In this document: positions 1-64,000 of the stretch, one piece after another
Layout of the letters: each line of letters begins with the position of its first letter
Position numbering within the stretch: position 1 is the stretch's first letter
Assembly: GCA_016699615.1 (NCBI GenBank)
Contig: CP064984.1
Location: forward strand, 590,185 to 654,184
Direction of reading: 5' to 3'
DNA length: 64,000 bases
Origin: Sphingobacteriales bacterium
GTDB lineage: Bacteria > Bacteroidota > Bacteroidia > Chitinophagales > JADIYW01
Translations under genes and position numbers: made by a program
Notes under the pieces: model-generated
Database searches by the model: none
Seen by the model: the letters and a program-made list of their open reading frames with translations, nothing else
What the model was told of the DNA's origin: nothing

Positions 1-138
1 GTAGTTTTGTGCGTTATGGTTACAACTTTATATTGCTTCACGTACTATTTTTCTAATGCAAAGATGCAAAAAAATATAGTAACTCAAAAATGATATTTGT
101 CATATTGAATTCTAGTAACAAAAAATTAAGATTGTTAT

Positions 139-1167
139 TTATTTGTTTAAATTCCACCATTTTTCTGATTTCCAACCTATTACAGCAAAAATAATAGCTA
201 ATAGTAAGAAAAATACTGATTTATGTAATGGTTTCCAGAGATATTCGAAGTATCTGCTAATCAAATTAATAATTAAAAAAATAAGTGCTAAGTTGGCTAC
301 ATACACATTTTGTCTTCTGAGTGCATAAAACATAGCAATGATGCAAAATGCAATACTCACAATTGCGAATGGAAGCATATACAATTGTGATGTATTTAAC
401 CATCTGTCTACAAAAACTGTATTTCCGAAAATTGAAATTAACCACATATTGAAAAATAGAAATATCCAAACTGTTTTCTTATGTACTTCATAGAATTGTT
501 TGGTGTATGTTTGTTTGGCAATTAAATTAGAACTTAACAGTAGAATTATAACGAAAGGCATATTTCTGATAATCATATTCATTCCTAGAAAATATCCATT
601 TGTATTTTGATAATTATAGGTAAATGTAATATAACACAAAATTGACATGATGATGGCTATTACCCACAAAAATTGATATTGAAAAAATATGGCAATACAC
701 ATATATAATATACTTGCGAAAAGGAACAGATAATGTATATTATTGTTGCCAAGGCTCAATGCTTTGCCTAAAAATGAAATAGCGATGATGCTAAAAAATG
801 ATGCTACTAGCAAAACACTTTTATTAAATAGTGTAGTATGTGGTTTTTTCTGAATTCTATGATTTGATATATAAAACAACACTACACTTATTATAAATGT
901 GAGTACGCTAATTCCAAAGTTTGATAAACTGAGTAGTTTTTCTATAAATAAACGAATTGGTTTATCTGCAAGCAAAACTATTACTGATAAAATAATACAA
1001 CATACAGCAACTATAAATGCATAATATGCTAATAAACGCCAATTTGTTTTTCTAACTGTTAAAGAAGATTTTAGCTTAGTGGCAACATCATCAGAAATGT
1101 ATTGTTCATCAGACCAAAAATCTATGAGTTTTTGTGCAATTTTTTCTTCTTCTTTATTGAGTTGCAT
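139..1167 (-). CDS. multi-pass integral membrane protein, DUF2157-like (tentative)
   Basis: 342-aa ORF. A soluble N-terminal ~40 aa is followed by many hydrophobic helices. The family guess rests on the recalled N-terminal pattern only. Confidence 0.45.
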   Translation of the reverse strand: MQLNKEEEKIAQKLIDFWSDEQYISDDVATKLKSSLTVRKTNWRLLAYYAFIVAVCCIILSVIVLLADKPIRLFIEKLLSLSNFGISVLTFIISVVLFYISNHRIQKKPHTTLFNKSVLLVASFFSIIAISFLGKALSLGNNNIHYLFLFASILYMCIAIFFQYQFLWVIAIIMSILCYITFTYNYQNTNGYFLGMNMIIRNMPFVIILLLSSNLIAKQTYTKQFYEVHKKTVWIFLFFNMWLISIFGNTVFVDRWLNTSQLYMLPFAIVSIAFCIIAMFYALRRQNVYVANLALIFLIINLISRYFEYLWKPLHKSVFFLLLAIIFAVIGWKSEKWWNLNK

Positions 1168-1199
1168 ATTGCAAAAATAGATAGAATTTTTATATTATT

Positions 1200-2186
1200 C
1201 TATTCTATAAATTCCATTTCTAAGTATGCTTTGCTATTGCCCATGTTTATTGCTTTTCGCACACCCAATGACAATCTAATCAGTACATTTTTATTTTCGT
1301 CAATATCTGGCAAAGTGCCAATTACTTTTGCGTAGCTTGTTTTATTATTCTCTAAGTTTTTTATTTTTATTATACTACCAACTTTTGCTGTTTTATGCAA
1401 TGCAAAAAATGTGTTATTTATACTTGGATCATTAGTACTCATTGGAGCACCAGTTGCTTTTTTAACTACAGTTTCATTTTCTTTTTTTTGTGTTGCAAAT
1501 TGTTCAGATAATGGTAATAATTTTACTTCTTGTTTATTTTCTTCATCTTGCTTAGGCACTTCAGTCGTGGCTGTTTTTATGTCTTCTTGTTTTATTGTTT
1601 CCTGTTTTTTTATCTCTGGTTTTGTAACATTTTGAGTTGTTTCTGTAGGTTTTTTATTTATTTTTTCTTCAATTTTCTTTGTTTCTTCTTGGTTTAGTAT
1701 TGCTGTTGCAGAACTACTTTTAACTGTTGTTGTCTTAGGTTTTATAATTTTTATAATGGCATCATAACTTAAATCTGAGCTTGACAACTTATTCCATTTT
1801 TTAATATCATCAATATTTACATCATATAATTTTGAAATGCTGTACATTGTTTCTTTAGGCTTAACTTGATGTAAAATTGTATCAAAATTATTATTTGGTT
1901 TAGTTGGTGTATTTACATTCTTTGTTGATGTTGTTGTTGGAGTCGTTTTAGTTGTTGTAGGTGTTGTCTTCTTTTTTGGAATTCTTAGTTCTGTTCCTAT
2001 TTTTAAATTATTACCAGACAATGATGGATTATTTTTGTGAATAGCATCTATAGTGACTGCGTATTTTTTTGCAATAGCATAGAGTGATTCGCCTTGTTTT
2101 ACCTTGTGAATCAGAAAGTTTTGAGCATTTAAGTGTAAGTTAATAAATGATATAAGCAGAAAGCAACAAATGTATAATGTACGCAT
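1200..2186 (-). CDS. secreted LysM-domain peptidoglycan-binding protein with possible RlpA-like C-terminal barrel
   Basis: Start moved to the internal ATG at 2186 (MRTLYICCFLLISFINLHLNAQ signal peptide). There are two LysM repeats (HKVKQGESLYAIAKKYAVTIDAI..., HQVKPKETMYSISKLYDVNIDDI...) separated by T/P/K-rich linkers. The C-terminus (ALHKTAKVGSIIKIKNLENNKTSYAKVIG) resembles a DPBB fold. Confidence 0.75.
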   Translation of the reverse strand: MRTLYICCFLLISFINLHLNAQNFLIHKVKQGESLYAIAKKYAVTIDAIHKNNPSLSGNNLKIGTELRIPKKKTTPTTTKTTPTTTSTKNVNTPTKPNNNFDTILHQVKPKETMYSISKLYDVNIDDIKKWNKLSSSDLSYDAIIKIIKPKTTTVKSSSATAILNQEETKKIEEKINKKPTETTQNVTKPEIKKQETIKQEDIKTATTEVPKQDEENKQEVKLLPLSEQFATQKKENETVVKKATGAPMSTNDPSINNTFFALHKTAKVGSIIKIKNLENNKTSYAKVIGTLPDIDENKNVLIRLSLGVRKAINMGNSKAYLEMEFIE

Positions 2187-2269
2187 CAATTTTTTATTTT
2201 TATTTAGTGCAAATTTTATGCCTATTTTAATTAATTTTGTAGTGCAATTTATCAACAAACGTGTGCAAT

Positions 2270-3616
2270 ATGAAAACAATCCAGTTCTTTACATTAATAT
2301 TTTTTTTATTTGTTAATATTCAAGCAAATTTTGCAAAAGAAAAAAATATTTATTACTTAAAACTACATGCAGAAATTGACAAAGGTGCAGCAAGATTAGT
2401 AAAGAATGCTGTGGATGAAGCTGAAAAACAAAAAGCTGATTATTTTTTATTAGACTTAAATACATTTGGTGGTTTGCTAGATGCCGCTGACGAAATAAGA
2501 AGCAAACTATTAAATACAAAAATACCAACCATTGTTTGGATAAATAATAATGCTGCATCAGCTGGTGCATTGATTTCTATTGCATGTGATAGTATTTATA
2601 TGATAGAAGGTGCAAGCATTGGCGCAGCAACTGTTGTCAATCAAGATGGTGAAAGAGCGCCAGACAAATATCAATCTTACATGCGATCATTAATGCGTAG
2701 CACAGCAGAAACCAATGGCAGAAATCCGAAAATTGCAGAAGCTATGGTTGATGAAGATGTTATTGTATCTGGAATTAAAGACACAGGAAAAATTCTGACG
2801 TTCACATCACAAGAAGCACTAAGATATAATTATTGCAATGCTATTATAAATTCAAAATCTGACATTTTGAAACTTATAGATGCACATGAAAAAAATATTG
2901 CTGAACATAAGATTACAGCAGTTGATAAAATCATTTCAATATTACTCAATCCATTTATCAATTCTATTTTAATTATGATGATAATTGGTGGTATTTATTT
3001 TGAGTTGAAAGCACCAGGCATTGGGTTTCCTACAATTATTGCCATCATTGGCGCAGTTGCTTATTTTGCACCTTTGTATTTGGAAGGTTTAGCTGCAAAT
3101 TGGGAAATTTTAATTTTTGTTTTAGGTATGTTATTAGTATTGCTAGAAATATTTGTCATTCCAGGATTTGGTATAACAGGAATTGCTGGAATTATTTTAG
3201 TCATAGCTGGTTTGACTTTGAGTTTAATCAATAATACACAATATGGTTTGCCAAATGGAATTATGGACGCAATAGGTAGTGTATTATTTAGAGTAACAAT
3301 AACATTACTTGTATCATTTATTTTACTATTTGCATTTGGTGGTTCTATATTTAATTTTCCAATACTCAACAAAATGGTGCTAAGCACTGACCAAAAATCT
3401 GAAGAAGGTTTTACAATAAAACAACAATCGCAAGTAGCATTGATAGGAAAAATTGGTGCTGCCATCTCAGACTTAAGACCATCTGGAAAAGTAGAAATTG
3501 AAGACAATATCTATGATGCTATTGCTGATGCTGAATTTATCAGCAAAGGCGAACATGTAGTAGTTACTAAAGTAGAAGGTTATTCTATTAAAGTAAAAAG
3601 AGTAAAACATAGTTGA
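2270..3616 (+). CDS. NfeD-family membrane-bound ClpP-class serine protease (long form)
   Basis: Signal peptide, then a ClpP-like region (FGGLLDAADEIRSKL...NNNAASAGALISIACDSIYM), a block of 4-5 TM helices and a C-terminal OB-like domain. The ATG at 2270 is preferred over the GTG at 2261. Confidence 0.8.
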   Translation: MKTIQFFTLIFFLFVNIQANFAKEKNIYYLKLHAEIDKGAARLVKNAVDEAEKQKADYFLLDLNTFGGLLDAADEIRSKLLNTKIPTIVWINNNAASAGALISIACDSIYMIEGASIGAATVVNQDGERAPDKYQSYMRSLMRSTAETNGRNPKIAEAMVDEDVIVSGIKDTGKILTFTSQEALRYNYCNAIINSKSDILKLIDAHEKNIAEHKITAVDKIISILLNPFINSILIMMIIGGIYFELKAPGIGFPTIIAIIGAVAYFAPLYLEGLAANWEILIFVLGMLLVLLEIFVIPGFGITGIAGIILVIAGLTLSLINNTQYGLPNGIMDAIGSVLFRVTITLLVSFILLFAFGGSIFNFPILNKMVLSTDQKSEEGFTIKQQSQVALIGKIGAAISDLRPSGKVEIEDNIYDAIADAEFISKGEHVVVTKVEGYSIKVKRVKHS

Positions 3617-4302
3617 GAATATTAGGCATTATACCATCAAGGTTTGCATCAACAAGATTACCTGGAAAACCATTAATCAATATTGATGGAAAAACGATGA
3701 TACAACGTGTGTACGAACAGTGTACACAAGCAAAATTATTGAACAATGTTGTTGTAGCAACAGATTGTAGTTATATTTTTAATTCTATAAAACATATAAA
3801 TGGCAATGTCATAATGACATCATCATCGCATGAAAATGGCACAAGTAGATGTATTGAAGTTGTGAAAAATTTAGAAGAAGAATATGACTATGTTGTGAAT
3901 ATACAAGGCGATGAACCTTTTATACAAGCTGAGCAAATTGATGAATTGTGTAATTTTATTATCGAGCATAAAATTGAAATTGCAACGCAAATAAAAAAAG
4001 AATATAACTTGGCATTGAACCAGCAAGCTAATATTGTAAAATGCATTACAGATGACAATGTAAATGCAATAAATTTTACTAGAGCAGAAGTACATTTAAA
4101 AGATAATTATTTTTTTAAGCACATTGGCATTTATGCTTTTAGAAAAGATATATTAATAGAAATAGAAAATTTAAAACCAACAGAAAATGAAATGATAAAT
4201 AATTTAGAGCAACTACGTTGGTTAGATAATAATATTAATATCAAAGTGCAACTTACCAGCTATTCATCAAAAAGCATTGATATAATGAGTGATTTGAATT
4301 AA
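3613..4302 (+). CDS. kdsB: 3-deoxy-manno-octulosonate cytidylyltransferase (CMP-KDO synthetase)
   Basis: The N-terminus ILGIIPSRFASTRLPGKPLINIDGKTMIQRVYEQ and the NIQGDEPFI motif match KdsB. The TTG start overlaps the NfeD stop by 4 nt. Confidence 0.85.
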   Translation: MRILGIIPSRFASTRLPGKPLINIDGKTMIQRVYEQCTQAKLLNNVVVATDCSYIFNSIKHINGNVIMTSSSHENGTSRCIEVVKNLEEEYDYVVNIQGDEPFIQAEQIDELCNFIIEHKIEIATQIKKEYNLALNQQANIVKCITDDNVNAINFTRAEVHLKDNYFFKHIGIYAFRKDILIEIENLKPTENEMINNLEQLRWLDNNINIKVQLTSYSSKSIDIMSDLN

Positions 4303-4410
4303 TTACATTTAATATTTTACTATAAATTATCAAGAAGATTTATGCATAGTGTGCAAAATAATTACAACCTGAATATTCTACAACTTAAATAACTTTCAAA
4401 AATTGTCATC

Positions 4411-4587
4411 TTAGACATTTTGTTTCTTTCTATTGTTATTCGTAATTTTTCTTTTTTTTATTTCTTTTTGCTTGCGTTTTTCTTTGTCTGCACGAATAAA
4501 GTTACTTATTGCTTGCTCTTCTTCTTTAGTCAATGGTCTTGGATCAACAACAAAATCTACATCAAGTGGTTCTTTAATTATTCCCAT
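4411..4587 (-). CDS. small highly basic-tailed protein of unknown function, coupled to the upstream GNAT-like gene
   Basis: 58 aa from the ATG at 4587 (61 aa from the TTG at 4596). It starts 10 nt (or 1 nt) after the upstream stop. It has an LTKEEEQAISNFI helix followed by a K/R-rich tail. Confidence 0.4.
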   Translation of the reverse strand: MGIIKEPLDVDFVVDPRPLTKEEEQAISNFIRADKEKRKQKEIKKRKITNNNRKKQNV

Positions 4588-4597
4588 AAAATTCAAT

Positions 4598-5134
4598 TTA
4601 AAAATATTTATTTGTTAGTTTCAATGCAGCATCTGGTGTTATTACCATTTTATGTCCACCAAAATGTGTTGCTCCTAAATTTCTTTCATAATGTTCAATA
4701 AGTTTAGTCTTTGATAGAAATGAAACATAGCCTTCTCCACCACGTTGAAATGAAAGTTTGCATGCAAATGCTACAAGATTTCCTGAAACGCCCAAATATG
4801 TTTTGTTTTTACCTATATTAAATGGTGCGCTCTCAATTAAATGCATATAAACATGGTCTGATTTTACTTCTAAACTAATAAGCCCTTGGATAATATTTGG
4901 ATTATTTGCAATTGTCAATTTATATACTTCTCTAGTTGGGTTTCTCAGCTCAGAAATCCAATTAAATTGCCAACCTTCTTTTTTAGTTAAATTTTTCACT
5001 TCAGTTACTGTCAAAACAGAAATTTCAGTAGGAAAACTATCACCTGACCTTACATTCTCTATTGAGTTTGTTAGTTTATCAATTTCAAAATCAAGTTTTA
5101 TCCCTTTCTGATTTTTCACAATACTAATATACAA
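4598..5134 (-). CDS. GNAT-fold acetyltransferase-like protein (tentative)
   Basis: 178 aa. The C-terminal half (HLIESAPFNIGKNKTYLGVSGNLVAFACKLSFQRGGEGYVSFLSKTKLIEHYERNLGA) has the beta4-alpha3 / acyl-CoA-binding-like pattern of GNAT proteins. There is no signal peptide. Confidence 0.5.
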   Translation of the reverse strand: MYISIVKNQKGIKLDFEIDKLTNSIENVRSGDSFPTEISVLTVTEVKNLTKKEGWQFNWISELRNPTREVYKLTIANNPNIIQGLISLEVKSDHVYMHLIESAPFNIGKNKTYLGVSGNLVAFACKLSFQRGGEGYVSFLSKTKLIEHYERNLGATHFGGHKMVITPDAALKLTNKYF

Positions 5135-5213
5135 AATTTGCTCTTGCTTTGCAAGTAGTTCTTAGTCTTATAAGATTCAGATAATGTAGAAAAATAAAAA
5201 ACTTTAATTTGAA

Positions 5214-5504
5214 TTAGTCTTCTTTTATATAATAATATAATGAGAATAAAACTTGAGATAATGGAATCACTAATCCGAATACTGCTAAGATCAACAAACC
5301 TAGTTCTCTAAATCCAAATGTCTCTATTTTGTTGAAATAACCATACAGAAACATATAAATAATTGGTGTATAAAATAATATCATGCTTACACCAAATACT
5401 ATCCCTCTGATTTTTGGATTATTCTTTTTCTTTGCATAGTATGCTGAAGAAAATTGAATAACAGCAAGCGCAATGAATAGTATGTATAGAAATAATTGTT
5501 CCAA
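5214..5504 (-). CDS. small three-helix membrane protein
   Basis: 96-aa ORF with three hydrophobic segments, 5 nt downstream of the preceding gene. Confidence 0.45.
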   Translation of the reverse strand: MEQLFLYILFIALAVIQFSSAYYAKKKNNPKIRGIVFGVSMILFYTPIIYMFLYGYFNKIETFGFRELGLLILAVFGLVIPLSQVLFSLYYYIKED

Positions 5505-5509
5505 AAAAA

Positions 5510-5911
5510 TTAATCTTCTACCCTATTCAAACTATAATCTAAAATTTGCAATGGTGTTTTGCCTTTATAATTTTCGTTGTTAAACTCTGAGTAATAAGTT
5601 GAATAACATAAACCACGCAAGCCCATATTTAATTGACGTAGATTTGATGCAACAACACCATCACTTTTACTTGACATGGCATTTGTAAATTGATGAACCA
5701 AGAATTTAATTATAAAAGATGGTACAAAAGAAAAAATAACCAACACCATATTCAATGCTTCTATATCTTCTTTGGGTGCGTTTTCTATCAGCATATCTAA
5801 TTTGCTTGTGTCTGCCACATCACTATATTTTGGAAACTCACCATTTTGTGGCAAATAAATATCTCCAATTTTTGATAAACCTACTACTGCTCTTTTGCTA
5901 AATGTATTCAT
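5510..5911 (-). CDS. hypothetical protein, possibly a gluconate-2-dehydrogenase-subunit-3-like partner of GMC oxidoreductases
   Basis: 133 aa. The pattern LSKIGDIYLPQNGEFPKYSDV...DMLIENAPKEDIEALNMVL resembles the small accessory subunits found next to GMC flavoproteins. This is weak and from memory. Confidence 0.4.
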   Translation of the reverse strand: MNTFSKRAVVGLSKIGDIYLPQNGEFPKYSDVADTSKLDMLIENAPKEDIEALNMVLVIFSFVPSFIIKFLVHQFTNAMSSKSDGVVASNLRQLNMGLRGLCYSTYYSEFNNENYKGKTPLQILDYSLNRVED

Positions 5912-6305
5912 GGTATTTTTATATATTCATTATGGTGTAAATAATATCTAAATTCATCTACTAATTTAATTTTTAAAATTGATTTATTTATAAAAAACAA
6001 AAAATATTCTTTTTTAAAAGTCATTCATGAAAATGATAAAAGCAAAAAAAATGACTCTATTATTCTGTATAATTTTAATAATACATGTATGCTTAGTATA
6101 AATTTTGTAGAAATAGTACAAATTTACATCTTCAAATATCATTATTTATAACTATTTATTGGAAAGAAATACATATTAAAAATAAACACAAAATACTTAT
6201 AATCAATAGTATATAAAACAATTACTATACTATTTTTGACAAGAATCAAGGAAAAAACATGAAAATAAGTTTTTTTTTAAGTTCTATATTTAATTCAGAT
6301 TTGCA

Positions 6306-7022
6306 TTGCAAAACAATCCAATGCTATCAGAGAAAATCAATATAATTTTCAATCATCTACTAGAACAGAATATTACTAGTCATACATTTGATTTATCAAA
6401 AGACAAACAAATTATTTTAAACTACATAAACAAATCTACATATAAAATTATACTTCATGACACTACTAAGTTTAATTTGATTATAGTTAATGACGCTTTA
6501 AAAACTTATTTAGATTTAGATAGTAATTTTTATCATAATAATAACTTAGTATCATTATATTTTAATATTATTCACATAAATAATTTTACAACATTAGGAG
6601 AAGTATTCAAACATATACATCAAAAATCTACTAATGTCTTGATAATGTATTTAACTATCAGTAAGGATAGAATACATTGGAAAGACATTTATAGTATTTC
6701 AAAAATTATGTTTAATGAAGCACATCAAAAACCAAAATATTTATTAACCATTTTAGAAGAAAACCATAGGCTTCCTAAAAAAAATAAGATTGAATTTAAT
6801 ACCAAAATAAAACATATTTCTTATTCAGAGCAAAAAATACTCAAGTATTTATACCATGATTTAACAACTAAAGAAATCGCAGATTTATTACATGTGTCAG
6901 TATATACGATTAATACACATCGTCAAAATTTAATCAAAAAATTAGAGGTTAAATCAAGTCATGGATTAGTTAGGAAAGCAATTGAATTAGGTTTGACAAC
7001 ACCTATACATCATTTCACATAA
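6306..7022 (+). CDS. LuxR-family transcriptional regulator (C-terminal HTH, N-terminal sensor-like domain)
   Basis: The C-terminus EQKILKYLYHDLTTKEIADLLHVSVYTINTHRQNLIKKLEVKSSHGLVRKAIELGL is a GerE/LuxR HTH. The ORF has a TTG at 6306 and an alternative ATG at 6321. Confidence 0.8.
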   Translation: MQNNPMLSEKINIIFNHLLEQNITSHTFDLSKDKQIILNYINKSTYKIILHDTTKFNLIIVNDALKTYLDLDSNFYHNNNLVSLYFNIIHINNFTTLGEVFKHIHQKSTNVLIMYLTISKDRIHWKDIYSISKIMFNEAHQKPKYLLTILEENHRLPKKNKIEFNTKIKHISYSEQKILKYLYHDLTTKEIADLLHVSVYTINTHRQNLIKKLEVKSSHGLVRKAIELGLTTPIHHFT

Positions 7023-7062
7023 TTCATTAAATATAACTATTTATAAAACAGATGTTAAAATA

Positions 7063-7070
7063 TATATTTG
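7063..7070 (+). promoter_or_regulatory. candidate Bacteroidota -7 promoter box (TAnnTTTG)
   Basis: TATATTTG matches the TAnnTTTG consensus, 66 nt upstream of the ATG at 7136. No convincing -33 TTTG was seen. Confidence 0.3.
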
Positions 7071-7135
7071 AGAAAAACAACAGAGAAATCAAAAAACTAT
7101 AATTACTATACATAAAAAAACAAACTATTTAAACT

Positions 7136-7972
7136 ATGAAAAACTTATTTATTATTCTAATCAGCACATTATTATGGTATAGTTGTACAACAACCAAAAT
7201 GGTGTCTTCTGAAAAACTAAATGCCAAAACGATAAAATTAAAAGGCGACAAACGAGTTATTCATTTTATCTATGATGCAGATTCAAACAGAACTTACACA
7301 TTGAGTGAGCCACCACCTGATGTGATCTTAGAAAAAACATTTGGCATCCTAAATAAAGTAAAAACTTCAGATAAAGTAGATGTAGAACAAAAACTTGATA
7401 TCGCCAATAAAGCATTTTCGCTTGGTGAACGAACTGTTGCTGTAAATATCCTAAGAGATGCATTGTTTAGACTTAGTGAAATGAATATCAATAACAGAAA
7501 TAAGCCACTTGCACCTGGATATAAAGAATTATTTGATAGTATTATTGCAGCATCTAAAACAATTGCTATTAGCCAAATTATTAAAGCAGAAGCAGAAAAA
7601 ATAAATGCAGAGACAAAAAATAAAGAAGTTGAAATAAAGAAAACAGATGCTGAGACAAAAAAAATAAAAGCAGAAATAGAACTACAAGAATTAGACTTAA
7701 ATAATGGTGCATATAAAAACTACCAAAAGACTATTAAGTTTCTAATAGATAAAGATTATAAAAATGCTGCTAATTATTTAGAACAATTATATGATAAGTA
7801 TCCAAAGTATTTCAATATAGATCCAATATATAAAGAACTAAATAAGTTATCAAAAAATAACAAGATGACAGAAGAAAATTGGAAAAAACTATACAAATAC
7901 ATCATCGATGAAAAACTTACATGGAAGATAGATGAAGAACTTGTTGAAAAGATAAAAGAATTAGCAAAATAA
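7136..7972 (+). CDS. lipoprotein with central coiled-coil, unknown function
   Basis: Lipobox LLWYSC followed by K/E-rich heptad-like repeats (KAEAEKINAETKNKEVEIKKTDAETKKIKAEIELQE). Confidence 0.6.
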   Translation: MKNLFIILISTLLWYSCTTTKMVSSEKLNAKTIKLKGDKRVIHFIYDADSNRTYTLSEPPPDVILEKTFGILNKVKTSDKVDVEQKLDIANKAFSLGERTVAVNILRDALFRLSEMNINNRNKPLAPGYKELFDSIIAASKTIAISQIIKAEAEKINAETKNKEVEIKKTDAETKKIKAEIELQELDLNNGAYKNYQKTIKFLIDKDYKNAANYLEQLYDKYPKYFNIDPIYKELNKLSKNNKMTEENWKKLYKYIIDEKLTWKIDEELVEKIKELAK

Positions 7973-8012
7973 ATAAAAAATATTATAAAAAAACAAATTA
8001 AAATTATATTCT

Positions 8013-8919
8013 ATGAAAAGACTAATTGTATTAAGTACCTTATTGTTTATGATATTATGTAGAGTATCATCACAAGACCTAATAATTAAGAATGATAAAA
8101 CTGAACTTAAATCAAAAATAACAGAAGTATTAAGTTCTGAGATTAAATATAAAAAATGGGAAATGTTAGATGGACCAATTTATACTATAAACAAAACAGA
8201 TATTTTCATGATTATTTATCAAAATGGCACAAGAGAAACATTTGAAACTGCTAAGAAAATATCAAATACAAACCAAGAGATATTAATTACAGAAGGTAAT
8301 ACAACAGCAAGCAAAAATAAAAACAAAGCTCCTGTAGATTTAGCAATCACATTTATGCCCAAAAATAAATTTGTAGCAAAACCAACTAAAGAACAAAGAA
8401 AAGATAAAGAATTTTTAAAAGAATATGCTAAATCAACAGCCGACAGGTCTGTCTCTTTTGGAATAAATTTAATGAATATAGGAAAATCAACAGTTCCAAC
8501 AATTATGTTCTTAACTGATGTTACTATAGCAAAAAACATTGCAATTACTTGGGGTTTTGGTTTTAATTATCATAGAGAAAAATTTTCTGGATATAAGTAT
8601 TCTATGTTTACTTATTGGTTACCAATAGGTGCTGTTTATTACTTCAACCAACTTTAAAAATAAAAAACAAAAAGCATCCTTATATGCAGGAGTACTTTTA
8701 ACGCCATCTATTTCTTCAATAAATATTAAATCAGATGAGACATATAGTTATAGTTCATCATCTTCTTCATCGAGTAAATTCAATTTTAACGGAGGTTTAA
8801 GAGTAGGCGCAAGTTATAATTTCGTAAAGAAATTTGGAGTATATGCTGACATATTAGTTGGCAAAGGAAGACCTGGAATCCTTGTGGGTTTAAAATTATC
8901 AAATTTTAGAGAAAAATAA
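8013..8919 (+). pseudogene. secreted outer-membrane beta-barrel-like protein, interrupted by a +1 frameshift as sequenced
   Basis: ORFs 8013..8657 and 8629..8919 lie in adjacent frames. Removing one T from the T3 run at 8653..8655 joins ...YYFNQL to KNKKQKASLYAGVLL.... The protein has a signal peptide and a C-terminal alternating-hydrophobic barrel-like end (GVYADILVGKGRPGILVGLKLSNF). Confidence 0.5.
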
Positions 8920-8950
8920 AATTCATTATTAACAAATAAAAATAATTATC

Positions 8951-9706
8951 ATGAAAAAATTAACGTATTTAATCATTACAACAATCACAGCTATCTTATT
9001 CATATTTGTAGCTTGCAAAAAAGAAAAAGAAGCAACAATTTCTGCTCAAGAATTAAGTGAAAAGATTACAATCGAAGGTGCTAGTAGAATAAAAGGAAAT
9101 ATACCAGTACCTGATGGTGGAGAATATGGAACAAGTATAGAAATATATACAGATGAAATTATTGTAGAAGAAAATAAAACATCATTTGATGTAACTTTTG
9201 AAGGAATTGAAGATAAGAAAATAGCATATTTTAAAGTTGATGGTTCTGATGATTATTTTGAACTGGAATTGGATGAGTACGGTTCCATTGCTTCAAGAAT
9301 TTCAGATCTCATAAAAGAAGAACAGAAATACATAGGTTTTTGTATTTTTCCTGGTACTCCAGTTCAAAGACAAGTAACTGTGCAATTCTGCAAAATACCA
9401 AAAAATAAAACAAAAGCAGAAGCAAAAGCAAACAAGCAAAACTGGTGTACGCCAAAAAATATAAAATTTCAATGTATTTATAATAAAACTGGAAATTGTA
9501 GCGAAGCAGATATACAAGCAGCTACAAACAAATTGATAAGTTTAACCACTACATTTCAAAACAATCCAACAAATAGTAATTGCAATGCTGTAAAAGCAGC
9601 AGCTATGCAACTATTACAACAAATGAAAAATTGCAATATAGATGATGCTTCACTTACTCAAGCTGCAAATGCATGGAATGGAGTTGATTGCTCTCTACTT
9701 AATTAA
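8951..9706 (+). CDS. lipoprotein, Cys-rich C-terminal domain, unknown function
   Basis: Lipobox FVAC. There are 9 further Cys residues, 7 of them in the last ~100 aa. Confidence 0.6.
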   Translation: MKKLTYLIITTITAILFIFVACKKEKEATISAQELSEKITIEGASRIKGNIPVPDGGEYGTSIEIYTDEIIVEENKTSFDVTFEGIEDKKIAYFKVDGSDDYFELELDEYGSIASRISDLIKEEQKYIGFCIFPGTPVQRQVTVQFCKIPKNKTKAEAKANKQNWCTPKNIKFQCIYNKTGNCSEADIQAATNKLISLTTTFQNNPTNSNCNAVKAAAMQLLQQMKNCNIDDASLTQAANAWNGVDCSLLN

Positions 9707-9724
9707 TTTAATATTTTACAACAA

Positions 9725-9761
9725 TAGTGTATAGCAATCAAATGCTATACACTATTTTTTT
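9725..9761 (+). terminator. Rho-independent terminator
   Basis: Perfect 12-bp stem (tagtgtatagca / tgctatacacta), a 6-nt loop, then T7. Confidence 0.85.
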
Positions 9762-9919
9762 ACTACACAATTAATATGGAGAACGTCGTTGTTATTATTA
9801 CCAAAAACAACAAATATATTAACAAAGACAACAAAGATATAAGTTATTCATTGTGAGATAATTTTATATTCAGAAAATAAATTTTATTCTTTATATTTAG
9901 TAAATAAAACTATTGAATT

Positions 9920-10777
9920 ATGGCAATTAGTGTTAAGAACTATGGAAACTTAAAAAAAACAAAAAGTTGTACAGCAATTTTTGTAGACAACAATAGTATC
10001 ATTGATACCTATGACGAAAAATATAAAACACTTGATACTACTACTTTTGGCAAAAAGTATAATCTACTTATCAATTCATCCTTGTATAATTTACCATCAA
10101 TAAAAAACAGCTTACCTACTTGCTTTCTTATTAGTAATAATAACGGTAAAAAACTTATCATTACAGCAAGACATGTATTAGAATATGGATTAATCAAGAC
10201 TATATCATCTACTTTAGATGAGCTATTTACAAAAATTAGCGTTGTATTTGGTTATGATGATATGCATAATAATCATAGTATAGCAACAAAAGAAATATTT
10301 AAAATTGTAGGTGTATATAATGACACTTACAATGCAAAAACAAATCCGCATGATTTTGTTATTCTTGAAATTAAAGATGAAAATAATTTATTAGATAAAA
10401 AGCAAAGTTCTATTCAAATTGGGAAATTATCGGAAACAGAAATTGAAATCGATAATAATATTTATACTCAAGGATATCCGTATGGAATGCCATTATATAA
10501 AAGCTATGGTAAATTAGAAGCAAAAGAAACTAAAAAAACAGGTTATTACATTTCTAGTTTATCAGCATTTAATGGACATAGTGGTTCTCCTGTATTTAAT
10601 TCCAATCATGAAATAATAGGAATTATTTTCGGCGGTAGTGGAGATTTTGAATATGTAAAAAAGAAAACTAATAAAAAAACAGAAGTATTTAGAAAACTCA
10701 AATATAGAAAGTTCAAATTAGAGAAAGAAAATGGCATATACATATTACCAATAAAAAATATAATTAATTATTTATAA
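9920..10777 (+). CDS. cytoplasmic trypsin-like (S1/chymotrypsin-fold) serine protease
   Basis: The catalytic triad appears in canonical order: LIITARHVLEY (His), PHDFVILEI (Asp), FNGHSGSPVFN (Ser). No signal peptide or TM helix is present. Confidence 0.75.
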   Translation: MAISVKNYGNLKKTKSCTAIFVDNNSIIDTYDEKYKTLDTTTFGKKYNLLINSSLYNLPSIKNSLPTCFLISNNNGKKLIITARHVLEYGLIKTISSTLDELFTKISVVFGYDDMHNNHSIATKEIFKIVGVYNDTYNAKTNPHDFVILEIKDENNLLDKKQSSIQIGKLSETEIEIDNNIYTQGYPYGMPLYKSYGKLEAKETKKTGYYISSLSAFNGHSGSPVFNSNHEIIGIIFGGSGDFEYVKKKTNKKTEVFRKLKYRKFKLEKENGIYILPIKNIINYL

Positions 10778-10793
10778 CTTTAAAACTATTAAT

Positions 10794-11246
10794 ATGGCAA
10801 AGTACAAAAACAAAACAATTTTACCAGCAGGAGTTGAACTTGATGGTATACTAACACTAAATCCTGAAATTCTTTCAGAAGAAGAATTCAAAGTACATCT
10901 CATACAATGGGCAGATAAGCAAAACAGACAAATTAATATTGATGACATAACCATAACAGAGTATGATGAAGGTTGGCAAAATAAATTAGAATCCAACAAA
11001 CACAATTTTTCTATCACTATTCAATCAAATCAAACTGATGGTGTATTAAAATTAGATGAAGGCAATATTGGATTTTCAATACAATACAAACCATTTGTTA
11101 CTGGAGAAGAGTATACTTTATATTTTATTGTAACAATTAAAATTAGTGGAGAAGAACCATTTGATATTGCATTTTCTTCTTTTATTAAAGGTGGCGACAC
11201 AGTTACAGGTCATGGTGATGTAAACATTACAGCAAAAAGTAGTTAA
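10794..11246 (+). CDS. hypothetical 150-aa soluble protein, partner of the trypsin-like protease
   Basis: Starts 16 nt after the protease stop and shares its terminator. It looks beta-rich and has no recognisable motif. Confidence 0.5.
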   Translation: MAKYKNKTILPAGVELDGILTLNPEILSEEEFKVHLIQWADKQNRQINIDDITITEYDEGWQNKLESNKHNFSITIQSNQTDGVLKLDEGNIGFSIQYKPFVTGEEYTLYFIVTIKISGEEPFDIAFSSFIKGGDTVTGHGDVNITAKSS

Positions 11247-11273
11247 TAATTAGAATTGTAATTTCATATTCTG

Positions 11274-11302
11274 AACCGATGATATTTGTCATCGGTTTTT
11301 TT
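11274..11302 (+). terminator. Rho-independent terminator
   Basis: 9-bp stem (aaccgatga / tcatcggtt), 6-nt loop, T-run. Confidence 0.8.
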
Positions 11303-11352
11303 ATATTATAGATAAAAGTTTGTTTGTATCTTAATGATATATTTCAAAACTT

Positions 11353-12743
11353 ATGAAAAAATCTAAACTAATAGACCTGTTAAAATCATTTAATAATTTA
11401 GAAATAAAAGATTTATCTATTTATATTAATCAAGTCTATTATAAAGATGAAGCTCATGCATATAAAATGTTCACTTATTTATATAAGCAATACCCACAAT
11501 TTTTAGAAAAGAATACAGAAAAAACAAAAGTATATAAAAAAATATTCGCAAATAAAACTTATGATGAAAATAAGTTATCTAAAATTATGTCAGAATTAAC
11601 AAAGAATATTGAAGATTTCATAATTACAATTTTCTCAAAGAATAACGAACTATCAAATAAAATACAATTGCTAAATTATTATAATCAACGCAATTTAACA
11701 AAGCACTATTTACAAACAGAAAAAGAGATATTAAAACTACAAACCGAAACTCCGATTAGTATTCAACAAGGATTGCTATCATATCAATTTGAATTTATTA
11801 GACTAATTAATAGAATTAAAACTGATGTGAGAAATCCAAACTATCAAATAATATTTGACAACATTAGTATATTTTGCGAAACTCAAAAATTAAGATGGCA
11901 TAATTTAAACTTTACAAGTATGCTACCAGAATTAAAAACAACAATAATTAATGAAGATACTGTAAGTATATATTATGAATTACATTGCAAGATTAGAACT
12001 CTATTCTTAGAAAACAATGACACTTATCTAAAAGAAATAATTCAATATCTAAAAGAAAATAAAATTAATCTTGATAAGATTGAAAGAGATGAAATATATT
12101 TTTATTAGTAGCATATACCTTAGACAAAGGAAACAAAGGTAATATAATTTATCATCAATACTTGTTTGAGATTTACAAACTAATGGATGAACATAGTATA
12201 TTTCTAAATATATATTTACAAATAGAATTAGCAGCGTACAAAAATTACATCACCTTAGCATTAAAGTTTAATGAAATTAATTTAGCAGAAAAATTCTTAG
12301 AAAAATACAAATCACATTTACAAGATGAACACAAAGAAGAAGTATACAATTTTAATAAAGCACTTATTTTATTTGAAAAAAAAGACTATTCTAGCGTAAT
12401 AGATTTATTATTATTTCTCAACTTTAAAGATGTATTTTATAAGTTAAATCAGCGTAGATTATTAGTTAAAACATACTTTGAAATTAGCCAAACAAACGAA
12501 TCATATTTTAAACTACTAATAGATTATATTGCATCTTTCAAAAAGTATCTTTTATCACTCAAAACACTTCCAGAAGATTATATTATTCTAAATAAAAATT
12601 TTATAAAATTTACTGAAATACTAATATCAAAACAAAAGCTGAATAAAAATGATGCAAAAACATTCTCAGATAAACTCTCAAAAGTAGAAAAAATTTCTGA
12701 ACGAAATTGGTTTAACGAAAAGATTGCACAAAGTCTAAAGTGA
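11353..12743 (+). pseudogene. helical-repeat (TPR-like) protein of unknown function, frameshifted as sequenced
   Basis: ORFs 11353..12108 and 12162..12743. The downstream frame is already open from 12093. Adding one T to the T5 run at 12099..12103 gives ...ERDEIYFLLVAYTLDKGNKGNIIYHQYLFEIYK..., a single ORF of about 460 aa. Confidence 0.5.
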
Positions 12744-12746
12744 AAT

Positions 12747-14126
12747 TTATTTTACAAGTTCGCTTGCTAATTTATTGCCCAATGTCATGATAGTTAATCC
12801 TGGATTAATGCCTGGTGCATTTGGAAAAATACTTGAATCTGCTATGTATAATGTTTTTTCTCCATGTACTGTAAAATCTGGTGCTACAACAGATTTTGCG
12901 CCATCTGTTCCCATTACACAACCACCCATCAAATGCAAACCAAAATATAAGTTAGACTCATACACTTCATACGCACCTGCTTCTACCAATATTTTCTTTA
13001 TGGCATCAAGTCCTTTATTTTTTCTTGCAATATCTTGATTGGTTAATGGTTTATGTACAATCAATTTTCCATTATTGTCTATTTGTATTTCGCCAACATT
13101 TTCATCACGCACAGCCACTTCTATACATTGCATATGTCTATATCTTTTTAGTGCATCTTGGTGTGCTGCACCAACTTGTCCAAACAACATGCCTGTTGCA
13201 ATTGGTGGTGCAAATACATTTTCCAACTTAAAACCTTCTTTCCTAAAATTTGGATCTTTTGAAGCAACACTCTGAAACATACCTTTGTGTGCATCTACTT
13301 TTTCTTTTTGAAAACCAAACCACATAAATTGCGGATGTGATGCAAATTTTTTGCCTAGTGTAGGCAATTTACTTTTAAACCCAGATTGCAACATCATTTT
13401 TGTAGTGCCAAATGAACCACCAGCCAGAATTACTTTTTTTGCTTCAAACTTCACTCTAGTTCCTTGCTGCAATCCATATATTTTACAAGTATCTTGATTA
13501 GGTTCTACTTTGAGTATTTCTACTTCTGTTTGAATTGCCATTCCTGTTTTTTCTGCTTTCTGTACAAAAGCTACCATAGAACTTTGCTTAGAATCTCGAT
13601 GACATCCACCTAAACATGCCAAACAATCATTTTCTCTTTCAGGTGCGCAATCACTTTGTCCTCTTCGTAAGAAATGCCATTTGTATCCTAATTTATCACA
13701 TGCTGCAGCAAATAGTTTTCCGTTTGGGCGCATTTCTTCAGCACAAAATGTATGTAAAGCTAATTCTTTTTCAACTTGCTCATAATGTTTTTGCATAGCA
13801 TTAGAATTAAACCAATCTACACCACTTTCTGCTTTCCAATCATCCAATGCAATATCATCAAATCTGTCCATCAAACATTGATAAACAATTGAAGAACCAC
13901 CAACCAATCTTGTGCGTAGAAATCCCATTCTTCCATCTTTCGAAAACTCAATTCCTCCACCCCAATATAATTTTGCTGATGTTTCTGCTTCTGTTCTTGG
14001 AAATGTATTTTTTCTATAAAATTTCCCTGCTTCTAATAGCAAAACCTTTGCACCTGCTTGGTGCAAAAAGAAAGCTAAAGAACCACCGCCACTTCCAGAA
14101 CCTACTACTATAAAATCGTATATCAT
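12747..14126 (-). CDS. GMC-family FAD-dependent oxidoreductase
   Basis: N-terminal YDFIVVGSGSGGGSLAFFL dinucleotide fold, and a C-terminal GMC signature region (LYIADSSIFPNAPGINPGLTIMTLG). Confidence 0.8.
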   Translation of the reverse strand: MIYDFIVVGSGSGGGSLAFFLHQAGAKVLLLEAGKFYRKNTFPRTEAETSAKLYWGGGIEFSKDGRMGFLRTRLVGGSSIVYQCLMDRFDDIALDDWKAESGVDWFNSNAMQKHYEQVEKELALHTFCAEEMRPNGKLFAAACDKLGYKWHFLRRGQSDCAPERENDCLACLGGCHRDSKQSSMVAFVQKAEKTGMAIQTEVEILKVEPNQDTCKIYGLQQGTRVKFEAKKVILAGGSFGTTKMMLQSGFKSKLPTLGKKFASHPQFMWFGFQKEKVDAHKGMFQSVASKDPNFRKEGFKLENVFAPPIATGMLFGQVGAAHQDALKRYRHMQCIEVAVRDENVGEIQIDNNGKLIVHKPLTNQDIARKNKGLDAIKKILVEAGAYEVYESNLYFGLHLMGGCVMGTDGAKSVVAPDFTVHGEKTLYIADSSIFPNAPGINPGLTIMTLGNKLASELVK

Positions 14127-14196
14127 TTTTATTTAGTATTTTAGAGATGAGATTATGAGATATTGAGAATATACAAATACATCTTTATTCATAAAA

Positions 14197-15762
14197 TTAT
14201 TTAATTTGTTCTTTTGTTCCTATTGCGTCTATTTGTAAGCCATTTACAGCAAACTTGATGTATTTTCTTGATTTTGCAAACCATGCTTCCATTAAATTCT
14301 TTAATAGTTTTGCTTTATTTTCTGTGTATGGATACCAATGTGGATCTACTACTTTACTCATATTATCAATAAATACAGATTTGTGATTGCAGAAAGTTAG
14401 GATACCTTCTTCACCTTTAAATCTGCCAATTCCTGATTGTTTGGTACCACCAAATGGTAAGTATGGATTTGCTTCATTAATCATGTGGTTGTTGATACAG
14501 AAATTTCCTGTTTTAATTGCACGTGCTACACGCACACCACGTTCTTTATCTTTTGTCCATACAGAACCACCTAATCCATAAATAGAATCATTGGCTAATG
14601 TAATAGCTTCTTCTTCAGTTTTAAATTTCATAACTGCAAGCGTTGGTCCAAAAGTTTCTTCTGATGCAATTTTCATCTCATGTGTACAATTATCTAAAAT
14701 AGTTGGTGGAATATGCATAGAACCTTTTTCCTTAATTCCTCCACACAATAAACGTGCGCCTTTAGCTAATGCATCTTCAATATGATCTTCTACAATAGCT
14801 ACTTGAAAAGATGCAGTCATCGCTCCTACATCACATTCATCTGGTCTTGAGGTATCTCTATTTGGATTGGAAACGCGAAGTTTTTTAGTTTTATCAACTA
14901 ATTCTGCCACAAATTTATCGTAAATAGATTCTTGCACATATAATCTTTCTATCCCAGTACAGTTTTGTCCTGCATTGGTAAATGCACCCCACATTATTCC
15001 ATTAATAGTTCTATCAAAATTTACATCATCAAATACAATTGATGCATCTTTTCCTCCGAGTTCTAAATCAACTGGAATTAAATCTTGAGCTGCTAATTGT
15101 GCAATTTTCTTTCCTGTGTTCACAGAACCTGTGAAATGTATTTTATCTGGTCTTTCTGCAATTAATGCTGCACCTGTAGATTTTCCGCCAAATACAATTT
15201 GAATGGCATCTTGCATAAAACCTGAATGTGCAAAGAAATGTTCCCACAATGGTTTTAATGGTGTTACCTCTGATGGTTTTACAATAGTTGCATTGCCTGC
15301 AATAAATGCTAACATACTTGGAACAATTACTTGATAAAAAGGAAAATTCCAAGGTGTGATAACTAAGATTGTACCCAATGGTTCGAAGAATTGTTTAGAT
15401 TTTTTTCCCATTAAAAAAATTGGTACTGGCACATCTTTATCTTTCAATAATTTTGGTGCTAATTTTTTATATACATCAATCACATCGCATACTTCAAATA
15501 CTTCTGCTGCAAATGCATCTGTTCTTGCTTTGCCTGTTTCTGCAATGATATAATCTAAAATTACATCTGCATATTGCATGACATATTGATTGATTTTTTC
15601 TATTTCTGCTAATCTATCTGCAAGTGACATCTTAGCAATTTTATTTTGCACAATATTTGCTTTTTGATAATATTGTTTGATTTGCGCTGGTGTTTGCTCT
15701 TCAATACTGTACAATATTGAGCCATTAATTGCATTTGTAACATTCAATGAATTTTCTTGCAT
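14197..15762 (-). CDS. NAD(P)-dependent aldehyde dehydrogenase
   Basis: Catalytic motifs LELGGKDA and FTNAGQNCTGIERLYV, and the length typical of the ALDH superfamily. Confidence 0.9.
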   Translation of the reverse strand: MQENSLNVTNAINGSILYSIEEQTPAQIKQYYQKANIVQNKIAKMSLADRLAEIEKINQYVMQYADVILDYIIAETGKARTDAFAAEVFEVCDVIDVYKKLAPKLLKDKDVPVPIFLMGKKSKQFFEPLGTILVITPWNFPFYQVIVPSMLAFIAGNATIVKPSEVTPLKPLWEHFFAHSGFMQDAIQIVFGGKSTGAALIAERPDKIHFTGSVNTGKKIAQLAAQDLIPVDLELGGKDASIVFDDVNFDRTINGIMWGAFTNAGQNCTGIERLYVQESIYDKFVAELVDKTKKLRVSNPNRDTSRPDECDVGAMTASFQVAIVEDHIEDALAKGARLLCGGIKEKGSMHIPPTILDNCTHEMKIASEETFGPTLAVMKFKTEEEAITLANDSIYGLGGSVWTKDKERGVRVARAIKTGNFCINNHMINEANPYLPFGGTKQSGIGRFKGEEGILTFCNHKSVFIDNMSKVVDPHWYPYTENKAKLLKNLMEAWFAKSRKYIKFAVNGLQIDAIGTKEQIK

Positions 15763-15841
15763 ATTTTTACTTTTTACAAAGTGAAAATACCAATTTTTAG
15801 TGATATTACAAGAAATGAATCGGAAAAAATTAGCTAATTAC

Positions 15842-17050
15842 TTATAATGACATCTTTATTATCTGAATTGCTTTTGCTATTTCTTCTTGTGTAATGATAA
15901 GTGGTGGTGCAAACCTAATAATATTTCCGTGTGTTGGCTTGGCTAGCAAACCATTTTTCATCATTTTCAAACAAATATCCCATGCTAAGTTTTCGTTTGA
16001 TGAGTTATCTATTTCTATTGAATTTAATAAGCCTTTGCCTCTTATTTCTTTTATAGCTGGGTGATTTATATTTTTTAATTCGCTTCTAAATATTTCACCC
16101 ATTTTATATGCATTGTCTGCTAAATTTTCTTCTAATACAACTTCCAATGCTGCTTGTGCTACTTTGCAAGCCAAAGGATTGCCACCAAAAGTTGAACCAT
16201 GTTCGCCTGGTTTTATAGTTAGCATAATTTCGTCATTGGCAAGTACTGCACTTACTGGCATTACGCCGCCACTTAATGCTTTACCTAATATTAGAATATC
16301 TGGTTTTACTTGTTCATAATTGCAAGCTAACATTTTTCCTGTGCGTGCTATACCTGTTTGCACTTCATCTGCTACAAACAGTACATTGTATTTTGTACAT
16401 AGTTCACGTACTTTTTTTAGATATCCATTATCTGGAACCATTACGCCTGCTTCGCCTTGAATTGGTTCTACAAAAAATGCTGCTACATTTTTATCTTGAA
16501 ATTCTTGTTCTAATACTTCTGTATTGTTGAATGGTATTTTGTAAAATTCTGGTACAAATGGTCCAAAATTATTGTATGAGCTTGGATCTGTTGATGCAGA
16601 AACAGCTGCAATGGTGCGTCCCATGAAATTGTTTTCTGCAAAAATTATTTTTGCTTTATTAGGCTCAACTCCTTTTACTTCATACGCCCATTTTCTTGCT
16701 AATTTAAGTGCTGTTTCATCGCCTTCTACGCCTGTGTTCATCATCAATACTTTGTCGTAACCAAAAAGTGTTGTGATGTATTGTTCAAATTCGCCCAACA
16801 AATTATTATGAAATGCGCGTGATGTAAGTGTAAGTGTTTGTGCTTGCTGAACTAATGCATCAATTATTTTTGGATGGCAATGTCCTTGATTGACTGCAGA
16901 ATAGGCAGAAAGAAAATCTAAGTATTTTTTTTCTTCGACATCCCAAACATAAACTCCATTGCCTTTGGCAAGTACCACTGGCAATGGATGATAGTTATGT
17001 GCTCCATATTTTTTCTCTAAATTGATATAGTATTGTGAAGATTGATTCAT
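15842..17050 (-). CDS. rocD: ornithine--oxo-acid aminotransferase
   Basis: [46 protein letters not shown] and [15 protein letters not shown] are class-III aminotransferase motifs of the OAT type. Confidence 0.85.
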
Positions 17051-17126
17051 TACTACAAAGATAGAAAAATGTTATGGTTTGTAATGGATTTGGTATTTGT
17101 AATTTCCTATGGTAAATGATTCTATT

Positions 17127-17966
17127 CTATTGTCCTTTACTTGTATTTCTTGTATAAATAATGTCTATATCTGTATTTTCTCCGTCTAAATTCACTGTAA
17201 TCTTATTTGGTAATTTTGATGATGGTGTAGATTCAATTTTTACATTATTTGCTAACAATAATTTTTGTATGCCTATTGATGTTATAAATTCATCTGTATT
17301 TAATTTTTCTATTAAAGCACTCAAAATAAAATCATTAATATTAAAACCAATCATTGAATAATCGTTACTTATTCCGGTAGAATAATCAAATGTATAAGAT
17401 TCCTTTAATTCATTTTGATTGATATAAAATGGTTCATTAGTATAAAAGTCACTAGCTGTAATTGTATTTATACTGTTATCTGAATAAGTAATATTTTTAT
17501 TAACAGAAGCATTAAAATCAATACAATCGCCAAATGAACAATCTCTTTGCTCAACTTTATATTTATATTGCGTTAATTTACTTGATAAATCTCTGATAAA
17601 AAACATGGAATCTGGTGTGATTAAATCATTACCTGGGTCATCATTGGTGTAATATGAAATATAGTTGATTAAATTACTTTTCACATCAATATCTAATAGT
17701 CCAACTGTTGGAGCGTATAGTGAACTTCTATCATACAACCTGTATGTTTTTGATATACTAGTATTTGTTGATGCAAAGACTAGAGAGTCATTAGTTTTTA
17801 AGTTATCAACTAAAATATCTTGATTGCCTGCAACTACAAATACTTGTATTGAATCTATAAAATATTTTTGTTGAGCTGATGGTTGTGGCACTTCATTTGG
17901 ATTACATGCAATGAAGCTAAAAGAAATTAGAATCAAGTAGCTAAATTTTGAGATTATTTTTTTCAT
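17127..17966 (-). CDS. lipoprotein, paralog of the upstream gene
   Basis: Lipobox FIAC. It shares the GFNINDFILSAL / PSSKL motifs with ORF 17979..18857. Confidence 0.6.
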   Translation of the reverse strand: MKKIISKFSYLILISFSFIACNPNEVPQPSAQQKYFIDSIQVFVVAGNQDILVDNLKTNDSLVFASTNTSISKTYRLYDRSSLYAPTVGLLDIDVKSNLINYISYYTNDDPGNDLITPDSMFFIRDLSSKLTQYKYKVEQRDCSFGDCIDFNASVNKNITYSDNSINTITASDFYTNEPFYINQNELKESYTFDYSTGISNDYSMIGFNINDFILSALIEKLNTDEFITSIGIQKLLLANNVKIESTPSSKLPNKITVNLDGENTDIDIIYTRNTSKGQ

Positions 17967-17978
17967 TTTGTTGTTTTT

Positions 17979-18857
17979 TTATTTGTAATATAATTTATAT
18001 TTAATATATGTTTGATTACCATATATATCAAAATTAATGGTAAAGTCTTTTATTCTGTTATTGAAATTACTATCAAAAGTATAAGAAATTTTTCCTTGTG
18101 TAACTTCAGAAAACGAATAGTTTCTTAATGGAATTTCACTGATTAGTTTAGAAGATGGCGTATTTATTTTTTTACTTAAATTAAATATACATGCATTCAA
18201 AAAATAGGGTTTAGAGAAATTAAGAAAGTGTGAAAGAATTAGGTCATTTACATCTAGTCCTATTTGGTTATAGTTGTTATCAAAGTTAGAATAAACAATT
18301 ATTGGATTATCATAAAATATAGAATCAGGGTAAAAGTCTATACAAAATGGATCGTCAGATGGGAAAGTATTTCTATTCTCATATGTTATTGATTTTATAT
18401 TTTTATTTTCATATGCTATATTATAAACTGTCTCATTAAATCCATATGGACATGTTGGACTATAAGGCATATCTACTGATTTCCTATTATAAATTTTGTT
18501 AATGCTATTATCTGTATTTCTTGTAAAATATAATGAATCATAAGTTGTAGTTTGTGAGCCTAATGTTTGCATACTTTGAGTATATAAATAATCATTAATA
18601 AAACGGTATTCTTTAGCAAAATCATAAGGTAAACTTGCATCAATATTATAGACAAGTGTGGTATCTACTTTCTTAATTATTGTTTCTTGAAAATAACTAG
18701 TGTCATTCTTCCTCAACACATAGTTCTCATTAAAAAAACCATCCTCAATTGAAATAGAATCTATTTCATATTGTACATTATCAACCTTACTATTTTCATT
18801 CTTGTTACAAGAAGATAAAATAATTGATATAAAGATTACATAAATTATATTTTTCAT
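17979..18857 (-). CDS. lipoprotein, paralog of the downstream gene
   Basis: Lipobox LSSC, with motifs GLDVNDLILSHF and TPSSKL. Confidence 0.6.
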   Translation of the reverse strand: MKNIIYVIFISIILSSCNKNENSKVDNVQYEIDSISIEDGFFNENYVLRKNDTSYFQETIIKKVDTTLVYNIDASLPYDFAKEYRFINDYLYTQSMQTLGSQTTTYDSLYFTRNTDNSINKIYNRKSVDMPYSPTCPYGFNETVYNIAYENKNIKSITYENRNTFPSDDPFCIDFYPDSIFYDNPIIVYSNFDNNYNQIGLDVNDLILSHFLNFSKPYFLNACIFNLSKKINTPSSKLISEIPLRNYSFSEVTQGKISYTFDSNFNNRIKDFTINFDIYGNQTYIKYKLYYK

Positions 18858-18867
18858 ATTTATATTT

Positions 18868-21800
18868 TTAATGGCTCATCATTACCATAAAACTGGATTT
18901 AAAAATTTGGTCTTTAGTTTGAAAAATCAAATAATAGACTCCAGTATTTAAGAATGGAATATCTATCATTTTATATTCTTCATTTTGTGAAATCTTTAAA
19001 TTTCCTACTTGATATAATTTTCCTGTTACATCTACCACAGCTATATTTCCTTCAAGTAATTCATCAGTATTGGTTTTTATGAGAAGTTGATGCTTTCCTT
19101 CAGGAATTAAATTATCAATGATAGTGAATTGTTGTTGTGTATTGAAATTATTTTTAATTGGTGTATTCAATACATTTACCGAATCTGTATAAGTATACAG
19201 AATTTTATTATTTGGAAGAGTATGTTTTATTCTATAATAATTCCATCCGATATCTGGCAAATTATCAGTTATTTCATATTGTAAAGTATCAAACAAGCCG
19301 AATTCTGGAACAATAGTCATCATTGTTTCAAATAGATGATTTTGTTCTGTATGTTTTTCGACATGCATACTTTCTGTTTCATATTCATGAATATTTTTCC
19401 AAGTTAGATATACCACACCATCACTTAAAGTTGCATGAAAATCTATAATACTATCCATAATGTAGTATAAAGTATCAATATTAGAATATTTAATTTGTCC
19501 GTTTGGCAATTGCATCACAATTCTATAAATTGATGAATCTTTAATTGGAAAAAAATCTTTATAGTTATAATTCTCAGAAACACTATTATTGGCTAGAACT
19601 TCCGTTAAAGAATCTAATGTTTCATATATTTTTGCTTTCTGAACAATATATTTTTGTACGTTTTTTTGTTGTGCCAACCAATCTACATTTATAGTTTTAT
19701 TTCCTATCTCAACATTAAAATATAATATAGAATCAGTACAATTCAATAAATATATCGAATCAACACCAACTAAAAAAATTGAATCTGAAAAAGTTATCGC
19801 TTCTAATTTATAATAGTTCTTTCTTACTTGTGAGTTATTATCGTTATATTGATATTGGTCAATTACATTTAGATTATTTTTTGCTGAAATTGTTTTCAAC
19901 AGTGAAAAATTTGAAGTATCATTACTAGATTTGTATATATTATATTTTTTTATGTTTATTTCATTTTTTACTTTCCATGTTAGTATAGCATCACAATAAT
20001 TAGCATCTACATTGAAATTAAAGATTGAATCTTTTGGAAATATATTTGATGTTGTTTTATCCTTATCTACCCAAATTGGACTACTCCATGCCCAAACTTC
20101 TATATTATTAACCTTATTTTTTTGTTTAGCTCTAATGTAGTACATGGAAGTATCTGAATATGTAGAATCCATAAATGAAAAATCAATTACTCTATTATTT
20201 GTTGCTTGAGGTTGTATTCTTTTTATAACATTAAATTTAGGCACACCATTGATATATTGGTTGTTTGTAAAGTCCCATTTAACAACATCTACATATTCTA
20301 TTTCATTTGTACCAGCAACAAAAATTTCTAAGACAGGTTTTAAGTATTGATTAAGTAAAAGCTCATCTCCCATCATTTTGTTATAGATATTAAACTTTAA
20401 TACTATTCTTTCGCCTGTTGTTGCGTATGCATTTCTATTATATAAATGCTGAAATAAATTATTTCTGTTTAAACTATCAGCAAATATTGCTGCACCACCT
20501 GCTTGGTCTCTGAATGCACTTCTAGCAATATGTCCATCACAACTACCAATAATGCCAACTCTTTCTCTTTTAGACCATGCGTCTTGAATAAATGAACCTT
20601 TTATACCACATGCATTAGGATTATTGCTTTTATAAGATAGCGGATGATTATCATCATAGTATTCGCTTAAACCATGTGAACTATATATTTCATATATTCT
20701 TCTATATTTTTTATTATAATATTGATTCCCAAACTGCATAGGTACAGTACATTGAGACAAACATGCAAAACATTTTCCTGTATGGTGTGGTATTGTTAAT
20801 ACTTGTAAGCTTGTATCAACTGTATCAGCAGATGCATAAATCTTTAGCACATTATTATACTCAATTTTATTCCCCCATCTTGGAATCTTCCATATATCTT
20901 CGTCCTTAAAATTAAAAATCATATTGTTGTGTTGCGATGGTGTTGGCATACTATTCTCGTATCCAACAAATGTTATATACCTATTTGGTTGATGGTATTC
21001 TAGAGCTCTTAATTTTATTTTATACCATTCTTGGTCATTTATACCATAATAATCAGTACCACCACCATCTATATGGTCTGTAATACTAAAAAAATCTAAG
21101 CCTTCTGAATTTCTTGTATAGTCATAAGCACCTGAACCTCTTCCATCTCTACTAAATTCTGTATGCGTATGAAAATCTCCCCAATAAATTTTTATACTAT
21201 CATCAGATACATGTATTGGATTGGAAGTATATACTTTATTACCAAACTGGCATGAACATGTATATACACCATCTCTTGTAAATTTTACATACAAATCCTT
21301 AACTCCTTTATCATCATTAGAAATAGATATATAATTATCTACAATAGCATATGGAGTATTACATGATACTTGAATTATTCCAGTTTTTGTTGGAGTTGTA
21401 TTATAAAACTGGTCTGTTAACATAATTTTTAACAATGCTGATTCATTTGCTTTCGCAGTTGATTGTAATACTAAATTTATTTTATGACCAAAATTTTCTT
21501 CTTTTATATGTAGTATTGGTCTATCTCTAATAATTTTAAAATTAGTGTTTCCAAAATTACACATCGTAGCAAAAAAGTCTGTTGTTTTAGAAAGACCTAC
21601 ATTTATATATGATTGTGCTAATCCTGCACCATGCACAATTTGTAGTGTATCCCCAATTTTAAATGTATCAATCAATTTTATGGTTGCAATCAATCCAAAT
21701 GCATCTTTGTCTACCAAATATTGTTGAAGCGTATAACCAATAAATTCATCTCTTGACGGTTGTATATTATTTATAGTTTGTTGTTTTGTAGTATTAATTA

Positions 21801-22101
21801 CTGCTTTAGTGTACCCAGCAGTTACTGCAAAAAGGGCAGGTATAGTTAATGGCTTTCCATCCCATACTGCTGAAATAAATTGTTTTGGTAAAATAATTTT
21901 AAACAATGTATTGGGTAAGATATTTGTCGTGTCATTTACAATATTAAATGTAATCTTTTGTCTTGTATTTACCGTTACAGTATCTGGATTTACAAATGTT
22001 CTAAATGCATTTGTATAACCATCTATTGTTTGTGCAGATAATGAGTCACTAGCAAACAAGCCAACAAGTATATAAGCTATTAAAAAGTAAAAAGATTTCA
22101 T
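18868..22101 (-). CDS. large secreted PHP/DUF3604-like metallohydrolase with three Fn3-like repeats and a T9SS C-terminal sorting domain
   Basis: Signal peptide. Metal-binding motifs YWGDFHTHTEFSRDG, FFSITDH and IPHHTG...SSHG...SCDGH. Three ~100-aa repeats follow, and the C-terminal ~80 aa (GVYYLIFQT...) is typical of T9SS CTDs. Confidence 0.65.
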   Translation of the reverse strand: MKSFYFLIAYILVGLFASDSLSAQTIDGYTNAFRTFVNPDTVTVNTRQKITFNIVNDTTNILPNTLFKIILPKQFISAVWDGKPLTIPALFAVTAGYTKAVINTTKQQTINNIQPSRDEFIGYTLQQYLVDKDAFGLIATIKLIDTFKIGDTLQIVHGAGLAQSYINVGLSKTTDFFATMCNFGNTNFKIIRDRPILHIKEENFGHKINLVLQSTAKANESALLKIMLTDQFYNTTPTKTGIIQVSCNTPYAIVDNYISISNDDKGVKDLYVKFTRDGVYTCSCQFGNKVYTSNPIHVSDDSIKIYWGDFHTHTEFSRDGRGSGAYDYTRNSEGLDFFSITDHIDGGGTDYYGINDQEWYKIKLRALEYHQPNRYITFVGYENSMPTPSQHNNMIFNFKDEDIWKIPRWGNKIEYNNVLKIYASADTVDTSLQVLTIPHHTGKCFACLSQCTVPMQFGNQYYNKKYRRIYEIYSSHGLSEYYDDNHPLSYKSNNPNACGIKGSFIQDAWSKRERVGIIGSCDGHIARSAFRDQAGGAAIFADSLNRNNLFQHLYNRNAYATTGERIVLKFNIYNKMMGDELLLNQYLKPVLEIFVAGTNEIEYVDVVKWDFTNNQYINGVPKFNVIKRIQPQATNNRVIDFSFMDSTYSDTSMYYIRAKQKNKVNNIEVWAWSSPIWVDKDKTTSNIFPKDSIFNFNVDANYCDAILTWKVKNEINIKKYNIYKSSNDTSNFSLLKTISAKNNLNVIDQYQYNDNNSQVRKNYYKLEAITFSDSIFLVGVDSIYLLNCTDSILYFNVEIGNKTINVDWLAQQKNVQKYIVQKAKIYETLDSLTEVLANNSVSENYNYKDFFPIKDSSIYRIVMQLPNGQIKYSNIDTLYYIMDSIIDFHATLSDGVVYLTWKNIHEYETESMHVEKHTEQNHLFETMMTIVPEFGLFDTLQYEITDNLPDIGWNYYRIKHTLPNNKILYTYTDSVNVLNTPIKNNFNTQQQFTIIDNLIPEGKHQLLIKTNTDELLEGNIAVVDVTGKLYQVGNLKISQNEEYKMIDIPFLNTGVYYLIFQTKDQIFKSSFMVMMSH

Positions 22102-22146
22102 AAATTTGTTTTATAATTTACCAAATGTATATAATATATAAATACC

Positions 22147-23865
22147 ATGCATATTAAATATAAACTATTTTCAAAAAAAACATACGCGCATATACTATGT
22201 ATTGATTTACATATAAATAATATCTCATATGACTCATTAGTATTAAAACTTCCTGTGTGGATTCCTGGTAGTTATTTGGTGCGTGAATTTGCTAAAAACA
22301 TAGACTATATCATTGATATTAATACTCAACAGCGTATTAAAAAAACAAATAAAAATACTTGGATTGTTGATACTAAAAATATTGATTCTTTACATTTGCA
22401 ATATCATGTTTATGGTTTTGATTGGAGTGTGCGTACCAATCATATCAATGAAGAACATGCTTTCGTAAATGCAGCAGCATCGTTATTGTATATTGAAAAT
22501 CATGAAAATATTCCGATAGATATAGAAATTGTACCTGATAAAAATTGGAATTCTATATCTTCTAACTTAGAAATATTGAATAATAATATTTGGCAAAGAA
22601 GAGCTAATAATATTCATGATTTATATGATAGTGTATTTGAAATTGGCAATCAACAGATTGTACATTTTAATGTAAAAAACACCACTTATGAAATTGCAAT
22701 GTATGGTAATAACAATTGCAATACTGAACAATTAATCGAAGATTTAAAAAAAATAATTGCATCGCAAATTGAAATATTTGGGCATCATCCATGTGAAAAA
22801 TATTTGTTTATTATTCAACATCGGCTTTTAGGTTTTGGTGGTTTAGAACATTTGAATGCGTCTGTCAATCAGATTCCAAGTTATCATTATCAAGAAAGAG
22901 AAAAATACAGACAAGCTATTGGTCTTCTTTCGCATGAGCATTTCCACTTGTGGAATGTAAAAAGAATAAAACCTAAAGAATTATTACCATATCAATACGA
23001 ACAAGAACAATACACAGAATTACTTTGGTTTTTTGAAGGCATTACAAGCTATTATGATGATTTAACTTGTTATCGAGCAGGCGTTTTCTCAAAAGAAGAA
23101 TATTTGGAAATTGTAGAAAAGTTAATTAATGAAGTTGTTAATCATCCAGGAAATGATGTGCAAACATTAGCAGAAGCAAGTTTTGACGCGTGGATAAAAT
23201 ATTATAGACAAACAGAAAATTCAATCAATTCTGAAGTGAGTTATTATAGAAAAGGTGCTGTTGTTGCTTTACTAATAGATTTATATCTTATATATTATTC
23301 TGATGCTAAATATTGTTTGGACAATATAATGCAAATTCTATTTGCTGAAAGCCAAAAGCCAAATTATTCTGGACTAACTAAAGAAAGAATTATACAAGTA
23401 TTACAACAATTTGTAGATTTTGATTGGAATGATTTTTATGAGAATTATATAGAAAATACAAGACCTTTGCCAGTAGAAGATATTTTTAATTCAATGGAAT
23501 TTTCGTGTATCAATAATCAAAATTCTAGTTATTATTTAGGATTATATTTACAAGAAAAAGGCAATAGTTTTGTCATCAAACAACTAGATAAAAACTATGG
23601 TGCATACAAAGCTGGCTTGCAAGTAAATGATATTATTGTAGAAGTTGACACACAAAATTTTGAAAATAATTTAAGCAGCATTTTACAAGAAAAAAATACT
23701 GGCGACATAGTTATTTTTAAGATTGAAAGAGATGGAAGTATACACAATATTGCAGTTACGCTAACACTTGACTTACGTAAAAACTATTCCATATCTAAAC
23801 CTGAAAACATATCTCAAAATAAATTTGAACAGAAATGGTTGATGCAACTAAATGTAATTAGTTAA
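22147..23865 (+). CDS. M61-family glycyl aminopeptidase with C-terminal PDZ domain
   Basis: HEHFHLWNVKRIKP (HExxH) in the M61 context, plus a C-terminal PDZ-like segment (GAYKAGLQVNDIIVEVD). Confidence 0.8.
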   Translation: MHIKYKLFSKKTYAHILCIDLHINNISYDSLVLKLPVWIPGSYLVREFAKNIDYIIDINTQQRIKKTNKNTWIVDTKNIDSLHLQYHVYGFDWSVRTNHINEEHAFVNAAASLLYIENHENIPIDIEIVPDKNWNSISSNLEILNNNIWQRRANNIHDLYDSVFEIGNQQIVHFNVKNTTYEIAMYGNNNCNTEQLIEDLKKIIASQIEIFGHHPCEKYLFIIQHRLLGFGGLEHLNASVNQIPSYHYQEREKYRQAIGLLSHEHFHLWNVKRIKPKELLPYQYEQEQYTELLWFFEGITSYYDDLTCYRAGVFSKEEYLEIVEKLINEVVNHPGNDVQTLAEASFDAWIKYYRQTENSINSEVSYYRKGAVVALLIDLYLIYYSDAKYCLDNIMQILFAESQKPNYSGLTKERIIQVLQQFVDFDWNDFYENYIENTRPLPVEDIFNSMEFSCINNQNSSYYLGLYLQEKGNSFVIKQLDKNYGAYKAGLQVNDIIVEVDTQNFENNLSSILQEKNTGDIVIFKIERDGSIHNIAVTLTLDLRKNYSISKPENISQNKFEQKWLMQLNVIS

Positions 23866-23867
23866 AA

Positions 23868-25118
23868 CTACTCATGCATAACTACAGCTTTCTCTTTTAA
23901 TTTTTTATGTTCTAATGCAAGCACAGATTCGTAGGTTGCTTGTCTAAGTGCCAATTCTCTTGGATCATTTGCAATATGTGTGCCCATTTTATTCATTACA
24001 TAAGCAAATGAAAGTTGTAAAGTTGGATCTGCAAATGCGCCAGAACCACCAGCACCAAATGTTCCGAACGCTTTATAATCTACACCAAAATCTTGATAAG
24101 GCGAAGGCTTAGCAAAGCCTAATGAAAATGGAATATCTACACCAAGTACCAAATCTATTTTATCAACTTTTGGAGCAATTGGTGGCTTGCTCAATTCTTC
24201 TAATGTTTCTGCTGATATATTTAGTTTTTTCCCACCTGTGGCTAAGTCATTATAAATAGTAGCTAAACTACATGCATTTCCAAATCCAAGTGCAGAACCA
24301 TTTTGCAATGATATATATTTTATATTATTAAAATTATTCAAATTTAATGCAAATGGTGGATTTAGTAAAGATTTATAAAACATAGAAAATGGATTGACAA
24401 TATTCTTAACCAAACGACCAAAATCTCTATTGTCTCCGCCTGTTATTGCATCAGTTGGCGAAAATGGAATACAACTCGCTTTTCTGTTCCAATCTACTTG
24501 AGCTGGAAAACCAATGTATAATTCTATATTTAATGGTTGTGCTATTTCTTCTTGAACAAACTGTGCTAGATTCCTTTTTTGTGGATCAATTCTTTTCATC
24601 AACTCATTTTGGTACATGGCAATGGTCCATGCATGGTAACCTTGCCTATTACCTACTTTCCAATATGGTTTTTGTTTTGCCAAACAATTAGATAGTTTAT
24701 TTTCGTCGCACAATGTTTCATAGTTGAAAGATTTATCATTGCTAAACAAACCTGCTTGGTGCGAAAAAAGTTCTCTTATTGTAATATTCTCTTTTCCATT
24801 AGCTGCAAATTCTGGCCAATAGTGAGCTACCTTTTCATCATAATTGAGTAGTTGTCTGCTATGCAACATTGCCATTGCTATTGAGCTGATACCTTTTGTA
24901 GTAGAAAACAAAATTGATAGTGTATCTGCTGTCCATTCTTGTGTGCGTTTAGAATCTTTAAATCCAGCATACAAATCTACTACCTTCTCACCTTCGAAAA
25001 AAACACAACAACTTGCACCTACTTCTTTTTTATTATAAAAATTGTATTGAAATACATCTCTTACTTTTTCAAATCCTTCTTTTGCATAACCTTTAATTTC
25101 TACAAATTTCTTTGACAT
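23868..25118 (-). CDS. serine hydrolase of the beta-lactamase/esterase (class C-like) family
   Basis: SxxK motif FSTTKGISS; ~416 aa; no signal peptide. Confidence 0.75.
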   Translation of the reverse strand: MSKKFVEIKGYAKEGFEKVRDVFQYNFYNKKEVGASCCVFFEGEKVVDLYAGFKDSKRTQEWTADTLSILFSTTKGISSIAMAMLHSRQLLNYDEKVAHYWPEFAANGKENITIRELFSHQAGLFSNDKSFNYETLCDENKLSNCLAKQKPYWKVGNRQGYHAWTIAMYQNELMKRIDPQKRNLAQFVQEEIAQPLNIELYIGFPAQVDWNRKASCIPFSPTDAITGGDNRDFGRLVKNIVNPFSMFYKSLLNPPFALNLNNFNNIKYISLQNGSALGFGNACSLATIYNDLATGGKKLNISAETLEELSKPPIAPKVDKIDLVLGVDIPFSLGFAKPSPYQDFGVDYKAFGTFGAGGSGAFADPTLQLSFAYVMNKMGTHIANDPRELALRQATYESVLALEHKKLKEKAVVMHE

Positions 25119-25340
25119 AATATTCTTTTATATTAATATATTAAAATAATACAATATTCTAAAAAAGATGTGTACACACAGCATAAATTAGAAATTACAA
25201 TACAAGATAATAAAATACATAATAAATTCACTTAACAAACATTAAGTAATATGCAAATAGAATGTAAGTAAATGAGTAAAAAAATAAGTAATTGGCTAAT
25301 AAAATTTGAAAATAAAATTTTACCTTAGCAAAAAAAACAC

Positions 25341-25718
25341 ATGGAATATCCTGCTACACTCAAATATTCAAAAGAACACGAATGGTTAAAAGTTGAAGGC
25401 GATGAGGCTGTAATTGGCATCAGCGCATTTGCACAAAAAGAACTAGGCGATATTATTTTTGTAGATATTGACACACTTGGTGAAAACTTAGAACAAAACG
25501 AAATATTTGGTTCTGTAGAAGCTGTAAAAACTGTTTCTGATTTATATATGCCAATTTCTGGAGAAATCATTGCAATAAATGAGGCACTAAAAGACAAACC
25601 TGAGTTGGTAAACTCAAAACCATATGATGATGGCTGGATGATAAGAATAAAAATAACAGATGCATCACAAATAGATGGTTTGCTTTCCAGCGAAGATTAT
25701 CAGGCAATAATAGGATAA
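25341..25718 (+). CDS. gcvH: glycine cleavage system protein H
   Basis: YSKEHEWLKVEGDEAVIGISAFAQKELGDIIFVD...VEAVKTVSDLYMPISG contains the lipoyl-lysine motif. Confidence 0.92.
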   Translation: MEYPATLKYSKEHEWLKVEGDEAVIGISAFAQKELGDIIFVDIDTLGENLEQNEIFGSVEAVKTVSDLYMPISGEIIAINEALKDKPELVNSKPYDDGWMIRIKITDASQIDGLLSSEDYQAIIG

Positions 25719-25719
25719 A

Positions 25720-27235
25720 ATGATACAGAAAATAGGTAGATACATTCCTGCAATATTGTGGATTGCATTCCTATTTTATTTGAGTTTTCTGCCAGTAGAT
25801 AAACTTCACAAAGAAGAATTTGAAGAGAAACTACATGTTGCTGAGTTTTGGCACTTAGTTATTTATTTTGCATTATTTAAGTTACTACAATTTAGTAATG
25901 CCTTTAAAAATTGGCAAATTCTAATTTTCTGTATTTGTTTTTCTATCTCAATAGAAACCTTACAATACTTTTTTGTTCAAGGTCAACAATTTAAAATTAC
26001 AGAAATAATTGCTGCAATAGTTTCATCATTATTGACTTATTATTTTGCTAGTAAAGAAAAAGTTGTAGAAGAAAAAAACATAGAAACAGCCAAAAATGTA
26101 TTTCATTTCAAACATTTAGATTCTTTGCGTGCTATAGGTTGTTGGTATATTTCTATTGCACATATACTTATATTTATTTCAAATTATAAATTACATAAAA
26201 TTCCTATTGAGGAAAATGGTTTTATTGTACAATTTGGGCATATGTTTATCAGTACATTTTTTGTATTGAGTGGTTTTCTAATCTCTTATTTTTTAATTAA
26301 AGAGAAAATCAAGACAAATAAAATAGACATCAAGAAATTTTATATCAGAAGAGCATTTAGAATTTTGCCTGTGTATTTAGTTGGATTATTTGTAATTGCA
26401 TTAATCTATCATCTTATATGCTCGCATATGATAAAGAATGGTTTAACAGATGGAACATTCGGAAATATGTGTTACAATCTAAATGAAAGATTTTTATTGT
26501 ACATAACAATGCTACCTAATGTTGCTTTCTGCTTTGATAGAGTGTATTTTCATCTAAGTAATTATTGGTCTATTGGTGTTGAAGAGCAGTTTTATATTTT
26601 GTGGCCAATTATATTATTATTTTCAAAAAACATTTTCAATTCATTAAGAAATATTTTCATCATTTACACTATTCTACTTATTATCACATTTGCAATTAGT
26701 TTTGGTGCAGCAGAAACAGATACATCTTATCGTATATTTAAGCTAGTATATATTACAAGATTTGCTTGCGTTTGCATTTGGTGGATTTTGTGCTTATGCT
26801 GTTATTAATATTAATCAATTTGAAAAAACAAAATTATATCAAATTATCATTTCAAAATACACACAATTTATAGCATTTATACTTCTAATTATTTTTTCAT
26901 TTATAAAAAACGAATTTATTTTTGCATTTAAGCATGTATTAATAATTATACCTTGCAATGCAATAATAATTTTCAACATGGCAATAAATAAAAACAATTT
27001 ATTTAATATTGAAAATAAATTTCTAAACTATGTTGGTATGACAACATATAGTATGTACGCATATAATTTAATTTTCCTAGATATGTTTGTTGGTATGACT
27101 AAAAATATTTTTAAAACTAACAATATTATCATCTTGATAATTGTACCACTAACTTTGCTTACTTTAGTATCTATTGCATCTTATAAGTACATTGAAATTA
27201 AATTTTTGAATATTAGAAAAAAATATTTCGACTAA
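25720..27235 (+). pseudogene. VanZ-like domain fused to acyltransferase-3 (OafA-type) membrane protein, frameshifted as sequenced
   Basis: ORFs 25720..26808 and 26762..27235. Removing one T from the T3 run at 26761..26763 yields ...LVYITRLLAFAFGGFCAYAV.... The N-terminal ~115 aa is VanZ-like and the rest is 10-TM AT3-like (FKHLDSLRAIGC...). Confidence 0.6.
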
Positions 27236-27272
27236 TCGTATTTTGTTGTCTTAATTTCATAATTTTGAACTC

Positions 27273-28031
27273 ATGTTAGAATTTTTATTAGAAGGATTAT
27301 CAATACAACAAGCACTATTAATTGTACTAAATCTAATTCTTATTGAAAGCCTATTATCAGTAGATAATGCAGCTGTTTTAGCTACTATGGTAATGGACTT
27401 ACCAAAAGAACAAAGAGCAAAAGCATTAAAATATGGAATAATTGGTGCTTATGTTTTTAGAGGTATTTGTTTGTTGTTGGCTGCTTGGTTAATTAAAATT
27501 TGGTGGCTGAAACCACTAGGTGGATTATATCTAATATATTTATTTTTAGATTATATATACAAAAAAAACAAACCTAAAGTAGACGAAGAAGAAGTTGTAA
27601 AAAAAGAAAGTAAACTTTACAAATATACTTTTGGACTTTTTGGAAAATTTTGGGCAACTGTAATACTTGTAGAAGTAATGGATTTAGCATTTTCATTAGA
27701 CAATGTTTTTGCTGCGGTTGCATTCACAGAAAATATAAAACTAATCTGGATAGGTGTTTTTATTGGCATATTAGCTATGCGTTTTGTGGCACAAAGCTTT
27801 GTAAAACTAATGGAGAAATATCCATTTTTAGAAACTGCAGCATTTTCAGTAATAGGTATTTTGGGTATCAAGCTGTTTTTGGCATTGCCTGCACATTTCT
27901 TTCATGAAAGTCCAGTTTTTAGATTTATAGAAAGTGAAAAATTTGATTTAGTAATTTCAATAGTTACATTCCTAACTTTCTTTATTCCAATTATGACGTC
28001 TAGGTTCTTCAATTTTCCTAAACACAAATAA
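27273..28031 (+). CDS. TerC/DUF475-type integral membrane protein
   Basis: LLSVDNAAVLATMV and FSLDNVFAAVAF are duplicated signature motifs. The protein has 7 TM helices. Confidence 0.7.
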   Translation: MLEFLLEGLSIQQALLIVLNLILIESLLSVDNAAVLATMVMDLPKEQRAKALKYGIIGAYVFRGICLLLAAWLIKIWWLKPLGGLYLIYLFLDYIYKKNKPKVDEEEVVKKESKLYKYTFGLFGKFWATVILVEVMDLAFSLDNVFAAVAFTENIKLIWIGVFIGILAMRFVAQSFVKLMEKYPFLETAAFSVIGILGIKLFLALPAHFFHESPVFRFIESEKFDLVISIVTFLTFFIPIMTSRFFNFPKHK

Positions 28032-29809
28032 CTAAGCATCTAACGTAAGGTCAAATTTTTGTATAAGATACCTTACACTTTCGTTTGACTCATACAATTC
28101 TTTTGCTCTTTCTCTAGGAACTTTATACACTGGCTCTTCGTTTTTTGGCTTCTGCAAAACAATCTCAAGTTCTAACTGTTTTGTATTGGTATGTTCCAAA
28201 AAGAATGTAATAATACTTGACTTATTGAGTTGCATCATTTCTAAATTGATATTGCTACTTGCAGTAACTAATATTTTATTTTTCTCAAAAACTGGTTGTT
28301 GGTTTTGAATGATATTTAGATATGAATTTTGGGCATTTGGTTTTATAAAACTTATATACTCATCCCAAAATGCAACTATGTTTTCTGAGTTTAATTCTGG
28401 TTTTTCTTTTTGTTGTATATTTTTATCATCATTAATTTCTGCAATTATACTTGTTAATGATGATTTTTTTGCAAGAATTTTCTTAGCTGATGAATTTTGT
28501 GTTGATTCATCTTCATGAGAAACATTTTTTATTTCTACTTTTTTTTCTTCAACTTGAGGTTGCTCAAGTTTAGTTTCAACTTTAGGAATTTCTACTTCTT
28601 CCTCAATAATTTTTACAACTTGATTTTTGTCTATAGTTTGTTTAGACTTTATTCTTTCAAGAAGTAATTTTAGTTTTTTTTTTCGCCTAAAATGAGTTCT
28701 AAAGTATTTTCGATTTGTGTATTTAAGAAGCAAATTTTTAATAAAAACAATTCAACATGTAGTCTTTTATTTTTTGCTTGTTTGTATTGTACATCACATT
28801 CATTCAGATAACTCAATGCATTGAGCAAAAATGTTTCTTCTATGATTTCTGCTTGCGTTAAATATTTTTGAGTTACAGATTCGCTCTTTTCTAATAACTG
28901 AATTGTTTCTGGATTTTTACTGACTAAAAGATTTCTAAAATGCTCACTCAAACCAGCAATAAATATTTCGCCATCAAAGCCATTTCTAATTATTTCATCA
29001 AATGAATTAAGCACAGCAGCACTGTCTTGTGTCATGAAATAATCAGTTATTTTAAAATAATAATCATAATCTAATATATTTAGATTTTTAATTACATCTT
29101 GATAAGTTACTTCGTTACCTGCAAAACTTACAATTTTATCAAACAATGAAAGTGCATCACGCAAACCACCATCAGCTTTTTCTGCAATAATATGTAATGC
29201 TGCATCTTCTGCAACTACATGTTCTTCTTTCGCAATAAATTCTAATTGTTTTACTATATCTTGATTGGAAATTCTTTTGAAATCGAATATTTGGCATCGA
29301 GATAAAATGGTAGGAATGATTTTATGTTTTTCAGTTGTTGCTAAAATAAAAATAGCATAGCTTGGTGGCTCTTCTAATGTTTTTAAGAATGCATTGAACG
29401 CACCAGCACTTAGCATATGTACCTCATCTATGATATACACTTTGTATTTTCCTGATTGTGGTGCAAAACGCACTTGATCTACCAAAGTTCTAATATCATC
29501 AACACTATTGTTGGATGCAGCATCTAGCTCAAAAATATTAAATGATGCATTTTGAGAAAATGATTTGCAAGAATTACATTCATTACAAGGTTCAAAATTC
29601 TCAGATGGTTGTTCGCAATTTATAGCTTTTGCCAAAATTCTTGCACAAGTAGTTTTACCAACACCACGTGGTCCACAGAATAAAAATGATTGTGCTAATT
29701 TTCCTGTAGATAATGCTTTTTTTAAAGTCTCTGATACTTGAGCTTGTCCAACTACGTCAGAAAAACGCATTGGTCTGTATTTTCTTGCGGAAACAATAAA
29801 ATTATCCAT
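28032..29809 (-). CDS. dnaX: DNA polymerase III subunits gamma/tau, encoded in two frames joined at an A10 tract
   Basis: ORF 29809->28670 carries the Walker A motif GPRGVGKTT, a Cys4 module (CEQPSENFEPCNECNSC) and the SRC motif TILSRCQ. The -1 frame continues from the A-run to 28032 with a tau-like C-terminal region. Confidence 0.85.
28674..28683 (-). other. A10 slippery tract (T10 on plus strand) at the dnaX frame junction
   Basis: The minus strand reads GGC GAA AAA AAA AAC TAA. One extra A or a -1 shift gives GAA AAA AAA AAA CUA AAA UUA = EKKKLKL, continuous with the downstream ORF. Confidence 0.7.
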
Positions 29810-29894
29810 CTATTACAAAAATAAGAAATTAGACTAAGTATCTACTTCAATAAAATACTAAGTTTTACACAAAATGGTTTTTTGTTAGCTTTTG

Positions 29895-31202
29895 TTAGAT
29901 ATTTACATGCACATTTCCATCTGCTGAAATATTATCCAGTGATGCATTTTTCAATGTATTGACCAAACTTTCATCATATTGTGCATTCACTTTTATATAA
30001 TTATCAGTAAAGCCATGCATCAACGCTCCTTTCTTCTCTTCTTCAAACAATACTGTTCTGTTGGTGTGTAAATATTGCTCGTAAAACTGCCTTTTTTTCT
30101 TTTCTGATAAACTTCTAAGTTGTGTACATCTATCTTGTCTTACACTCATTGGCACCACATCTTGTATATCTAATGCTTTGGTATTTGCCCTTTCTGAATA
30201 TGTAAATACATGTAAATATGAAATATCTATTTCGTGCAAGAAGTTAAATGTTTGCATAAAATCATCGTTTGTCTCACTCGGAAAACCAACAATCACATCA
30301 ACACCAATGCATGCATGTGGCATAGTAGATTTTATTTTTTGCACTCTGTCTTTATATACATCAGCTTGGTATCTTCTTTGCATCAATGCAAGAATTTTAT
30401 TGCTGGCACTTTGTAGTGGAATATGGAAGTGTGGCATAAATTTGTTGCTCGTTGCTACAAATTCTATAATCTCATCAGTCAATAGATTAGGTTCAATAGA
30501 TGATATTCTAAAACGCTCTATTCCATCTATTTTATCTAGTTCTTTAATTACATCAATTAGTTTATGGTGGTCATCTATTCCTCTTCCATAATCGCCTGTA
30601 TTCACGCCAGTAATTACAATTTCTTTTATATTATTCTGAGCTAATGCTTTTGCATTTTGAATGATATTTTCCAATTTATCGCTTCTGCTTTTTCCTCGAG
30701 CTAATGGAATTGTACAAAATGTACATTTATAATCGCAACCATCTTGAATTTTTAAAAATGAACGTGTTCTTTCTGCTAATGAAAACGAAGGCATAAAATC
30801 ATTTACCTCATTAATTGCTGAAGTATGAATTTGTCCACAGGCATTTTTAGTTAAATCTGTGATAATGCTTGGAAGATTAAACTTATCTGTTGCGCCAAGT
30901 ACTAAGTCTACACCTTTTATGGATGCAATTTCTGCTGGTTTCAATTGGGCATAACAGCCTAATACCACAACAAATGCATTAGGATTCACCTTTAATGACT
31001 TTCTAACTATATTTCTACACTTTGCATCAGCATCATCTGTAACAGAACATGTATTAATAACATATACATCTGCAAAATCGTTAAAATCTACAGTTTCAAA
31101 GCCTACTTGTTTCATTTGTCTAGCTATTGCTGATGTTTCAGAGAAATTGAGCTTACAACCTAATGTGTGAAATGCTATATTTTTGCCAGTAAACATGCTC
31201 AA
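29895..31202 (-). CDS. mtaB: tRNA t6A37 methylthiotransferase (radical SAM, MtaB type)
   Basis: The N-terminus KNIAFHTLGCKLNFSETSAIARQM and the radical-SAM motif CDYKCTFC. Confidence 0.85.
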   Translation of the reverse strand: MSMFTGKNIAFHTLGCKLNFSETSAIARQMKQVGFETVDFNDFADVYVINTCSVTDDADAKCRNIVRKSLKVNPNAFVVVLGCYAQLKPAEIASIKGVDLVLGATDKFNLPSIITDLTKNACGQIHTSAINEVNDFMPSFSLAERTRSFLKIQDGCDYKCTFCTIPLARGKSRSDKLENIIQNAKALAQNNIKEIVITGVNTGDYGRGIDDHHKLIDVIKELDKIDGIERFRISSIEPNLLTDEIIEFVATSNKFMPHFHIPLQSASNKILALMQRRYQADVYKDRVQKIKSTMPHACIGVDVIVGFPSETNDDFMQTFNFLHEIDISYLHVFTYSERANTKALDIQDVVPMSVRQDRCTQLRSLSEKKKRQFYEQYLHTNRTVLFEEEKKGALMHGFTDNYIKVNAQYDESLVNTLKNASLDNISADGNVHVNI

Positions 31203-31298
31203 AAATAATCAATATACACTATATGTGGATTATTTACAATAAAATAGATATGTTCATAGCTTAATTTTAATTTTGATTTTACACTAAATATTGTTTTT

Positions 31299-32228
31299 TT
31301 GAAAAAATTAAAGGTTGCTATTATTGGAATTGGTAATTTGGGTATGCAATACATCATTAGGTTGCAGTACAATAAATTATTTGAGCTAGTTGGCGTCAAT
31401 GATAAACATCCTGAGCACTACGAAGATTTGAAAGAAGAATCTGGTATTAATTTTTATGAAAATGCAGATGAGCTGACTGATGCGTGTGATGCATTGATTA
31501 TATGTACACCTACGCATGCCATCAATAAATATTTATTTGATGTAATTAAATCTGGAAAGCACATTTTGCTAGGCAAACCAATTTTGAATGATTTGCCAGA
31601 TATTCTGTATATCAATGATATTGCTAGAGAATCTGGAATTAAAATGCAAATCAGCATGGTAGATAGTTTTAATCCTGTTTTTAGTACACTTAAAACCATG
31701 GTTGAAGAACCTATGTTTGTTGAAATAAGAAGAAACACATCATTTGAGTCTTCTAAAAACAATCCAAATATTATAAAAGAATCTTTATTGAAAGATATTT
31801 GTTTACTACTTGAATTGTGTAAGGCAAGTAATATCCAAAAAATAAGGTATAATAATTTGTATGAAAAATTAGATTTTGTTCAAGTAAGAATAGAGTTTGA
31901 CAACGGAACATCAGCACATATTTCTATTAATAAATTATCTAACCAAAAATCTTTTACTGTTCAAGTATATCAAGCAAATAAAAATATTATTGCCAATTTT
32001 TTAAATAGAAGAATAAATACATTTACAAAAAGCGATAATCAGCAGCATGTGCTTGAAAACAATATAGAACTCAGCGAAACTGAAGCTATAGAAGAAGAAC
32101 TGAATGCATTTGCAAGTAGTATATTGAATGATACTGATTGTAAAAATTCTATTGCAGATTTTTATAGAGCAACAGCTATTACTTATGATTTGTTAAAGAA
32201 AATAGATATTTTAGAGATATCTATATAA
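31299..32228 (+). CDS. Gfo/Idh/MocA-family NAD(P)-dependent oxidoreductase
   Basis: N-terminal Rossmann motif KVAIIGIGNLGMQY. TTG start. 309 aa. Confidence 0.65.
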   Translation: MKKLKVAIIGIGNLGMQYIIRLQYNKLFELVGVNDKHPEHYEDLKEESGINFYENADELTDACDALIICTPTHAINKYLFDVIKSGKHILLGKPILNDLPDILYINDIARESGIKMQISMVDSFNPVFSTLKTMVEEPMFVEIRRNTSFESSKNNPNIIKESLLKDICLLLELCKASNIQKIRYNNLYEKLDFVQVRIEFDNGTSAHISINKLSNQKSFTVQVYQANKNIIANFLNRRINTFTKSDNQQHVLENNIELSETEAIEEELNAFASSILNDTDCKNSIADFYRATAITYDLLKKIDILEISI

Positions 32229-32839
32229 TTATACATTTAAGTGTGATAAATCATTTTCCTTAACTGTATGGAATTTATCGCCATCTAAGCTTAGATGATA
32301 CAAACATGTATTGTTATGTAAAATGTATCCATCTTAGAAATTGGCAAATCCAACAGCATACACATCATTACTCTAAGTGTTCTGCCATGTGTGCAAACTA
32401 ATATTGTTTGGTATGACGCTTGTTTAATTTCGTTAATAAAAGGCAATAATCTATCTGCTAAATCTTGTGCACTTTCGCCACCTTCAATTTTATTATCCAA
32501 CTGACCATCAGCCCAAGATTGTATAATATTGTAATAGTCTTTTTGTAATGTAGGATTATGTTCAACACCTTCAAAAATGCCCCAATCTATTTCATCTATT
32601 TCTGGTCTTACCAAATGTGGTATATCTTTATTGATGAATTCATCAACTGTTTGCCAAGTACGTTTTAATGATGATGTGTACACAACATCAAAATTTATTT
32701 CTTTGTGTGCCTTAAAAAACAATGCTGCTTGTTCTATTCCTGTCTGATTCAAATCAGAATTTACGCCTCTACCTTGAACAACTTGTTTTACATTAAAATC
32801 TGTTTGTCCGTGTCTTATAATATAAATTTGTTTCTGCAT
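32229..32839 (-). pseudogene. histidine phosphatase (phosphoglycerate-mutase-like) family protein, frameshifted near the C-terminus as sequenced
   Basis: The RHG motif IYIIRHGQTDFN. The ORF ends aberrantly (..KMDTFYITIHVCII). Adding one base to the A4 run at 32320..32323 gives KMDTFLHNNTCLYHLSLDGDKFHTVKENDLSHLNV, which ends at 32229. Confidence 0.7.
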
Positions 32840-32850
32840 TTAAACTGTTA

Positions 32851-33078
32851 TTATTCTTTCACAGAAAAAGAATCTTTCTTCTTTATCCAAATAATTAAAA
32901 CGCCACCTAAGAATACAACTGGCGCAAATAATAAATATAAAATTCCTGTATTCAAACTTTTAGCATACTCTGATTTCTCGGCAGTTGCTCTACACATTGG
33001 GCATTGTGCATCAGCCATTGTAAATACAAATATGAACAATAATGTAAAAAATATTGGAAGATATTTGCTTATTTTCAT
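32851..33078 (-). CDS. small exported CPMC-motif protein with C-terminal membrane anchor
   Basis: 75 aa from the internal ATG (MKISKYLPIFF...): signal peptide, AQCPMCRA, then one TM helix. It is the last gene of the oxidase cluster. Confidence 0.5.
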   Translation of the reverse strand: MKISKYLPIFFTLLFIFVFTMADAQCPMCRATAEKSEYAKSLNTGILYLLFAPVVFLGGVLIIWIKKKDSFSVKE

Positions 33079-33133
33079 CTCAGATGTTTTAGTAAAGTTA
33101 CAACTAATATTGCACTTCAATATTGAATAAACA

Positions 33134-33658
33134 TTAATAATATGGTGCTAATAATACATAAACCAATACACCTGAAATTGCCACATATAACCAAAATGGA
33201 TAGGTGTATCTTGCCCACTTTTTATGTTGCACAAATTGATTTGTAAATGCAAAAGAGAATGTTTTTAAAACAAAAGGTAAAATAACAGCTGCTAAAATTA
33301 TATGTGTTATTAGTATAAAATAATAGATTGGTCTTATTATTCCTTGACCTAAAAATTTAGTATCTTCTGCCTTTAATGTATGATAAAATAAGTAGCTTAA
33401 TAAAAATAAGCACGACAACACAAGTGCTGATAACATAAATAATCTATGTATATTTTGCTTTTTGTATTTAATTGCAATCAATCCAAATATTAAACATAAA
33501 CTTGTGCCCGTATTTAATATTGCATTGAGCTTTGGAAAAATCATTAAATTTATACTGTGTTCAACATCTGGTGGTTGAACTTTTAGTAAAGTCATTACAA
33601 TAGCTGGAACAGCTACAGAAATAAATAAAATTATAATATTGATTTGCTTATTAGACAT
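33134..33658 (-). CDS. DUF420-family membrane protein (oxidase-cluster associated)
   Basis: 174 aa and 5 TM helices. The start overlaps the SCO stop. The position is typical of DUF420 genes. Confidence 0.7.
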   Translation of the reverse strand: MSNKQINIIILFISVAVPAIVMTLLKVQPPDVEHSINLMIFPKLNAILNTGTSLCLIFGLIAIKYKKQNIHRLFMLSALVLSCLFLLSYLFYHTLKAEDTKFLGQGIIRPIYYFILITHIILAAVILPFVLKTFSFAFTNQFVQHKKWARYTYPFWLYVAISGVLVYVLLAPYY

Positions 33659-34377
33659 TAATCTTTTTTCTCTTCTTTCATTGGCACAATATAGCTAACC
33701 AACAACAATTGAATGTCTTTTTTTAATTTTTCAATTGATTCTAATTTAGTGCCATCGTAAAATCCTCTAATTCTTTTTTCTTTATCAATCAACACTAGTT
33801 TTTCACTATGAATAAAATCATTTGAGCCACCATCACCTTGAACTGCTGTTACCAAATATCCATTTCTTGCAATTGCGTATAAATCTTTTTTATTTCCAGT
33901 AAGTAAATGCCAAACTTTACTATTTACATCTTTTTCAATAGCATATTTTTTTAGTTGTCCTACCGAATCTGTTTCTGGATCTACAGTGTGTGATAAAATT
34001 AGAACATCTTTGTCATTAAAGTATTCTTCTTGTATGATATGCAAATTATTAGTCATATCTATACAAATTGTAGGACAAGATGTGAAGAAGAAATCTGCCA
34101 CAACTACCTTATTCTTCATTATATCTTGGTTTATAGAATCACCATTTTGATTGATAAACGAAAATTTAGGAATTGTGTGATAAATTGTATCTATTACTAC
34201 ATCACCTTTTGAGTTGGTAGTTTCTTTTGGTAGTTTATTACCATAAATAGGAAGACATTTGTCAGTCTCTAATGTTTGTCTATTTGTATCTAAATATTTA
34301 AAAAAAATAAGAAATACAATGGGAACAAGTACTGCAACTATTAATGCAATTAGACAACCATTCTTTTGACTTTTCAT
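33658..34377 (-). CDS. SCO1/SenC-family copper chaperone
   Basis: Thioredoxin-fold CxxxC motif FFFTSCPTIC plus a downstream His (FIHSEK), with an N-terminal membrane anchor. Confidence 0.85.
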   Translation of the reverse strand: MKSQKNGCLIALIVAVLVPIVFLIFFKYLDTNRQTLETDKCLPIYGNKLPKETTNSKGDVVIDTIYHTIPKFSFINQNGDSINQDIMKNKVVVADFFFTSCPTICIDMTNNLHIIQEEYFNDKDVLILSHTVDPETDSVGQLKKYAIEKDVNSKVWHLLTGNKKDLYAIARNGYLVTAVQGDGGSNDFIHSEKLVLIDKEKRIRGFYDGTKLESIEKLKKDIQLLLVSYIVPMKEEKKD

Positions 34378-34379
34378 GT

Positions 34380-34715
34380 TTATTTACTCATTTCAACTAT
34401 TGCCTTCAACCATTCACTTCCATCCCACATAAATGCAATAATTCCCCAAATAAGAAATGATAATGGCAAGCCTAATGATAATGCAAATGCTCTTTTTTCA
34501 TATTTCACGTGCATAAATTCACCAATGATAAAATATGCTTTCCATACTGACATTATTACAAATAGAGAATTCAGTACAAATTTAGGCAATACACCACCTA
34601 AAGTAAGTGCAATAACTACTTCTACTACAGTAATGATTGCTAAATATAATGTGGCTCTCCATACAGCTTTAACTTGGCTTTGATATTGTTCTTCTGATAA
34701 ATGTTCTCCGCTCAT
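34380..34715 (-). CDS. cytochrome c oxidase subunit IV-family small membrane protein
   Basis: 111 aa and 3 TM helices, immediately downstream of the subunit III genes. Confidence 0.65.
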   Translation of the reverse strand: MSGEHLSEEQYQSQVKAVWRATLYLAIITVVEVVIALTLGGVLPKFVLNSLFVIMSVWKAYFIIGEFMHVKYEKRAFALSLGLPLSFLIWGIIAFMWDGSEWLKAIVEMSK

Positions 34716-34758
34716 ATATTATATTATTTATATATTATTAATTATAAAGATTTAATTA

Positions 34759-35610
34759 TTACATTAAGTAGAATGCTAAGAATACGAATACCCAAACTAA
34801 GTCTACAAAGTGCCAGTACAATCCTATTTTTTCAATCATTTCGTAATGACCTCTTCTTTCAAATGTACCATTAAGTGTACCAACTAGTGCGTACACATTT
34901 AAACAAACACCTGTAAAAACGTGAAAGCCGTGAAAGCCTGTAATTCCGAAGAATAATGCACCGAAAGTTGTTGGTCCACCAGTTTTTTGAATTCCATCAG
35001 CTATATTATAAAAATGTTGTTCTGTGCCATGTGCGTATAAATCTGTAAATTGTCCTTGTGCATTTAATGCAATTTCTCTCAATCCTGTTTCAGGATTGAC
35101 AACACTTTTAGCTAAATGCAATACACCTTCTGTATCTAAGATATATGGATTAAAGAATGGTCTTAATCCATTTTCAATTAAGTGAGCCCACTCCCATGCT
35201 TGGCATGCTAAGAATAATACACCACCTATTATTCCACCAATCATCCAAATAGCAACACCTCTTTTGTTCATTCTATGTCCTTCTTGTACTGCACGTACTA
35301 CAAACACAGAACTTGCAATTAGGATAGCCGTCATGATTGACACGAAACCCATTGGTACATTTGCATGACCCATTAATGGCATAGCATTAAATACATCATT
35401 TGGATTTGGCCACCAAGGTTGGCTAATTCTTATAGTAGCATATGCAATCAAAAATGCTGAGAATGTAAATGCATCTGACAATAAGAAATACCACATCATA
35501 GACTTACCATAACTAATATTCATGGGCGACTTCTCACCACCTTCGCCATTATCTGGTGTTGGCAATTGGTGCTCTTCATGTGTATCCTTAATTTCTAAAA
35601 CTTCTGACAT
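34759..35610 (-). CDS. heme-copper oxidase subunit III
   Basis: The C-terminal pattern GFHGFHVFTGV...YWHFVDLVWVFVF is diagnostic of subunit III. Confidence 0.85.
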   Translation of the reverse strand: MSEVLEIKDTHEEHQLPTPDNGEGGEKSPMNISYGKSMMWYFLLSDAFTFSAFLIAYATIRISQPWWPNPNDVFNAMPLMGHANVPMGFVSIMTAILIASSVFVVRAVQEGHRMNKRGVAIWMIGGIIGGVLFLACQAWEWAHLIENGLRPFFNPYILDTEGVLHLAKSVVNPETGLREIALNAQGQFTDLYAHGTEQHFYNIADGIQKTGGPTTFGALFFGITGFHGFHVFTGVCLNVYALVGTLNGTFERRGHYEMIEKIGLYWHFVDLVWVFVFLAFYLM

Positions 35611-35625
35611 ATTTATGATATTAAA

Positions 35626-36246
35626 TTATAAATTAAAATATAAAAATCCGAATAGATATAACCAAAGAATGCCCATAAAGTGCCAAAATAAACTTAATAG
35701 GTCTGTTCTTATACTTAATACGCCTTTCTCTGATAATTCTATTTTTTCTAATACTTCGTCTGATTTAATTTTTCTTAAAGCAATTAAACTTCTTACAAAT
35801 GCAACAGTAAGAAAAACTAATCCTGTTAATACATGCAGTGCATGCATCAATACTATAACAAATAAAAATTGTGGTGCTGGGTTTGGGTTACCGGCTGGAT
35901 AAAATCCTTGATTTGATAATATCATCCACCCATTATACTGAAAATAACAGAATAGAACGCCACAGATAATAGTTAATAATAATGTAAACGACATTAGTAT
36001 TTTATTTCCTTTTTTATTAGAAATATCTGCCACTAATAAGCATATACTACTAAACAAAATTATAAATGTAGAGATATTAAATTCATTAGGCAATGAGAAT
36101 CCTGTCCATGCTCCACCTGCGCCTTTCCTTACTAAGAATGCACTTGTAAAGCCAGCAAATACCATACAAGAAGAAACGATAAAGAGCCACATTGTAAATT
36201 TATGTGCTCCTTGATTCTTTTCTTGATATTTTAGCGTTAGACTCAT
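35626..36246 (-). CDS. heme-copper oxidase subunit III-family protein (second copy)
   Basis: HALHVLTGLVF...FWHFMGILWLYLF. 206 aa and 5 TM helices. Confidence 0.75.
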   Translation of the reverse strand: MSLTLKYQEKNQGAHKFTMWLFIVSSCMVFAGFTSAFLVRKGAGGAWTGFSLPNEFNISTFIILFSSICLLVADISNKKGNKILMSFTLLLTIICGVLFCYFQYNGWMILSNQGFYPAGNPNPAPQFLFVIVLMHALHVLTGLVFLTVAFVRSLIALRKIKSDEVLEKIELSEKGVLSIRTDLLSLFWHFMGILWLYLFGFLYFNL

Positions 36247-37142
36247 TATATTTTATCTAGGTTTAAAGCTATCAATACAATTGGTAAGTATAAAAAAGAA
36301 GCAAACATAAGTTTCTTTGCACTCTTGTCTGATGTATCAATAGATAATTGTATTGCTTGTAATAAGAACACAATGCCTGTGATTGTAATTATAACTAATG
36401 ATATAATTCCAGAAAGACCAAAGAAAAATGGTAAAGTTCCAACAATAATTAAAAGTATTAAATATGGAACGTTTAATAATGCTGTATTTCTATTTTTTAT
36501 GTTGTTTGGTAATAAATGAAATCCTGCTTTGTTGTAATCATCATTTAATAACCATGCAATAGACCAAAAATGTGGAATTTGCCAAAAAAACTGTATTGCA
36601 AATAATATAATACCACCTATTCCAATACTTCCTGTTGCTGCTGTCCAGCCAATAAGTAATGGCATAGAACCTGGAACTGCTCCAATAAATACAGCTACTG
36701 GACTAATTTTTTTGAATGGAGTGTATACAAATGCATAGCTAATTAATGACAACGCACCTAATAATCCTGATATTGGGTTAAAATAAAAACCTAAAATACC
36801 AATTCCAACGATTCCAAATAGTCCAGCAATTAAAGATGCATTTACTACGGAAATTTTTGCTTTTGGTAATGGCCTTTCCATTGTTCTATTCATCAACTTA
36901 TCAGTATCTTTTTCTAAAATTTGATTAATAATATTGGAAGATGCTGTTACTAAAAATCCTGCGATAGCTAATAGCAATATTGATGTTGATGATATGTTTT
37001 GATTTGCAAACAGATAAGACATAACAGCTGAGAAAACAACTAACAATGACAAACGCATTTTAGTCAATTGACTAAATACGGTGTATGTGTCAGTTAAAAC
37101 AGCAGCAATAGAACGATTGTATGTCTTAATATTATTGTTCAA
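36246..37142 (-). CDS. ctaB: protoheme IX farnesyltransferase (heme O synthase)
   Basis: UbiA-family motifs (NQILEKDTDKLMNRTMERPLP). 298 aa and 8-9 TM helices. Confidence 0.9.
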   Translation of the reverse strand: MNNNIKTYNRSIAAVLTDTYTVFSQLTKMRLSLLVVFSAVMSYLFANQNISSTSILLLAIAGFLVTASSNIINQILEKDTDKLMNRTMERPLPKAKISVVNASLIAGLFGIVGIGILGFYFNPISGLLGALSLISYAFVYTPFKKISPVAVFIGAVPGSMPLLIGWTAATGSIGIGGIILFAIQFFWQIPHFWSIAWLLNDDYNKAGFHLLPNNIKNRNTALLNVPYLILLIIVGTLPFFFGLSGIISLVIITITGIVFLLQAIQLSIDTSDKSAKKLMFASFLYLPIVLIALNLDKI

Positions 37143-37155
37143 AATTACAATTTAA

Positions 37156-38960
37156 TTAGTGATGAACTTTTTGATTTTGCTCTTCAGGAGTTAAAGGTGT
37201 AGTTTGTGGTATATAATCTTCTTGTGCACCTGGTTTGCTATAATCATATGGCCAACGATATACAGTTGGTAATTCTCCATCCCAGTTTCCATGAATTCCT
37301 TCAATTGGAGAAGTCCACTCTAAAGTATTAGCTTTCCAAGGATTTTGTTCAGATTTTCTACCTTTGTACATACTATAGAAGAAATTTACAATAAATAATA
37401 GCTGTGCCATAAATACTGCAATTGTTGCAATAGTCATTACAACATTCAAATCACTATATTGAGAAAATGATTCGAATTCGTTGAAATGATAATATCTTCT
37501 TGGAATACCCGCCAAACCCATAAAGTGCATTGGCCAAAATATTAGATAAGATCCAACGAAAGTAATAACGAAGTGTATATATGCTAAAGTTGAATTCATA
37601 TGTCTTCCAAACATTCTTGGAAACCAATGATAAACACCGGCAAACATACCAAAGAAAGCAGCAATACCCATAACTATATGAAAGTGTGCTACAACAAAGT
37701 ATGTATCGTGTAATCTAATATCAATAACTGAGTTTCCTAACCAAATACCAGTTAACCCACCAGAGATAAACATAGAAACAAATCCAATTGCAAATATAGA
37801 TGCTGGATTAATATGTATATTACCTTTCCATAATGTTGTTAACCAGTTAAATACTTTAACAGCAGAAGGAATTGCAATTAATAATGTAAAGAATGTAAAT
37901 ACACCACCTACAAATGGATTCATACCTGTCATGAACATGTGATGCGCCCAAACGATAAATCCTAGTACTGTAATACCTAATATTGAAAATATCATTGCTT
38001 TGTATCCAAAGATTGGTTTTCTAGAGTGTACTGCTAAAATTTCAGACACCATACCCATTGCTGGTAATATGATAATATATACTTCTGGGTGACCTAAGAA
38101 CCAGAATAAGTGTTGGAATAAAATTGGACTACCACCAGAATACGGAAGTGGATTACCACCTATTACTATATTAGATAAGTAAAAACTTGTACCTAAACTT
38201 CTATCAAAGATTAACAATACTGCTGCAGACAATAATACTGGGAATGATAACAAACCAATAATTGCAGTAAATAACAATGCCCATACAGTTAATGGCATTC
38301 TGTACATTGTCATTCCTTTTGTACGCATGTTTAGTATTGTAGAAATATAATTTAAACCACCCATTAATGTTGATGCAATAAATAATGCCATTGCGATTAA
38401 CCAAAGTGACATACCTGCTCCTGAACCAGGAGATGCCTGTGGTAATGCACTTAATGGTGGATATATTGTCCATCCAGCTGATGCTCCACCAGTTTTAACA
38501 AACATTGATAAGAACATTACAACACCTGCTAAAATAAAAAACCAAAAAGATAGTGCATTCATTAATGGTGAAGCCATATCTCTAGCACCAATTTGTATGG
38601 AATTAAGATATTAGCAAATGTACCACTCAAACTTGCTGTTAATACAAAAAATACCATGATAGTTCCATGCATTGTAATTAACATATAATAAGTTTCTGGA
38701 TTTAATTTACCATCTGAATACCAGTTACTGAATATTGATTCTAAAATTGGGAAATTAGCGTCTGGCCATGCTAATTGCATTCTAAATATAACTGACATAA
38801 AGCCACCTATAATTGCCCACACCATGCCTGCAATCAAGAATTGCTTGCCAATTGTTTTGTGATCTAAACTAAATATATACTTTGATAAGAATGTCTCCGT
38901 ATGATGATGACCATGGTCGTTATGTACATCAACATTATGTTCTAAAGCAGTCGTAGCCAT
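37156..38960 (-). pseudogene. ctaD: cytochrome c oxidase subunit I, split by a 1-nt frameshift as sequenced
   Basis: ORFs 38960->38562 and 38577->37156. The break falls inside the conserved ...NILIP-x-x-IGARDMA-x-P... motif. Adding one A to the AAA run (plus-strand T3 at 38592..38594) gives ANILIPYKIGARDMASPLMNALSFW. The downstream part carries the HPEVYI, WAHHMF and HFHIVM motifs. Confidence 0.9.
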
Positions 38961-38989
38961 ATTATTCTATATTTTAATTTTTAATTTAA

Positions 38990-40480
38990 TTATTTTTTAG
39001 TTACTCTAACATCAATCCTTCTGTTCTGTTGTCTTCCTTCATCTGTATCATTAGATGCTACTGGATGCTCTTGGCCATATCCTTCTGCTTTTAATCTATT
39101 TTTATCTACACCTAATTTTACTAATTCATTCATTACATTGTTTGCTCTATCAGATGATAATTTTAGATTATCTTCTGGTTTGCCAACATTGTCTGTGTAA
39201 CCACCAAGTTTTAACTCAACATTTGGGAATGCTTTTAATATTTCTGCTATGTTCTTTAATTGTACTTGAGATGATGATTTTAATGTAGCTTTTCCAGTTT
39301 CAAATAAAAGTCTATCAAAAGAAAACCATAAGTCTTTAGAAACTTGTTTATCAGAATTGATAAATTCTACTAATTTATTTTCAACACCACCAACATTTGC
39401 ACCAACAAGTTCAAAATTAGTTGGTAGTTTAAAACTAAAAGCACTGTTTGCGTCTGAAGTACCAGCATTTTCAGTTAATGCTGTTTCTGTATTTATTCCT
39501 TTTTCTGCTAAAGCAGGTTTTACTACTGTTTCATAGTATGATTTTTGTTCACTTAACCATGTTTTATATTCGCTTTCAGATACAATTCTTACTTTTTTCT
39601 TCATGTTATAATGCCCACTACCACAAAGTTGGTTACAAGTCATCACATAGTCAAACTTAGGATTATTAGTTTTTACTCTCATTTCTTCTGTGGTGATAGT
39701 TGGAGTGAACCAGAATTTTGTTGGAATACCTGGAACTGCATCCATCATTACTCTAAACTCAGGTAAATAAAAGTTATGTATTACATCAAGTGCTGCAATG
39801 TGAACTAAAACTGGTTTATTAACTGGAAGCACAATTTCATCTACAAGCATATCATCATGACTTGCTTTATTTCCCCAATTTACACCTAATTCATTATCAG
39901 GATTTACTAATGTAAAGTCTCTGATTCCTAATTTATTATCAGCACCAGGATATCTTAAAACCCAGCCAAATTGTTTTGCAGTTGCTTCAATTGTAATTGC
40001 TTCTGTTGGCGCTGGAGAAAAAATCTTTAACCATTTTTGTAAACCCATTCCAACTAATACTGTTAGTACAATTGCAGGAATAATCGTCCAAATAATTTCT
40101 AACTTATTATTATCTGAGAAAAATGTTGCTTTTCTATCTTTTCTATAGTGAAATTTATATACAAAATAGAATAATAAAAACTGTGTCACGACAAACACTA
40201 GTCCAGTAAATCCTAAAGTAATGTACATAATATCATCAATCCAAACACCTTGTTCAGATGCTGAAACTGGCAATAGTTTATCTGTACTTAATGCAGAAGC
40301 TACTACTGAGTATATTAAAGTTGCAAAACCAACAATAGACAAATACAACGCACCTTTTGAGTGATTATTCTTATCTCCATCTTTTTTGAATGTATCAATC
40401 AGTTCTGATGTTTTACTAATTTGCAAAACTACTACGAATAGTAATACAATGATTAATAGTGCTAATAATAAGGTTGACAT
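38990..40480 (-). CDS. coxB: cytochrome c oxidase subunit II (CuA) fused to a C-terminal OmpA-like peptidoglycan-binding domain
   Basis: CuA ligands DVIHNFYLPEF and CNQLCGSGHYNM (aa ~230-292). Residues ~385-496 are OmpA_C-like (FDRLLFETGKATL...GGYTDNVGKPEDNLKLSSDRANNV...NRRIDVRV). Confidence 0.85.
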   Translation of the reverse strand: MSTLLLALLIIVLLFVVVLQISKTSELIDTFKKDGDKNNHSKGALYLSIVGFATLIYSVVASALSTDKLLPVSASEQGVWIDDIMYITLGFTGLVFVVTQFLLFYFVYKFHYRKDRKATFFSDNNKLEIIWTIIPAIVLTVLVGMGLQKWLKIFSPAPTEAITIEATAKQFGWVLRYPGADNKLGIRDFTLVNPDNELGVNWGNKASHDDMLVDEIVLPVNKPVLVHIAALDVIHNFYLPEFRVMMDAVPGIPTKFWFTPTITTEEMRVKTNNPKFDYVMTCNQLCGSGHYNMKKKVRIVSESEYKTWLSEQKSYYETVVKPALAEKGINTETALTENAGTSDANSAFSFKLPTNFELVGANVGGVENKLVEFINSDKQVSKDLWFSFDRLLFETGKATLKSSSQVQLKNIAEILKAFPNVELKLGGYTDNVGKPEDNLKLSSDRANNVMNELVKLGVDKNRLKAEGYGQEHPVASNDTDEGRQQNRRIDVRVTKK

Positions 40481-40500
40481 TTTTTAAATTTGATATATTA

Positions 40501-41841
40501 TTAAATATGAAGATTATAACTTTCTTTTACGTATGGATGAGTAGAAGACTCTAGATCTGTAACTTTTGATAATGAGTACAAAGTAACAAATGCAAACAAA
40601 CTACCCATAATTAATAATGCGCCTAAACTAATTAATCCGAAGCCTCCATTTGGTACTAATGGTGGTCCAATCATTAAATAGAAATCCATCCAGTGACCTA
40701 ATATAATAACAACAGCCATAAACTTTGTAACATTTGGATTTCTTTTTGAGTTTCTTCTCATTAAGATAAAAAATGGTAAAATAAAGTTTATAACTAATGT
40801 AGCATGGAATAAAATTCCATAATTATCTAATTGTCTTCTATTAATAAAGAATGTAGTTTCTTCTGGTATGTTACCGTACCAAATTAACATATATTGAGCG
40901 AAAAACAAATAAGTCCAGAATACACTAATTGCAAACATAAGTTTTGCGATATCATGTGTGTGATTTTCATTTACTCTTGGAAGTAAGTTTTTAGATTTTA
41001 GATGATAGATTATTAATAGAACTATTGAGAACATTGTTACTGCAGCACTTGCCATAGTGTACCATGGAAATAATGTGCTATACCAATGTGGTTGAATTGA
41101 CATTGACCAGTCCCAAGTAGCAAATGTAGAGATAACGAATGCTATTAATACAATTGCAGTTGCAGAAATTGCTCTACTTTTAGAGAATAATTTCATAGAT
41201 GGATTTGAATCTTGTTGAGTTAAATTTTTCCACCATGCAAATGCAATACCACCAGCTGCTAAAACTTGAATAGCAAAGAAAGCCCAAAATCTTGGCATGT
41301 TTAGATAATCTCTTTTCATTGCTAAAATTGGATCAAACGTGTCAGAATCTTTAATGTATAAATATTCATGTGTCCATTCAAATAAATCATGTCTGAATAA
41401 CAAAAATGCTAAGAATAGAAATCCTAAGAATATAAATATGTTTCTAGATATTGCCAATGGAATTTTTTGAATTTGAATTTGCCATCCACCCCAAGCTATC
41501 GTAGCTGCAGATATGAAGAACAAAGCTGTCAATGCAATATAAAATCCGAATAAAAATAAAGAATAAAAGTTAGCTAATAACTTAGATTTTAAAGTAATTG
41601 GTTTTTCATGATGTCCACCCGAATGCGCATCTTGTCCATGTTCATCAGCGTGTACATTTTGAGCATGTGCATCAGTTGCATCATGATGTTCAGCTGCTGT
41701 TTGGTGAGTTCCATGTGCATCAGCAGATTTTGATGATTTTAATGCATTCATGCCAATTCCTAACAAAAGTATCAATACACCAATTACGAATGTAATTAAT
41801 ATTTTAGATTTCGTGCCAGATTCAAAAGTATATGTATTCAT
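40501..41841 (-). CDS. actF: Alternative Complex III subunit ActF (NrfD-like membrane subunit 2)
   Basis: 446 aa and ~10 TM helices, in the last position of the act cluster. It has a His-rich loop after TM1. Confidence 0.75.
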   Translation of the reverse strand: MNTYTFESGTKSKILITFVIGVLILLLGIGMNALKSSKSADAHGTHQTAAEHHDATDAHAQNVHADEHGQDAHSGGHHEKPITLKSKLLANFYSLFLFGFYIALTALFFISAATIAWGGWQIQIQKIPLAISRNIFIFLGFLFLAFLLFRHDLFEWTHEYLYIKDSDTFDPILAMKRDYLNMPRFWAFFAIQVLAAGGIAFAWWKNLTQQDSNPSMKLFSKSRAISATAIVLIAFVISTFATWDWSMSIQPHWYSTLFPWYTMASAAVTMFSIVLLIIYHLKSKNLLPRVNENHTHDIAKLMFAISVFWTYLFFAQYMLIWYGNIPEETTFFINRRQLDNYGILFHATLVINFILPFFILMRRNSKRNPNVTKFMAVVIILGHWMDFYLMIGPPLVPNGGFGLISLGALLIMGSLFAFVTLYSLSKVTDLESSTHPYVKESYNLHI

Positions 41842-41866
41842 TATAATTTAATAAATTATGATAAAA

Positions 41867-42469
41867 TTAATTAGTTTTAGTACTATCAGATGTTGTAGTA
41901 TTTGCTGATGCAGATGATGCACCTTGTAATGACTTAACATAAGAAATTACTAACCATCTTTCTTTGTGATTTAATTGAGAAGCATAAGAACCCATCAAAC
42001 CTTTGCCATACATTACAGAATGATACATTTGTCCTTCTGGTAAAGTTGCTAAAGCACCTGATAAATATGATGGTGGTGGTAGAAATTTACCAATTTGTAC
42101 TAAATGACCTTGTCCATCACCAGCTTCACCATGACAAATTGCACAGTTTATATTATATAATTTCTTTCCATTACCATCCATTTCTTCTTTAGTAAATGTA
42201 AAAGGGTTTTTGTTTGTAGCAGCTTGAGTATAACCTTCTGGTGTGTTTTCAAATGGATAAATATATTTTCCTAATGCAACACTACCTTTTGGTGGCAATT
42301 GATTTGTTTTGCCATCTTTAAATATTGGGTTTTCAGAACCTGCTTCGTAAGCTGTACTATGTACCATGTCAGGCATATACTCTCTACCTGGTTTTTTAGA
42401 GCTTCTAATGCAAGAAGTTAATGCCACAGCTAGGATAATAATTGATATGTATATATATTTATTTTTCAT
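41867..42469 (-). CDS. actE: Alternative Complex III subunit ActE (monoheme cytochrome c lipoprotein)
   Basis: Lipobox LTSC, a single CAICH heme motif, and a distal Met region (MYGKGLMGSY). Confidence 0.8.
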   Translation of the reverse strand: MKNKYIYISIIILAVALTSCIRSSKKPGREYMPDMVHSTAYEAGSENPIFKDGKTNQLPPKGSVALGKYIYPFENTPEGYTQAATNKNPFTFTKEEMDGNGKKLYNINCAICHGEAGDGQGHLVQIGKFLPPPSYLSGALATLPEGQMYHSVMYGKGLMGSYASQLNHKERWLVISYVKSLQGASSASANTTTSDSTKTN

Positions 42470-42471
42470 TT

Positions 42472-42993
42472 TTATATTTCTTTTTGATATACTTCAACAG
42501 CACCTTCGTTTTTTAATAAATCAGAAATAGCATTTGTATCTTGTGAGCCATCTATTTCGAAAGTAAGTGCAAACATATGATCTGTCGTTCTTTCATCTAT
42601 AATTGTTGGCTTTTTACCTGGATATAACTTACATAGGTAATAAAATGACACTACCATGCCTATTGCTGCAAATAATACTGTATGTTCAAATATAATTGGA
42701 ACGTAAGCCATTAAACCCCAATATGGTTTACCACCAAATATTGTTGGATAGTTAAAATAATTCACAAATGTAATCATAGAAAGTGCTACTGTCAGACCTG
42801 TTGCTCCAAAGAAAAATCCAGCAGTATGTAGCCTTGTCGGTTCTACATCCATTGCGTGCTCTATACCATGTACTGGGAATGGCGTAAAACAATCGGTAAT
42901 CTTGTACCCTTGTTTTCGTATGTTTTTGATTGCATGTAATAATACATCATCATCATCAAACATACCAACTAAATATTTTTTTGTATCGCTCAT
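42472..42993 (-). CDS. actD: Alternative Complex III subunit ActD (DUF3341)
   Basis: 173 aa: a soluble N-terminal domain followed by two TM helices, positioned between actC and actE. Confidence 0.8.
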   Translation of the reverse strand: MSDTKKYLVGMFDDDDVLLHAIKNIRKQGYKITDCFTPFPVHGIEHAMDVEPTRLHTAGFFFGATGLTVALSMITFVNYFNYPTIFGGKPYWGLMAYVPIIFEHTVLFAAIGMVVSFYYLCKLYPGKKPTIIDERTTDHMFALTFEIDGSQDTNAISDLLKNEGAVEVYQKEI

Positions 42994-43013
42994 AATTAAA
43001 AAGCTATAATAAT

Positions 43014-44459
43014 TTATTTATATTCTAACAATTCTTGTTCATTAACTTGTTTATATACTTCTTGTTCTTTTACCTCTTCAAGTTGTCCTTTTCTATATTG
43101 ATTCCCTGAGATTTTAAGTATAGATTTTATTTCTGCAATAGCAACAACTGGGAAGAATCTACAGAACATTAAGAATAATGTCATAAATATACCCATTGTA
43201 CCAATGTAAATTCCCATTTCTATCCATGTTGGAGAATAATACAACCAACTTGATGGTAAATAATCTCTATGTAATGATATAACTATAATCACAAATCGTT
43301 CAAACCACATACCTATGTTTACTAGTATTGACATAACAAATGTAACTTTAATACTTCTTCTGAATTTTCTAAACCAGAATACTTGTGGAGAAACTAGGTT
43401 ACAGAACATCATTGTCCAATATGCCCATGCATATGTAGAACCGAACGCTCTTGTTGCAAATTGGAATTGCTCATATTGATTAGAAGAATACCATGCTGTA
43501 AATAACTCTGTTAGATATGCAATACCTACCATTGTACCTGTAAGCAATAATATTTTATTCATTGATTCTATATGTGCTAAAGTGATATAATCTTCTAATT
43601 TCATGATATATCTAGCAATAATCATCAATGTTAATACCATTGCGAAGCCAGAGAAGATAGCACCTGCAACGAAATATGGAGGCAAAATTGTTGTATGCCA
43701 TCCTGGAATTACTGAAGTTGCGAAGTCAAAAGATACGATTGTATGTACTGATAATACTAATGGAGTAGATAAACCAGCTAAGATTAATGAAAGTGATTCC
43801 CATCTTTCCCAATGTTTTACACTACCTACCCATCCAAAACTTAATAAATTATAGAAATTCCATCTTCCTTTTGTTTTTGAACGGTCTCTTATTGTTGCGA
43901 AATCTGGAACTAAACCAGTATACCAGAATAATAATGAAACTGTGAAATAAGTAGAGATTGCAAATACGTCCCATAATAATGGAGAAGTGAAGTTTACCCA
44001 AAGTGGTCCTCTTGTATTTGGATATGGGAAGATAAACATTGCATCCCAAACTCTACCCATGTGAAATACTGGGAATAAACCAGCACAAACTACGGCAAAT
44101 ATTGTCATCGCTTCTGCAGCTCTATTCACACCTGTACGCCATTTTTGACGAAATAATAATAAGATAGCAGAGATTAGTGTACCTGCGTGACCAATACCAA
44201 TCCACCAAACGAAGTTTGTGATATCCCATGCCCAACCTACTGTTTTATTTGCACCCCAAGAACCTATACCAAAAACTACTTCCCATGCAATACAAAATAT
44301 GCCGAATGTAGCGACGATTGCAGAAACTGTAGTCCAAAATATCCATCTTGGTTGCAATTGACCTGTTGTTGAACGAACTATATCTGTGGTAATATCTTTA
44401 TAAGTCTTATTACCTGTAATTAATGGTTCTCTAAGTGGTGATTCAAAATGACTTGCCAT
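43014..44459 (-). CDS. actC: Alternative Complex III subunit ActC (NrfD/PsrC-like quinol-interacting membrane subunit)
   Basis: 481 aa and 10 TM helices. It is NrfD-like and follows actB. Confidence 0.85.
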   Translation of the reverse strand: MASHFESPLREPLITGNKTYKDITTDIVRSTTGQLQPRWIFWTTVSAIVATFGIFCIAWEVVFGIGSWGANKTVGWAWDITNFVWWIGIGHAGTLISAILLLFRQKWRTGVNRAAEAMTIFAVVCAGLFPVFHMGRVWDAMFIFPYPNTRGPLWVNFTSPLLWDVFAISTYFTVSLLFWYTGLVPDFATIRDRSKTKGRWNFYNLLSFGWVGSVKHWERWESLSLILAGLSTPLVLSVHTIVSFDFATSVIPGWHTTILPPYFVAGAIFSGFAMVLTLMIIARYIMKLEDYITLAHIESMNKILLLTGTMVGIAYLTELFTAWYSSNQYEQFQFATRAFGSTYAWAYWTMMFCNLVSPQVFWFRKFRRSIKVTFVMSILVNIGMWFERFVIIVISLHRDYLPSSWLYYSPTWIEMGIYIGTMGIFMTLFLMFCRFFPVVAIAEIKSILKISGNQYRKGQLEEVKEQEVYKQVNEQELLEYK

Positions 44460-44489
44460 ATTAGCTTTCTTATATAATTTTTATAAATA

Positions 44490-47400
44490 TTATCCTTCTT
44501 GTTCTATAAATCCTCTTTGAGGAGCTTCGTCTTTATTTCTAATTTTTGTTTGATATCCAACGTGTGCTAAGAAATGTTGTTCTTCAAATAAGAAATAATT
44601 TCTACCTGAATCAAATATCTTAGATACTTGGCTATCATTATCATTCATATCTCCAAAAACAATAGCATTTGTAGAACAAGCTGTTTGACATGCTGTTTTT
44701 ATCTCTCCATCTGCTAATTTTCTGTTCTCTTTTTTAGCATTTAATTTTCCTTCTTGTATTCTTTGAGTACAGAAGCTACATTTTTCAATTACACCTCTTG
44801 TTCTTGCTACTACATCTGGATTAAGTATCATTCTTGTTAAAGAATCAAACATATAACCTTTAGTTTCAGCACCACCCCAACCTGGTGTACCATCATTAAA
44901 CTCACCAAACATATCATTACCTTGATAGTCTAACCAGTTAAATCTTCTTACTTTGAATGGGCAGTTATTTGCACAATACCTTGTACCAATACATCTATTG
45001 TATGCCATTTGGTTAACACCTTCTGTACTGTGGTTTGTTGCATTTACTGGACAAACATTTTCACATGGTGCATTATCGCAATGTTGACACATCATTGGTT
45101 GGAAAGAAACATCTGGATTGTCTGGATTCCCATTATAGTATCTATCAATTCTTAACCAATGCATTTCTTGACTACGGAATACTTGTCTTCTACCTACAAC
45201 TGGTACGTTATTTTCAATATTACATGCAACAACACAAGCTCCACATCCAGTACATGCATTCATATCTACTGACATTCCCCAGTGATGTCCTGGGAATTTA
45301 GGTGTAGGATACATAGTAACCATATGTTTTAATATGTCTGCTCTATCCTCATTACCTGCATGATCATCTTTAATATAAGAACTTAAGTTAGTTTCTTTCA
45401 CTACCATCCCACGATATTTTAGTGGTTTGCCTGGTAATGAAACATCTTCCATTAATGAATGGTATGTTTGATTTAAACCTAGATTATATGTTTTTCCTGT
45501 TAATTCAAAAGTTGCGTTATCTAATGAATATTTGTTGTCTTTTAATACTCCATAAACATTTGCACCAACTCCTGAACCTACATTTCCTGCTTTCTCTCTT
45601 CCATATCCTAGTGCTATTGCAAGTGTATTTTGTGCTTGACCAAATTGAACAACCACAGGTAATTCAAATGATTTTCCGCTTACAGTAACTTTTGCTACAG
45701 GAACCTTTTTGTCTGAAGGCATTGCATCAATACCTTTTTCTTTTGCAAAAGTATAAGGTACTAAAATATAATTATCCCAAGTTGCTTTAGAAATTGGGTC
45801 TGGCATTTCTTGTAAGAATGGATTGTTTGCTAATTTTCCATCTCCAATTCCCACTTTCTCATAGAAAATAACTTCTAATCCTTTTGATGATTGTGGTGCA
45901 GTTATTGAAATAGTAGATGATAATGATGAACCACCAACACCTGTTGTTTTATCTACAAAACCTTTTTGTAATGCTGATGCATAATCTGTACCTGCTATAC
46001 TTGCTATTTCGCTTTGTACTAATGTGTCTATTGTTGAGTTATCACCCGACCAAGTTAATAAAGAAGCTGCTTCTTGTCTTGTATCAAATAATGTTGTAAT
46101 AGTTGGTTGTACAAAACCAAATTGACCATTTTTAGGCTCAACAACATCCCAAGACTCAAGAATATGTGAGTTTGGTGCTATATATGTACAATATTGTGCA
46201 GATTCATCAGCTCTATCTGCTGTTGAAACAGAAAGTGTTGCTTTTTGTAATGCATTTTTAAATACATCACCACTTGCAGTATCGTAAACTGGATTTGCTC
46301 CAAGAAGTATAATTCCTGAGTAAGCACCTGCTTTTAAATCAGCAACTAATGTTTTTAATTCTTCGTCATTACCTTGTTTGTAATTTAAGGTATTATTTGT
46401 GTCTATTGTAGTTCCAAAATTAGTTAAAGAAGCATTAATTCCATTAATTAATGATTGGATTTCTGCATCATTAGTTCCAGAAACAACAATACTTTTTCCT
46501 TTATTTGCTAATAATTCTTTGGCAACTTTATCAACTCCTGCATCAACCTCTTTGTTAATACTTTTTGCAGCTGCAACGCTTCCGCCAATTTTGTTATATA
46601 GATTAATTAATGCTTGTTTTTCTTCAGAAGGTTTAATTGGGTATTTGTAGTCTGCACTTGCTCCAGTAATTGTCATTGTTGATTGGAACTGGAAATGTTT
46701 AGACATTTTAGGATTACTTTTTGAAGGAACTCTATTAACTACATATTTTGATGAGTTTTCAACTGGGTTCATCCAAGTACCTAAGAAATCACAATTAAAA
46801 CCTACAATTACATCTGCTTTATCAAATTGATATGTTGGAATAATTCCACCAGATGCTTTTCTAATTGCATATTGAGATATTGCGTCGTAAGCAACTACAG
46901 TAGTATTAGGATATGTAGTTTTAAATTTTTCAATAGCTTTTTTAGTAATTGTAGATAATACTGTATTGGTAACTATAACTACTTTTTCATTACTATTTTT
47001 AATTTTATCTAATTTCTCAACAATTTCTGCATCAAATTCTTTCCACCCAGCTTTCTCATTTTTTCTTAATGGATTGTGTAATCTAGTTACATCATACAAT
47101 CCAAGTAACATTGCTTGAGCTCTTGCATTTGTACCACCATTTGCTGTTGAGCTAGGATTACCTTCTACTTTAATAGGTCTTCCTTCTCTATTTTTAACCA
47201 AAACACTGCAAAATTCACCTGAATCGAAATATGATGTAGCAAAATACTCTGCAACACCTGGAACTATTTCAGGCATTTGATTTCTTAAATCAAATGTATA
47301 TGGAATTGCATGTTTTACTGGAATTTGACATGCTGATGCAACAGCAGCTATAGAAACACTAAAGCCCATTGCTTTAAGAAAATCTCTCCTACTGTGTTCA

Positions 47401-47516
47401 TTTCCTGTTTCTTCCACATTGTCTTCAACATTATTGAACTCATTGGTCACTTTTTCTATATAAGCTGGAGTATTGTTTAATTCCTCTAAGCTAGTCCAAT
47501 ATTTTTTATTACTCAT
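44490..47516 (-). CDS. actB: Alternative Complex III subunit ActB (molybdopterin-like + 4Fe-4S ferredoxin fusion)
   Basis: Tat signal SRRDFLKAMG and a large MopB-like N-terminal part. The C-terminal part has several Cys clusters (CTGCGACVVAC, CQHCDNAPC, CIGTRYCANNC, CSFC). Confidence 0.9.
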   Translation of the reverse strand: MSNKKYWTSLEELNNTPAYIEKVTNEFNNVEDNVEETGNEHSRRDFLKAMGFSVSIAAVASACQIPVKHAIPYTFDLRNQMPEIVPGVAEYFATSYFDSGEFCSVLVKNREGRPIKVEGNPSSTANGGTNARAQAMLLGLYDVTRLHNPLRKNEKAGWKEFDAEIVEKLDKIKNSNEKVVIVTNTVLSTITKKAIEKFKTTYPNTTVVAYDAISQYAIRKASGGIIPTYQFDKADVIVGFNCDFLGTWMNPVENSSKYVVNRVPSKSNPKMSKHFQFQSTMTITGASADYKYPIKPSEEKQALINLYNKIGGSVAAAKSINKEVDAGVDKVAKELLANKGKSIVVSGTNDAEIQSLINGINASLTNFGTTIDTNNTLNYKQGNDEELKTLVADLKAGAYSGIILLGANPVYDTASGDVFKNALQKATLSVSTADRADESAQYCTYIAPNSHILESWDVVEPKNGQFGFVQPTITTLFDTRQEAASLLTWSGDNSTIDTLVQSEIASIAGTDYASALQKGFVDKTTGVGGSSLSSTISITAPQSSKGLEVIFYEKVGIGDGKLANNPFLQEMPDPISKATWDNYILVPYTFAKEKGIDAMPSDKKVPVAKVTVSGKSFELPVVVQFGQAQNTLAIALGYGREKAGNVGSGVGANVYGVLKDNKYSLDNATFELTGKTYNLGLNQTYHSLMEDVSLPGKPLKYRGMVVKETNLSSYIKDDHAGNEDRADILKHMVTMYPTPKFPGHHWGMSVDMNACTGCGACVVACNIENNVPVVGRRQVFRSQEMHWLRIDRYYNGNPDNPDVSFQPMMCQHCDNAPCENVCPVNATNHSTEGVNQMAYNRCIGTRYCANNCPFKVRRFNWLDYQGNDMFGEFNDGTPGWGGAETKGYMFDSLTRMILNPDVVARTRGVIEKCSFCTQRIQEGKLNAKKENRKLADGEIKTACQTACSTNAIVFGDMNDNDSQVSKIFDSGRNYFLFEEQHFLAHVGYQTKIRNKDEAPQRGFIEQEG

Positions 47517-47547
47517 TTATATTGATATTAATAGCGTTCTAAAATAA

Positions 47548-48840
47548 TTAATAATGACATTTTTGGCATTCAGTTCCACCTATATCTTCTACAGTTACAT
47601 CTGCACGTTTGCCTTTTTTAATCTCATCGTGATATTTTTCAAATACTGAATAATAGTTATTATCAGCGAATTGTACTTTTGTTTCTCTGTGGCAATTGAT
47701 ACACCATCCCATTGATAATGGCGCAAATTGTTCTACAACTTCCATTTCTTCAATCTTTCCATGGCAAGTTTGACATTCAATTTTACCTACTTTCACGTGT
47801 TGAGAATGGTTAAAATATACGTGGTCAGGTAGGTTGTGAATTTTTACCCATTCTATATTTTTAGGTGCTCTCACAAATTTACCTTCATCTGGATCCCAAC
47901 CTGAATATGCATATATTTTCTTAATTTCATCTTTTCCGTATTTTGGTCCTTCTTGAACATATTTATGACAGTTCATACATATTTGTGTTCCTGGAATACT
48001 TGCATGTTTACTTTTTTCAACTCCTGTGTGGCAATATTGACATTCAATTTTATTTTGGCCAACGTGAAGTGCATGTGAGAACCTAATTGGTTGTTCTGGT
48101 GCGTATCCTTGAGAACGACCTAAATCAATAGCACCTTTTGCAATATTAAAAATCAATAAGATTACTACTATTATGATAGCAATTGAAGTTAATTTTTTGA
48201 TTGCTGGTTTGAAAGAAGTTTCTGATACTGTTTCACCTTTTGATTCACTTACAACTCTATTAAGTTTATTTGTTATATTGAACAATACAACTGCTAATAC
48301 TAGTAGTAATACAAATAATCCTATTAATATTACATTTGAGTTTGATTTTGTTTCTGTTGTTCCTGCAGTATCGCCTGTTGCTGTAGTTGCTGCTCCGCCA
48401 GCTGGTGCGCCTGGATCTATACCTGCTTGTTTTCCTTTAACATAAATAAATATATTTTTTATCTGGTCATCAGATAAAGTTGGGAAAGCTTGCATTACGC
48501 TCTTAGCATTGTCATTAAATATCTTATTTGCATAAGGATGTCCAGATTTGATTAATGATTGTGAGTTTTTTACCCAAGCAATTAAGTTTTCTTCGGTATC
48601 CCATCTGCTCCAAACATCAGCTAATGCTGGACCAATCACTTTTCTATCTACTGCGTGGCAAGCTGTACAGTTAGCTTTAAATACATCCATTCCTTCCTTT
48701 GCTTTCTCCATCATAGCTGCATCATCAGCTTTAAGGTCTGGCACTGTTACAGCAGCTTTTAAGCTAATATTTACAGAAAAGAATAATGCAATTAATACTA
48801 CAAAGCTGTAAATTTTTTGAATATTATTTTTAAGCATCAC
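47548..48840 (-). CDS. actA: Alternative Complex III subunit ActA (class-I cytochrome c domain + TM + pentaheme domain)
   Basis: Six CxxCH motifs: CTACH (N-terminal class-I domain), then CQYCH, CMNCH, CQTCH, CINCH, CQKCH. There is a signal peptide and a central TM helix. Confidence 0.85.
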   Translation of the reverse strand: MMLKNNIQKIYSFVVLIALFFSVNISLKAAVTVPDLKADDAAMMEKAKEGMDVFKANCTACHAVDRKVIGPALADVWSRWDTEENLIAWVKNSQSLIKSGHPYANKIFNDNAKSVMQAFPTLSDDQIKNIFIYVKGKQAGIDPGAPAGGAATTATGDTAGTTETKSNSNVILIGLFVLLLVLAVVLFNITNKLNRVVSESKGETVSETSFKPAIKKLTSIAIIIVVILLIFNIAKGAIDLGRSQGYAPEQPIRFSHALHVGQNKIECQYCHTGVEKSKHASIPGTQICMNCHKYVQEGPKYGKDEIKKIYAYSGWDPDEGKFVRAPKNIEWVKIHNLPDHVYFNHSQHVKVGKIECQTCHGKIEEMEVVEQFAPLSMGWCINCHRETKVQFADNNYYSVFEKYHDEIKKGKRADVTVEDIGGTECQKCHY

Positions 48841-49106
48841 AAAAAGGCGTTTAATTTTATTGTGGGCAAATATAATATCTGTTAGTTAAAATATGTAATT
48901 TTTTGTGAATTTTATTTTATTTAGAATAGATACAAATAGTAATAAGTTATTGAAGTATAATCGTTTAGAAGTATAGCTAAATTTAGTTTTGAAAGAATTT
49001 AATAAATGCTTAACAAGTGTTTAAAAAATATTGAATGCTAATAGATAATTAGTTGAATAAAGATTAATTTCTAATTATATTCTATAATTTTGTCAAAAAT
49101 TTTATT

Positions 49107-49709
49107 TTGGACATTATCCATAAATATTTCCCACAATTAACGAAACAACAATTTGAACATTTTGTTCAATTAAAAGAATTATATTTTGACTGGAATCAGA
49201 AAATAAATGTGATATCTAGGAAAGATATGGACAATTTCTACGAAAGGCATGTGCTACACAGTTTGAGTATTGCAAATATCTTCAGTTTTTCTGCATCAGA
49301 TATAATTTTAGATATTGGAACTGGTGGTGGATTTCCTGGAATACCATTGGCAATACTTTTTTCTGATACTGAATTTCATTTAATTGACTCTATTGGGAAA
49401 AAAATTACTGTAGTTGATGCTGTTGCAAAATCTTTGAAGTTGGGAAATATAATTACACAATGTGCTAGAGCCGAAAATTATAAATTAGACTACACATACA
49501 TTGTAACTCGTGCAGTTGCTCCTTCTGAAAAATTAATTGATTGGGCAGGAAGAAGATTAAAAAACAGCAATGGAATTATTGCATTAAAAGGTGGAGATTT
49601 GAAAGATGAATTAGATGCAATTGATATAAACTATAAAACTTATGACTTAAGTTCCTATTTTGAAGAATCATTTTTTGATACAAAAAAGATAGTGCATCTA
49701 TACTACTAA
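49107..49709 (+). CDS. rsmG: 16S rRNA (guanine527-N7)-methyltransferase
   Basis: WNQKINVISRKDMDNFYERHVLHSL and the SAM motif DIGTGGGFPGIPLAI. TTG start. Confidence 0.85.
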   Translation: MDIIHKYFPQLTKQQFEHFVQLKELYFDWNQKINVISRKDMDNFYERHVLHSLSIANIFSFSASDIILDIGTGGGFPGIPLAILFSDTEFHLIDSIGKKITVVDAVAKSLKLGNIITQCARAENYKLDYTYIVTRAVAPSEKLIDWAGRRLKNSNGIIALKGGDLKDELDAIDINYKTYDLSSYFEESFFDTKKIVHLYY

Positions 49710-49727
49710 AAATATAATTTACAGAAA

Positions 49728-50747
49728 ATGGATTCAGTTACACAGTTTATTCTAGGTGCAAGTGTTGGAGAAGTATGTCTTGGTAAAAAACTTGGCAACA
49801 AAGCACTTTTAATTGGTGGCATTGCAGGCACAATTCCAGATTTAGATGTATTTACACAATGGTTTGTACAATCGCCAGATATATTATTAAGAGTGCATAG
49901 AAGTTATAGCCATGCAGCATTTATACAATTGTTTATGGCTATTCCATTTGTATTTTTATCCTATAAAATCTTTAAAAAAGAAATTAGTGTACTTAGGCTT
50001 TATGTATTTTGGTATCTAGCATTTTTAACACACACACTGTTAGACTGTTGCACAACATATGGTACACAGTTACTCTTGCCTTTTTCGAATAAATTAGTTG
50101 CATTCAATAATGTTGCTGTTGTTGATATATTTTACACATTAATATTTTTAGTTTTATTATTAATATGTTTATTCTTCAAAAGAGATGATAAAAGAAGAAT
50201 ACGATTTGCTTATGCTTCAATTATAATTAGTAGCATCTATTTATTAATGACATTCTACAACAAGCATAAAGCATTTACATTTTTTGAGCAGCAACTAAAA
50301 ACTAGAAATATTAACTATACTAACTTAAGCGTTTCTCCTACTCTATTTAGTAATTTTTTATGGAACATGATAGCCTATGATGATACTACAATGTATTTGG
50401 CAGAATATTCATTACTACAAAAAAATGATAGCATAGATATTATTTCTTACAAAAGGAATACTAATTTATTGGCTAACATAAAAAATACTGAATGTGTGAA
50501 AACATTATTGTGGTTTAGTGATGGTAAATATATTGTAGAAGCAAAAGAAAATGACACACTGCAATTTTATGTTACAAAATGGGGACGAACAGATATCACA
50601 AAAACAAGCACACAAGGTGCATTGCCATTTTACTATAAATTATATACAGAAAATGGTGCCATTACTTTTAAGCACATCAAGCCAGACAGCAAAGATATTG
50701 ATAGAAAAAAGATGTTCAATATGTTTGTTGATAGAATTTTACAATAA
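49728..50747 (+). CDS. membrane-bound metal-dependent hydrolase (YdjM/DUF457 family)
   Basis: MDSVTQFILGASVGE...IPDLDVF...HRSYSHA N-terminal signature, and 5-6 TM helices. Confidence 0.7.
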   Translation: MDSVTQFILGASVGEVCLGKKLGNKALLIGGIAGTIPDLDVFTQWFVQSPDILLRVHRSYSHAAFIQLFMAIPFVFLSYKIFKKEISVLRLYVFWYLAFLTHTLLDCCTTYGTQLLLPFSNKLVAFNNVAVVDIFYTLIFLVLLLICLFFKRDDKRRIRFAYASIIISSIYLLMTFYNKHKAFTFFEQQLKTRNINYTNLSVSPTLFSNFLWNMIAYDDTTMYLAEYSLLQKNDSIDIISYKRNTNLLANIKNTECVKTLLWFSDGKYIVEAKENDTLQFYVTKWGRTDITKTSTQGALPFYYKLYTENGAITFKHIKPDSKDIDRKKMFNMFVDRILQ

Positions 50748-50752
50748 CAATT

Positions 50753-51715
50753 TTATTGTTTTACTTTTTTAGCTTCATCAAGCATATATTGTTTTGCCAT
50801 ATTAATGTCTTTCAACACAGCAAAACTTCCTTTGCCTTCCTTTGCTAAATTTTCTTGATTTTTTATAACATAAGGAGTTGGATTGCCTAACAAGAATATC
50901 GATGTTTTTATATTTTTATTTGAATAAGATGCAATCGTTTTAGAAATTTTTCCATACTCACTTTTGCCTGATGTGAACATTCCATCAGTAAAAATTAGGA
51001 TTCTATTATTTCCATTTTCAATATAATTTTTTGATGCTGATGTAAAAGCATGTTCTACTGCCAAAGCACCTTGTGTAGTTCCACCAAATTTTATTTTGTC
51101 AAATGCTAGAATTATTTTTTGTTTTTCTGAGCCAGAAGTTGCTGGAAGAATTTCTATAATTTTTGTAGAAAATAAAAGTATTGTTATTACATCTTCAGTT
51201 CTAAATAATTCGACAATATCTTTAAATCCAGATTTTAAGACATCCATTTTTTCTGATTCATTCATAGATGATGAAATATCAATTAATATTGTCCAATTGT
51301 TGCTTGCAAAACCATTTAGTGTAACTGCTGGGTCTTTAATTGTATCAGTAATAATAGTATTAGGTATTTGTACTATTCGTTCTTTTAGACCAAAATTTCT
51401 AAGCGCATATTCTTTTACAAAAACGACACCATTTAAGTCATAGTAATCTTTATGTGTAACTTTAATGTAATATTCTTTATCAACATATCGTACTGTTGTT
51501 TTAATATTATACTTTCCATTAGCATCAGTTACAGCAGTATATTTATCCATACCAAATTCTATCACTATAGTTGCATTAGCAATTGGAAGATTTGTTTGCA
51601 AATCATAAATTTTACCTTCCACATGATTGTTTGGAATAATCTTTTCTTGAGCCAACAAACCTTGACTCATTATCAATAATAATACAAAAGCAGTGTATAA
51701 TTTTTTCATACGCAA
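50753..51715 (-). CDS. secreted von Willebrand factor A domain protein with N-terminal carboxypeptidase-regulatory-like domain
   Basis: Signal peptide, a GKIYDLQTNLPIANATIVIEF beta-sandwich, and the MIDAS motif ILIDISSSM. Confidence 0.75.
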   Translation of the reverse strand: MRMKKLYTAFVLLLIMSQGLLAQEKIIPNNHVEGKIYDLQTNLPIANATIVIEFGMDKYTAVTDANGKYNIKTTVRYVDKEYYIKVTHKDYYDLNGVVFVKEYALRNFGLKERIVQIPNTIITDTIKDPAVTLNGFASNNWTILIDISSSMNESEKMDVLKSGFKDIVELFRTEDVITILLFSTKIIEILPATSGSEKQKIILAFDKIKFGGTTQGALAVEHAFTSASKNYIENGNNRILIFTDGMFTSGKSEYGKISKTIASYSNKNIKTSIFLLGNPTPYVIKNQENLAKEGKGSFAVLKDINMAKQYMLDEAKKVKQ

Positions 51716-51774
51716 GAAAAGTTAATTACATCAAATGTATGAAAATAGTACAAATATTGTGCTATTTTTGAAAC

Positions 51775-52518
51775 ATGGTACGTTCTATTTTATTTAGTAT
51801 TTGCTTTTTAATGCTGATTTCTGGCTTTGCACAACAAAGCGCACCAGAAACTCAAATGTATAAATATAAATTAGGTGTAGATATTCCAATTCTAAGTATT
51901 GGCATTGGAAGTGGTATTGCATCATATATATTATACAAAAAGAAAACACCTATTAGTCTTGAAGAAATCAATGCTTTGAAACCAGAACAAGTCAATAAAT
52001 TTGATAGAAGTGCTATTTATAGAAACTCAAATGGAGCAAAAATTGCATCTGATGTATTTTACTATAGTGCAAGTTTAGCACCAGCATTATTATTTATTGA
52101 TAAAAATGTAAGAAAAGATTGGAAATATGTATTGCCAATGTGGGCAGAAGTGTATGGTCTTACTTCTGCATTAACATTATTAACAAAAGAATTAGCGGAT
52201 AGGAAAAGACCATATGTCTACAATCAAAACATATCTGCAGAAAGCAAGATAAGTAAAAGTTCAACAGCATCATTCTTTTCAGGACATACAAGTGTAGTTG
52301 CTGCCAACACATTTTTTATTGCTAAGGTATATTCTGATTATCATCCAGATTCAAAATTTAAACCATTGATGTGGACTGGAGCTGCATTAGTGCCAGCCAT
52401 CACTGGATTGTGTAGATATGGTGCCGGAAAACATTTTTTTACTGATATCTTAGTTGGATATGCAGTTGGAGCAGCCATTGGTGTTTTAGTACCACACTTA
52501 CATAAAGTAAGAAAATAA
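51775..52518 (+). CDS. PAP2-family phosphatase
   Basis: The tripartite PAP2 motif: KELADRKRP, SFFSGHTS, RYGAGKHFFTD. Confidence 0.8.
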   Translation: MVRSILFSICFLMLISGFAQQSAPETQMYKYKLGVDIPILSIGIGSGIASYILYKKKTPISLEEINALKPEQVNKFDRSAIYRNSNGAKIASDVFYYSASLAPALLFIDKNVRKDWKYVLPMWAEVYGLTSALTLLTKELADRKRPYVYNQNISAESKISKSSTASFFSGHTSVVAANTFFIAKVYSDYHPDSKFKPLMWTGAALVPAITGLCRYGAGKHFFTDILVGYAVGAAIGVLVPHLHKVRK

Positions 52519-52583
52519 AACATTTTAGTTTAAAACTTGGTACGATTTATGTAATGTAATAGGTAACCAAACTTATTAAACAA

Positions 52584-52841
52584 ATGAAAATTTTTAAAGA
52601 CATTACGGTAATTGGAGCTGCTATTTTAGCTATCATTTACATTATTAATCCTACAGCAGGCTTTGTAGAATTTATTCCTGATAATTTTCCGATTATAGGA
52701 AATCTAGATGAAGCTGGCGCAGTGCTTATCATTGTATCTGCATTCAGGTACTTTGGTGTAGAACTAGCAGATTTATTTAATTCTAAGGAAAAAGTAAAGA
52801 AAGAAGATAGAAATGTTATCAAAATAGAAAAAGTAAAGTAA
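52584..52841 (+). CDS. DUF1232 (YkvA-like) small membrane protein
   Basis: FIPDNFPIIGNLDEAGAVLIIV matches the DUF1232 core pattern. Confidence 0.6.
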   Translation: MKIFKDITVIGAAILAIIYIINPTAGFVEFIPDNFPIIGNLDEAGAVLIIVSAFRYFGVELADLFNSKEKVKKEDRNVIKIEKVK

Positions 52842-52860
52842 TACAGCTGTATGTATTGTA

Positions 52861-52890
52861 AAACCTCTGATCAATTTCAGAGGTTTTTTT
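52861..52890 (+). terminator. Rho-independent terminator
   Basis: 10-bp stem (aaacctctga / tcagaggttt), 6-nt loop, T-run. Confidence 0.8.
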
Positions 52891-52919
52891 ATAAAATTTA
52901 TTAACTTTAAGAAAAAAGC

Positions 52920-53765
52920 ATGAAAAAGAATATCCTAATCTTGATGTTGCTATTGAGTACAATAACATTTGTACAAGCACAAAAAAATGACAATAAGAAA
53001 TCTAAAGATATTGATGAATTATTTGAAAACTTTGACAATGAACTATTGGGTAAAAATATGAGTTCTATGTTGCAACAAATCCAAGAAAGTCAGAATAATG
53101 TGAAATATGATAAAAGCTATACTTTCAACTTACATTCAAAAGTTAAAAGTGATATTACATCTAACGGAAAAACGGAATCTAATATTATAGGATTTTATTC
53201 ATCAGATCAGGCAAGTATGATGAAACCAGAAAGTTCTAATACTAAACATAGTGAAGATATCAGTATCATTTTTGATAATAAAAATAAAACTATCATCACG
53301 ATTGATGAGCAAGAAAAGAGTGGAATGGCTATGAGTCTTGATGGAATTGGAAATATTATGAAACAATTTGGGTCGATGTACCAGAAAGAAGATGCGGAGC
53401 AAGAAAAACCAAATTATTCGATAACTAAAACTGGAAAAACGAAAACGATATTAGGTTATAGTTGTTCTGAATATTTAATCATTAGTAATGATAAAGATGA
53501 AAATACAGAAAGTAGCGTTTGGGTATCAAAAGATACAAAGATCATTCATTATAATATTATGAATGCATTAGGAAAAGATATGATAGAAAAGAGCAACACC
53601 TATAAAAATCAACTCAATGGTGCTGTATTGGAAATGCATTCTAAAAATTTAAAAACAGGCAATACTTATGATATGACTGTAATTGAACTCAATCAGAAAA
53701 GTATAAGCAAAGATTTATCTAACTATAAAATTACAAGTGGGTTTGATTTTAATGCAGAAGATTGA
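52920..53765 (+). CDS. secreted protein, DUF4412-like (tentative)
   Basis: Signal peptide ending FVQAQ. The GYSCSEYLI segment resembles DUF4412 proteins. Confidence 0.5.
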   Translation: MKKNILILMLLLSTITFVQAQKNDNKKSKDIDELFENFDNELLGKNMSSMLQQIQESQNNVKYDKSYTFNLHSKVKSDITSNGKTESNIIGFYSSDQASMMKPESSNTKHSEDISIIFDNKNKTIITIDEQEKSGMAMSLDGIGNIMKQFGSMYQKEDAEQEKPNYSITKTGKTKTILGYSCSEYLIISNDKDENTESSVWVSKDTKIIHYNIMNALGKDMIEKSNTYKNQLNGAVLEMHSKNLKTGNTYDMTVIELNQKSISKDLSNYKITSGFDFNAED

Positions 53766-53797
53766 TATAACCTAAGATAGAATTGATATAAAACAGA

Positions 53798-53824
53798 AAC
53801 GCCTCAAACAATGTTTGAGGCGTT
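53798..53824. terminator. hairpin terminator between convergent genes
   Basis: aacgcctcaaaca / tgtttgaggcgtt inverted repeat. On the minus strand it is followed by tttctgtttt. Confidence 0.7.
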
Positions 53825-53846
53825 CTTATTCTGAAAGCAGAATAAA

Positions 53847-54026
53847 TTAGTGAGCTTGTACTGTAGAGTCGATAACAGCAACGTTAGAGTCAACTGTTTC
53901 AACAACTTCATCTGCAACTTCTTCTGTTGTTTCTACTACTTCGTCAGTAGCTTCTTCTGCTTGTTTGCACGCTTGTACTCCTACAAATAATGTAGCAGCA
54001 GCAAATAATACGAATAATTTTTTCAT
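53847..54026 (-). CDS. 59-aa acidic mini-lipoprotein (copy B)
   Basis: Internal ATG at 54026. MKKLFVLFAAATLFVGVQAC lipobox, then an E/V/T-rich tail ending VDSTVQAH. Confidence 0.6.
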   Translation of the reverse strand: MKKLFVLFAAATLFVGVQACKQAEEATDEVVETTEEVADEVVETVDSNVAVIDSTVQAH

Positions 54027-54100
54027 TTTTAAAAATTGATTTGGTTGATGCAAATATAGTGTGTAAAATGATATATGCTGTAGAAAAGTTGTTAAAAAAT

Positions 54101-54135
54101 GTAAAAAAAAAACCTCAAACATAATGTTTGAGGTT
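54101..54135 (-). terminator. Rho-independent terminator of mini-lipoprotein copy A
   Basis: 11-bp stem (aacctcaaaca / tgtttgaggtt), 3-nt loop. On the minus strand it is followed by a long T-run (plus-strand A-run 54103..54112). Confidence 0.8.
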
Positions 54136-54158
54136 TTATCTTTAGTTGCAAACTAATA

Positions 54159-54341
54159 TTAGTGAGCAGATACTGTTGAATCAACAGCTTGAACTGTAGA
54201 ATCTACAGTTGCTACTGGCTCTTCAATAACTTCTTCAGTTGTTTCTTCTACTACTTCTTCAGTTGGCTCTTCAGCTGGTTTGCACGCTTGTACTCCTACA
54301 AATAATGTAGCAGCAGCAAATAATACGAATAATTTTTTCAT
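54159..54341 (-). CDS. 60-aa acidic mini-lipoprotein (copy A)
   Basis: The first 21 aa are identical to copy B. The tail is E/V/T-rich and ends VDSTVSAH. Confidence 0.6.
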   Translation of the reverse strand: MKKLFVLFAAATLFVGVQACKPAEEPTEEVVEETTEEVIEEPVATVDSTVQAVDSTVSAH

Positions 54342-54444
54342 TTCTTAATTTTTTAATTTAGTTTAAAATTCAATGCAAATATAAATAAGTGTATTTTATT
54401 TTTGGTAAACTCATTTATTAAATAATCATTAGATTTATTTTACT

Positions 54445-56601
<2,157 letters not shown>

Positions 56602-56602
<1 letters not shown>

Positions 56603-57723
56603 TATTTTATTTTATAGAAATATTTTAATTGTGTTGATAATGGCATTGATGCATATTTGAAGAAATTAGATTTATAATCTACATTATTTTTTTCTAGCAA
56701 ACGAACTAAGTTGACACCTGTTGCACCAAAATAATGTTTTGCATCTGTTATTGATGTATAGTCTTTGGCAGTATTAATACTATAGCCATCATATATATTT
56801 TCTTTTTTATAATATTTATCGTTGGTTAATAGATATTCATTAACTGGAATTTTAGCAAAATTTTCTTTTAAGATGGCATCAATATATAGTGCTGTGCCTT
56901 CTAGTTTTTCCCATATTTCTTCTATTGGTCCTATTGTAATTTTCTTTTGCTTATAGAATTCAGATCTTCTTTTGGTTCTTGTTTTAAGAAATTCTGTAAA
57001 GTATTTTTTTTCTTCTTCTATTGATTTTGCATTTATCGCTTTTAATAACAAATCATTTTCTTTAATCAATGAATCTTTAAAGCTCCAATTGTTTTCATAG
57101 ATGCTTTGCATACTATCTTTAGTAAGCATTCTATTTTGTTTGATGAAAGAATTTAGGTAATTGTAGATGGCAGTTTCTTTGAACTGATATTGATGGTATA
57201 ACTCATGAAATACGCTTGTAGCCCAATCTTGTGTATGTACTAATTCTGGTTGTAATTCTGCTGATATTTCTGGTGAGCTACAAAATAAAATAGGCAACAT
57301 ATAGTTGATATTTTTCTTATTTCCATCTTCTGTTTCAAAGACTGTTTCTATGATATATGTTGGCACATCGTATGGTGTTGCCAATTTTAAAACATTATAA
57401 TCATATTTATTATTTATTATTTTATACTTAGATACTTTATCTCAAACACTTGGTTCTGGATTGATGAAATAAGCATTGGAATCTGAAAAATAAACCGTGG
57501 TACCTACAAACTCATTTGCTGCAAAATCTTTCCAAAATAGATTACCTGCAAATCTTCTAAGGTCATTTAAGTATTTAATTCTTTCTATGATTAAAACTTC
57601 CTTTTCTGTTGGTTCTATTAAATCATCAATAGAAATGTTGTTATTTTGCGCAAAGCTCATTGAACAAAATATGGACAAAAGCATTGTACAAAATGTATTT
57701 GTTATTTTAGAATAGATATGCAT
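56602..57723 (-). pseudogene. secreted HExxH-motif protein (putative Zn-metallopeptidase) interrupted by an in-frame TGA
   Basis: ORFs 57741->57442 and 57384->56602 are in the same frame, separated by a TGA at 57442..57444 and 19 sense codons. There is a signal peptide (…CSMSFAQ) and the FHELYHQ motif. Confidence 0.5.
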
Positions 57724-58225
57724 TTTCAATTTCATTTTCAATAAATTTTACAATTATATGTTCGTTGAATGTTGTTGCCATTTGTAAGCCAACAATATCT
57801 GATTGAATTGGAAATTTTTTGTGCGTTCTATCTATCAACACACAAGTAATAATTTGTTTGATATTGAAATTTACCAACTTTTTAAAAGCATAGAACATTG
57901 TCTTTCCTGTATTTGCTACATCATCAACTACAACGATAACTTTATCTTGTAGATTTTCTACCATCGATAATTGTATTTCTTCAGAAAGTGGATTTTGTTT
58001 GTTGATGTACAATGATGCTAATTCTATTTTCTTATTGGTATCATATTTATGAATAATGCTTTTAAGTTTTTCTGCCAAAATAAATCCACCATCTGCAATA
58101 CCTAATAGGACAACTTCATTGGTATGAAATGTTTTTTCTAGAATTTGAAATGCAATTCTATCTAGTTTTAACAACGCAACTTTCTTGTCTAAAATAATCT
58201 GAGCGTTTTTAGGAATAATCATCAT
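57707..58225 (-). CDS. phosphoribosyltransferase-family protein (PyrR-like)
   Basis: PRPP-binding loop VIVVVDDVANTGKT. 172 aa. Confidence 0.7.
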   Translation of the reverse strand: MMIIPKNAQIILDKKVALLKLDRIAFQILEKTFHTNEVVLLGIADGGFILAEKLKSIIHKYDTNKKIELASLYINKQNPLSEEIQLSMVENLQDKVIVVVDDVANTGKTMFYAFKKLVNFNIKQIITCVLIDRTHKKFPIQSDIVGLQMATTFNEHIIVKFIENEIENAYLF

Positions 58226-58304
58226 TCAAATATATCTAAAGTTTTAGGATAATTCAATAAGAATTGGCGAATATCTTAGTATTTTTGTGTTATAAATTGC
58301 AAAA

Positions 58305-58697
58305 ATGACTGTAGAAGAAAGAATACAACTATCAGAAACACATATTTTTAAAGCTGTATTTCCAAATACAACTAATCATTATGACACCTTATTTGGTGGA
58401 ACGGCTATGCAACTCATGGACGAAGTGGCTTTTATAACTGCAACTCGATTTGCAAGAATGAAAATGGTTACGGTTTCATCTGATAGGATAGATTTTAAAA
58501 AACCGATTCCAAGTGGAACAATTATTGAATTGATAGGAAAAGTGACAAAAGTTGGCAATACAAGTGTGCATATTTTGGTTGAAATATTTATCGAAGAGAT
58601 GAATTCTTACAAAAGAGAAAAAGCAATAAGTGGTGAGTTTGTTTTTGTGGCAGTTGATGAAAACAAACAACCTACAAAAATTAAATTCATAGATTAG
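58305..58697 (+). CDS. acyl-CoA thioesterase (hotdog fold, YciA-like)
   Basis: NTTNHYDTLFGGTAMQLMDEVAFITATRF. 130 aa. Confidence 0.8.
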   Translation: MTVEERIQLSETHIFKAVFPNTTNHYDTLFGGTAMQLMDEVAFITATRFARMKMVTVSSDRIDFKKPIPSGTIIELIGKVTKVGNTSVHILVEIFIEEMNSYKREKAISGEFVFVAVDENKQPTKIKFID

Positions 58698-60259
58698 TCA
58701 TTCACTTTATAATTATTTAAGTATTGAAATGTGAGAAAATCTTTAGGCGTGATTTTGAAATTATCGTGATGAATTTTTGCTTTATCTAGTGCTTCAATAA
58801 TTTCTATTTTATATTTTGAATTATTTTTTACATAAAAAAACATTGCATATTTATTATTTTGAGCAGTAGTAAATTTATACAAATATGTATAATTAGAATT
58901 TGGTTCTGAAATATATTGATATATCTTACCTACGTTTGTAATGTCTTTATGAATAGTTTCTTCGTTGAAAAAGCCAGACAAAATTAATAAGTCTGCATCC
59001 ATTTTATCAAAATATGCTCTATCAATATGTTTGGTAGACAGATACACATCTGCTAAACCGTAAGGATCATAACATTTTGTGTTTGCCAAATATGGTAAAA
59101 CACCAGCATCGCCCATCAATACTTTTATTTTATTATTTTTTAGTGCCGCAATCTGATTTCCTGTATTAAAATGTGTTTTGTGCATGTATGCTGTAAAAAG
59201 CATATTTTCTTTTATGGTTCCAAATTGCAATGGTGTTTTGTCTGTAAATCCTTTGTAGACAATTAATGCTATAAAAACTAACATTACAATATGGACTTTT
59301 TTATTGATTTTTTCAGATGCTTTTTGCGCTAACATAATTAATGCAAAAATTATTGCTGGATAAAATAATTGAAATGCAAAACGATTGGCATAATTCATCA
59401 ATAAAGCTGATGTGCCATAAAATGCATAGTACACAAACAAGACTGTGAGTATAAAATAGAATGCTAGTTTATTTTGTTTCTTTACTTGAAATAACAGAAA
59501 TATTAGTAAAAACAAATATTGCCAAGCTGTGTATGTGTTAAACAATATTCCTAAAAAACCCATGTTGTTTCCAATAGATTTGTGATAGAAAGACAATGGC
59601 AATAAAAGTCCAAAATATTTGTATCTCAGAATAAAATATATTCCACCAATTAATGCAAAAAGTATCAAGGTTGGAAAGTATATTTTTCTGTTGTTTTTAA
59701 AAAAAACATAAACAAATATAAACATCGAAAAAACTGCGCCTTCTGGTCTTGTAAGTGGAAATAGCAATGCCAATAACCAAAGTTTTGATTGTTGTTTGTT
59801 AGAGAAATCTTCTTTGTATAAAATTGAGAATGTTTCAATTAATAAATAGAACCAAAATATAGTTTCTAAGCCTGCGTAAATGTGTACGTGTGTGTGCCAA
59901 TTGGCAACTACAAAGAAAATAATAAACCAAGCATATTTTTTATTATCAACTAAAGCATAAATTCTTCTTAGAATCAGCAGAAAAAAAATAAAGGTGAAAA
60001 TTTTGAAAAATATTTGTGGTTGTATATTTAATAATGGTGGAAACACAGATAGAATCATATATGTAAAACTGGTATATGCTTCTATTCTTTCATTGTCAGC
60101 ATTCCAGTTCCAAATACCATGATGAATAAGATTATAACCATAACGAAAACATATATATGAATCATCTACAGTAGTTTGGAAGAACAAAACTATACCTACT
60201 AGAATTGCAAGTACAACAAAAAATTTAGTTGATTTTATTAATATATTATTTTGAGTCAT
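58694..60259 (-). CDS. polytopic membrane protein, possibly a GT-C-fold glycosyltransferase
   Basis: 521 aa and ~12 TM helices. An N-terminal DDSYICFRYGYNL...EAYTSF motif resembles the first-loop acidic motif of GT-C enzymes. The C-terminal ~170 aa is soluble. Confidence 0.45.
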   Translation of the reverse strand: MTQNNILIKSTKFFVVLAILVGIVLFFQTTVDDSYICFRYGYNLIHHGIWNWNADNERIEAYTSFTYMILSVFPPLLNIQPQIFFKIFTFIFFLLILRRIYALVDNKKYAWFIIFFVVANWHTHVHIYAGLETIFWFYLLIETFSILYKEDFSNKQQSKLWLLALLFPLTRPEGAVFSMFIFVYVFFKNNRKIYFPTLILFALIGGIYFILRYKYFGLLLPLSFYHKSIGNNMGFLGILFNTYTAWQYLFLLIFLLFQVKKQNKLAFYFILTVLFVYYAFYGTSALLMNYANRFAFQLFYPAIIFALIMLAQKASEKINKKVHIVMLVFIALIVYKGFTDKTPLQFGTIKENMLFTAYMHKTHFNTGNQIAALKNNKIKVLMGDAGVLPYLANTKCYDPYGLADVYLSTKHIDRAYFDKMDADLLILSGFFNEETIHKDITNVGKIYQYISEPNSNYTYLYKFTTAQNNKYAMFFYVKNNSKYKIEIIEALDKAKIHHDNFKITPKDFLTFQYLNNYKVND

Positions 60260-61907
60260 GAGTTAGTAATTCGTTTTTAAGTATAAGATAGCCATTTTTG
60301 TCTTTTAATTGTATTTTTTGCCAACCTAAATTTTGGTAGTTATTCATGAAAAAATGAAACTGCGAATCTGTTTGGTGCTGTTTGGCATCTATGATTGCAT
60401 CAGAGACATACAACATATCAATATTTTGTTGTACGATAATTGAATCGTAAAATGGTTTTTTCATAAAATATGGATATCCTTTAAAATTTTTCCCTAAGTA
60501 GACTGGAAGAATTTCAAAAGAAAGAAAATTAGTTATGCTATCAATTTTTAGATTTCTAATTGTTTGAATGTAAGGTAAATAATTTGGTTTAGTGTATGTA
60601 TAAAAATTATTGTATCTCTTGTATTTTGAAACATGTGGTGTGCACGCAAATACAATGACGATAGCTATTATAGCATAAATTAAATTTATATTTTTTTGTG
60701 TTTGAAATAAATCTTTAAATGGTGAAAGCAGTATGTAAATTAGATAGATAATAAATACAACTTGCATAATATAATAATGCTCACGTGGATAGATAACAAA
60801 CGATGCCAACAATGATGGTAATGCAAAAACTGCTGCGAAATACAAAAACAAGTATTCATCAATTATCTTTTGTTTTAATGCTTGAATATATTTTTTCGTT
60901 CCAAGTTTTATTACCAATAAAACAAATACAACAACAAATAACACATATTTGAATATAAAATTAAATTTGAATATTGATTTTGGCAAAAATAATTCTGTCG
61001 TAAAATCTAAAGTTTGTTGTAAATAATGTTTTACATTATATAACACATGTTTTGTTGTTTCTTTTGGATTGGCTTTGTACATGTCTTGCAAATTCTTGCT
61101 TTCTCCAAATTGCTTTTTAAATGTTTCTTCCCAATTTATAAATTCTTTTCGTTCTTCGTTATTCCATCTTATAGTATTGAATTTGTAATGCTGTCCAAGA
61201 GCAAAATATAGTCGTCCTGTATTTTGTGTTGGCGATTTCCAAATTAAAAACATACCTAGAAAAACGAGCGCAAATATTCCTAAAATAGATTTTTCGAGGA
61301 AAGAGATATTGATATGTAGTTCTTGTTTTTTTACTTTTTTATAAATAACAAGCACAAGCAACAACAATAAAATTAGATAACTTGCTACATTTAATTCTGG
61401 TCGCACATAGCTCAATATTTTTAGAAAGAAAAAAGCAAATGCTAAAAAAACAATTGGCTTCTGTTTGTATCTGTATGTAAATATTAGAAATACAAAACAG
61501 GCAAAAATACTATAATGTGCAGTACGTGCCCACCAATCGAATGCAGCAATATAGGTAGATATAAATAGTAACCAACTAGATAATAGTGCAACAACAAACG
61601 ATACTTTTCTGCTTCTTAGAAAATAAAAAATAGCAACTGCTGGCAACCATGTTAGTGTGATTATAAAAAAATAATGTAGCTGAATAAAATCTGGAACAAT
61701 CTGAAATACTATTTTATAACTTAATATGTATAATGGTCCATATCCACCTGGATATATTAATGGATTAAAGTTTAGCAATTCCATGTATCCAGTTTCATCT
61801 ACCATAGAAATATCTAGAAACTGAGTGTACTTTCTAAACATTAAATAAAGAAATACTAAAGATATTGGAAAGTATAGCAGGTTTTTTACTTTTGAATTCA
61901 ACTTCAT
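60246..61907 (-). CDS. polytopic membrane protein of unknown function (same architecture as downstream gene)
   Basis: 553 aa with ~12 TM helices and a soluble C-terminal domain. It overlaps the downstream gene by 14 nt. Confidence 0.45.
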   Translation of the reverse strand: MKLNSKVKNLLYFPISLVFLYLMFRKYTQFLDISMVDETGYMELLNFNPLIYPGGYGPLYILSYKIVFQIVPDFIQLHYFFIITLTWLPAVAIFYFLRSRKVSFVVALLSSWLLFISTYIAAFDWWARTAHYSIFACFVFLIFTYRYKQKPIVFLAFAFFFLKILSYVRPELNVASYLILLLLLVLVIYKKVKKQELHINISFLEKSILGIFALVFLGMFLIWKSPTQNTGRLYFALGQHYKFNTIRWNNEERKEFINWEETFKKQFGESKNLQDMYKANPKETTKHVLYNVKHYLQQTLDFTTELFLPKSIFKFNFIFKYVLFVVVFVLLVIKLGTKKYIQALKQKIIDEYLFLYFAAVFALPSLLASFVIYPREHYYIMQVVFIIYLIYILLSPFKDLFQTQKNINLIYAIIAIVIVFACTPHVSKYKRYNNFYTYTKPNYLPYIQTIRNLKIDSITNFLSFEILPVYLGKNFKGYPYFMKKPFYDSIIVQQNIDMLYVSDAIIDAKQHQTDSQFHFFMNNYQNLGWQKIQLKDKNGYLILKNELLTHDSK

Positions 61908-61949
61908 TTATCAAAATTACAAAGAGCAGTAAAGATATGTAAAATCTAT

Positions 61950-63632
61950 CTATTTCTGCAAGATAATCTTTCTTGTATGTATCGTGTTATTATATTTCAT
62001 TTTTATAAAATATATTCCATTGTCAAAATTATTTATAAATATGCAATATTTATATTGGTCTATTTTATTTATTTTTATTTCAATATTTCTACCATCTAAA
62101 GTATACATTTCTATATCTTTTATATTTATTAATTCTTTCGATTCTAAAAATAAATTATCCTTAGTTGGATTTGGATACACAACAATATCTAAATAAAAAT
62201 GATTGTCTATTATACTTGTGATAGTAGTGTCAGTTATTGTTGTATCATTAATTGTTGTATCATTTACAGTAGTATCAATTGGAAAAACAATAATACTATC
62301 TATATTTTGTGGTGTACATGTGATATTTGAATTACAATTCTTTAGAATCTGAGGAAAAAAATCATTGCAAGATGCTGGTATAATATCATTCCAAGGTTTT
62401 GTATTTAGACTTAAAACTGGTATTTCGGAACATAATTTATTGTTAGAACTTGATATATCATCAAATAAAGCTCCATCGTTTATGTATCTATTAAAATAAT
62501 TTGAGTTGCAGTAACTTAAGCATCCATTGTGTGGTGTGATAATTTTATGTACTTTATTTTTATATGTATTATAAATTGAGTTATAAATAAATCTCATCAA
62601 ATCTGGAATGTGCAATGGTAGAATACCAGAATTAATATTTAGGTTAGCTAAATCATTTGTTAGTAGCACGCTATGACCAACACCTCTTGCTTCAATAAAA
62701 TAATAGCTATTTGGTTTATATAAACCAATACTGTCTAATCTTTCTACAATGGCAGCACTTCCAAATGATTTTGTTTGATAAGGTTCGCACAAAAGTGGTG
62801 CGTTATAGTATGGTACTAAATAATCATGTGTACCATGATATAAAAACAATGGTTTATTTTCGTCACAATTAATAAAATTCAAGTCAGTAATTCCGCCCAT
62901 ATATGCAAAAGCACTTTTTATGTTTGAGTTATATTTAGATATATCAATATAGTTTGTATCTGTCAAAAAAATGGTTGAGAAGTATGGCATATAATCATGC
63001 TTTGATGCATATATTTTAGATAATGTGGTGCCTCCACCTAAACTCAATCCACCTAAAATAATTTTGGAAGTATCTATTTTAAATCTTGTGCTATTATTTA
63101 TTAAAAACTTTAATGCCAATGTAACATCCATTGTATTAGAAAATAATTCTCTATTACTATATCTTGAGTTATACAAAGGTCCATTTACACTATCCGCAGT
63201 TTTTGATATATCTAAATTTGTAAAAACATTTACCCAACTACTTTTATATCTTGCATCAAATCTATAATCGATATTTGCAACTACAAATCCTTTTTTTACA
63301 AATTCATCCGCAAGGTATTTATATATTGGTGCAGACTTAGAAGATTTTGCACCATGTGCAATAATAATTAAAGGAAATGTTTTATTTGTTACATCATTTT
63401 CTATGCTGTCTGGAATATATATATCCATTCTTGGAGATACATTTGTATGAGTATATGGCATTAAGATATTTGGTATTAAAAACATTCCATCATTAGGATT
63501 TAGAATGGGTACATGCTGAGCATAAATGGTATCTAATATTTTCTTGTAGGTTCTAAAAGTACACAACTGTTGAGCATCTATTGTATTTATCATTATTGTA
63601 AATAACAACACAATAGCAATTTTATATTTCAT
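61950..63632 (-). CDS. secreted alpha/beta-hydrolase (esterase/lipase-like) with T9SS C-terminal sorting domain
   Basis: Signal peptide, the LIIIAHGAKSS and GGLSLGGG (GxSxG) motifs, a T/N/D-rich linker, and a C-terminal VYPNPTKDNLFL...GIYFIKM CTD. Confidence 0.7.
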   Translation of the reverse strand: MKYKIAIVLLFTIMINTIDAQQLCTFRTYKKILDTIYAQHVPILNPNDGMFLIPNILMPYTHTNVSPRMDIYIPDSIENDVTNKTFPLIIIAHGAKSSKSAPIYKYLADEFVKKGFVVANIDYRFDARYKSSWVNVFTNLDISKTADSVNGPLYNSRYSNRELFSNTMDVTLALKFLINNSTRFKIDTSKIILGGLSLGGGTTLSKIYASKHDYMPYFSTIFLTDTNYIDISKYNSNIKSAFAYMGGITDLNFINCDENKPLFLYHGTHDYLVPYYNAPLLCEPYQTKSFGSAAIVERLDSIGLYKPNSYYFIEARGVGHSVLLTNDLANLNINSGILPLHIPDLMRFIYNSIYNTYKNKVHKIITPHNGCLSYCNSNYFNRYINDGALFDDISSSNNKLCSEIPVLSLNTKPWNDIIPASCNDFFPQILKNCNSNITCTPQNIDSIIVFPIDTTVNDTTINDTTITDTTITSIIDNHFYLDIVVYPNPTKDNLFLESKELINIKDIEMYTLDGRNIEIKINKIDQYKYCIFINNFDNGIYFIKMKYNNTIHTRKIILQK

Positions 63633-63783
63633 TCTTAAAAATTTATAATTTTATAATATCTATTGAGTACAATATTATAATCAAATAAATTAAAAATGAA
63701 TTATAAATAATTCTATTTGTCAATAAAAAAAGTCATAAAAATGTTTAAATATTAAGAACATACTTAAAATAATTAATTGATAT

Positions 63784-63856
63784 TATCAATAAAATATGGA
63801 AATTATTAAATTATTTCAAGAATAAAAAAAGGCGTTTGTCAATAAAATATAGAAAT
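63784..63856. repeat. 20-bp direct repeat pair in an AT-rich intergenic region
   Basis: tatcaataaaatatggaaat (63784..63803) and tgtcaataaaatatagaaat (63837..63856) match at 18/20 positions. A third, partial copy tttgtcaataaaaaa lies at 63716..63730. Confidence 0.5.
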
Positions 63857-64000
63857 ATCAAGGTAGAAAATAAATAAAACAATTGATAATAAATAGAAAA
63901 ATAGTCTATTTATCACGCTTTGCTTTAAGCATCAAAAAGTACATTTCAAATTTATAGAAACTCAATTTTGAAAAATAATAAGTAAGTGAGTAGCATATTG

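Follow-up and report, generated by a model that had tools for sequence, protein, structure and literature searches.

The window analysed here is a 64,000-nt stretch of the genome of an uncultured wastewater-type Bacteroidota, in which a serine protease gene is directly adjoined by the gene of a small partner protein (Table 1). The two genes are separated by 16 nt, exactly the spacing reported in the preliminary description of this DNA. The two strong terminators that it had placed on either side of the unit were located by a hairpin scan and backed by folding z-scores: the upstream hairpin folds at −18.2 kcal/mol (z −8.3) and the downstream one at −14.2 kcal/mol (z −5.1), with 0 of 200 shuffles as stable in each case. 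Over positions 8500–12500, the terminator scan found three sites versus 0.6 ± 0.8 in shuffles. No terminator was found between the protease and partner genes in the window or in any close-family locus; the strict scan flagged short stems within the divergent pairs L014 and L018. The term "terminator-bracketed" holds for the window and not as a general trait, since a partner-side terminator was found in five of nine loci (with equivalents in L002, L008, L009 and L018) and the upstream terminator had no counterpart 5' of the pair in the nine other loci. In the window genome, the upstream terminator is predicted to insulate the pair from upstream transcription.

Table 1. Coordinates of the protease–partner pair and associated features in the window.
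Feature	Position	Strand	Remarks
LuxR/GerE-type regulator, family F4	6306..7022	+	Head of conserved cluster; GerE 7.8e-13
Intrinsic terminator, upstream	9723–9756 + T-run (to ~9763)	+	14 bp stem; ends lipoprotein gene 8951..9706
Upstream ORF (uORF), 26 codons	9776..9856	+	Two 13-mer copies at 9807–9819 and 9828–9840
TATATTTA, candidate Bacteroidota −7 box (inferred)	9892..9899	+	~21 nt 5' of ATG
S1 (PA-clan) serine protease, V8/Spl-like, signal-less, 285 aa	9920..10777	+	Catalytic H85, D145, S221
Acidic orphan beta-sandwich partner, 150 aa	10794..11246	+	Directly 3' of protease gene
Intrinsic terminator, downstream	11273–11298 + T-run (to ~11305)	+	11 bp stem; end of bicistron
All-helical repeat protein, family F2, ~460 aa	11353..12743	+	No signal peptide

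The motifs TARHV, HDFVILEI and GHSGSP were found in the protease ORF, and the protein was matched by the Pfam family Trypsin_2 (PF13365) with an E-value of 1.8e-12 and 48.6 bits versus a cut-off of 27.6 bits. Two divergent relatives, L017 and L018, were also matched by Trypsin_2. The triad residues stand in the canonical order, are invariant in the family alignment (A3) and are kept in L017 and L018 and even in relatives at 31–38% identity. The match above the gathering score and the family-wide invariance bear out the S1 fold with an intact His/Asp/Ser triad that had been proposed, and the protease is predicted from its sequence to be catalytically competent. An AF2 model (pLDDT 80.7) and Foldseek both indicated a double beta-barrel of the chymotrypsin type. 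The Foldseek search against the PDB gave 642 matches at E ≤ 1e-3, the top ones all being S1 proteases and the best being Esp, V8 and SplA (5e-10, TM ~0.67 on the target); a PDB profile search gave glutamyl endopeptidases at 1.8e-11. The protein (pI 9.2, net charge +10) consists of a single domain with an N-terminal extension of ~30 residues and a Lys-rich C-terminal hairpin. At the site of the GIHWGG motif of V8, the family contains GIIFGG and its variants, and by alignment reading (A3) the Glu-binding His gives way to Ile, Leu, Val or Met, while in P0012 and L018 a His occurs only one position further on. An obligatory C17/C68 disulfide was rejected, as one or the other Cys of this conserved pair is gone in L017 and L018.

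Position 9920 is the earliest start codon past the preceding stop, so the ORF has no hidden N-terminal extension. No hydrophobic N-terminus or TM segment was found in the window protease or its partner, nor a hydrophobic N-terminus in nine protease family members; the TM cut-off was slightly exceeded by one partial homologue only (L017). The protease had been described as lacking a signal peptide and a TM segment, and this stands: a hidden export signal was rejected because the N-termini align across the family, the ORF is not extendable upstream and no hydrophobic stretch is present. A cytoplasmic location of the pair is suggested by this lack of signal peptides and TM segments, unlike the genes between the LuxR regulator and the protease, all of which encode signal peptides or lipoboxes.

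The partner was modelled by AF2 with good confidence (pLDDT 86.6, pTM 0.82) as an all-beta protein of eight strands, with a pI of 4.65, a net charge of −10 and no hydrophobic or TM features. No match to it was found in Pfam, NCBIfam, PADLOC or the PDB, and its description as a beta-rich protein with no recognisable family is retained. A comparison of 16 partner family members with Pfam revealed no recurrent family at E ≤ 1 and nothing above noise. The PDB profile search gave noise only (PorV 0.1, FAM96A 0.07), and Foldseek against the PDB and BFVD gave only generic Ig-like matches at TM 0.3–0.6, the best Ig-like ones in the PDB having E ≥ 0.012. No housekeeping family was matched in the sequence and structure searches. 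Pfam revealed no HTH, RHH, AbrB-type or MBL domain, the model being a pure beta-sandwich. A pore-forming or gasdermin-like fold was rejected on the generic Ig-like matches of the PDB Foldseek search; protease-activated pore-formers had been named earlier as one example of paired conflict proteins.

Residues K33, W39, D41, R45, P100, F123, G134, D142 and N144 are invariant in the partner (alignments A2 and A4). Its best-kept feature, at 23% overall identity, is the C-terminal G...D-x-N (G134, D142, N144), in which a Gly-rich loop of low model confidence (134–137) is followed by the C-terminal strand 139–145; the last 5–10 residues after N144 are lineage-specific. On a far more speculative view, K33, D41/D142 and N144 could be the site of an intramolecular Lys-Asn isopeptide or of Asn-driven self-cleavage. 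The same tail would suit a substrate pro-protein that is cut past the Gly linker, around D142-x-N144, to activate or release something. Its invariance, the flexible linker just ahead of it and the lineage-specific end are all consistent with such a role, as are the nearness of the protease to the Glu/Asp-cleaving V8 family and the precedent of gated pro-enzymes that are activated by a trypsin-like protease of the cytoplasm encoded next to them (PMC12799240; bioRxiv 10.1101/2025.09.03.673762). However, strand 139–145 is modelled at good confidence as an integral part of the sandwich, the 150-aa protein matches no enzymatic or pore-forming fold, the Glu-binding His of V8 is replaced according to the alignment, and no sensor is fused to the protease or reliably adjacent to it, unlike in Hachiman, Avs and Lamassu. 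We consider a substrate role of the partner doubtful. Its analogues would be the trypsin-MBL pro-nuclease pairs and gasdermin activation.

The leader of the protease gene is 158 nt long. The uORF and the 13-mer repeat noticed there earlier are present where they had been placed, but they look like products of chance and are not conserved. An ORF of this length appeared in ~5.3% of the leader shuffles, no related uORF was found among seven homologous leaders, which are not alignable, and the repeat is not conserved in them. For these reasons, the uORF is probably a chance feature, sited upstream of the promoter. The structure of the leader shows no excess over the background (z −0.45) and no Rfam match was found at the gathering score; a riboswitch was rejected on these grounds and for want of conservation. 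Only one leader block, a promoter-like TATATTT located 3' of the uORF, is found again in L002, L005 and L009 with unchanged spacing (alignment A5). The −7 consensus of Bacteroidota is TAnnTTTG, and the candidate −7 box is assigned on the assumption that this consensus applies here. Attenuation or uORF-coupled control of the operon by the leader would make use of the 26-codon ORF and the two exact 13-mers within so short a region; given their absence from the homologous leaders, the shuffles, the lack of structure and of an Rfam match, and a recurrent block that lies beyond the uORF, such control is highly improbable.

To evaluate the linkage of the two genes, related loci were compared. Each of the 11 informative loci has the protease and partner genes side by side, separated by −4 to +16 nt, and there was no counter-example, which confirms the pair as conserved neighbours across genomes. 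This adjacency persists down to ~31–38% protease and 23–29% partner identity. The protease and partner identities are correlated (r = 0.83 over 45 locus pairs), the partner diverging faster than the protease. In 9 of 10 pairs the two proteins are oppositely charged (pI 8.4–9.4 for the protease and 4.5–5.9 for the partner), the exception being L017 with its basic partner. Exhaustive searches revealed ~16 sequence clusters of the partner family. When 1.84 billion representatives were searched exhaustively with a partner profile, only 11 proteins were returned, two of which were rejected as family members, being long repeat proteins matched over 30–45 residues at the level of motif noise. The GTDB representatives added a single MAG, and scans of JGI metagenomes gave no further loci. 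No relatives were found on viral contigs (IMG/VR), and a phage origin of the pair was rejected on this basis. The family comes from uncultured Bacteroidota of engineered or environmental samples and, judging by these searches, is extremely rare and patchy.

The pair is swapped as one replaceable cassette between close relatives. Between loci L005 and L018, DNA identity is 82% as far as the gene preceding the cassette and again from the GMC oxidoreductase gene onwards, and DNA similarity is absent across the cassette between these shared flanks. Similarly, an upstream protein is 96% identical between L013 and L018, whereas the proteases are 36% identical. Overall, the DNA flanks in such comparisons are 82–87% identical versus 36–37% for the proteases, and the flanking GMC oxidoreductase is 71–86% identical versus 29–53% for the pair. 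The cassette also contains variable exported proteins, among them a secreted C1 peptidase in L018.

The pair is located in a conserved cluster with the order LuxR regulator, exported lipoproteins or Sel1 proteins, pair and helical protein. The regulator family was found in the window, L005, L008, L009 and L011; its best PDB match was 3clo, aligned through the HTH domain only. All-vs-all BLASTP placed the helical protein in the cluster at every locus with sufficient flank. Its gene in the window is interrupted near position 12100, where a T-run contains a 1-nt frameshift, and TBLASTN recovered two frames with 66% and 73% identity to L001. The helical protein had no Pfam match and a weak PPR-like match in the PDB (3.7e-4). 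The chromosomal neighbours GMC oxidoreductase and aldehyde dehydrogenase are common to several genomes, and GC content is only slightly under the local average. The divergence of the helical protein and of the LuxR regulator roughly keeps pace with that of the pair, so fast divergence is partly a property of the whole cluster.

These properties would fit an ordinary cytoplasmic protease with a regulatory function, peculiar to this lineage and served by an adaptor or specificity subunit, that belongs to a LuxR-controlled cell-envelope cluster and has no role in conflict; its fast divergence would then reflect relaxed constraint in a variable chromosomal region. The place of the pair in the conserved cluster, the shared chromosomal neighbours, the similar divergence rates, the near-average GC content and the lack of defence or mobile genes nearby all argue for it. 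However, a deeply divergent replacement between near-identical flanks is unexpected for a housekeeping module, the family is extremely rare and patchy, and the window pair is set apart transcriptionally from the cluster by terminators of its own. Such a regulatory protease is unlikely.

No known defence genes were found within ~10 kb of the pair and no mobile-element or viral genes near it, and the gene context is housekeeping. A defence-island or mobile-element setting was rejected accordingly. PADLOC-DB v2 gave only HTH-level matches of the LuxR protein among the neighbours, domain-level matches for the protease (RT-Protease_XI, 2.2e-9 over the protease domain) and 0 matches for the partner. 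Of the conflict-type role proposed earlier, the replaceable cassette speaks in favour, and the lack of defence genes and of a mobile or viral link speaks against.

The protease could also be an antibacterial or predatory effector exported by an unrecognised route (as T6SS cargo, in OMVs or through lysis), with the partner as the cytoplasmic immunity protein of the producer. The effector-like gene does come first and is tightly coupled to a small acidic, immunity-like gene, the locus shows cassette-type polymorphism with variable exported proteins such as the C1 peptidase mentioned above, and a T9SS C-terminal sorting domain is present in at least one protein of the organism. However, the protease is essentially a bare catalytic domain, in which neither a signal peptide nor a T9SS C-terminal domain nor a recognisable delivery domain of the T6SS or polymorphic-toxin kind was found, and no secretion-system genes were found among the annotated neighbours in the window or the related loci. 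An exported effector is improbable.

The explanation that we prefer, tentatively and with less than even confidence, is a self-contained cytoplasmic protease that is kept in check by its dedicated partner and diversifies like a toxin/immunity module. The two genes would form one translationally coupled operon, and the two cytoplasmic proteins would act as a unit. The partner would most likely bind the protease stoichiometrically and keep it inactive in the manner of an inhibitor, immunity protein or antitoxin, and the invariant C-terminal Gly-linker with the G-D-x-N strand may enter the active-site cleft. On this view, the protease would be the component with toxic potential, the effector in a small module for conflict or self-protection. 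Physical binding, inhibition rather than activation, the involvement of the tail and the conflict role are all what we infer; this inhibitor or immunity reading draws on the strict adjacency, the co-divergence, the opposite charge, the invariant triad, the lack of export signals, the conserved tail, the cassette replacement and the gene order known from staphopain–staphostatin operons. Interfaces of immunity proteins and inhibitors in an arms race are usually variable, and the invariant tail motif fits a substrate at least as well as an inhibitor. Counting against the inhibitor reading are also the lack of a link to defence, secretion systems, mobile elements or viral contigs, the comparable divergence of the helical protein and the regulator, the absence from the partner of a DNA-binding domain and of any likeness in fold to solved protease inhibitors, and the basic partner of L017.

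More speculatively, and with still less confidence than in the inhibited protease just described, the pair could represent a previously undescribed, minimal two-gene conflict cassette. In it, the G...D-x-N strand of a new beta-sandwich family would either gate a stand-alone cytoplasmic S1 protease or be the part on which that protease acts, and a fixed chromosomal site would see the exchange of deeply divergent "allelic" versions. The hosts between which such an exchange would occur are close relatives, probably filamentous Chitinophagales/Sphingobacteriales. This cassette would parallel the protease-activation modules of the trypsin-MBL and gasdermin kinds, but without a sensor.

Protease-plus-partner modules are an emerging general logic of bacterial immunity and antagonism (gasdermins, trypsin-MBL, caspase-nuclease), to which the pair would add a minimal, sensor-less version whose partner is new in both family and fold. 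The pair is also a clean natural case of a cassette that is replaced while its flanks stay nearly identical. As an inhibitor, the partner would stand for a new class of proteins that inhibit S1 proteases; as a substrate, it would give rise to a new effector on cleavage. The reach of these statements is limited to ~16 clusters, all from uncultured Bacteroidota, and to a predicted function of the pair.

A comparison with known systems indicated that the staphylococcal S1B proteases (GluV8, Esp, SplA–F and the exfoliative toxins) are the best sequence and structure matches of the protease, sharing with it the Ser/His/Asp triad and the GxSGSPVF motif. Unlike the window protease family, these enzymes are secreted with a signal peptide and need a processed N-terminus. 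The window protease differs from them further in its N-terminal extension, its Lys-rich C-terminal hairpin and its obligatory downstream partner, and from the V8 glutamyl endopeptidases in lacking the GIHWGG His by alignment reading.

Operons of a protease with a cytoplasmic inhibitor include staphopain–staphostatin (sspBC/scpAB), SpeB–Spi and Bacillus ISP–BsuPI. In the staphopain–staphostatin operons, the protease gene is followed at once by the gene of a small, signal-less, all-beta partner, which is dedicated to its neighbour. The window pair has the same layout, and the proposed role would likewise be to shield the cytoplasm of the producer. The proteases of those operons are of the cysteine or subtilisin type and are mostly exported. 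The window partner differs in having neither sequence nor Foldseek similarity to solved protease inhibitors, and its inhibitory role is putative. From classical type II toxin–antitoxin systems, the pair differs in that its partner lacks the DNA-binding domain of such antitoxins.

Trypco1/Trypco2–trypsin pairs belong to the vWA-MoxR-VMAP ternary conflict systems (Kaur et al. 2020, PMC7159879), which are enriched in multicellular or filamentous bacteria (PMC7159879). The likeness to them consists in a trypsin-like peptidase with an obligatory small neighbour of unknown function. No Trypco1 or Trypco2 match was found among the 16 partner family members in Pfam at E ≤ 1, a database that presumably includes the Trypco1/2 models. 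The vWA, MoxR and VMAP genes are not conserved at the locus (10 loci); L011 only has weak vWA and AAA matches, 3–6 kb off and with unrelated genes between.

In the trypsin-MBL modules of Hachiman, AVAST, Lamassu and DRT, the gene of the MBL-fold pro-nuclease lies upstream and the protease forms a fusion with a sensor (PMC12799240; bioRxiv 10.1101/2025.09.03.673762). The pair differs in its stand-alone protease, in a beta-sandwich partner encoded downstream and in having no sensor or defence gene nearby; common to both are the co-evolution of a cytoplasmic trypsin-like protease with a neighbour that has its own gene and the exchange of the module between contexts. The window partner has half the length of a bacterial gasdermin; it is a beta-sandwich, gave no gasdermin match in PDB Foldseek and lacks hydrophobic or TM features. 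What the pair has in common with the gasdermin–protease systems is a cytoplasmic protease next to a protein whose short, conserved C-terminal end could be removed.

The preliminary description had placed a protease gene and a partner gene 16 nt apart between two terminators, with a 26-codon ORF and a near-direct repeat in the leader. All these elements were found where it had placed them, thus its observation was accurate. Both terminator hairpins fold much more strongly than shuffled sequences. The window is AT-rich (GC content 21–35%), and the partner is identical to the hypothetical protein IPK18_02965 of a 'Sphingobacteriales bacterium' MAG.

Features of the gene pair, of the surrounding cluster and of the replaced segments; L005 and L018 are loci with homologues of the pair, L013 one with a protease homologue
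Feature	Position	Size or structure	Remarks
Upstream terminator-like hairpin	9723–9756	14-bp stem, then T-run	−18.2 kcal/mol, z −8.3 vs shuffles
Downstream terminator-like hairpin	11273–11298	11-bp stem, then T-run	−14.2 kcal/mol, z −5.1 vs shuffles
Protease ORF	9920..10777 (+)	285 aa	between both terminators
Partner ORF	10794..11246 (+)	150 aa	between both terminators; 16 nt from protease ORF
Upstream ORF	9776..9856	26 codons	in leader
Two 13-mer copies	9807–9819 and 9828–9840		in leader
GerE/LuxR regulator	window 6306..7022		cluster member; best PDB match 3clo
Lipoprotein		about 278 aa	cluster member
Variable protein set of the cluster		all with signal peptides or lipoboxes	Sel1-repeat proteins (about 525 aa) among them
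Protease–partner pair			signal-less; cluster member
All-helical protein		about 460 aa	signal-less; divergently upstream of regulator or directly downstream of partner
Recombination-like sharp boundaries	L005:7903–10040 vs L018:1538–5596; L013:2229–3947		DNA identity 82–87% outside

The leaders of eight loci could not be aligned except for a TATATTT block located 20–30 nt 5' of the start codon. The Bacteroidota promoter consensus is TAnnTTTG, from which we take this block to be a candidate −7 promoter box. No relative of the 26-codon ORF was found in the leaders of the other loci, and ORFs of at least 26 codons occur in 5% of shuffled leaders. Folding of the leader did not exceed background (z −0.45 vs shuffles), and a search of Rfam gave no match in it, the sub-threshold hits being the terminator hairpins only. 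The 13-mer pattern occurs 9 times in the window (3.7 expected), and nothing links the repeat to a function.

The protease matched Trypsin_2 of Pfam (1.8e-12, above the curated threshold), and its family profile matched staphylococcal glutamyl endopeptidases, Spl proteases and exfoliative toxins in the PDB (1.8e-11), with FAM111A as a weaker match. Structural superposition of the AlphaFold 2 (AF2) model (pLDDT 80.7) with Foldseek matched Esp, V8 and SplA (E about 5e-10). The catalytic residues H85, D145 and S221 are invariant in the alignment, including relatives at 31–38% identity. According to our reading of this alignment, the position of the His in the GIHWGG motif of V8-type enzymes is occupied by Ile, Leu, Val or Met in the family; therefore, the protease should not be called Glu-specific. 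Position 9920 is the earliest possible start codon after a stop, and all homologues start at the aligned Met. No hydrophobic N-terminus was found among the family members; a 19-residue window above the usual transmembrane cut-off is present only in the partial L017 protease (1.75), and a signal-like N-terminus only in the most remote match, P0014 (24% identity, E 1.2e-5). A C-terminal sorting domain of the type IX secretion system (T9SS) is absent from both protease and partner. It is very improbable that the protease is an exported effector and the partner its immunity protein. The protease is a new, divergent member of family S1 without a signal peptide and an active-looking single-domain enzyme of predicted cytoplasmic location. 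A Lys-rich insertion (residues 240–265, EYVKKKTNKKTEVFRKLKYRKFKLEKE), which differs in length and sequence between homologues, was modeled as a beta-hairpin following the catalytic Ser region. This insertion could be a partner- or nucleic-acid-binding element.

The partner had been described as belonging to no recognizable family, and the searches bear this out. Pfam, NCBIfam and PADLOC contained no family matching the window partner, Pfam gave no match of any kind for any of the 16 members of its family, and the sequence-profile search of the PDB returned noise only. The AF2 model (12-sequence alignment; pLDDT 86.6, pTM 0.82) is confident and contains eight beta-strands, the last of which (139–145) is preceded by a Gly-rich loop of low confidence (134–137). 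Foldseek comparison of this model with the PDB and viral models gave no match below E 0.01; the matches were generic Ig-like sandwiches, with DUF4426 (3uc2) at the top (TM 0.47–0.61). The partner falls outside all described families. Its own family is tiny: 12 members were found using a word-indexed search of 5.8 billion clusters, and an exhaustive HMM search of 1.84 billion representatives gave 11 matches, four of which (142–182 aa) were new distant members. Residues K33, W39, D41, R45, P100, F123, G134, D142 and N144 are invariant across all 16 members (about 23% identity). The shared feature most readily recognized is a motif at the C-terminal end, GG-x-P-x3-GD[AV]N. The 5–10 residues past this motif are lineage-specific. 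Many homologues (P0018, P0020, P0021, P0023, P0024, P0027) end in GDANKPAGGG(G), that is, in a free Gly-rich C-terminus past the invariant D-x-N; other lineages have the unrelated tails ITAKSS, KPALPNYDDYI and GSIGKP.

Linkage was surveyed in all contigs that encode a protease homologue or a distant homologue of the partner. Protease and partner occur as co-directional genes in constant order in 11 distinct loci (the window, L001, L002, L005, L008, L009, L011, L014, L016, L017 and L018), L016 contributing the protease C-terminus only; L013 and L021 were left out of the count because their contigs end at the gene boundary. The intergenic gap varies from −4 to +16 nt. In a strict perfect-stem scan, the close family showed no terminator between protease and partner, although short stems were flagged within two divergent pairs, L014 and L018. 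The same scan located a terminator directly 3' of the partner in five of nine loci, and one 5' of the protease in the window only. Pairwise identities of proteases and partners are correlated (r = 0.83 over 45 locus pairs), with the partner diverging faster (mean identity 40% vs 47%). The proteases are basic (pI 8.4–9.4, net +3 to +13), and the partners are acidic in nine of ten pairs (pI 4.5–5.9, net −1 to −11). The partner is an orphan acidic beta-sandwich, strictly and tightly linked to the protease and co-diverging with it.

The function of the pair is entirely one that we infer. The reading that we prefer, tentatively and at somewhat less than even confidence, is that the partner would act like an inhibitor, immunity protein or antitoxin, binding the protease and restraining it, possibly through engagement of the active site by the conserved tail at the partner's C-terminus. 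The main rival is that the partner is a pro-protein whose tail is the cleavage site. The invariance of the tail motif argues somewhat for cleavage, but the partner has no enzymatic or pore-forming fold and no sensor was found, and we consider this reading unlikely.

Comparison between genomes showed that the GMC oxidoreductase flank is 71–86% identical where the proteases are 37–53% and the partners 29–49% identical. In L005 and L018, DNA identity of 82% extends to the end of the small (160-aa) lipoprotein gene preceding the cassette and resumes exactly where the GMC gene begins; the interval from the lipoprotein gene to the GMC gene gave no BLASTN match. In L005, this interval contains the protease and the partner together with a 220-aa protein; in L018, it contains a secreted C1 peptidase (with a Fib_succ_major domain), the protease and the partner. 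L013 and L018, from the same metagenome, are 87% identical at the DNA level as far as this boundary, and one protein encoded upstream is 96% identical, whereas their proteases are only 36% identical. These comparisons show the pair to be a replaceable unit, exchanged as a cassette. One caveat is that, among the more distant genomes, divergence of the helical protein and of the LuxR regulator is about as rapid as that of the pair.

An all-against-all comparison of neighboring proteins defined a lineage-specific cluster, conserved over window 6306..12743, L005, L008, L009 and L011. The helical protein varies in position and strand between genomes and keeps its linkage to the cluster. In the window its gene (11353..12743) is split into ORFs of 251 and 193 aa by a frameshift near 12100–12104, where one T is missing from a T-run (tatttttatt); both halves are 66–73% identical to the intact L001 orthologue. 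The split reflects either a homopolymer error in the assembly or recent pseudogene formation. ORF 8013..8657 (214 aa, with a signal peptide) overlaps ORF 8629..8919 (96 aa, OMP-like end GLKLSNF); the two meet at an A-rich homopolymer (8655–8672) and are probably one frameshifted outer-membrane-protein gene of about 300 aa; no homologue was found in the related loci. A regulatory role of the pair within the LuxR cluster, outside any conflict, seems improbable to us.

The genes outside the cluster are housekeeping ones (KdsB, NfeD, LysM, GMC oxidoreductase, aldehyde dehydrogenase, aminotransferase, M61 peptidase). The block had been called accessory-looking, which neither its gene content nor its composition supports. 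PADLOC defence models gave nothing beyond HTH-level matches among the neighbors, and no relatives were found on IMG/VR contigs. A 1077-aa protein with a DUF3604 domain (18868..22101, − strand) also matches Por_Secre_tail, the C-terminal sorting domain of T9SS, but weakly (E 7.7e-4, under the gathering score); therefore, the organism may use type IX secretion. In a Chitinophagales MAG (L011:14538–17652), genes for a vWA-like protein (Rv0959_3rd/VWA_2) and an AAA protein (Mg_chelatase/AAA_5, faint) lie 3–6 kb downstream of the pair and are not conserved at any other locus; they recall vWA-MoxR conflict systems, which use trypsin-like peptidases.

The gene pair, hitherto uncharacterized, is clean and reproducible and combines an orphan fold with cassette dynamics; its reach is limited to a very small family in uncultured Bacteroidota. 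Pfam holds models for Trypco1 and Trypco2. These are trypsin-co-occurring domains (Kaur et al. 2020, PMC7159879). Membership tests placed the pair outside the Trypco-VMAP system, the trypsin-MBL module, the gasdermin system, the classical type II toxin–antitoxin system and all PADLOC systems. A cleaved pro-protein partner would resemble the pro-nuclease pairs of trypsin-MBL (PMC12799240; bioRxiv 10.1101/2025.09.03.673762). Among known arrangements, the pair works most like a protease-plus-dedicated-partner module.

Follow-up and report, generated by a model that had tools for sequence, protein, structure and literature searches.

The dnaX gene in the 64,000-nucleotide stretch of DNA analyzed here (the window) is written in two reading frames, which meet at a run of ten A residues at the gamma/tau boundary. 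This two-frame layout is genuine and conserved. The zero frame encodes a gamma-like protein, and recoding of some kind at the A-run almost certainly yields tau. We put the probability that transcriptional slippage, or realignment, by RNA polymerase is the main route to tau at roughly 70%.

Anatomy of the two-frame gene

The following features, all on the minus strand, are used throughout.

28670..29809, minus strand: dnaX zero-frame ORF, 379 aa, domains I-III (GenBank QQR98522.1)
28674..28683, minus strand: A10 tract (plus-strand T10), the recoding site; candidate for slippage by RNA polymerase or a -1 shift by the ribosome
28670..28672, minus strand: zero-frame TAA, one codon past the A10; would end translation of A10 (and A13) transcripts as the gamma-like product
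28657..28659, minus strand: third-frame TGA; would end A9- and A12-derived products after ...KKTKITS (383/384 aa)
28032..28673, minus strand: tau-specific -1-frame region of 213 codons and a stop (GenBank QQR98521.1)
28035..28400, minus strand: folded tau C-terminal domain, 122 aa; Pfam DUF8439 region; AlphaFold2 model

The zero-frame ORF contains the motifs GPRGVGKTT, C-x8-C-x2-C-x2-C, and SRC. Its residues 22-364 are covered by the Pfam families DNA_pol3_delta2, DNAX_ATPase_lid, and DNA_pol3_gamma3, and it matches TIGR02397 (dnaX_nterm) at 439 bits. Its 3' end reads GGC GAA AAA AAA AAC TAA. Every coordinate that a first-pass annotation had given for the two-frame layout holds. The ORF listing returns the 379-aa frame from 29809 to 28670 with its clamp-loader motifs, and its coverage of domains I-III agrees with the description of the unshifted product as gamma-like; it also returns the -1 frame, open for 213 codons down to 28032. 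Translation of an A11 transcript reads ...LILGEKKKLKLLLERIK... across the junction and gives the expected total of 592 aa, which supports the claim that tau requires either an additional A in the transcript or a ribosomal shift of -1. Past the A10, both non-tau frames stop, the A10 frame after one codon and the A9 frame after five, and translation of run-length variants places tau in frame only for A11, A8, or A14 transcripts.

The tau-specific region consists of a low-complexity linker followed by the C-terminal domain. In alignment it is collinear with the contiguous tau proteins of relatives, beginning in the linker exactly where those homologues run on. The fused 592-aa protein scores 693 bits against NCBIfam model NF011531 (DnaX gamma/tau), for which the equivalog cutoff is 685, in a match that spans residues 1-591 of the fusion and positions 1-614 of the 614 in the profile. 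The collinear alignment and this end-to-end match bear out the first reading of the -1 frame as encoding a tau-like C-terminal region. For the downstream ORF of two relatives (L011 and L012), dN/dS is 0.14, a value from this one pair, whose dS is itself near 2, after more distant pairs were dropped for saturated dS (1-3.7); the downstream ORF thus appears to evolve under purifying selection.

The AlphaFold2 model of the C-terminal domain has a mean pLDDT of 89.6. Among PDB structures, DnaA domain I and DciA (KH-like fold) match its fold best, while domain V of E. coli tau (2aya) ranks only 17th with an E-value of 0.17, a weak similarity. Searched against PDB sequences, the 214-aa C-terminal region gave no match at E <= 10. 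Homologues of this region have precomputed matches to PF28557. The domain is presumed to be the polymerase-binding module, from its position and family membership only.

The A10 tract in independent assemblies and in relatives

An identical A10 is found in ten independently assembled contigs (L001-L010), obtained from JGI, Logan, ENA, and NCBI and 99.8-100% identical to the window. The exact 379-aa protein is present on 12 contigs, and a search of 5.8 billion protein clusters found no 592-aa (A11) version for the same species. Protein clusters at 70% identity or more number 92, of which 88 are short, 375-391 aa in length, and end in EKKN or in EKKK plus further residues. The first-pass annotation had placed the relatives among the Flavobacteriia, which is wrong: they are Chitinophagales, labelled 'Sphingobacteriales' in GenBank. 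An A10 lies at the same gene position (nt 1126), with tau in the -1 frame, in L011 and L012 (80% identity) and in L093 and L095 (72%), despite flanking DNA that is down to 18-80% identity. More distant lineages (L045, L074, L076) also have an A10 with the same two-frame arrangement. The zero-frame stop follows the run by 1 to 9 codons, varying by lineage.

These observations bear on the possibility that the A10 is a sequencing or assembly error for a true A11, or else a recent inactivating mutation, such that the gene would be a single ORF or a pseudogene. The first-pass annotation had kept assembly error as a live alternative on account of other homopolymer indels, and such indels do exist. 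Compared with other assemblies of the same organism, the window has small private indels at 26766 (an extra A that splits an acyltransferase) and at 32320 (a missing T), although none in the dnaX tract. Two related sister assemblies (L091, L092) read A11. Against this stand the same A10 in ten contigs from four sources, the 88 short clusters of related sequences, and the occurrence of the A10 at the same site in species at 72-80% identity and, in a like arrangement, in the more distant lineages. Furthermore, dnaX is essential, and the -1 ORF appears to be under purifying selection. Assembly error is refuted as an explanation, and we consider the error or pseudogene reading scarcely credible. 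The A11 in L091 and L092, at the same gene position and with unchanged flanks, is instead a direct view of a one-base flip.

An A10 run by itself is not improbable at 29% GC. Runs of A10 or T10 are nevertheless depleted in the window, with two observed against 8.8 +/- 4.1 in dinucleotide shuffles. The window's other homopolymers of at least 9 nt are a T9 at 6270, which overlaps no listed ORF, and an A10 at 54103, which overlaps ORFs of 30 and 91 aa only. What exceeds chance at dnaX is the coincidence of the A10 with the domain III boundary, the 213-codon tau-homologous ORF in the -1 frame, and conservation across species.

The four relatives with the same-site A10 further localize the frame change. 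In L011, L012, L093, and L095, a -1-frame TGA adjoins the 5' side of the A10. This confines the overlap of the two frames to a stretch of 1-9 codons, bounded by the run and the zero-frame stop; the A-run is the sole slip-prone sequence in this overlap, and the change of frame must fall inside the run. The same TGA bears on whether the gene could be truly split, with gamma (379 aa) and a C-terminal polypeptide that has its own start associating non-covalently. Gene callers and GenBank do annotate two proteins, and the window has a possible start, a TTG at 28733, for a 233-aa ORF of the -1 frame. This start is not conserved, however, because the TGA closes the -1 frame before the run in those four relatives. 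The first -1-frame ATG in the window is far downstream, within the C-terminal domain, and the ORF starts in mid-linker, at a point where contiguous homologues simply continue. The role of tau is to couple the polymerase to the clamp loader, and an untethered C-terminal domain could not do so. A split gene is accordingly a very improbable reading.

Candidate routes from the A-run to tau

Under transcriptional slippage, RNA polymerase on the template T10 would produce mRNAs with a variable number of A residues. Faithful A10 mRNAs, together with A13, would be translated into a gamma-like clamp-loader subunit of 379-380 aa that stops one codon past the run, and A9 and A12 mRNAs into a variant of 383-384 aa that stops five codons past it. 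A11 mRNAs, and also A8 and A14, would bring the downstream 213 codons into frame and give the 592-aa tau, whose C-terminal domain would tether the polymerase. Both subunits would then come from one gene, and the run and its flanking stops would presumably set their ratio.

Three features favor RNA polymerase over the ribosome. At 9-11 nt, the run is longer than the 7 nt that a ribosomal slippery heptamer requires, and its length agrees with that of the A9 run at which slippage was demonstrated by experiment in Thermus dnaX. The window contains fewer long A or T runs than shuffled sequence, in keeping with slippage being a hazard. RNA structure is absent: the 84 nt downstream of the run fold at -10 kcal/mol (z = -1.06) and the 77 nt upstream give z = +1.89, neither better than shuffled sequences, and the whole window contains no Rfam match. 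Counting against slippage, some AT-rich bacteria may suppress it on 9-nt runs (Baranov et al. 2005). A literature search found no published experimental test of a two-ORF dnaX in Flavobacterium, Bacteroides, or Bacteroidales.

The principal competitor is programmed -1 ribosomal frameshifting on the A-run of a faithful A10 mRNA, which is the E. coli mechanism with its outcome reversed. The dnaX gene of the window has the slippery heptamers A_AAA_AAA and A_AAA_AAC in phase, as any A-run of at least 7 contains such a heptamer, and the exact E. coli heptamer A_AAA_AAG is in phase in L074 and L093. In the literature, the bare E. coli heptamer supports about 14-16% shifting in vitro. Atkins et al. 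2016 put the reversed dnaX genes in ribosomal frameshifting terms and described a Chlorobium candidate with E. coli-like stimulators. In the present gene, by contrast, no stem-loop follows the run, an SD-like element is missing at the distance of about 10 nt upstream, and the sequence flanking the run differs between lineages. The shifting distance of the zero-frame stop means that it is no part of a fixed signal. A heptamer also leaves unexplained why 61 of 80 Bacteroidota species should have 9-11 A residues, with nearby stops in both other frames. Ribosomal frameshifting could contribute to tau synthesis, and could even dominate it, but we judge it an unlikely principal route next to transcriptional slippage.

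The wider phylum offers a context for slippage. In those 61 species, the A9-A11 run sits at the gamma/tau boundary even in genomes of 50-57% GC, as part of a cassette with one long frame past the run and early stops, within a few codons, in the other two. In most Bacteroidota poly-A dnaX genes, tau is the unslipped product. For the 56 species with tau in the zero frame, the frame reached by one added A stops within five codons in 100%, and the frame reached by one lost A does so in 77%, against a background of 32%. The design fits bidirectional slippage, and the inverted layout in the window is a one-base permutation of the common Bacteroidota cassette. More speculatively, the tract may have served since the ancestor of the Bacteroidota/Chlorobi group as a tunable switch between two products, with one-base changes between A10 and A11 adaptively resetting the tau:gamma ratio. 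The clade studied here would then depend permanently on RNA polymerase infidelity for an essential replication protein, perhaps in combination with -1 ribosomal frameshifting, and would do so in a phylum that makes little use of Shine-Dalgarno sequences. We regard this extended scenario as doubtful.

A separate arrangement was observed in a gut and rumen clade of Bacteroidales, in which tau occupies the +1 frame and the junction is a conserved motif, GTC AGG CAA TCA CGG GAG, that has no A-run. A shift at AGG would give ..V-GNHGS.. across this junction, and one at CGG_G would give ..RQSR-S... A rare AGG codon at this motif was considered and is unsupported, since AGG occurs at 4.2 per 1000 codons. 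A shared RNA structure was looked for at the motif and not found, and a metagenome scan for the exact motif returned mostly chance matches, with only 6 of 80 in dnaX.

Relation to known recoded genes and significance

The first-pass annotation had implied that a two-frame dnaX was novel, but the class is known. Antonov et al. (2013, NAR 41:6514) described 17 two-ORF poly-A dnaX genes spread over 12 genera, with a run of exactly 10 A residues in nine of the genes. Their A10 examples include Flavobacterium johnsoniae, F. psychrophilum, Cytophaga hutchinsonii, and Chlorobium spp. The same slippage mechanism was proposed there for the same type of gene (Antonov, Coakley, Atkins, Baranov & Borodovsky 2013), and the class was reviewed by Atkins et al. 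2016. Its junction runs are of 7-10 A residues, typically 10. The gene described here agrees with the class in its identity, the gamma/tau position of the site, the relation of the -1 ORF, the A10, and recoding as the likely source of tau; domains I-III lie upstream, the junction is an A10, the -1 ORF is homologous to tau, and both position and direction are conserved. It differs in coming from an uncultured activated-sludge lineage of Chitinophagales, at 29% GC and outside their 1106 genomes, and in a zero-frame stop that comes one codon past the run. The present analysis contributes a measure of how large the clade is (about 88 clusters), the observation that A10 and A11 interchange within it, and its connection to the contiguous poly-A cassette.

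The first-pass annotation was right to set this gene beside the dnaX genes of E. coli and Thermus. In Thermus thermophilus, an A9 run was shown experimentally to cause transcriptional slippage (Larsen et al. 2000, as described in later papers). Both genes have an A-run of at least 9 at the gamma/tau boundary with near stops in both non-tau frames, and in both, two subunits come from one gene by way of heterogeneous mRNAs, a route that is demonstrated in Thermus and probable here. The Thermus template encodes tau and slipped mRNA gives gamma, whereas here the gamma-like product is templated and tau would need one A more (or two fewer). E. coli dnaX (A_AAA_AAG) likewise makes two products from one gene at this boundary, using a slippery sequence of lysine codons and a short product that ends about a codon from the site. 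Its shift, however, makes gamma, whereas here a shift would make the longer product; its run is 7 nt rather than 10, and neither of its stimulators, the SD-like element before the site and the stem-loop after it, is present here.

In Shigella flexneri mxiE and in the poly(A) frameshifts of Blochmannia and Buchnera, as here, a full-length product needs a non-templated nucleotide at a homopolymer. The endosymbiont cases are read as tolerated degenerative mutations in reduced genomes, rescued by transcriptional slippage. The frameshift in Blochmannia dnaX falls inside the tau-only region, whereas the site here falls exactly at the gamma/tau boundary, and, unlike those sporadic disruptions, it is conserved across a broad environmental clade, to about 70% protein identity. 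Its boundary position, together with its conservation in a clade that is not endosymbiotic, argues that the site works as a two-product switch.

The finding opens no new question, since both this type of dnaX gene and the mechanism proposed for it were published in 2013; in Bacteroidota, that mechanism is a proposal. Its practical effect is on annotation. GenBank lists a 379-aa 'gamma/tau' protein (QQR98522.1) and a 'hypothetical protein IPK18_03040' (QQR98521.1), and the gene calls on several related contigs show the same split. Since dnaX is annotated as two pieces, the essential tau is absent from the organism's listed proteome, and counts of genome completeness, essential genes, and pseudogenes for these Bacteroidota MAGs are affected. 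A large and environmentally abundant clade thus joins the short list of cellular genes with an essential product that probably needs recoding, and within this single clade a one-base change swaps which dnaX product is the 'standard' one.

The dnaX gene of the window and its two frames

The dnaX gene of the window is divided between two frames of the minus strand that meet at a run of A's, the upstream ORF ending GGC GAA AAA AAA AAC TAA.

29809->28670, minus strand: zero-frame dnaX ORF, 379 aa, with the DnaX hallmarks GPRGVGKTT, C-x8-C-x2-C-x2-C and SRC
28674-28683, minus strand: A10 run (plus-strand T10), from sequence reading
A10 run down to 28032, minus strand: -1 frame ORF, 213 codons open from the run, from ORF reading

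Transcripts of varying run length were simulated and then translated, with the following products and C-terminal contexts.

A8: 591 aa, ..GEKKLKLLLERIK..
A9: 383 aa, ..GEKKTKITS*
A10: 379 aa, ..GEKKN*
A11: 592 aa, ..GEKKKLKLLLERIK..
A12: 384 aa, ..GEKKKTKITS*
A13: 380 aa, ..GEKKKN*

Downstream of the run there is a single long frame, the remaining two ending after 1 and 5 codons. Coordinates and simulated products agree with the layout described in the first-pass annotation, which is accurate. In GenBank the upstream ORF stands for the entire gamma/tau subunit (QQR98522.1), the tau-specific -1 ORF (28032-28733, minus strand) is called "hypothetical protein IPK18_03040" (QQR98521.1), and full-length tau, the recoded product, is left out of the annotation.

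The first-pass annotation had allowed that the tract might be an assembly error for a true A11. Twelve contigs in public assemblies encode the exact 379-aa protein. Ten were retrieved, their sources being JGI metagenomes, Logan assemblies of an SRA run, an ENA assembly and an NCBI MAG, and they match the window at 99.8-100% identity. All ten, independently, carry A10 and the same two frames, and a search of 5.8 billion clusters with the fused protein found no 592-aa version from this species; the assembly-error alternative is thereby set aside. The two-frame feature is real and conserved and, to judge by its sequence, appears functional.

The window does contain private small indels that those contigs lack, so the caveat was reasonable, though inapplicable to the dnaX tract. 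An extra A at 26766 (GCAAGC, where four assemblies made independently from this organism read GCAGC) breaks a 504-aa Acyl_transf_3 acyltransferase gene into 362 and 157 aa (ORFs 25720-26808 and 26762-27235, plus strand); it is likely an error left in the assembly, or else the gene is a pseudogene in this strain. A missing T at 32320 (T4 where other assemblies have T5) truncates or alters the 3' end of a His_Phos_1 histidine-phosphatase gene (ORF 32291-32839, minus strand). Private substitutions occur at 31318 (C->G) and at 30889 and 30055 (both A->C inside AAAA).

The -1 ORF is predicted to encode the remainder of tau. The fused 592-aa protein scores 693 bits, with a cutoff of 685, against the NCBIfam equivalog NF011531 (DNA polymerase III subunit gamma/tau), residues 1-591 matching profile positions 1-614 of 614, and Pfam places DnaX domains I-III at residues 22-364. 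The fused proteins of all six split species are collinear with contiguous DnaX of 560-630 aa across both the variable linker and the conserved C-terminal domain. For the downstream ORF, dN/dS between two species of the A10 type (L011 and L012) is 0.14, which indicates purifying selection, although dS is near saturation. The final 122 residues have a confident predicted fold (pLDDT 89.6), which in the PDB comes closest to DnaA domain I and DciA. For E. coli tau domain V (2aya) the match is weak, at rank 17 with E 0.17, and so the putative polymerase-binding role of this domain is one taken from family membership.

Conservation among relatives and across Bacteroidota

Among the best 120 matches to the fused protein, identity over the N-terminal part reaches 70% or more in 92 clusters; 88 of these are 375-391 aa long and end in EKKN* or in EKKK plus 0-5 residues, while four are long. 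The first-pass annotation had left conservation in relatives as a question. The A10 run is kept with its two-frame layout at the identical gene position, nt 1126, in L011 and L012 (80% identity) and in L093 and L095 (72%), followed by a -1 ORF of 210-236 codons, and DNA identity beside the run falls to 51-76% upstream and 18-51% downstream. In the same four loci a -1-frame TGA adjoins the run (..AGG TGA AAA.. and ..AC TGA AAA..). Only the stretch that starts at the run and closes with the zero-frame stop (1-9 codons) is therefore open in both frames; nothing in it but the run is prone to slip, and the second ORF has no usable upstream start codon.

In two sister assemblies at 80-85% identity, L091 and L092, A11 stands at nt 1126 between unchanged flanks, GGCG-A(n)-CTAA, and dnaX is contiguous, encoding 604 or 611 aa. 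A single-base change therefore switches which product is templated. L092 has a second A9 run, in the linker, 30 nt beyond the first.

An A-run is missing from one relative, L096 (P0046), at 76% identity. Its gene (765-1892) ends in the zero frame at ..LAVLLV*, the other two frames are both shut within about 15 codons, and a DUF8439 C-terminal ORF (2042-2572) begins 150 nt downstream of the zero-frame end. A single shift cannot restore tau there; this dnaX may be truly split or degraded, or the locus may be misassembled.

A survey of 80 species-level Bacteroidota loci (L013-L090; gene nt about 1090-1160) found an A9-A11 run at the boundary of DnaX domain III and the linker in 61, genomes of 50-57% GC included. 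Tau lies in the zero frame in 56 of the 61, and in these the +1 A frame is closed within 5 codons in 100% and the -1 A frame in 77%, against a background of 32% for alternative frames of the same genes. The other five, like the window species, have a zero-frame stop and tau in the +1 A frame, and all five have A10; exactly A10 with the split arrangement is found in the distant L045 (Flavobacteriales), L074 (Bacteroidota) and L076 (Raineya). A Thermus-like slippage cassette at this boundary thus appears to be the norm in Bacteroidota. The "inverted logic" of the first-pass annotation holds in that the zero frame stops and tau needs a shift; it is no separate invention, since it is one permutation of the shared three-frame cassette.

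Possible routes to tau at the A run

We regard production of tau through recoding at the A run as nearly certain (probability about 0.95), and transcriptional slippage as probably the main route. RNA polymerase would insert and delete residues at the run, joining the frames. Both alternative frames are shut near the run, which fits transcriptional slippage because insertions and deletions are both expected. The same run could instead serve -1 ribosomal frameshifting: it contains in-phase slippery heptamers, including the exact E. coli A_AAA_AAG in L074 and L093, and the E. coli heptamer by itself shifts at about 14-16% in vitro. However, at 9-11 residues the run exceeds what a ribosomal heptamer needs and is at least as long as the A9 of Thermus dnaX; no flanking sequence is conserved between the lineages compared; and no significant RNA structure was found by the run (downstream z = -1.06, upstream z = +1.89). 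We therefore consider the ribosomal route unlikely, and favor transcriptional slippage.

A10/T10 runs are scarcer in the window than expected (2 vs 8.8), which also speaks for transcriptional slippage at dnaX. Besides the dnaX run, the only homopolymers of at least 9 in the 64 kb are a T9 (6270-6278) and an A10 (54103-54112). The T9 falls outside every listed ORF, 28 nt before one that starts at 6306; the A10 is in a 680-nt gap between convergent genes (52920-53765, plus strand; 54445-55938, minus strand), where the sole ORFs it touches are short, at 30 and 91 aa. No Rfam match was found anywhere in the window.

A candidate +1 site in Bacteroidales, and known dnaX recoding

Three Bacteroidales loci in the first scan (L026, L057 and L068) have no A-run; their zero frame ends at 375-383 aa, and the tau C-terminal region is in the +1 frame. 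The best 120 clusters found with the L026 protein are all 375-406 aa, with 78-96% identity, and end ..(A/V/S)RQ(S/P)R(E/G)..*. Some clusters of this large clade, apparently of gut and rumen origin by those sample or record names that are given, occur on 55-122 contigs. Ten distinct DNA sequences conserve, in phase, the junction motif G(T/C)N AGG CAA YCA CGG GRG (4132-4146 in L026). Across the related loci (L026, L057, L068, L097-L102, L116, L120, L157, L161, L168 and L173), the +1-frame region runs for 202-311 codons where the locus extends to the stop, and the zero-frame stop follows the motif by 0 to 5 codons. With a +1-frame stop as near as 8 nt before the motif (L068) and a stop of the zero frame straight after it (L097, L101), the frame change is limited to about 23 nt. 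From its sequence, the motif is a candidate for a +1 recoding site of dnaX that appears not to have been described; a P-site CGG_G shift and out-of-frame decoding at NNN_AGG_C are candidate mechanisms. A rare AGG codon was rejected as the basis, AGG being not especially rare, and no RNA structure common to the +1 loci was found. The literature searched yielded no paper on this site, which deserves a separate look.

The two-frame gene of the window is of an already known kind. Antonov et al. described -1 frameshifts, present in the DNA itself, in 17 genes of 12 genera; 12 of the genes have poly-A stretches, and nine have 10 A's. Their Supplementary Figure S3 covers Chlorobium luteolum, C. tepidum, Flavobacterium johnsoniae, F. 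psychrophilum, Coraliomargarita akajimensis, Cytophaga hutchinsonii, Capnocytophaga ochracea and Prosthecochloris aestuarii. Taking Thermus as the model, these authors suggested transcriptional realignment as the mechanism. In Thermus dnaX an A9 run is reported from experiment to cause about 50% slippage. The reversed arrangement is covered in a review (Atkins et al. 2016), and in Blochmannia, too, dnaX carries a poly(A) frameshift, presumably rescued through slippage. Our search of the literature found no experimental test of dnaX recoding in Bacteroidota. The window dnaX shows all the testable defining features of the class of Antonov et al. and is a further member of it, from an activated-sludge "Sphingobacteriales" (Chitinophagales) MAG. 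The practical value of the finding lies in annotation; beyond this, the clade displays the A10/A11 flip internally and makes the phylum-wide poly-A cassette visible.

Follow-up and report, generated by a model that had tools for sequence, protein, structure and literature searches.

The 64,000-nt stretch of DNA analysed here (hereafter the window) encodes a cytochrome c oxidase subunit II (CoxB) fused to a putative peptidoglycan-binding cassette. This CoxB-OmpA protein is a true domain fusion that has been maintained in evolution, and we infer for it both binding to the cell wall and a purpose: it probably acts as a periplasmic tether of the oxidase, formed by alternative complex III (ACIII) and the aa3 enzyme, to the sacculus. 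The fusion is apparently new to the literature. A full-text literature search returned no published description of CoxB-OmpA, DUF937-OmpA or membrane pyrophosphatase (PPase)-OmpA fusions, in agreement with the original prediction that the architecture was undescribed; the proteins themselves, however, are present in RefSeq under the name 'OmpA family protein'.

Domain organisation of the CoxB-OmpA protein

The coxB-ompA gene lies on the minus strand (38990..40480) and forms, as first described, a single uninterrupted ORF of 496 aa followed by a stop codon, in which a Pfam search identified COX2_TM, COX2 and OmpA domains. The N-terminal extension (residues 1-66; 40283..40480) contains two extra hydrophobic helices, placed at about 1-29 and 43-66 by hydropathy and at 2-32 and 42-64 by the AF2 model, before the canonical CoxB helices; it was found in every aligned homologue, with poor conservation. 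It is followed by the canonical COX2_TM two-helix hairpin (residues 72-142; 40055..40267; PF02790, E 3.5e-11, 43.6 bits for a cut-off of 22.8), whose helices were modelled at 76-111 and 126-153 and whose Lys/Arg-rich loop (residues 109-126) is cytoplasmic as judged from its charge. The periplasmic cupredoxin domain comes next (residues 163-294; 39599..39994; PF00116, E 3.1e-9, 37.2 bits for a cut-off of 22). All ligands of the CuA motif, H235 ... C282-N-Q-L-C286-G-S-G-H290-Y-N-M293, are there, and H235, C282, C286, H290 and M293 were invariant in an alignment of 25 fused homologues. Copper binding and electron transfer to haem a are predicted. The view of the first ~320 residues as a normal CoxB thus held for the COX2_TM and cupredoxin domains and for the CuA motif, but not for the N-terminus with its two additional predicted helices. 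The C-terminal CoxB helices (residues 302-322; 39515..39577) are conserved, end with KSYYETVVKP and constitute the last stretch common with unfused CoxB, comparison with the unfused P0021/L081 placing the indel breakpoint here.

Beyond this point, the original prediction had proposed a linker of ~60 aa. Comparison of homologues restricted the linker to 24 aa (residues 323-346; 39443..39514), which are hypervariable, of low complexity and flexible, with 0-50% identity, lengths of 9 to 42 aa among homologues and AF2 pLDDT values below 50 at residues 337-348. The remainder is a conserved pre-domain of 45 aa (residues 347-391; 39308..39442), recognised in alignments, with the pattern G.E.KL..FI....VSKDLWFSFDRL and, in homologues, weak matches to PF05359 (DUF748). 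The OmpA_C-like peptidoglycan-binding domain (residues 392-496; 38993..39307) was assigned by Pfam (PF00691 at residues 392-487, E 1.8e-22, 79.9 bits for a cut-off of 27.2, covering positions 1-98 of the 98 of the profile) and by PDB sequence matches to OmpA_C domains; YiaD, MotB, TssL and YfiB are among its NCBIfam and PDB matches. The peptides that had been quoted in favour of such a module, FDRLLFETGKATL, LGGYTDNVGKPEDNLKLSSDRANNV and EGRQQNRRIDVRV, were all found. A putative diaminopimelate (DAP)-binding triad is formed by D430 (39191-39193), N438 (39167-39169) and R445 (39146-39148), all on the minus strand. The interval originally singled out (38990-39517) corresponds to residues 322-496 and the stop codon, i.e. 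to linker, pre-domain and OmpA domain, and it nearly matches the segment that is absent from the closest unfused relative (38995..39502).

Prediction of the full-length structure supported both folds. The AF2 model had an overall pLDDT of 79.9, with about 77-93 for the module, and Foldseek matched its CoxB part to CoxB of R. sphaeroides and P. denitrificans (E ~5e-14) and its OmpA_C module to 5u1h (TMt 0.82) and 5wtp (rmsd 1.7 A over 104 columns). After residue 151, the sole hydrophobic segment detected by hydropathy is a strand inside the cupredoxin core. Since the cupredoxin domain is periplasmic and neither hydropathy nor the AF2 model gave a later transmembrane segment, the topology of CoxB would place the OmpA domain, and with it the whole cassette, in the periplasm.

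The CoxB part scored 132.7 bits against the CoxB equivalog TIGR02866 of NCBIfam, i.e. under the trusted cut-off of 147.7, which is probably why PGAP names these proteins 'OmpA family protein'. Because coxB of these lineages is automatically given this name, metabolic reconstructions of Saprospiraceae and Chitinophagales can falsely report a missing oxidase subunit II.

Operon context

The fused gene is located between an ACIII block and a series of oxidase genes, in the order actABCDEF, coxB, coxA, all on the minus strand. The ACIII block (40501..48840) comprises actA (47548-48840), actB (44490-47516), actC (43014-44459), actD (42472-42993), actE (41867-42469) and actF (40501-41841). Pfam matches in the block included multihaem and monohaem cytochrome c, Fe-S/molybdopterin-like, NrfD and ActD domains, and they confirmed the c-type cytochrome domains that had been attributed to ActA and ActE; actF, for which no Pfam match was obtained, was assigned by position only. 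Immediately downstream of coxB-ompA lies coxA, encoding subunit I (37156..38960), and ctaB, coxC and coxD follow. The downstream genes recognised by Pfam together span 33134..37142 and code for a haem O synthase of the UbiA family (36246-37142), two COX3-like proteins (35626-36246 and 34759-35610), a COX4_pro protein (34380-34715), a SCO1/SenC protein (33658-34377) and a DUF420 protein (33134-33658). The act-cox order was kept in five other loci (L001, L003, L013, L083 and L089) and did not differ between relatives with and without the fusion. Scans of the window for Rfam families and tRNA genes gave no matches, and no second OmpA-like ORF was present in it. A promoter/terminator scan yielded nothing informative, the terminator-like matches within the operon being on the wrong strand.

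A supercomplex of ACIII and the aa3 oxidase has been isolated from Flavobacterium johnsoniae (PMC8552683), in a report whose mentions of OmpA refer to the ompA promoter. An equivalent supercomplex is assumed, by homology, for the present bacterium.

Authenticity and distribution of the fusion

A fusion of this kind could in principle be an artefact of assembly or annotation, or result from a recent loss of the coxB stop codon that joined the gene to a neighbouring ompA in this assembly only. At least one indel in the window is indeed a probable error: coxA is split into ORFs of 132 and 473 aa by a 1-nt deletion at ~38597/38598, whereas it is intact (601 aa) in L083, an independent contig with 99.2% identity, and the frameshift is probably an assembly error. 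However, the same coxB-ompA ORF is present in L083, and the identical 496-aa protein (NCBI QQR98530.1) was recovered on eight contigs from four sources (NCBI, JGI, Logan and ENA).

A survey of the architecture across Bacteroidota further revealed the fusion in 57 of 79 loci from GTDB species representatives, mostly among Saprospiraceae and Lewinellaceae and also among some Chitinophagales, with homologues ranging from 99% to about 37-41% identity and near-fixation in Saprospiraceae. Three cultured carriers were identified, namely Membranihabitans marinus CZ-AZ5, Neolewinella antarctica DSM 105096 and Lewinella sp. W8.

Unfused relatives provided no donor gene for a stop-loss event. In these genomes coxA stands directly behind coxB, the ORF lists of L001 and L003 contain no separate ompA after coxB, and tblastn searches with both module types detected no OmpA module within ~6 kb in the 22 unfused loci or in L081 and L082. 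A separate ompA-like gene behind coxB, for which the original prediction had suggested checking relatives, was found in none of the unfused loci checked, and this arrangement rules out an origin by stop loss. Together with the independent assemblies, the conservation of the fusion and the purifying selection acting on the module (see below), it led to the rejection of the stop-loss scenario, and an artefact restricted to this assembly is hardly conceivable.

Conservation and evolution of the module

Selective constraints differ among the parts of the protein. Among homologues, conservation is higher in the OmpA domain (60-89% identity) than in the catalytic core (42-90%). Values of dN/dS were 0.037 for the core, 0.081 for the OmpA domain, 0.24 for the pre-domain and 0.50 for the linker, figures that are indicative only as they were computed against an 84%-identical relative with dS near saturation, the 99% relative having too few differences; they suggest that the OmpA domain is under purifying selection. 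Among 101 fused proteins, D430 and R445 of the triad were found in all and N438 in 100; the spacing of the three residues (8 and 7 residues) is the same as that of D576/N584/R591 in PorE. In PorE, the side chains of these Asp, Asn and Arg residues form hydrogen bonds with DAP, and they are conserved in AbOmpA, Pal and PomB.

Fused and unfused CoxB were interleaved in the clade of the window, with ~15 changes of state on a neighbour-joining tree based on BLOSUM distances and carrying no support values, so that counts of gains and losses are rough. Two module types were encountered on CoxB; these sequence data point to at least two independent CoxB-OmpA fusions, and the presence of at least two module lineages on the same subunit suggests that this arrangement was selected repeatedly. 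On the other hand, the module appears dispensable in view of its patchy distribution and of its clean absence from a relative with 87% core identity. Its benefit may therefore be small or conditional.

The cassette on other hosts

The cassette is not restricted to CoxB. The pre-domain accompanies the OmpA domain in DUF937-OmpA proteins, in small membrane-anchored OmpA proteins and in PPase-OmpA proteins. The pattern of the DUF937 type, G.E..L..FI....VDK..WF.FDRL.FETG, directly adjoining OmpA_C at the very C-terminus, was found in CoxB-OmpA, the CoxB cassette sharing 55-69% identity with the C-termini of DUF937-OmpA proteins over query positions 2-150; the same range separates the CoxB module from free-standing cassettes of other phyla. 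DUF937 itself (PF06078) was absent from the N-terminus of the present protein, where Pfam recognised CoxB. In Bacteroidota, full-length membrane pyrophosphatases also end in the same cassette (58% identity over 150 aa); they are represented by ten uninterrupted ORFs of 876-923 aa. An apparent break of the pyrophosphatase gene at profile position 389, seen in L086-L088 and in all short matches, might have reflected a conserved split or programmed frameshifting; it was rejected as a selection bias of the word-index search, given the existence of the ten uninterrupted ORFs. In total, the cassette was seen on at least three unrelated anchors.

This host range bears on the possibility that peptidoglycan binding serves the envelope and not respiration. 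CoxB would then be an abundant and convenient anchor for a tether or spacer between inner membrane and wall, in bacteria that are devoid of Braun lipoprotein, and the oxidase itself would be unaffected. The commonest hosts of the cassette are indeed membrane-anchored, non-respiratory proteins (DUF937-OmpA and the small forms with a transmembrane anchor), the cassette is carried by several unrelated anchors, and its frequent gain and loss on CoxB through clean indels suggests interchangeability. However, both enzyme hosts found are primary ion pumps, which is unexpected for a random anchor, even if the sampling was not unbiased, and the occurrence of at least two fusions at the same position of CoxB, together with near-fixation in Saprospiraceae, suggests a host-specific benefit. 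We consider this envelope role unlikely.

It is also conceivable that the OmpA-like domain has lost peptidoglycan binding and acts as a protein-protein module, for oxidase dimerisation or docking of ACIII, or that it is proteolytically removed after assembly. OmpA_C domains often form dimers, the AF2 model places the domains relative to each other without confidence (pTM 0.54) and the comparable extension of PsaB from Gloeobacter is invisible in a solved structure. Such a loss of function is nevertheless very improbable: the three DAP-contacting side chains have been kept in essentially all fused proteins, the level of identity to free-standing cassettes of other phyla argues for an unchanged ligand, and a hypervariable, disordered linker is more in keeping with a tether than with a module docked in a fixed position.

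Proposed tethering of the respiratory supercomplex

Anchoring to the cell wall, as put forward in the original prediction, is the best-supported reading with respect to both topology and the intact peptidoglycan-binding residues. In this model, the CuA cupredoxin domain of an A-type (aa3) CoxB is followed, on the periplasmic side, by the flexible linker and then by the pre-domain and OmpA_C-like domain. The Asp/Asn/Arg pocket would most likely form a non-covalent complex with the meso-diaminopimelate stem peptide, in the manner of OmpA, Pal, MotB and PorE. Through the association with ACIII, the whole supercomplex leading from menaquinol to O2 could be held on the sacculus, and such tethering would limit its lateral diffusion and set both where the enzyme lies and how far it is from the wall. 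In some bacteria, e.g. Rhodobacter, CoxB undergoes processing of its C-terminal tail; that the mature protein retains the module is presumed here, as are peptidoglycan binding and a physiological benefit.

Respiratory complexes are usually regarded as freely diffusing proteins of the inner membrane. An oxidase with a built-in and selected wall anchor would, if true, be a case of bacteria deliberately immobilising or positioning their respiratory supercomplex, a question that is directly testable since three cultivable carriers are known. A bolder extension, which we regard as a long shot, is that one mobile cassette fastens to the sacculus the primary ion pumps of Bacteroidota, ACIII-aa3 supercomplex and membrane pyrophosphatase alike, creating fixed rather than freely diffusing sites at which proton or sodium motive force is generated. 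If so, these sites could be arranged along filamentous cells, or with respect to consumers that are themselves anchored in the wall (e.g. the GldLM/T9SS gliding motors), and pinned ion pumps would represent a previously unrecognised level of spatial organisation in bacterial bioenergetics.

Comparison with known systems

The closest enzymatic parallel is subunit II of the caa3 oxidases (subunit IIc; Thermus thermophilus, 2YEV chain B, and Rhodothermus marinus), in which an A-type CoxB is likewise extended, at the same C-terminal position, by a further periplasmic domain. The original prediction had drawn this parallel, and 2yev_B was among the PDB matches, aligning with the CoxB part of CoxB-OmpA. 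The appended domain differs in nature: in caa3 oxidases it is a cytochrome c (CxxCH), which passes electrons on to CuA, whereas CoxB-OmpA carries a non-redox, predicted peptidoglycan-binding cassette. No cytochrome c domain was matched by Pfam in the protein, whose only cysteines are those at 282 and 286, and no CxxCH motif is present.

A second parallel is PsaB of Gloeobacter violaceus, with a C-terminal OmpA-like extension (PDB 7F4V chain aB) hypothesised to anchor photosystem I to peptidoglycan and unresolved in the photosystem I structure (PMC11565984). As in CoxB-OmpA, a core subunit of a bioenergetic complex of the cytoplasmic membrane bears a C-terminal OmpA-like domain of ~110-155 aa, but the complex, the phylum and the lineage of the module are different, and the extension is known from Gloeobacter only, compared with dozens of species for the CoxB fusion. 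As a precedent for wall anchoring, PsaB is itself hypothetical.

The MotB/PomB stators, TssL/TagL of type VI secretion systems, YiaD and YfiB share with CoxB-OmpA the domain family, the binding residues and a periplasmic anchor on an inner-membrane component. They are dedicated, force-resisting anchors of motors or secretion systems, while in CoxB-OmpA the anchor forms part of a catalytic redox subunit for which no mechanical role is known. The pyrophosphatase-OmpA proteins resemble CoxB-OmpA in having the same cassette, behind a variable linker, at the C-terminus of a primary ion pump, and differ in the host enzyme. Finally, the DUF937-OmpA proteins and the small 'OmpA family proteins' with a transmembrane anchor share the whole 150-aa cassette including the pre-domain, always at the C-terminus, but their N-terminus is DUF937, a single transmembrane helix or a lipoprotein signal instead of CoxB; these proteins are the source family of the cassette.

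Domain organization and operon context

The coxB-ompA gene (38990..40480, minus strand) is a single uninterrupted ORF of 496 aa, in which Pfam recognized COX2_TM (residues 72-142), the COX2 cupredoxin domain (residues 163-294) and OmpA (residues 392-487, E 1.8e-22, profile covered in full). The NCBIfam CoxB model TIGR02866 matched residues 80-309 at 132.7 bits, below its trusted cut-off of 147.7, and many OmpA_C-type families (YiaD, YfiB, MotB, TssL, Pal) matched residues 390-495. The original prediction of a joint CoxB and OmpA architecture, placed at 38990-39517 (residues 322-496 and the stop codon), was thus borne out by the ORF list, Pfam and NCBIfam. The CuA ligands are H235, C282, C286, H290 and M293; since the protein has two cysteines only and no CxxCH motif was found in it, it does not contain a cytochrome c domain. 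Two extra hydrophobic helices, predicted within residues 1-66 (40283-40480), precede the canonical two-helix hairpin and bring the predicted transmembrane helices to four. This pair was found in every aligned homologue, fused or unfused (with or without the OmpA_C domain), and its sequence is poorly conserved.

An AF2 model (mean pLDDT 79.9) displayed four N-terminal helices, the cupredoxin domain, C-terminal helices at 302-341, disorder at 337-348 and then a confident α/β domain. Foldseek paired it with CoxB chains of known structure (E about 5e-14) as well as with the OmpA_C domains of OprF (5u1h) and Capnocytophaga OmpA (5wtp, rmsd 1.7 Å).

Pfam analysis of the ORFs placed coxB-ompA within a long minus-strand operon ordered actA (multihaem cytochrome c), actB (Fe-S/molybdopterin-like), actC (NrfD), actD, actE (monohaem cytochrome c), actF (40501-41841, assigned by position alone, with no Pfam match), coxB-ompA, coxA, haem O synthase, two COX3-like genes, COX4_pro, SCO1 and DUF420. 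The c-type haem domains had correctly been attributed to ActA and ActE. The adjacent COX3-like ORFs (206 and 283 aa; 34759-36246, minus strand) each match the C-terminal part of COX3. The oxidase subunit I gene coxA (37156-38960, minus strand) is split into ORFs of 132 and 473 aa by one missing T at ~38597/38598 (CCATTACAA -> CCA-TACAA). No other gap interrupts the 3422 nt aligned with contig L083, which is 99.2% identical and has an unbroken coxA of 601 aa; the indel is probably an assembly error, but could reflect a real pseudogene. G+C is just about 23-34% throughout the window (1-64000), and tRNA gene and Rfam scans of the whole 64 kb gave nothing at threshold.

Occurrence of the fusion

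The exact 496-aa sequence is NCBI entry QQR98530.1 ('MAG: OmpA family protein [Sphingobacteriales bacterium]'), on a 2.99-Mb contig, and the identical protein occurs on eight contigs from NCBI, JGI, Logan and ENA. The independent Logan contig L083 carries the same ORF, with 99.2% identity over 3.4 kb. A protein search recovered numerous homologues of 490-540 aa that were full-length and contained all three Pfam domains, at identities falling from 99% to about 41%. A scan of GTDB species representatives yielded 79 loci with a CuA-bearing CoxB; 57 were fused, the majority from Saprospiraceae or Lewinellaceae, and several Chitinophagales MAGs also had the fusion. Domain content was confirmed in three cultured carriers, Membranihabitans marinus CZ-AZ5 (WP_236969597.1), Neolewinella antarctica DSM 105096 (WP_168035938.1) and Lewinella sp. 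W8 (WP_253932125.1). The fusion is therefore real and widespread in two Bacteroidota lineages; an artefact, the alternative initially considered, is refuted by the same ORF in independent assemblies and by fused homologues across GTDB species, and is essentially excluded. QQR98530.1 and the three RefSeq entries, all oxidase subunits, bear the automated name 'OmpA family protein', and given this misnaming and the sub-threshold score of the CoxB equivalog model TIGR02866, metabolic reconstructions of these lineages may list coxB as missing.

Origin and evolution

The order actC-D-E-F, coxB, coxA, ctaB is common to fused (L001, L013, L083, L089) and unfused (L003, L081, L082) loci, with coxA starting 20-30 nt past coxB in both. 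Tblastn with both module types (see below) detected no OmpA module in L081 and L082, nor in the regions of about ±6 kb around the 22 unfused loci. Loss of a stop codon between coxB and a neighbouring ompA, proposed at the outset, was rejected on these grounds: the unfused orthologous loci checked have no separate ompA nearby and coxA directly follows.

The closest unfused relative (P0021, locus L081) is 87% identical in the CoxB core, and its DNA is 78-82% identical to the window on either side of a clean indel, where 508 nt (38995..39502) correspond to 67 nt coding for a short low-complexity tail. Unfused CoxBs generally have a C-terminal tail of 25-45 aa rich in Ala, Pro, Thr and Lys. The cassette, made of a pre-domain and OmpA_C, was therefore gained on, or lost from, a pre-existing disordered tail.

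In a neighbour-joining tree of 198 CoxB cores, built without support values, fused and unfused proteins were interleaved in the Chitinophagales-like clade of the window, and the Saprospiraceae clade was nearly all fused. Fitch parsimony gave about 15 state changes, a rough count given this tree. The module tree was deeply split into two types: the Saprospiraceae type lacks the pre-domain and has a different helical linker, and the window type clusters with free-standing or otherwise-anchored cassettes. Together, these two trees argue for at least two independent fusions at the same CoxB end, with repeated losses or replacements.

Regional identities to the window protein were taken from an alignment of 25 fused proteins, and dN/dS from comparison with the 84% relative L089; as dS was near saturation (0.7-1.6), the ratios are only indicative. 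The CoxB core (residues 70-322) had 42-90% identity and a dN/dS of 0.037, the linker (323-346; 9-42 aa long) 0-50% and 0.50, the pre-domain (347-391) 29-77% in window-type fusions and 0.24, and OmpA_C (392-496) 60-89% (45-49% for the Saprospiraceae type) and 0.081. Among distantly related fused proteins, conservation was higher in the OmpA domain than in the catalytic core.

The cassette on other hosts

With the 150-aa cassette as query, 618 cluster representatives were found at E < 1e-30. Most often the host was either a protein of 400-490 aa whose N-terminal domain is DUF937 or a small membrane-anchored protein, the latter occurring in several phyla and bearing one transmembrane helix or an N-terminus resembling that of a lipoprotein. 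The DUF937-OmpA family (P0246, P0250, P0251, P0254 and others) is large and uncharacterised, and consists of DUF937 (PF06078), a variable middle, the pre-domain and OmpA_C.

In the JGI annotation, several cassette-bearing fragments appear as 'K(+)-stimulated pyrophosphate-energized sodium pump', and Bacteroidota membrane pyrophosphatases proved to end in this same cassette; the C-terminus lies on the non-cytoplasmic side in membrane pyrophosphatase structures. Uninterrupted ORFs of 876-923 aa occurred on ten metagenomic contigs (L090-L098, L101) of up to 2.36 Mb, and all three checked with Pfam (L096:2681-5413, L090:2669-5320, L098:2672-5314) had the H_PPase profile (1-645/645) followed by OmpA. 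The L090 cassette is 58% identical to that of the window over all 150 residues. The cassette is therefore a portable, putative C-terminal peptidoglycan anchor of inner-membrane proteins, two hosts being primary ion pumps.

On L085 (1150-1227), the pyrophosphatase ORF stops at a TAG in frame with a cassette ORF 25 codons downstream that lacks its own signal peptide; sequencing error, pseudogene or read-through could account for it. Three further genes (L086:2661-5425, L087:1687-4344, L088:1651-4368) are broken in their N-terminal half, by a 1-nt frameshift near L086:3943 in the first. Since unbroken genes were present on other contigs, the recurrent breakage most likely stems from a selection bias in the word-index protein search, whose hits were limited to short products.

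Putative anchoring and comparison with known systems

To our knowledge, every solved oxidase structure has the CoxB cupredoxin domain in the periplasm, and since hydropathy revealed no hydrophobic segment beyond it, the cassette is predicted to be periplasmic. In the PorE-peptidoglycan complex, DAP is contacted by the side chains of D576, N584 and R591, whose equivalents are kept in AbOmpA, Pal and PomB (PMC7192894). D430, N438 and R445 of the window protein have the same spacing (8 and 7 residues), and were present in 101, 100 and 101, respectively, of 101 fused CoxBs of both module types. Conserved triad and predicted location make peptidoglycan binding a well-supported expectation, and the wall tethering envisaged by the original prediction is supported. 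That the OmpA domain is cleaved off, or acts in protein-protein contacts only, appears very improbable.

The likely best explanation is a functional subunit II whose flexible tether would join it to a cassette binding peptidoglycan non-covalently, thereby pinning the aa3 oxidase, and alternative complex III (ACIII) along with it, to the sacculus. ACIII and aa3 form a supercomplex in Flavobacterium johnsoniae (PMC8552683), and the tether might immobilise or position such an assembly. It could instead mainly serve the envelope, linking inner membrane and wall through abundant membrane proteins used as anchors, which we regard as rather unlikely. What speaks most against a strong functional role is the patchy distribution, with clean natural deletions in close relatives.

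A literature search covering part of the journals found no published description of CoxB-OmpA, DUF937-OmpA or PPase-OmpA, nor any mention of DUF937 together with OmpA. CoxB with an OmpA_C anchor is already deposited in databases under a wrong name, but seems not to have been described in print. It offers a neat, testable case of a putative wall-tethered respiratory enzyme, of heightened interest given the parallel pyrophosphatase fusion. In caa3 oxidases an extra domain occupies the parallel position, but is a cytochrome c, unlike that of the window CoxB. MotB/PomB, TssL/TagL and YiaD, with inner-membrane-anchored OmpA_C domains, are functional analogues. The nearest conceptual precedent is PsaB of Gloeobacter violaceus, a photosystem I subunit with an OmpA-like C-terminal extension, of which a PDB chain (7f4v_aB) matches the window OmpA domain; this 155-aa extension, unseen in the structure, has been suggested to tether photosystem I to the peptidoglycan (PMC11565984).
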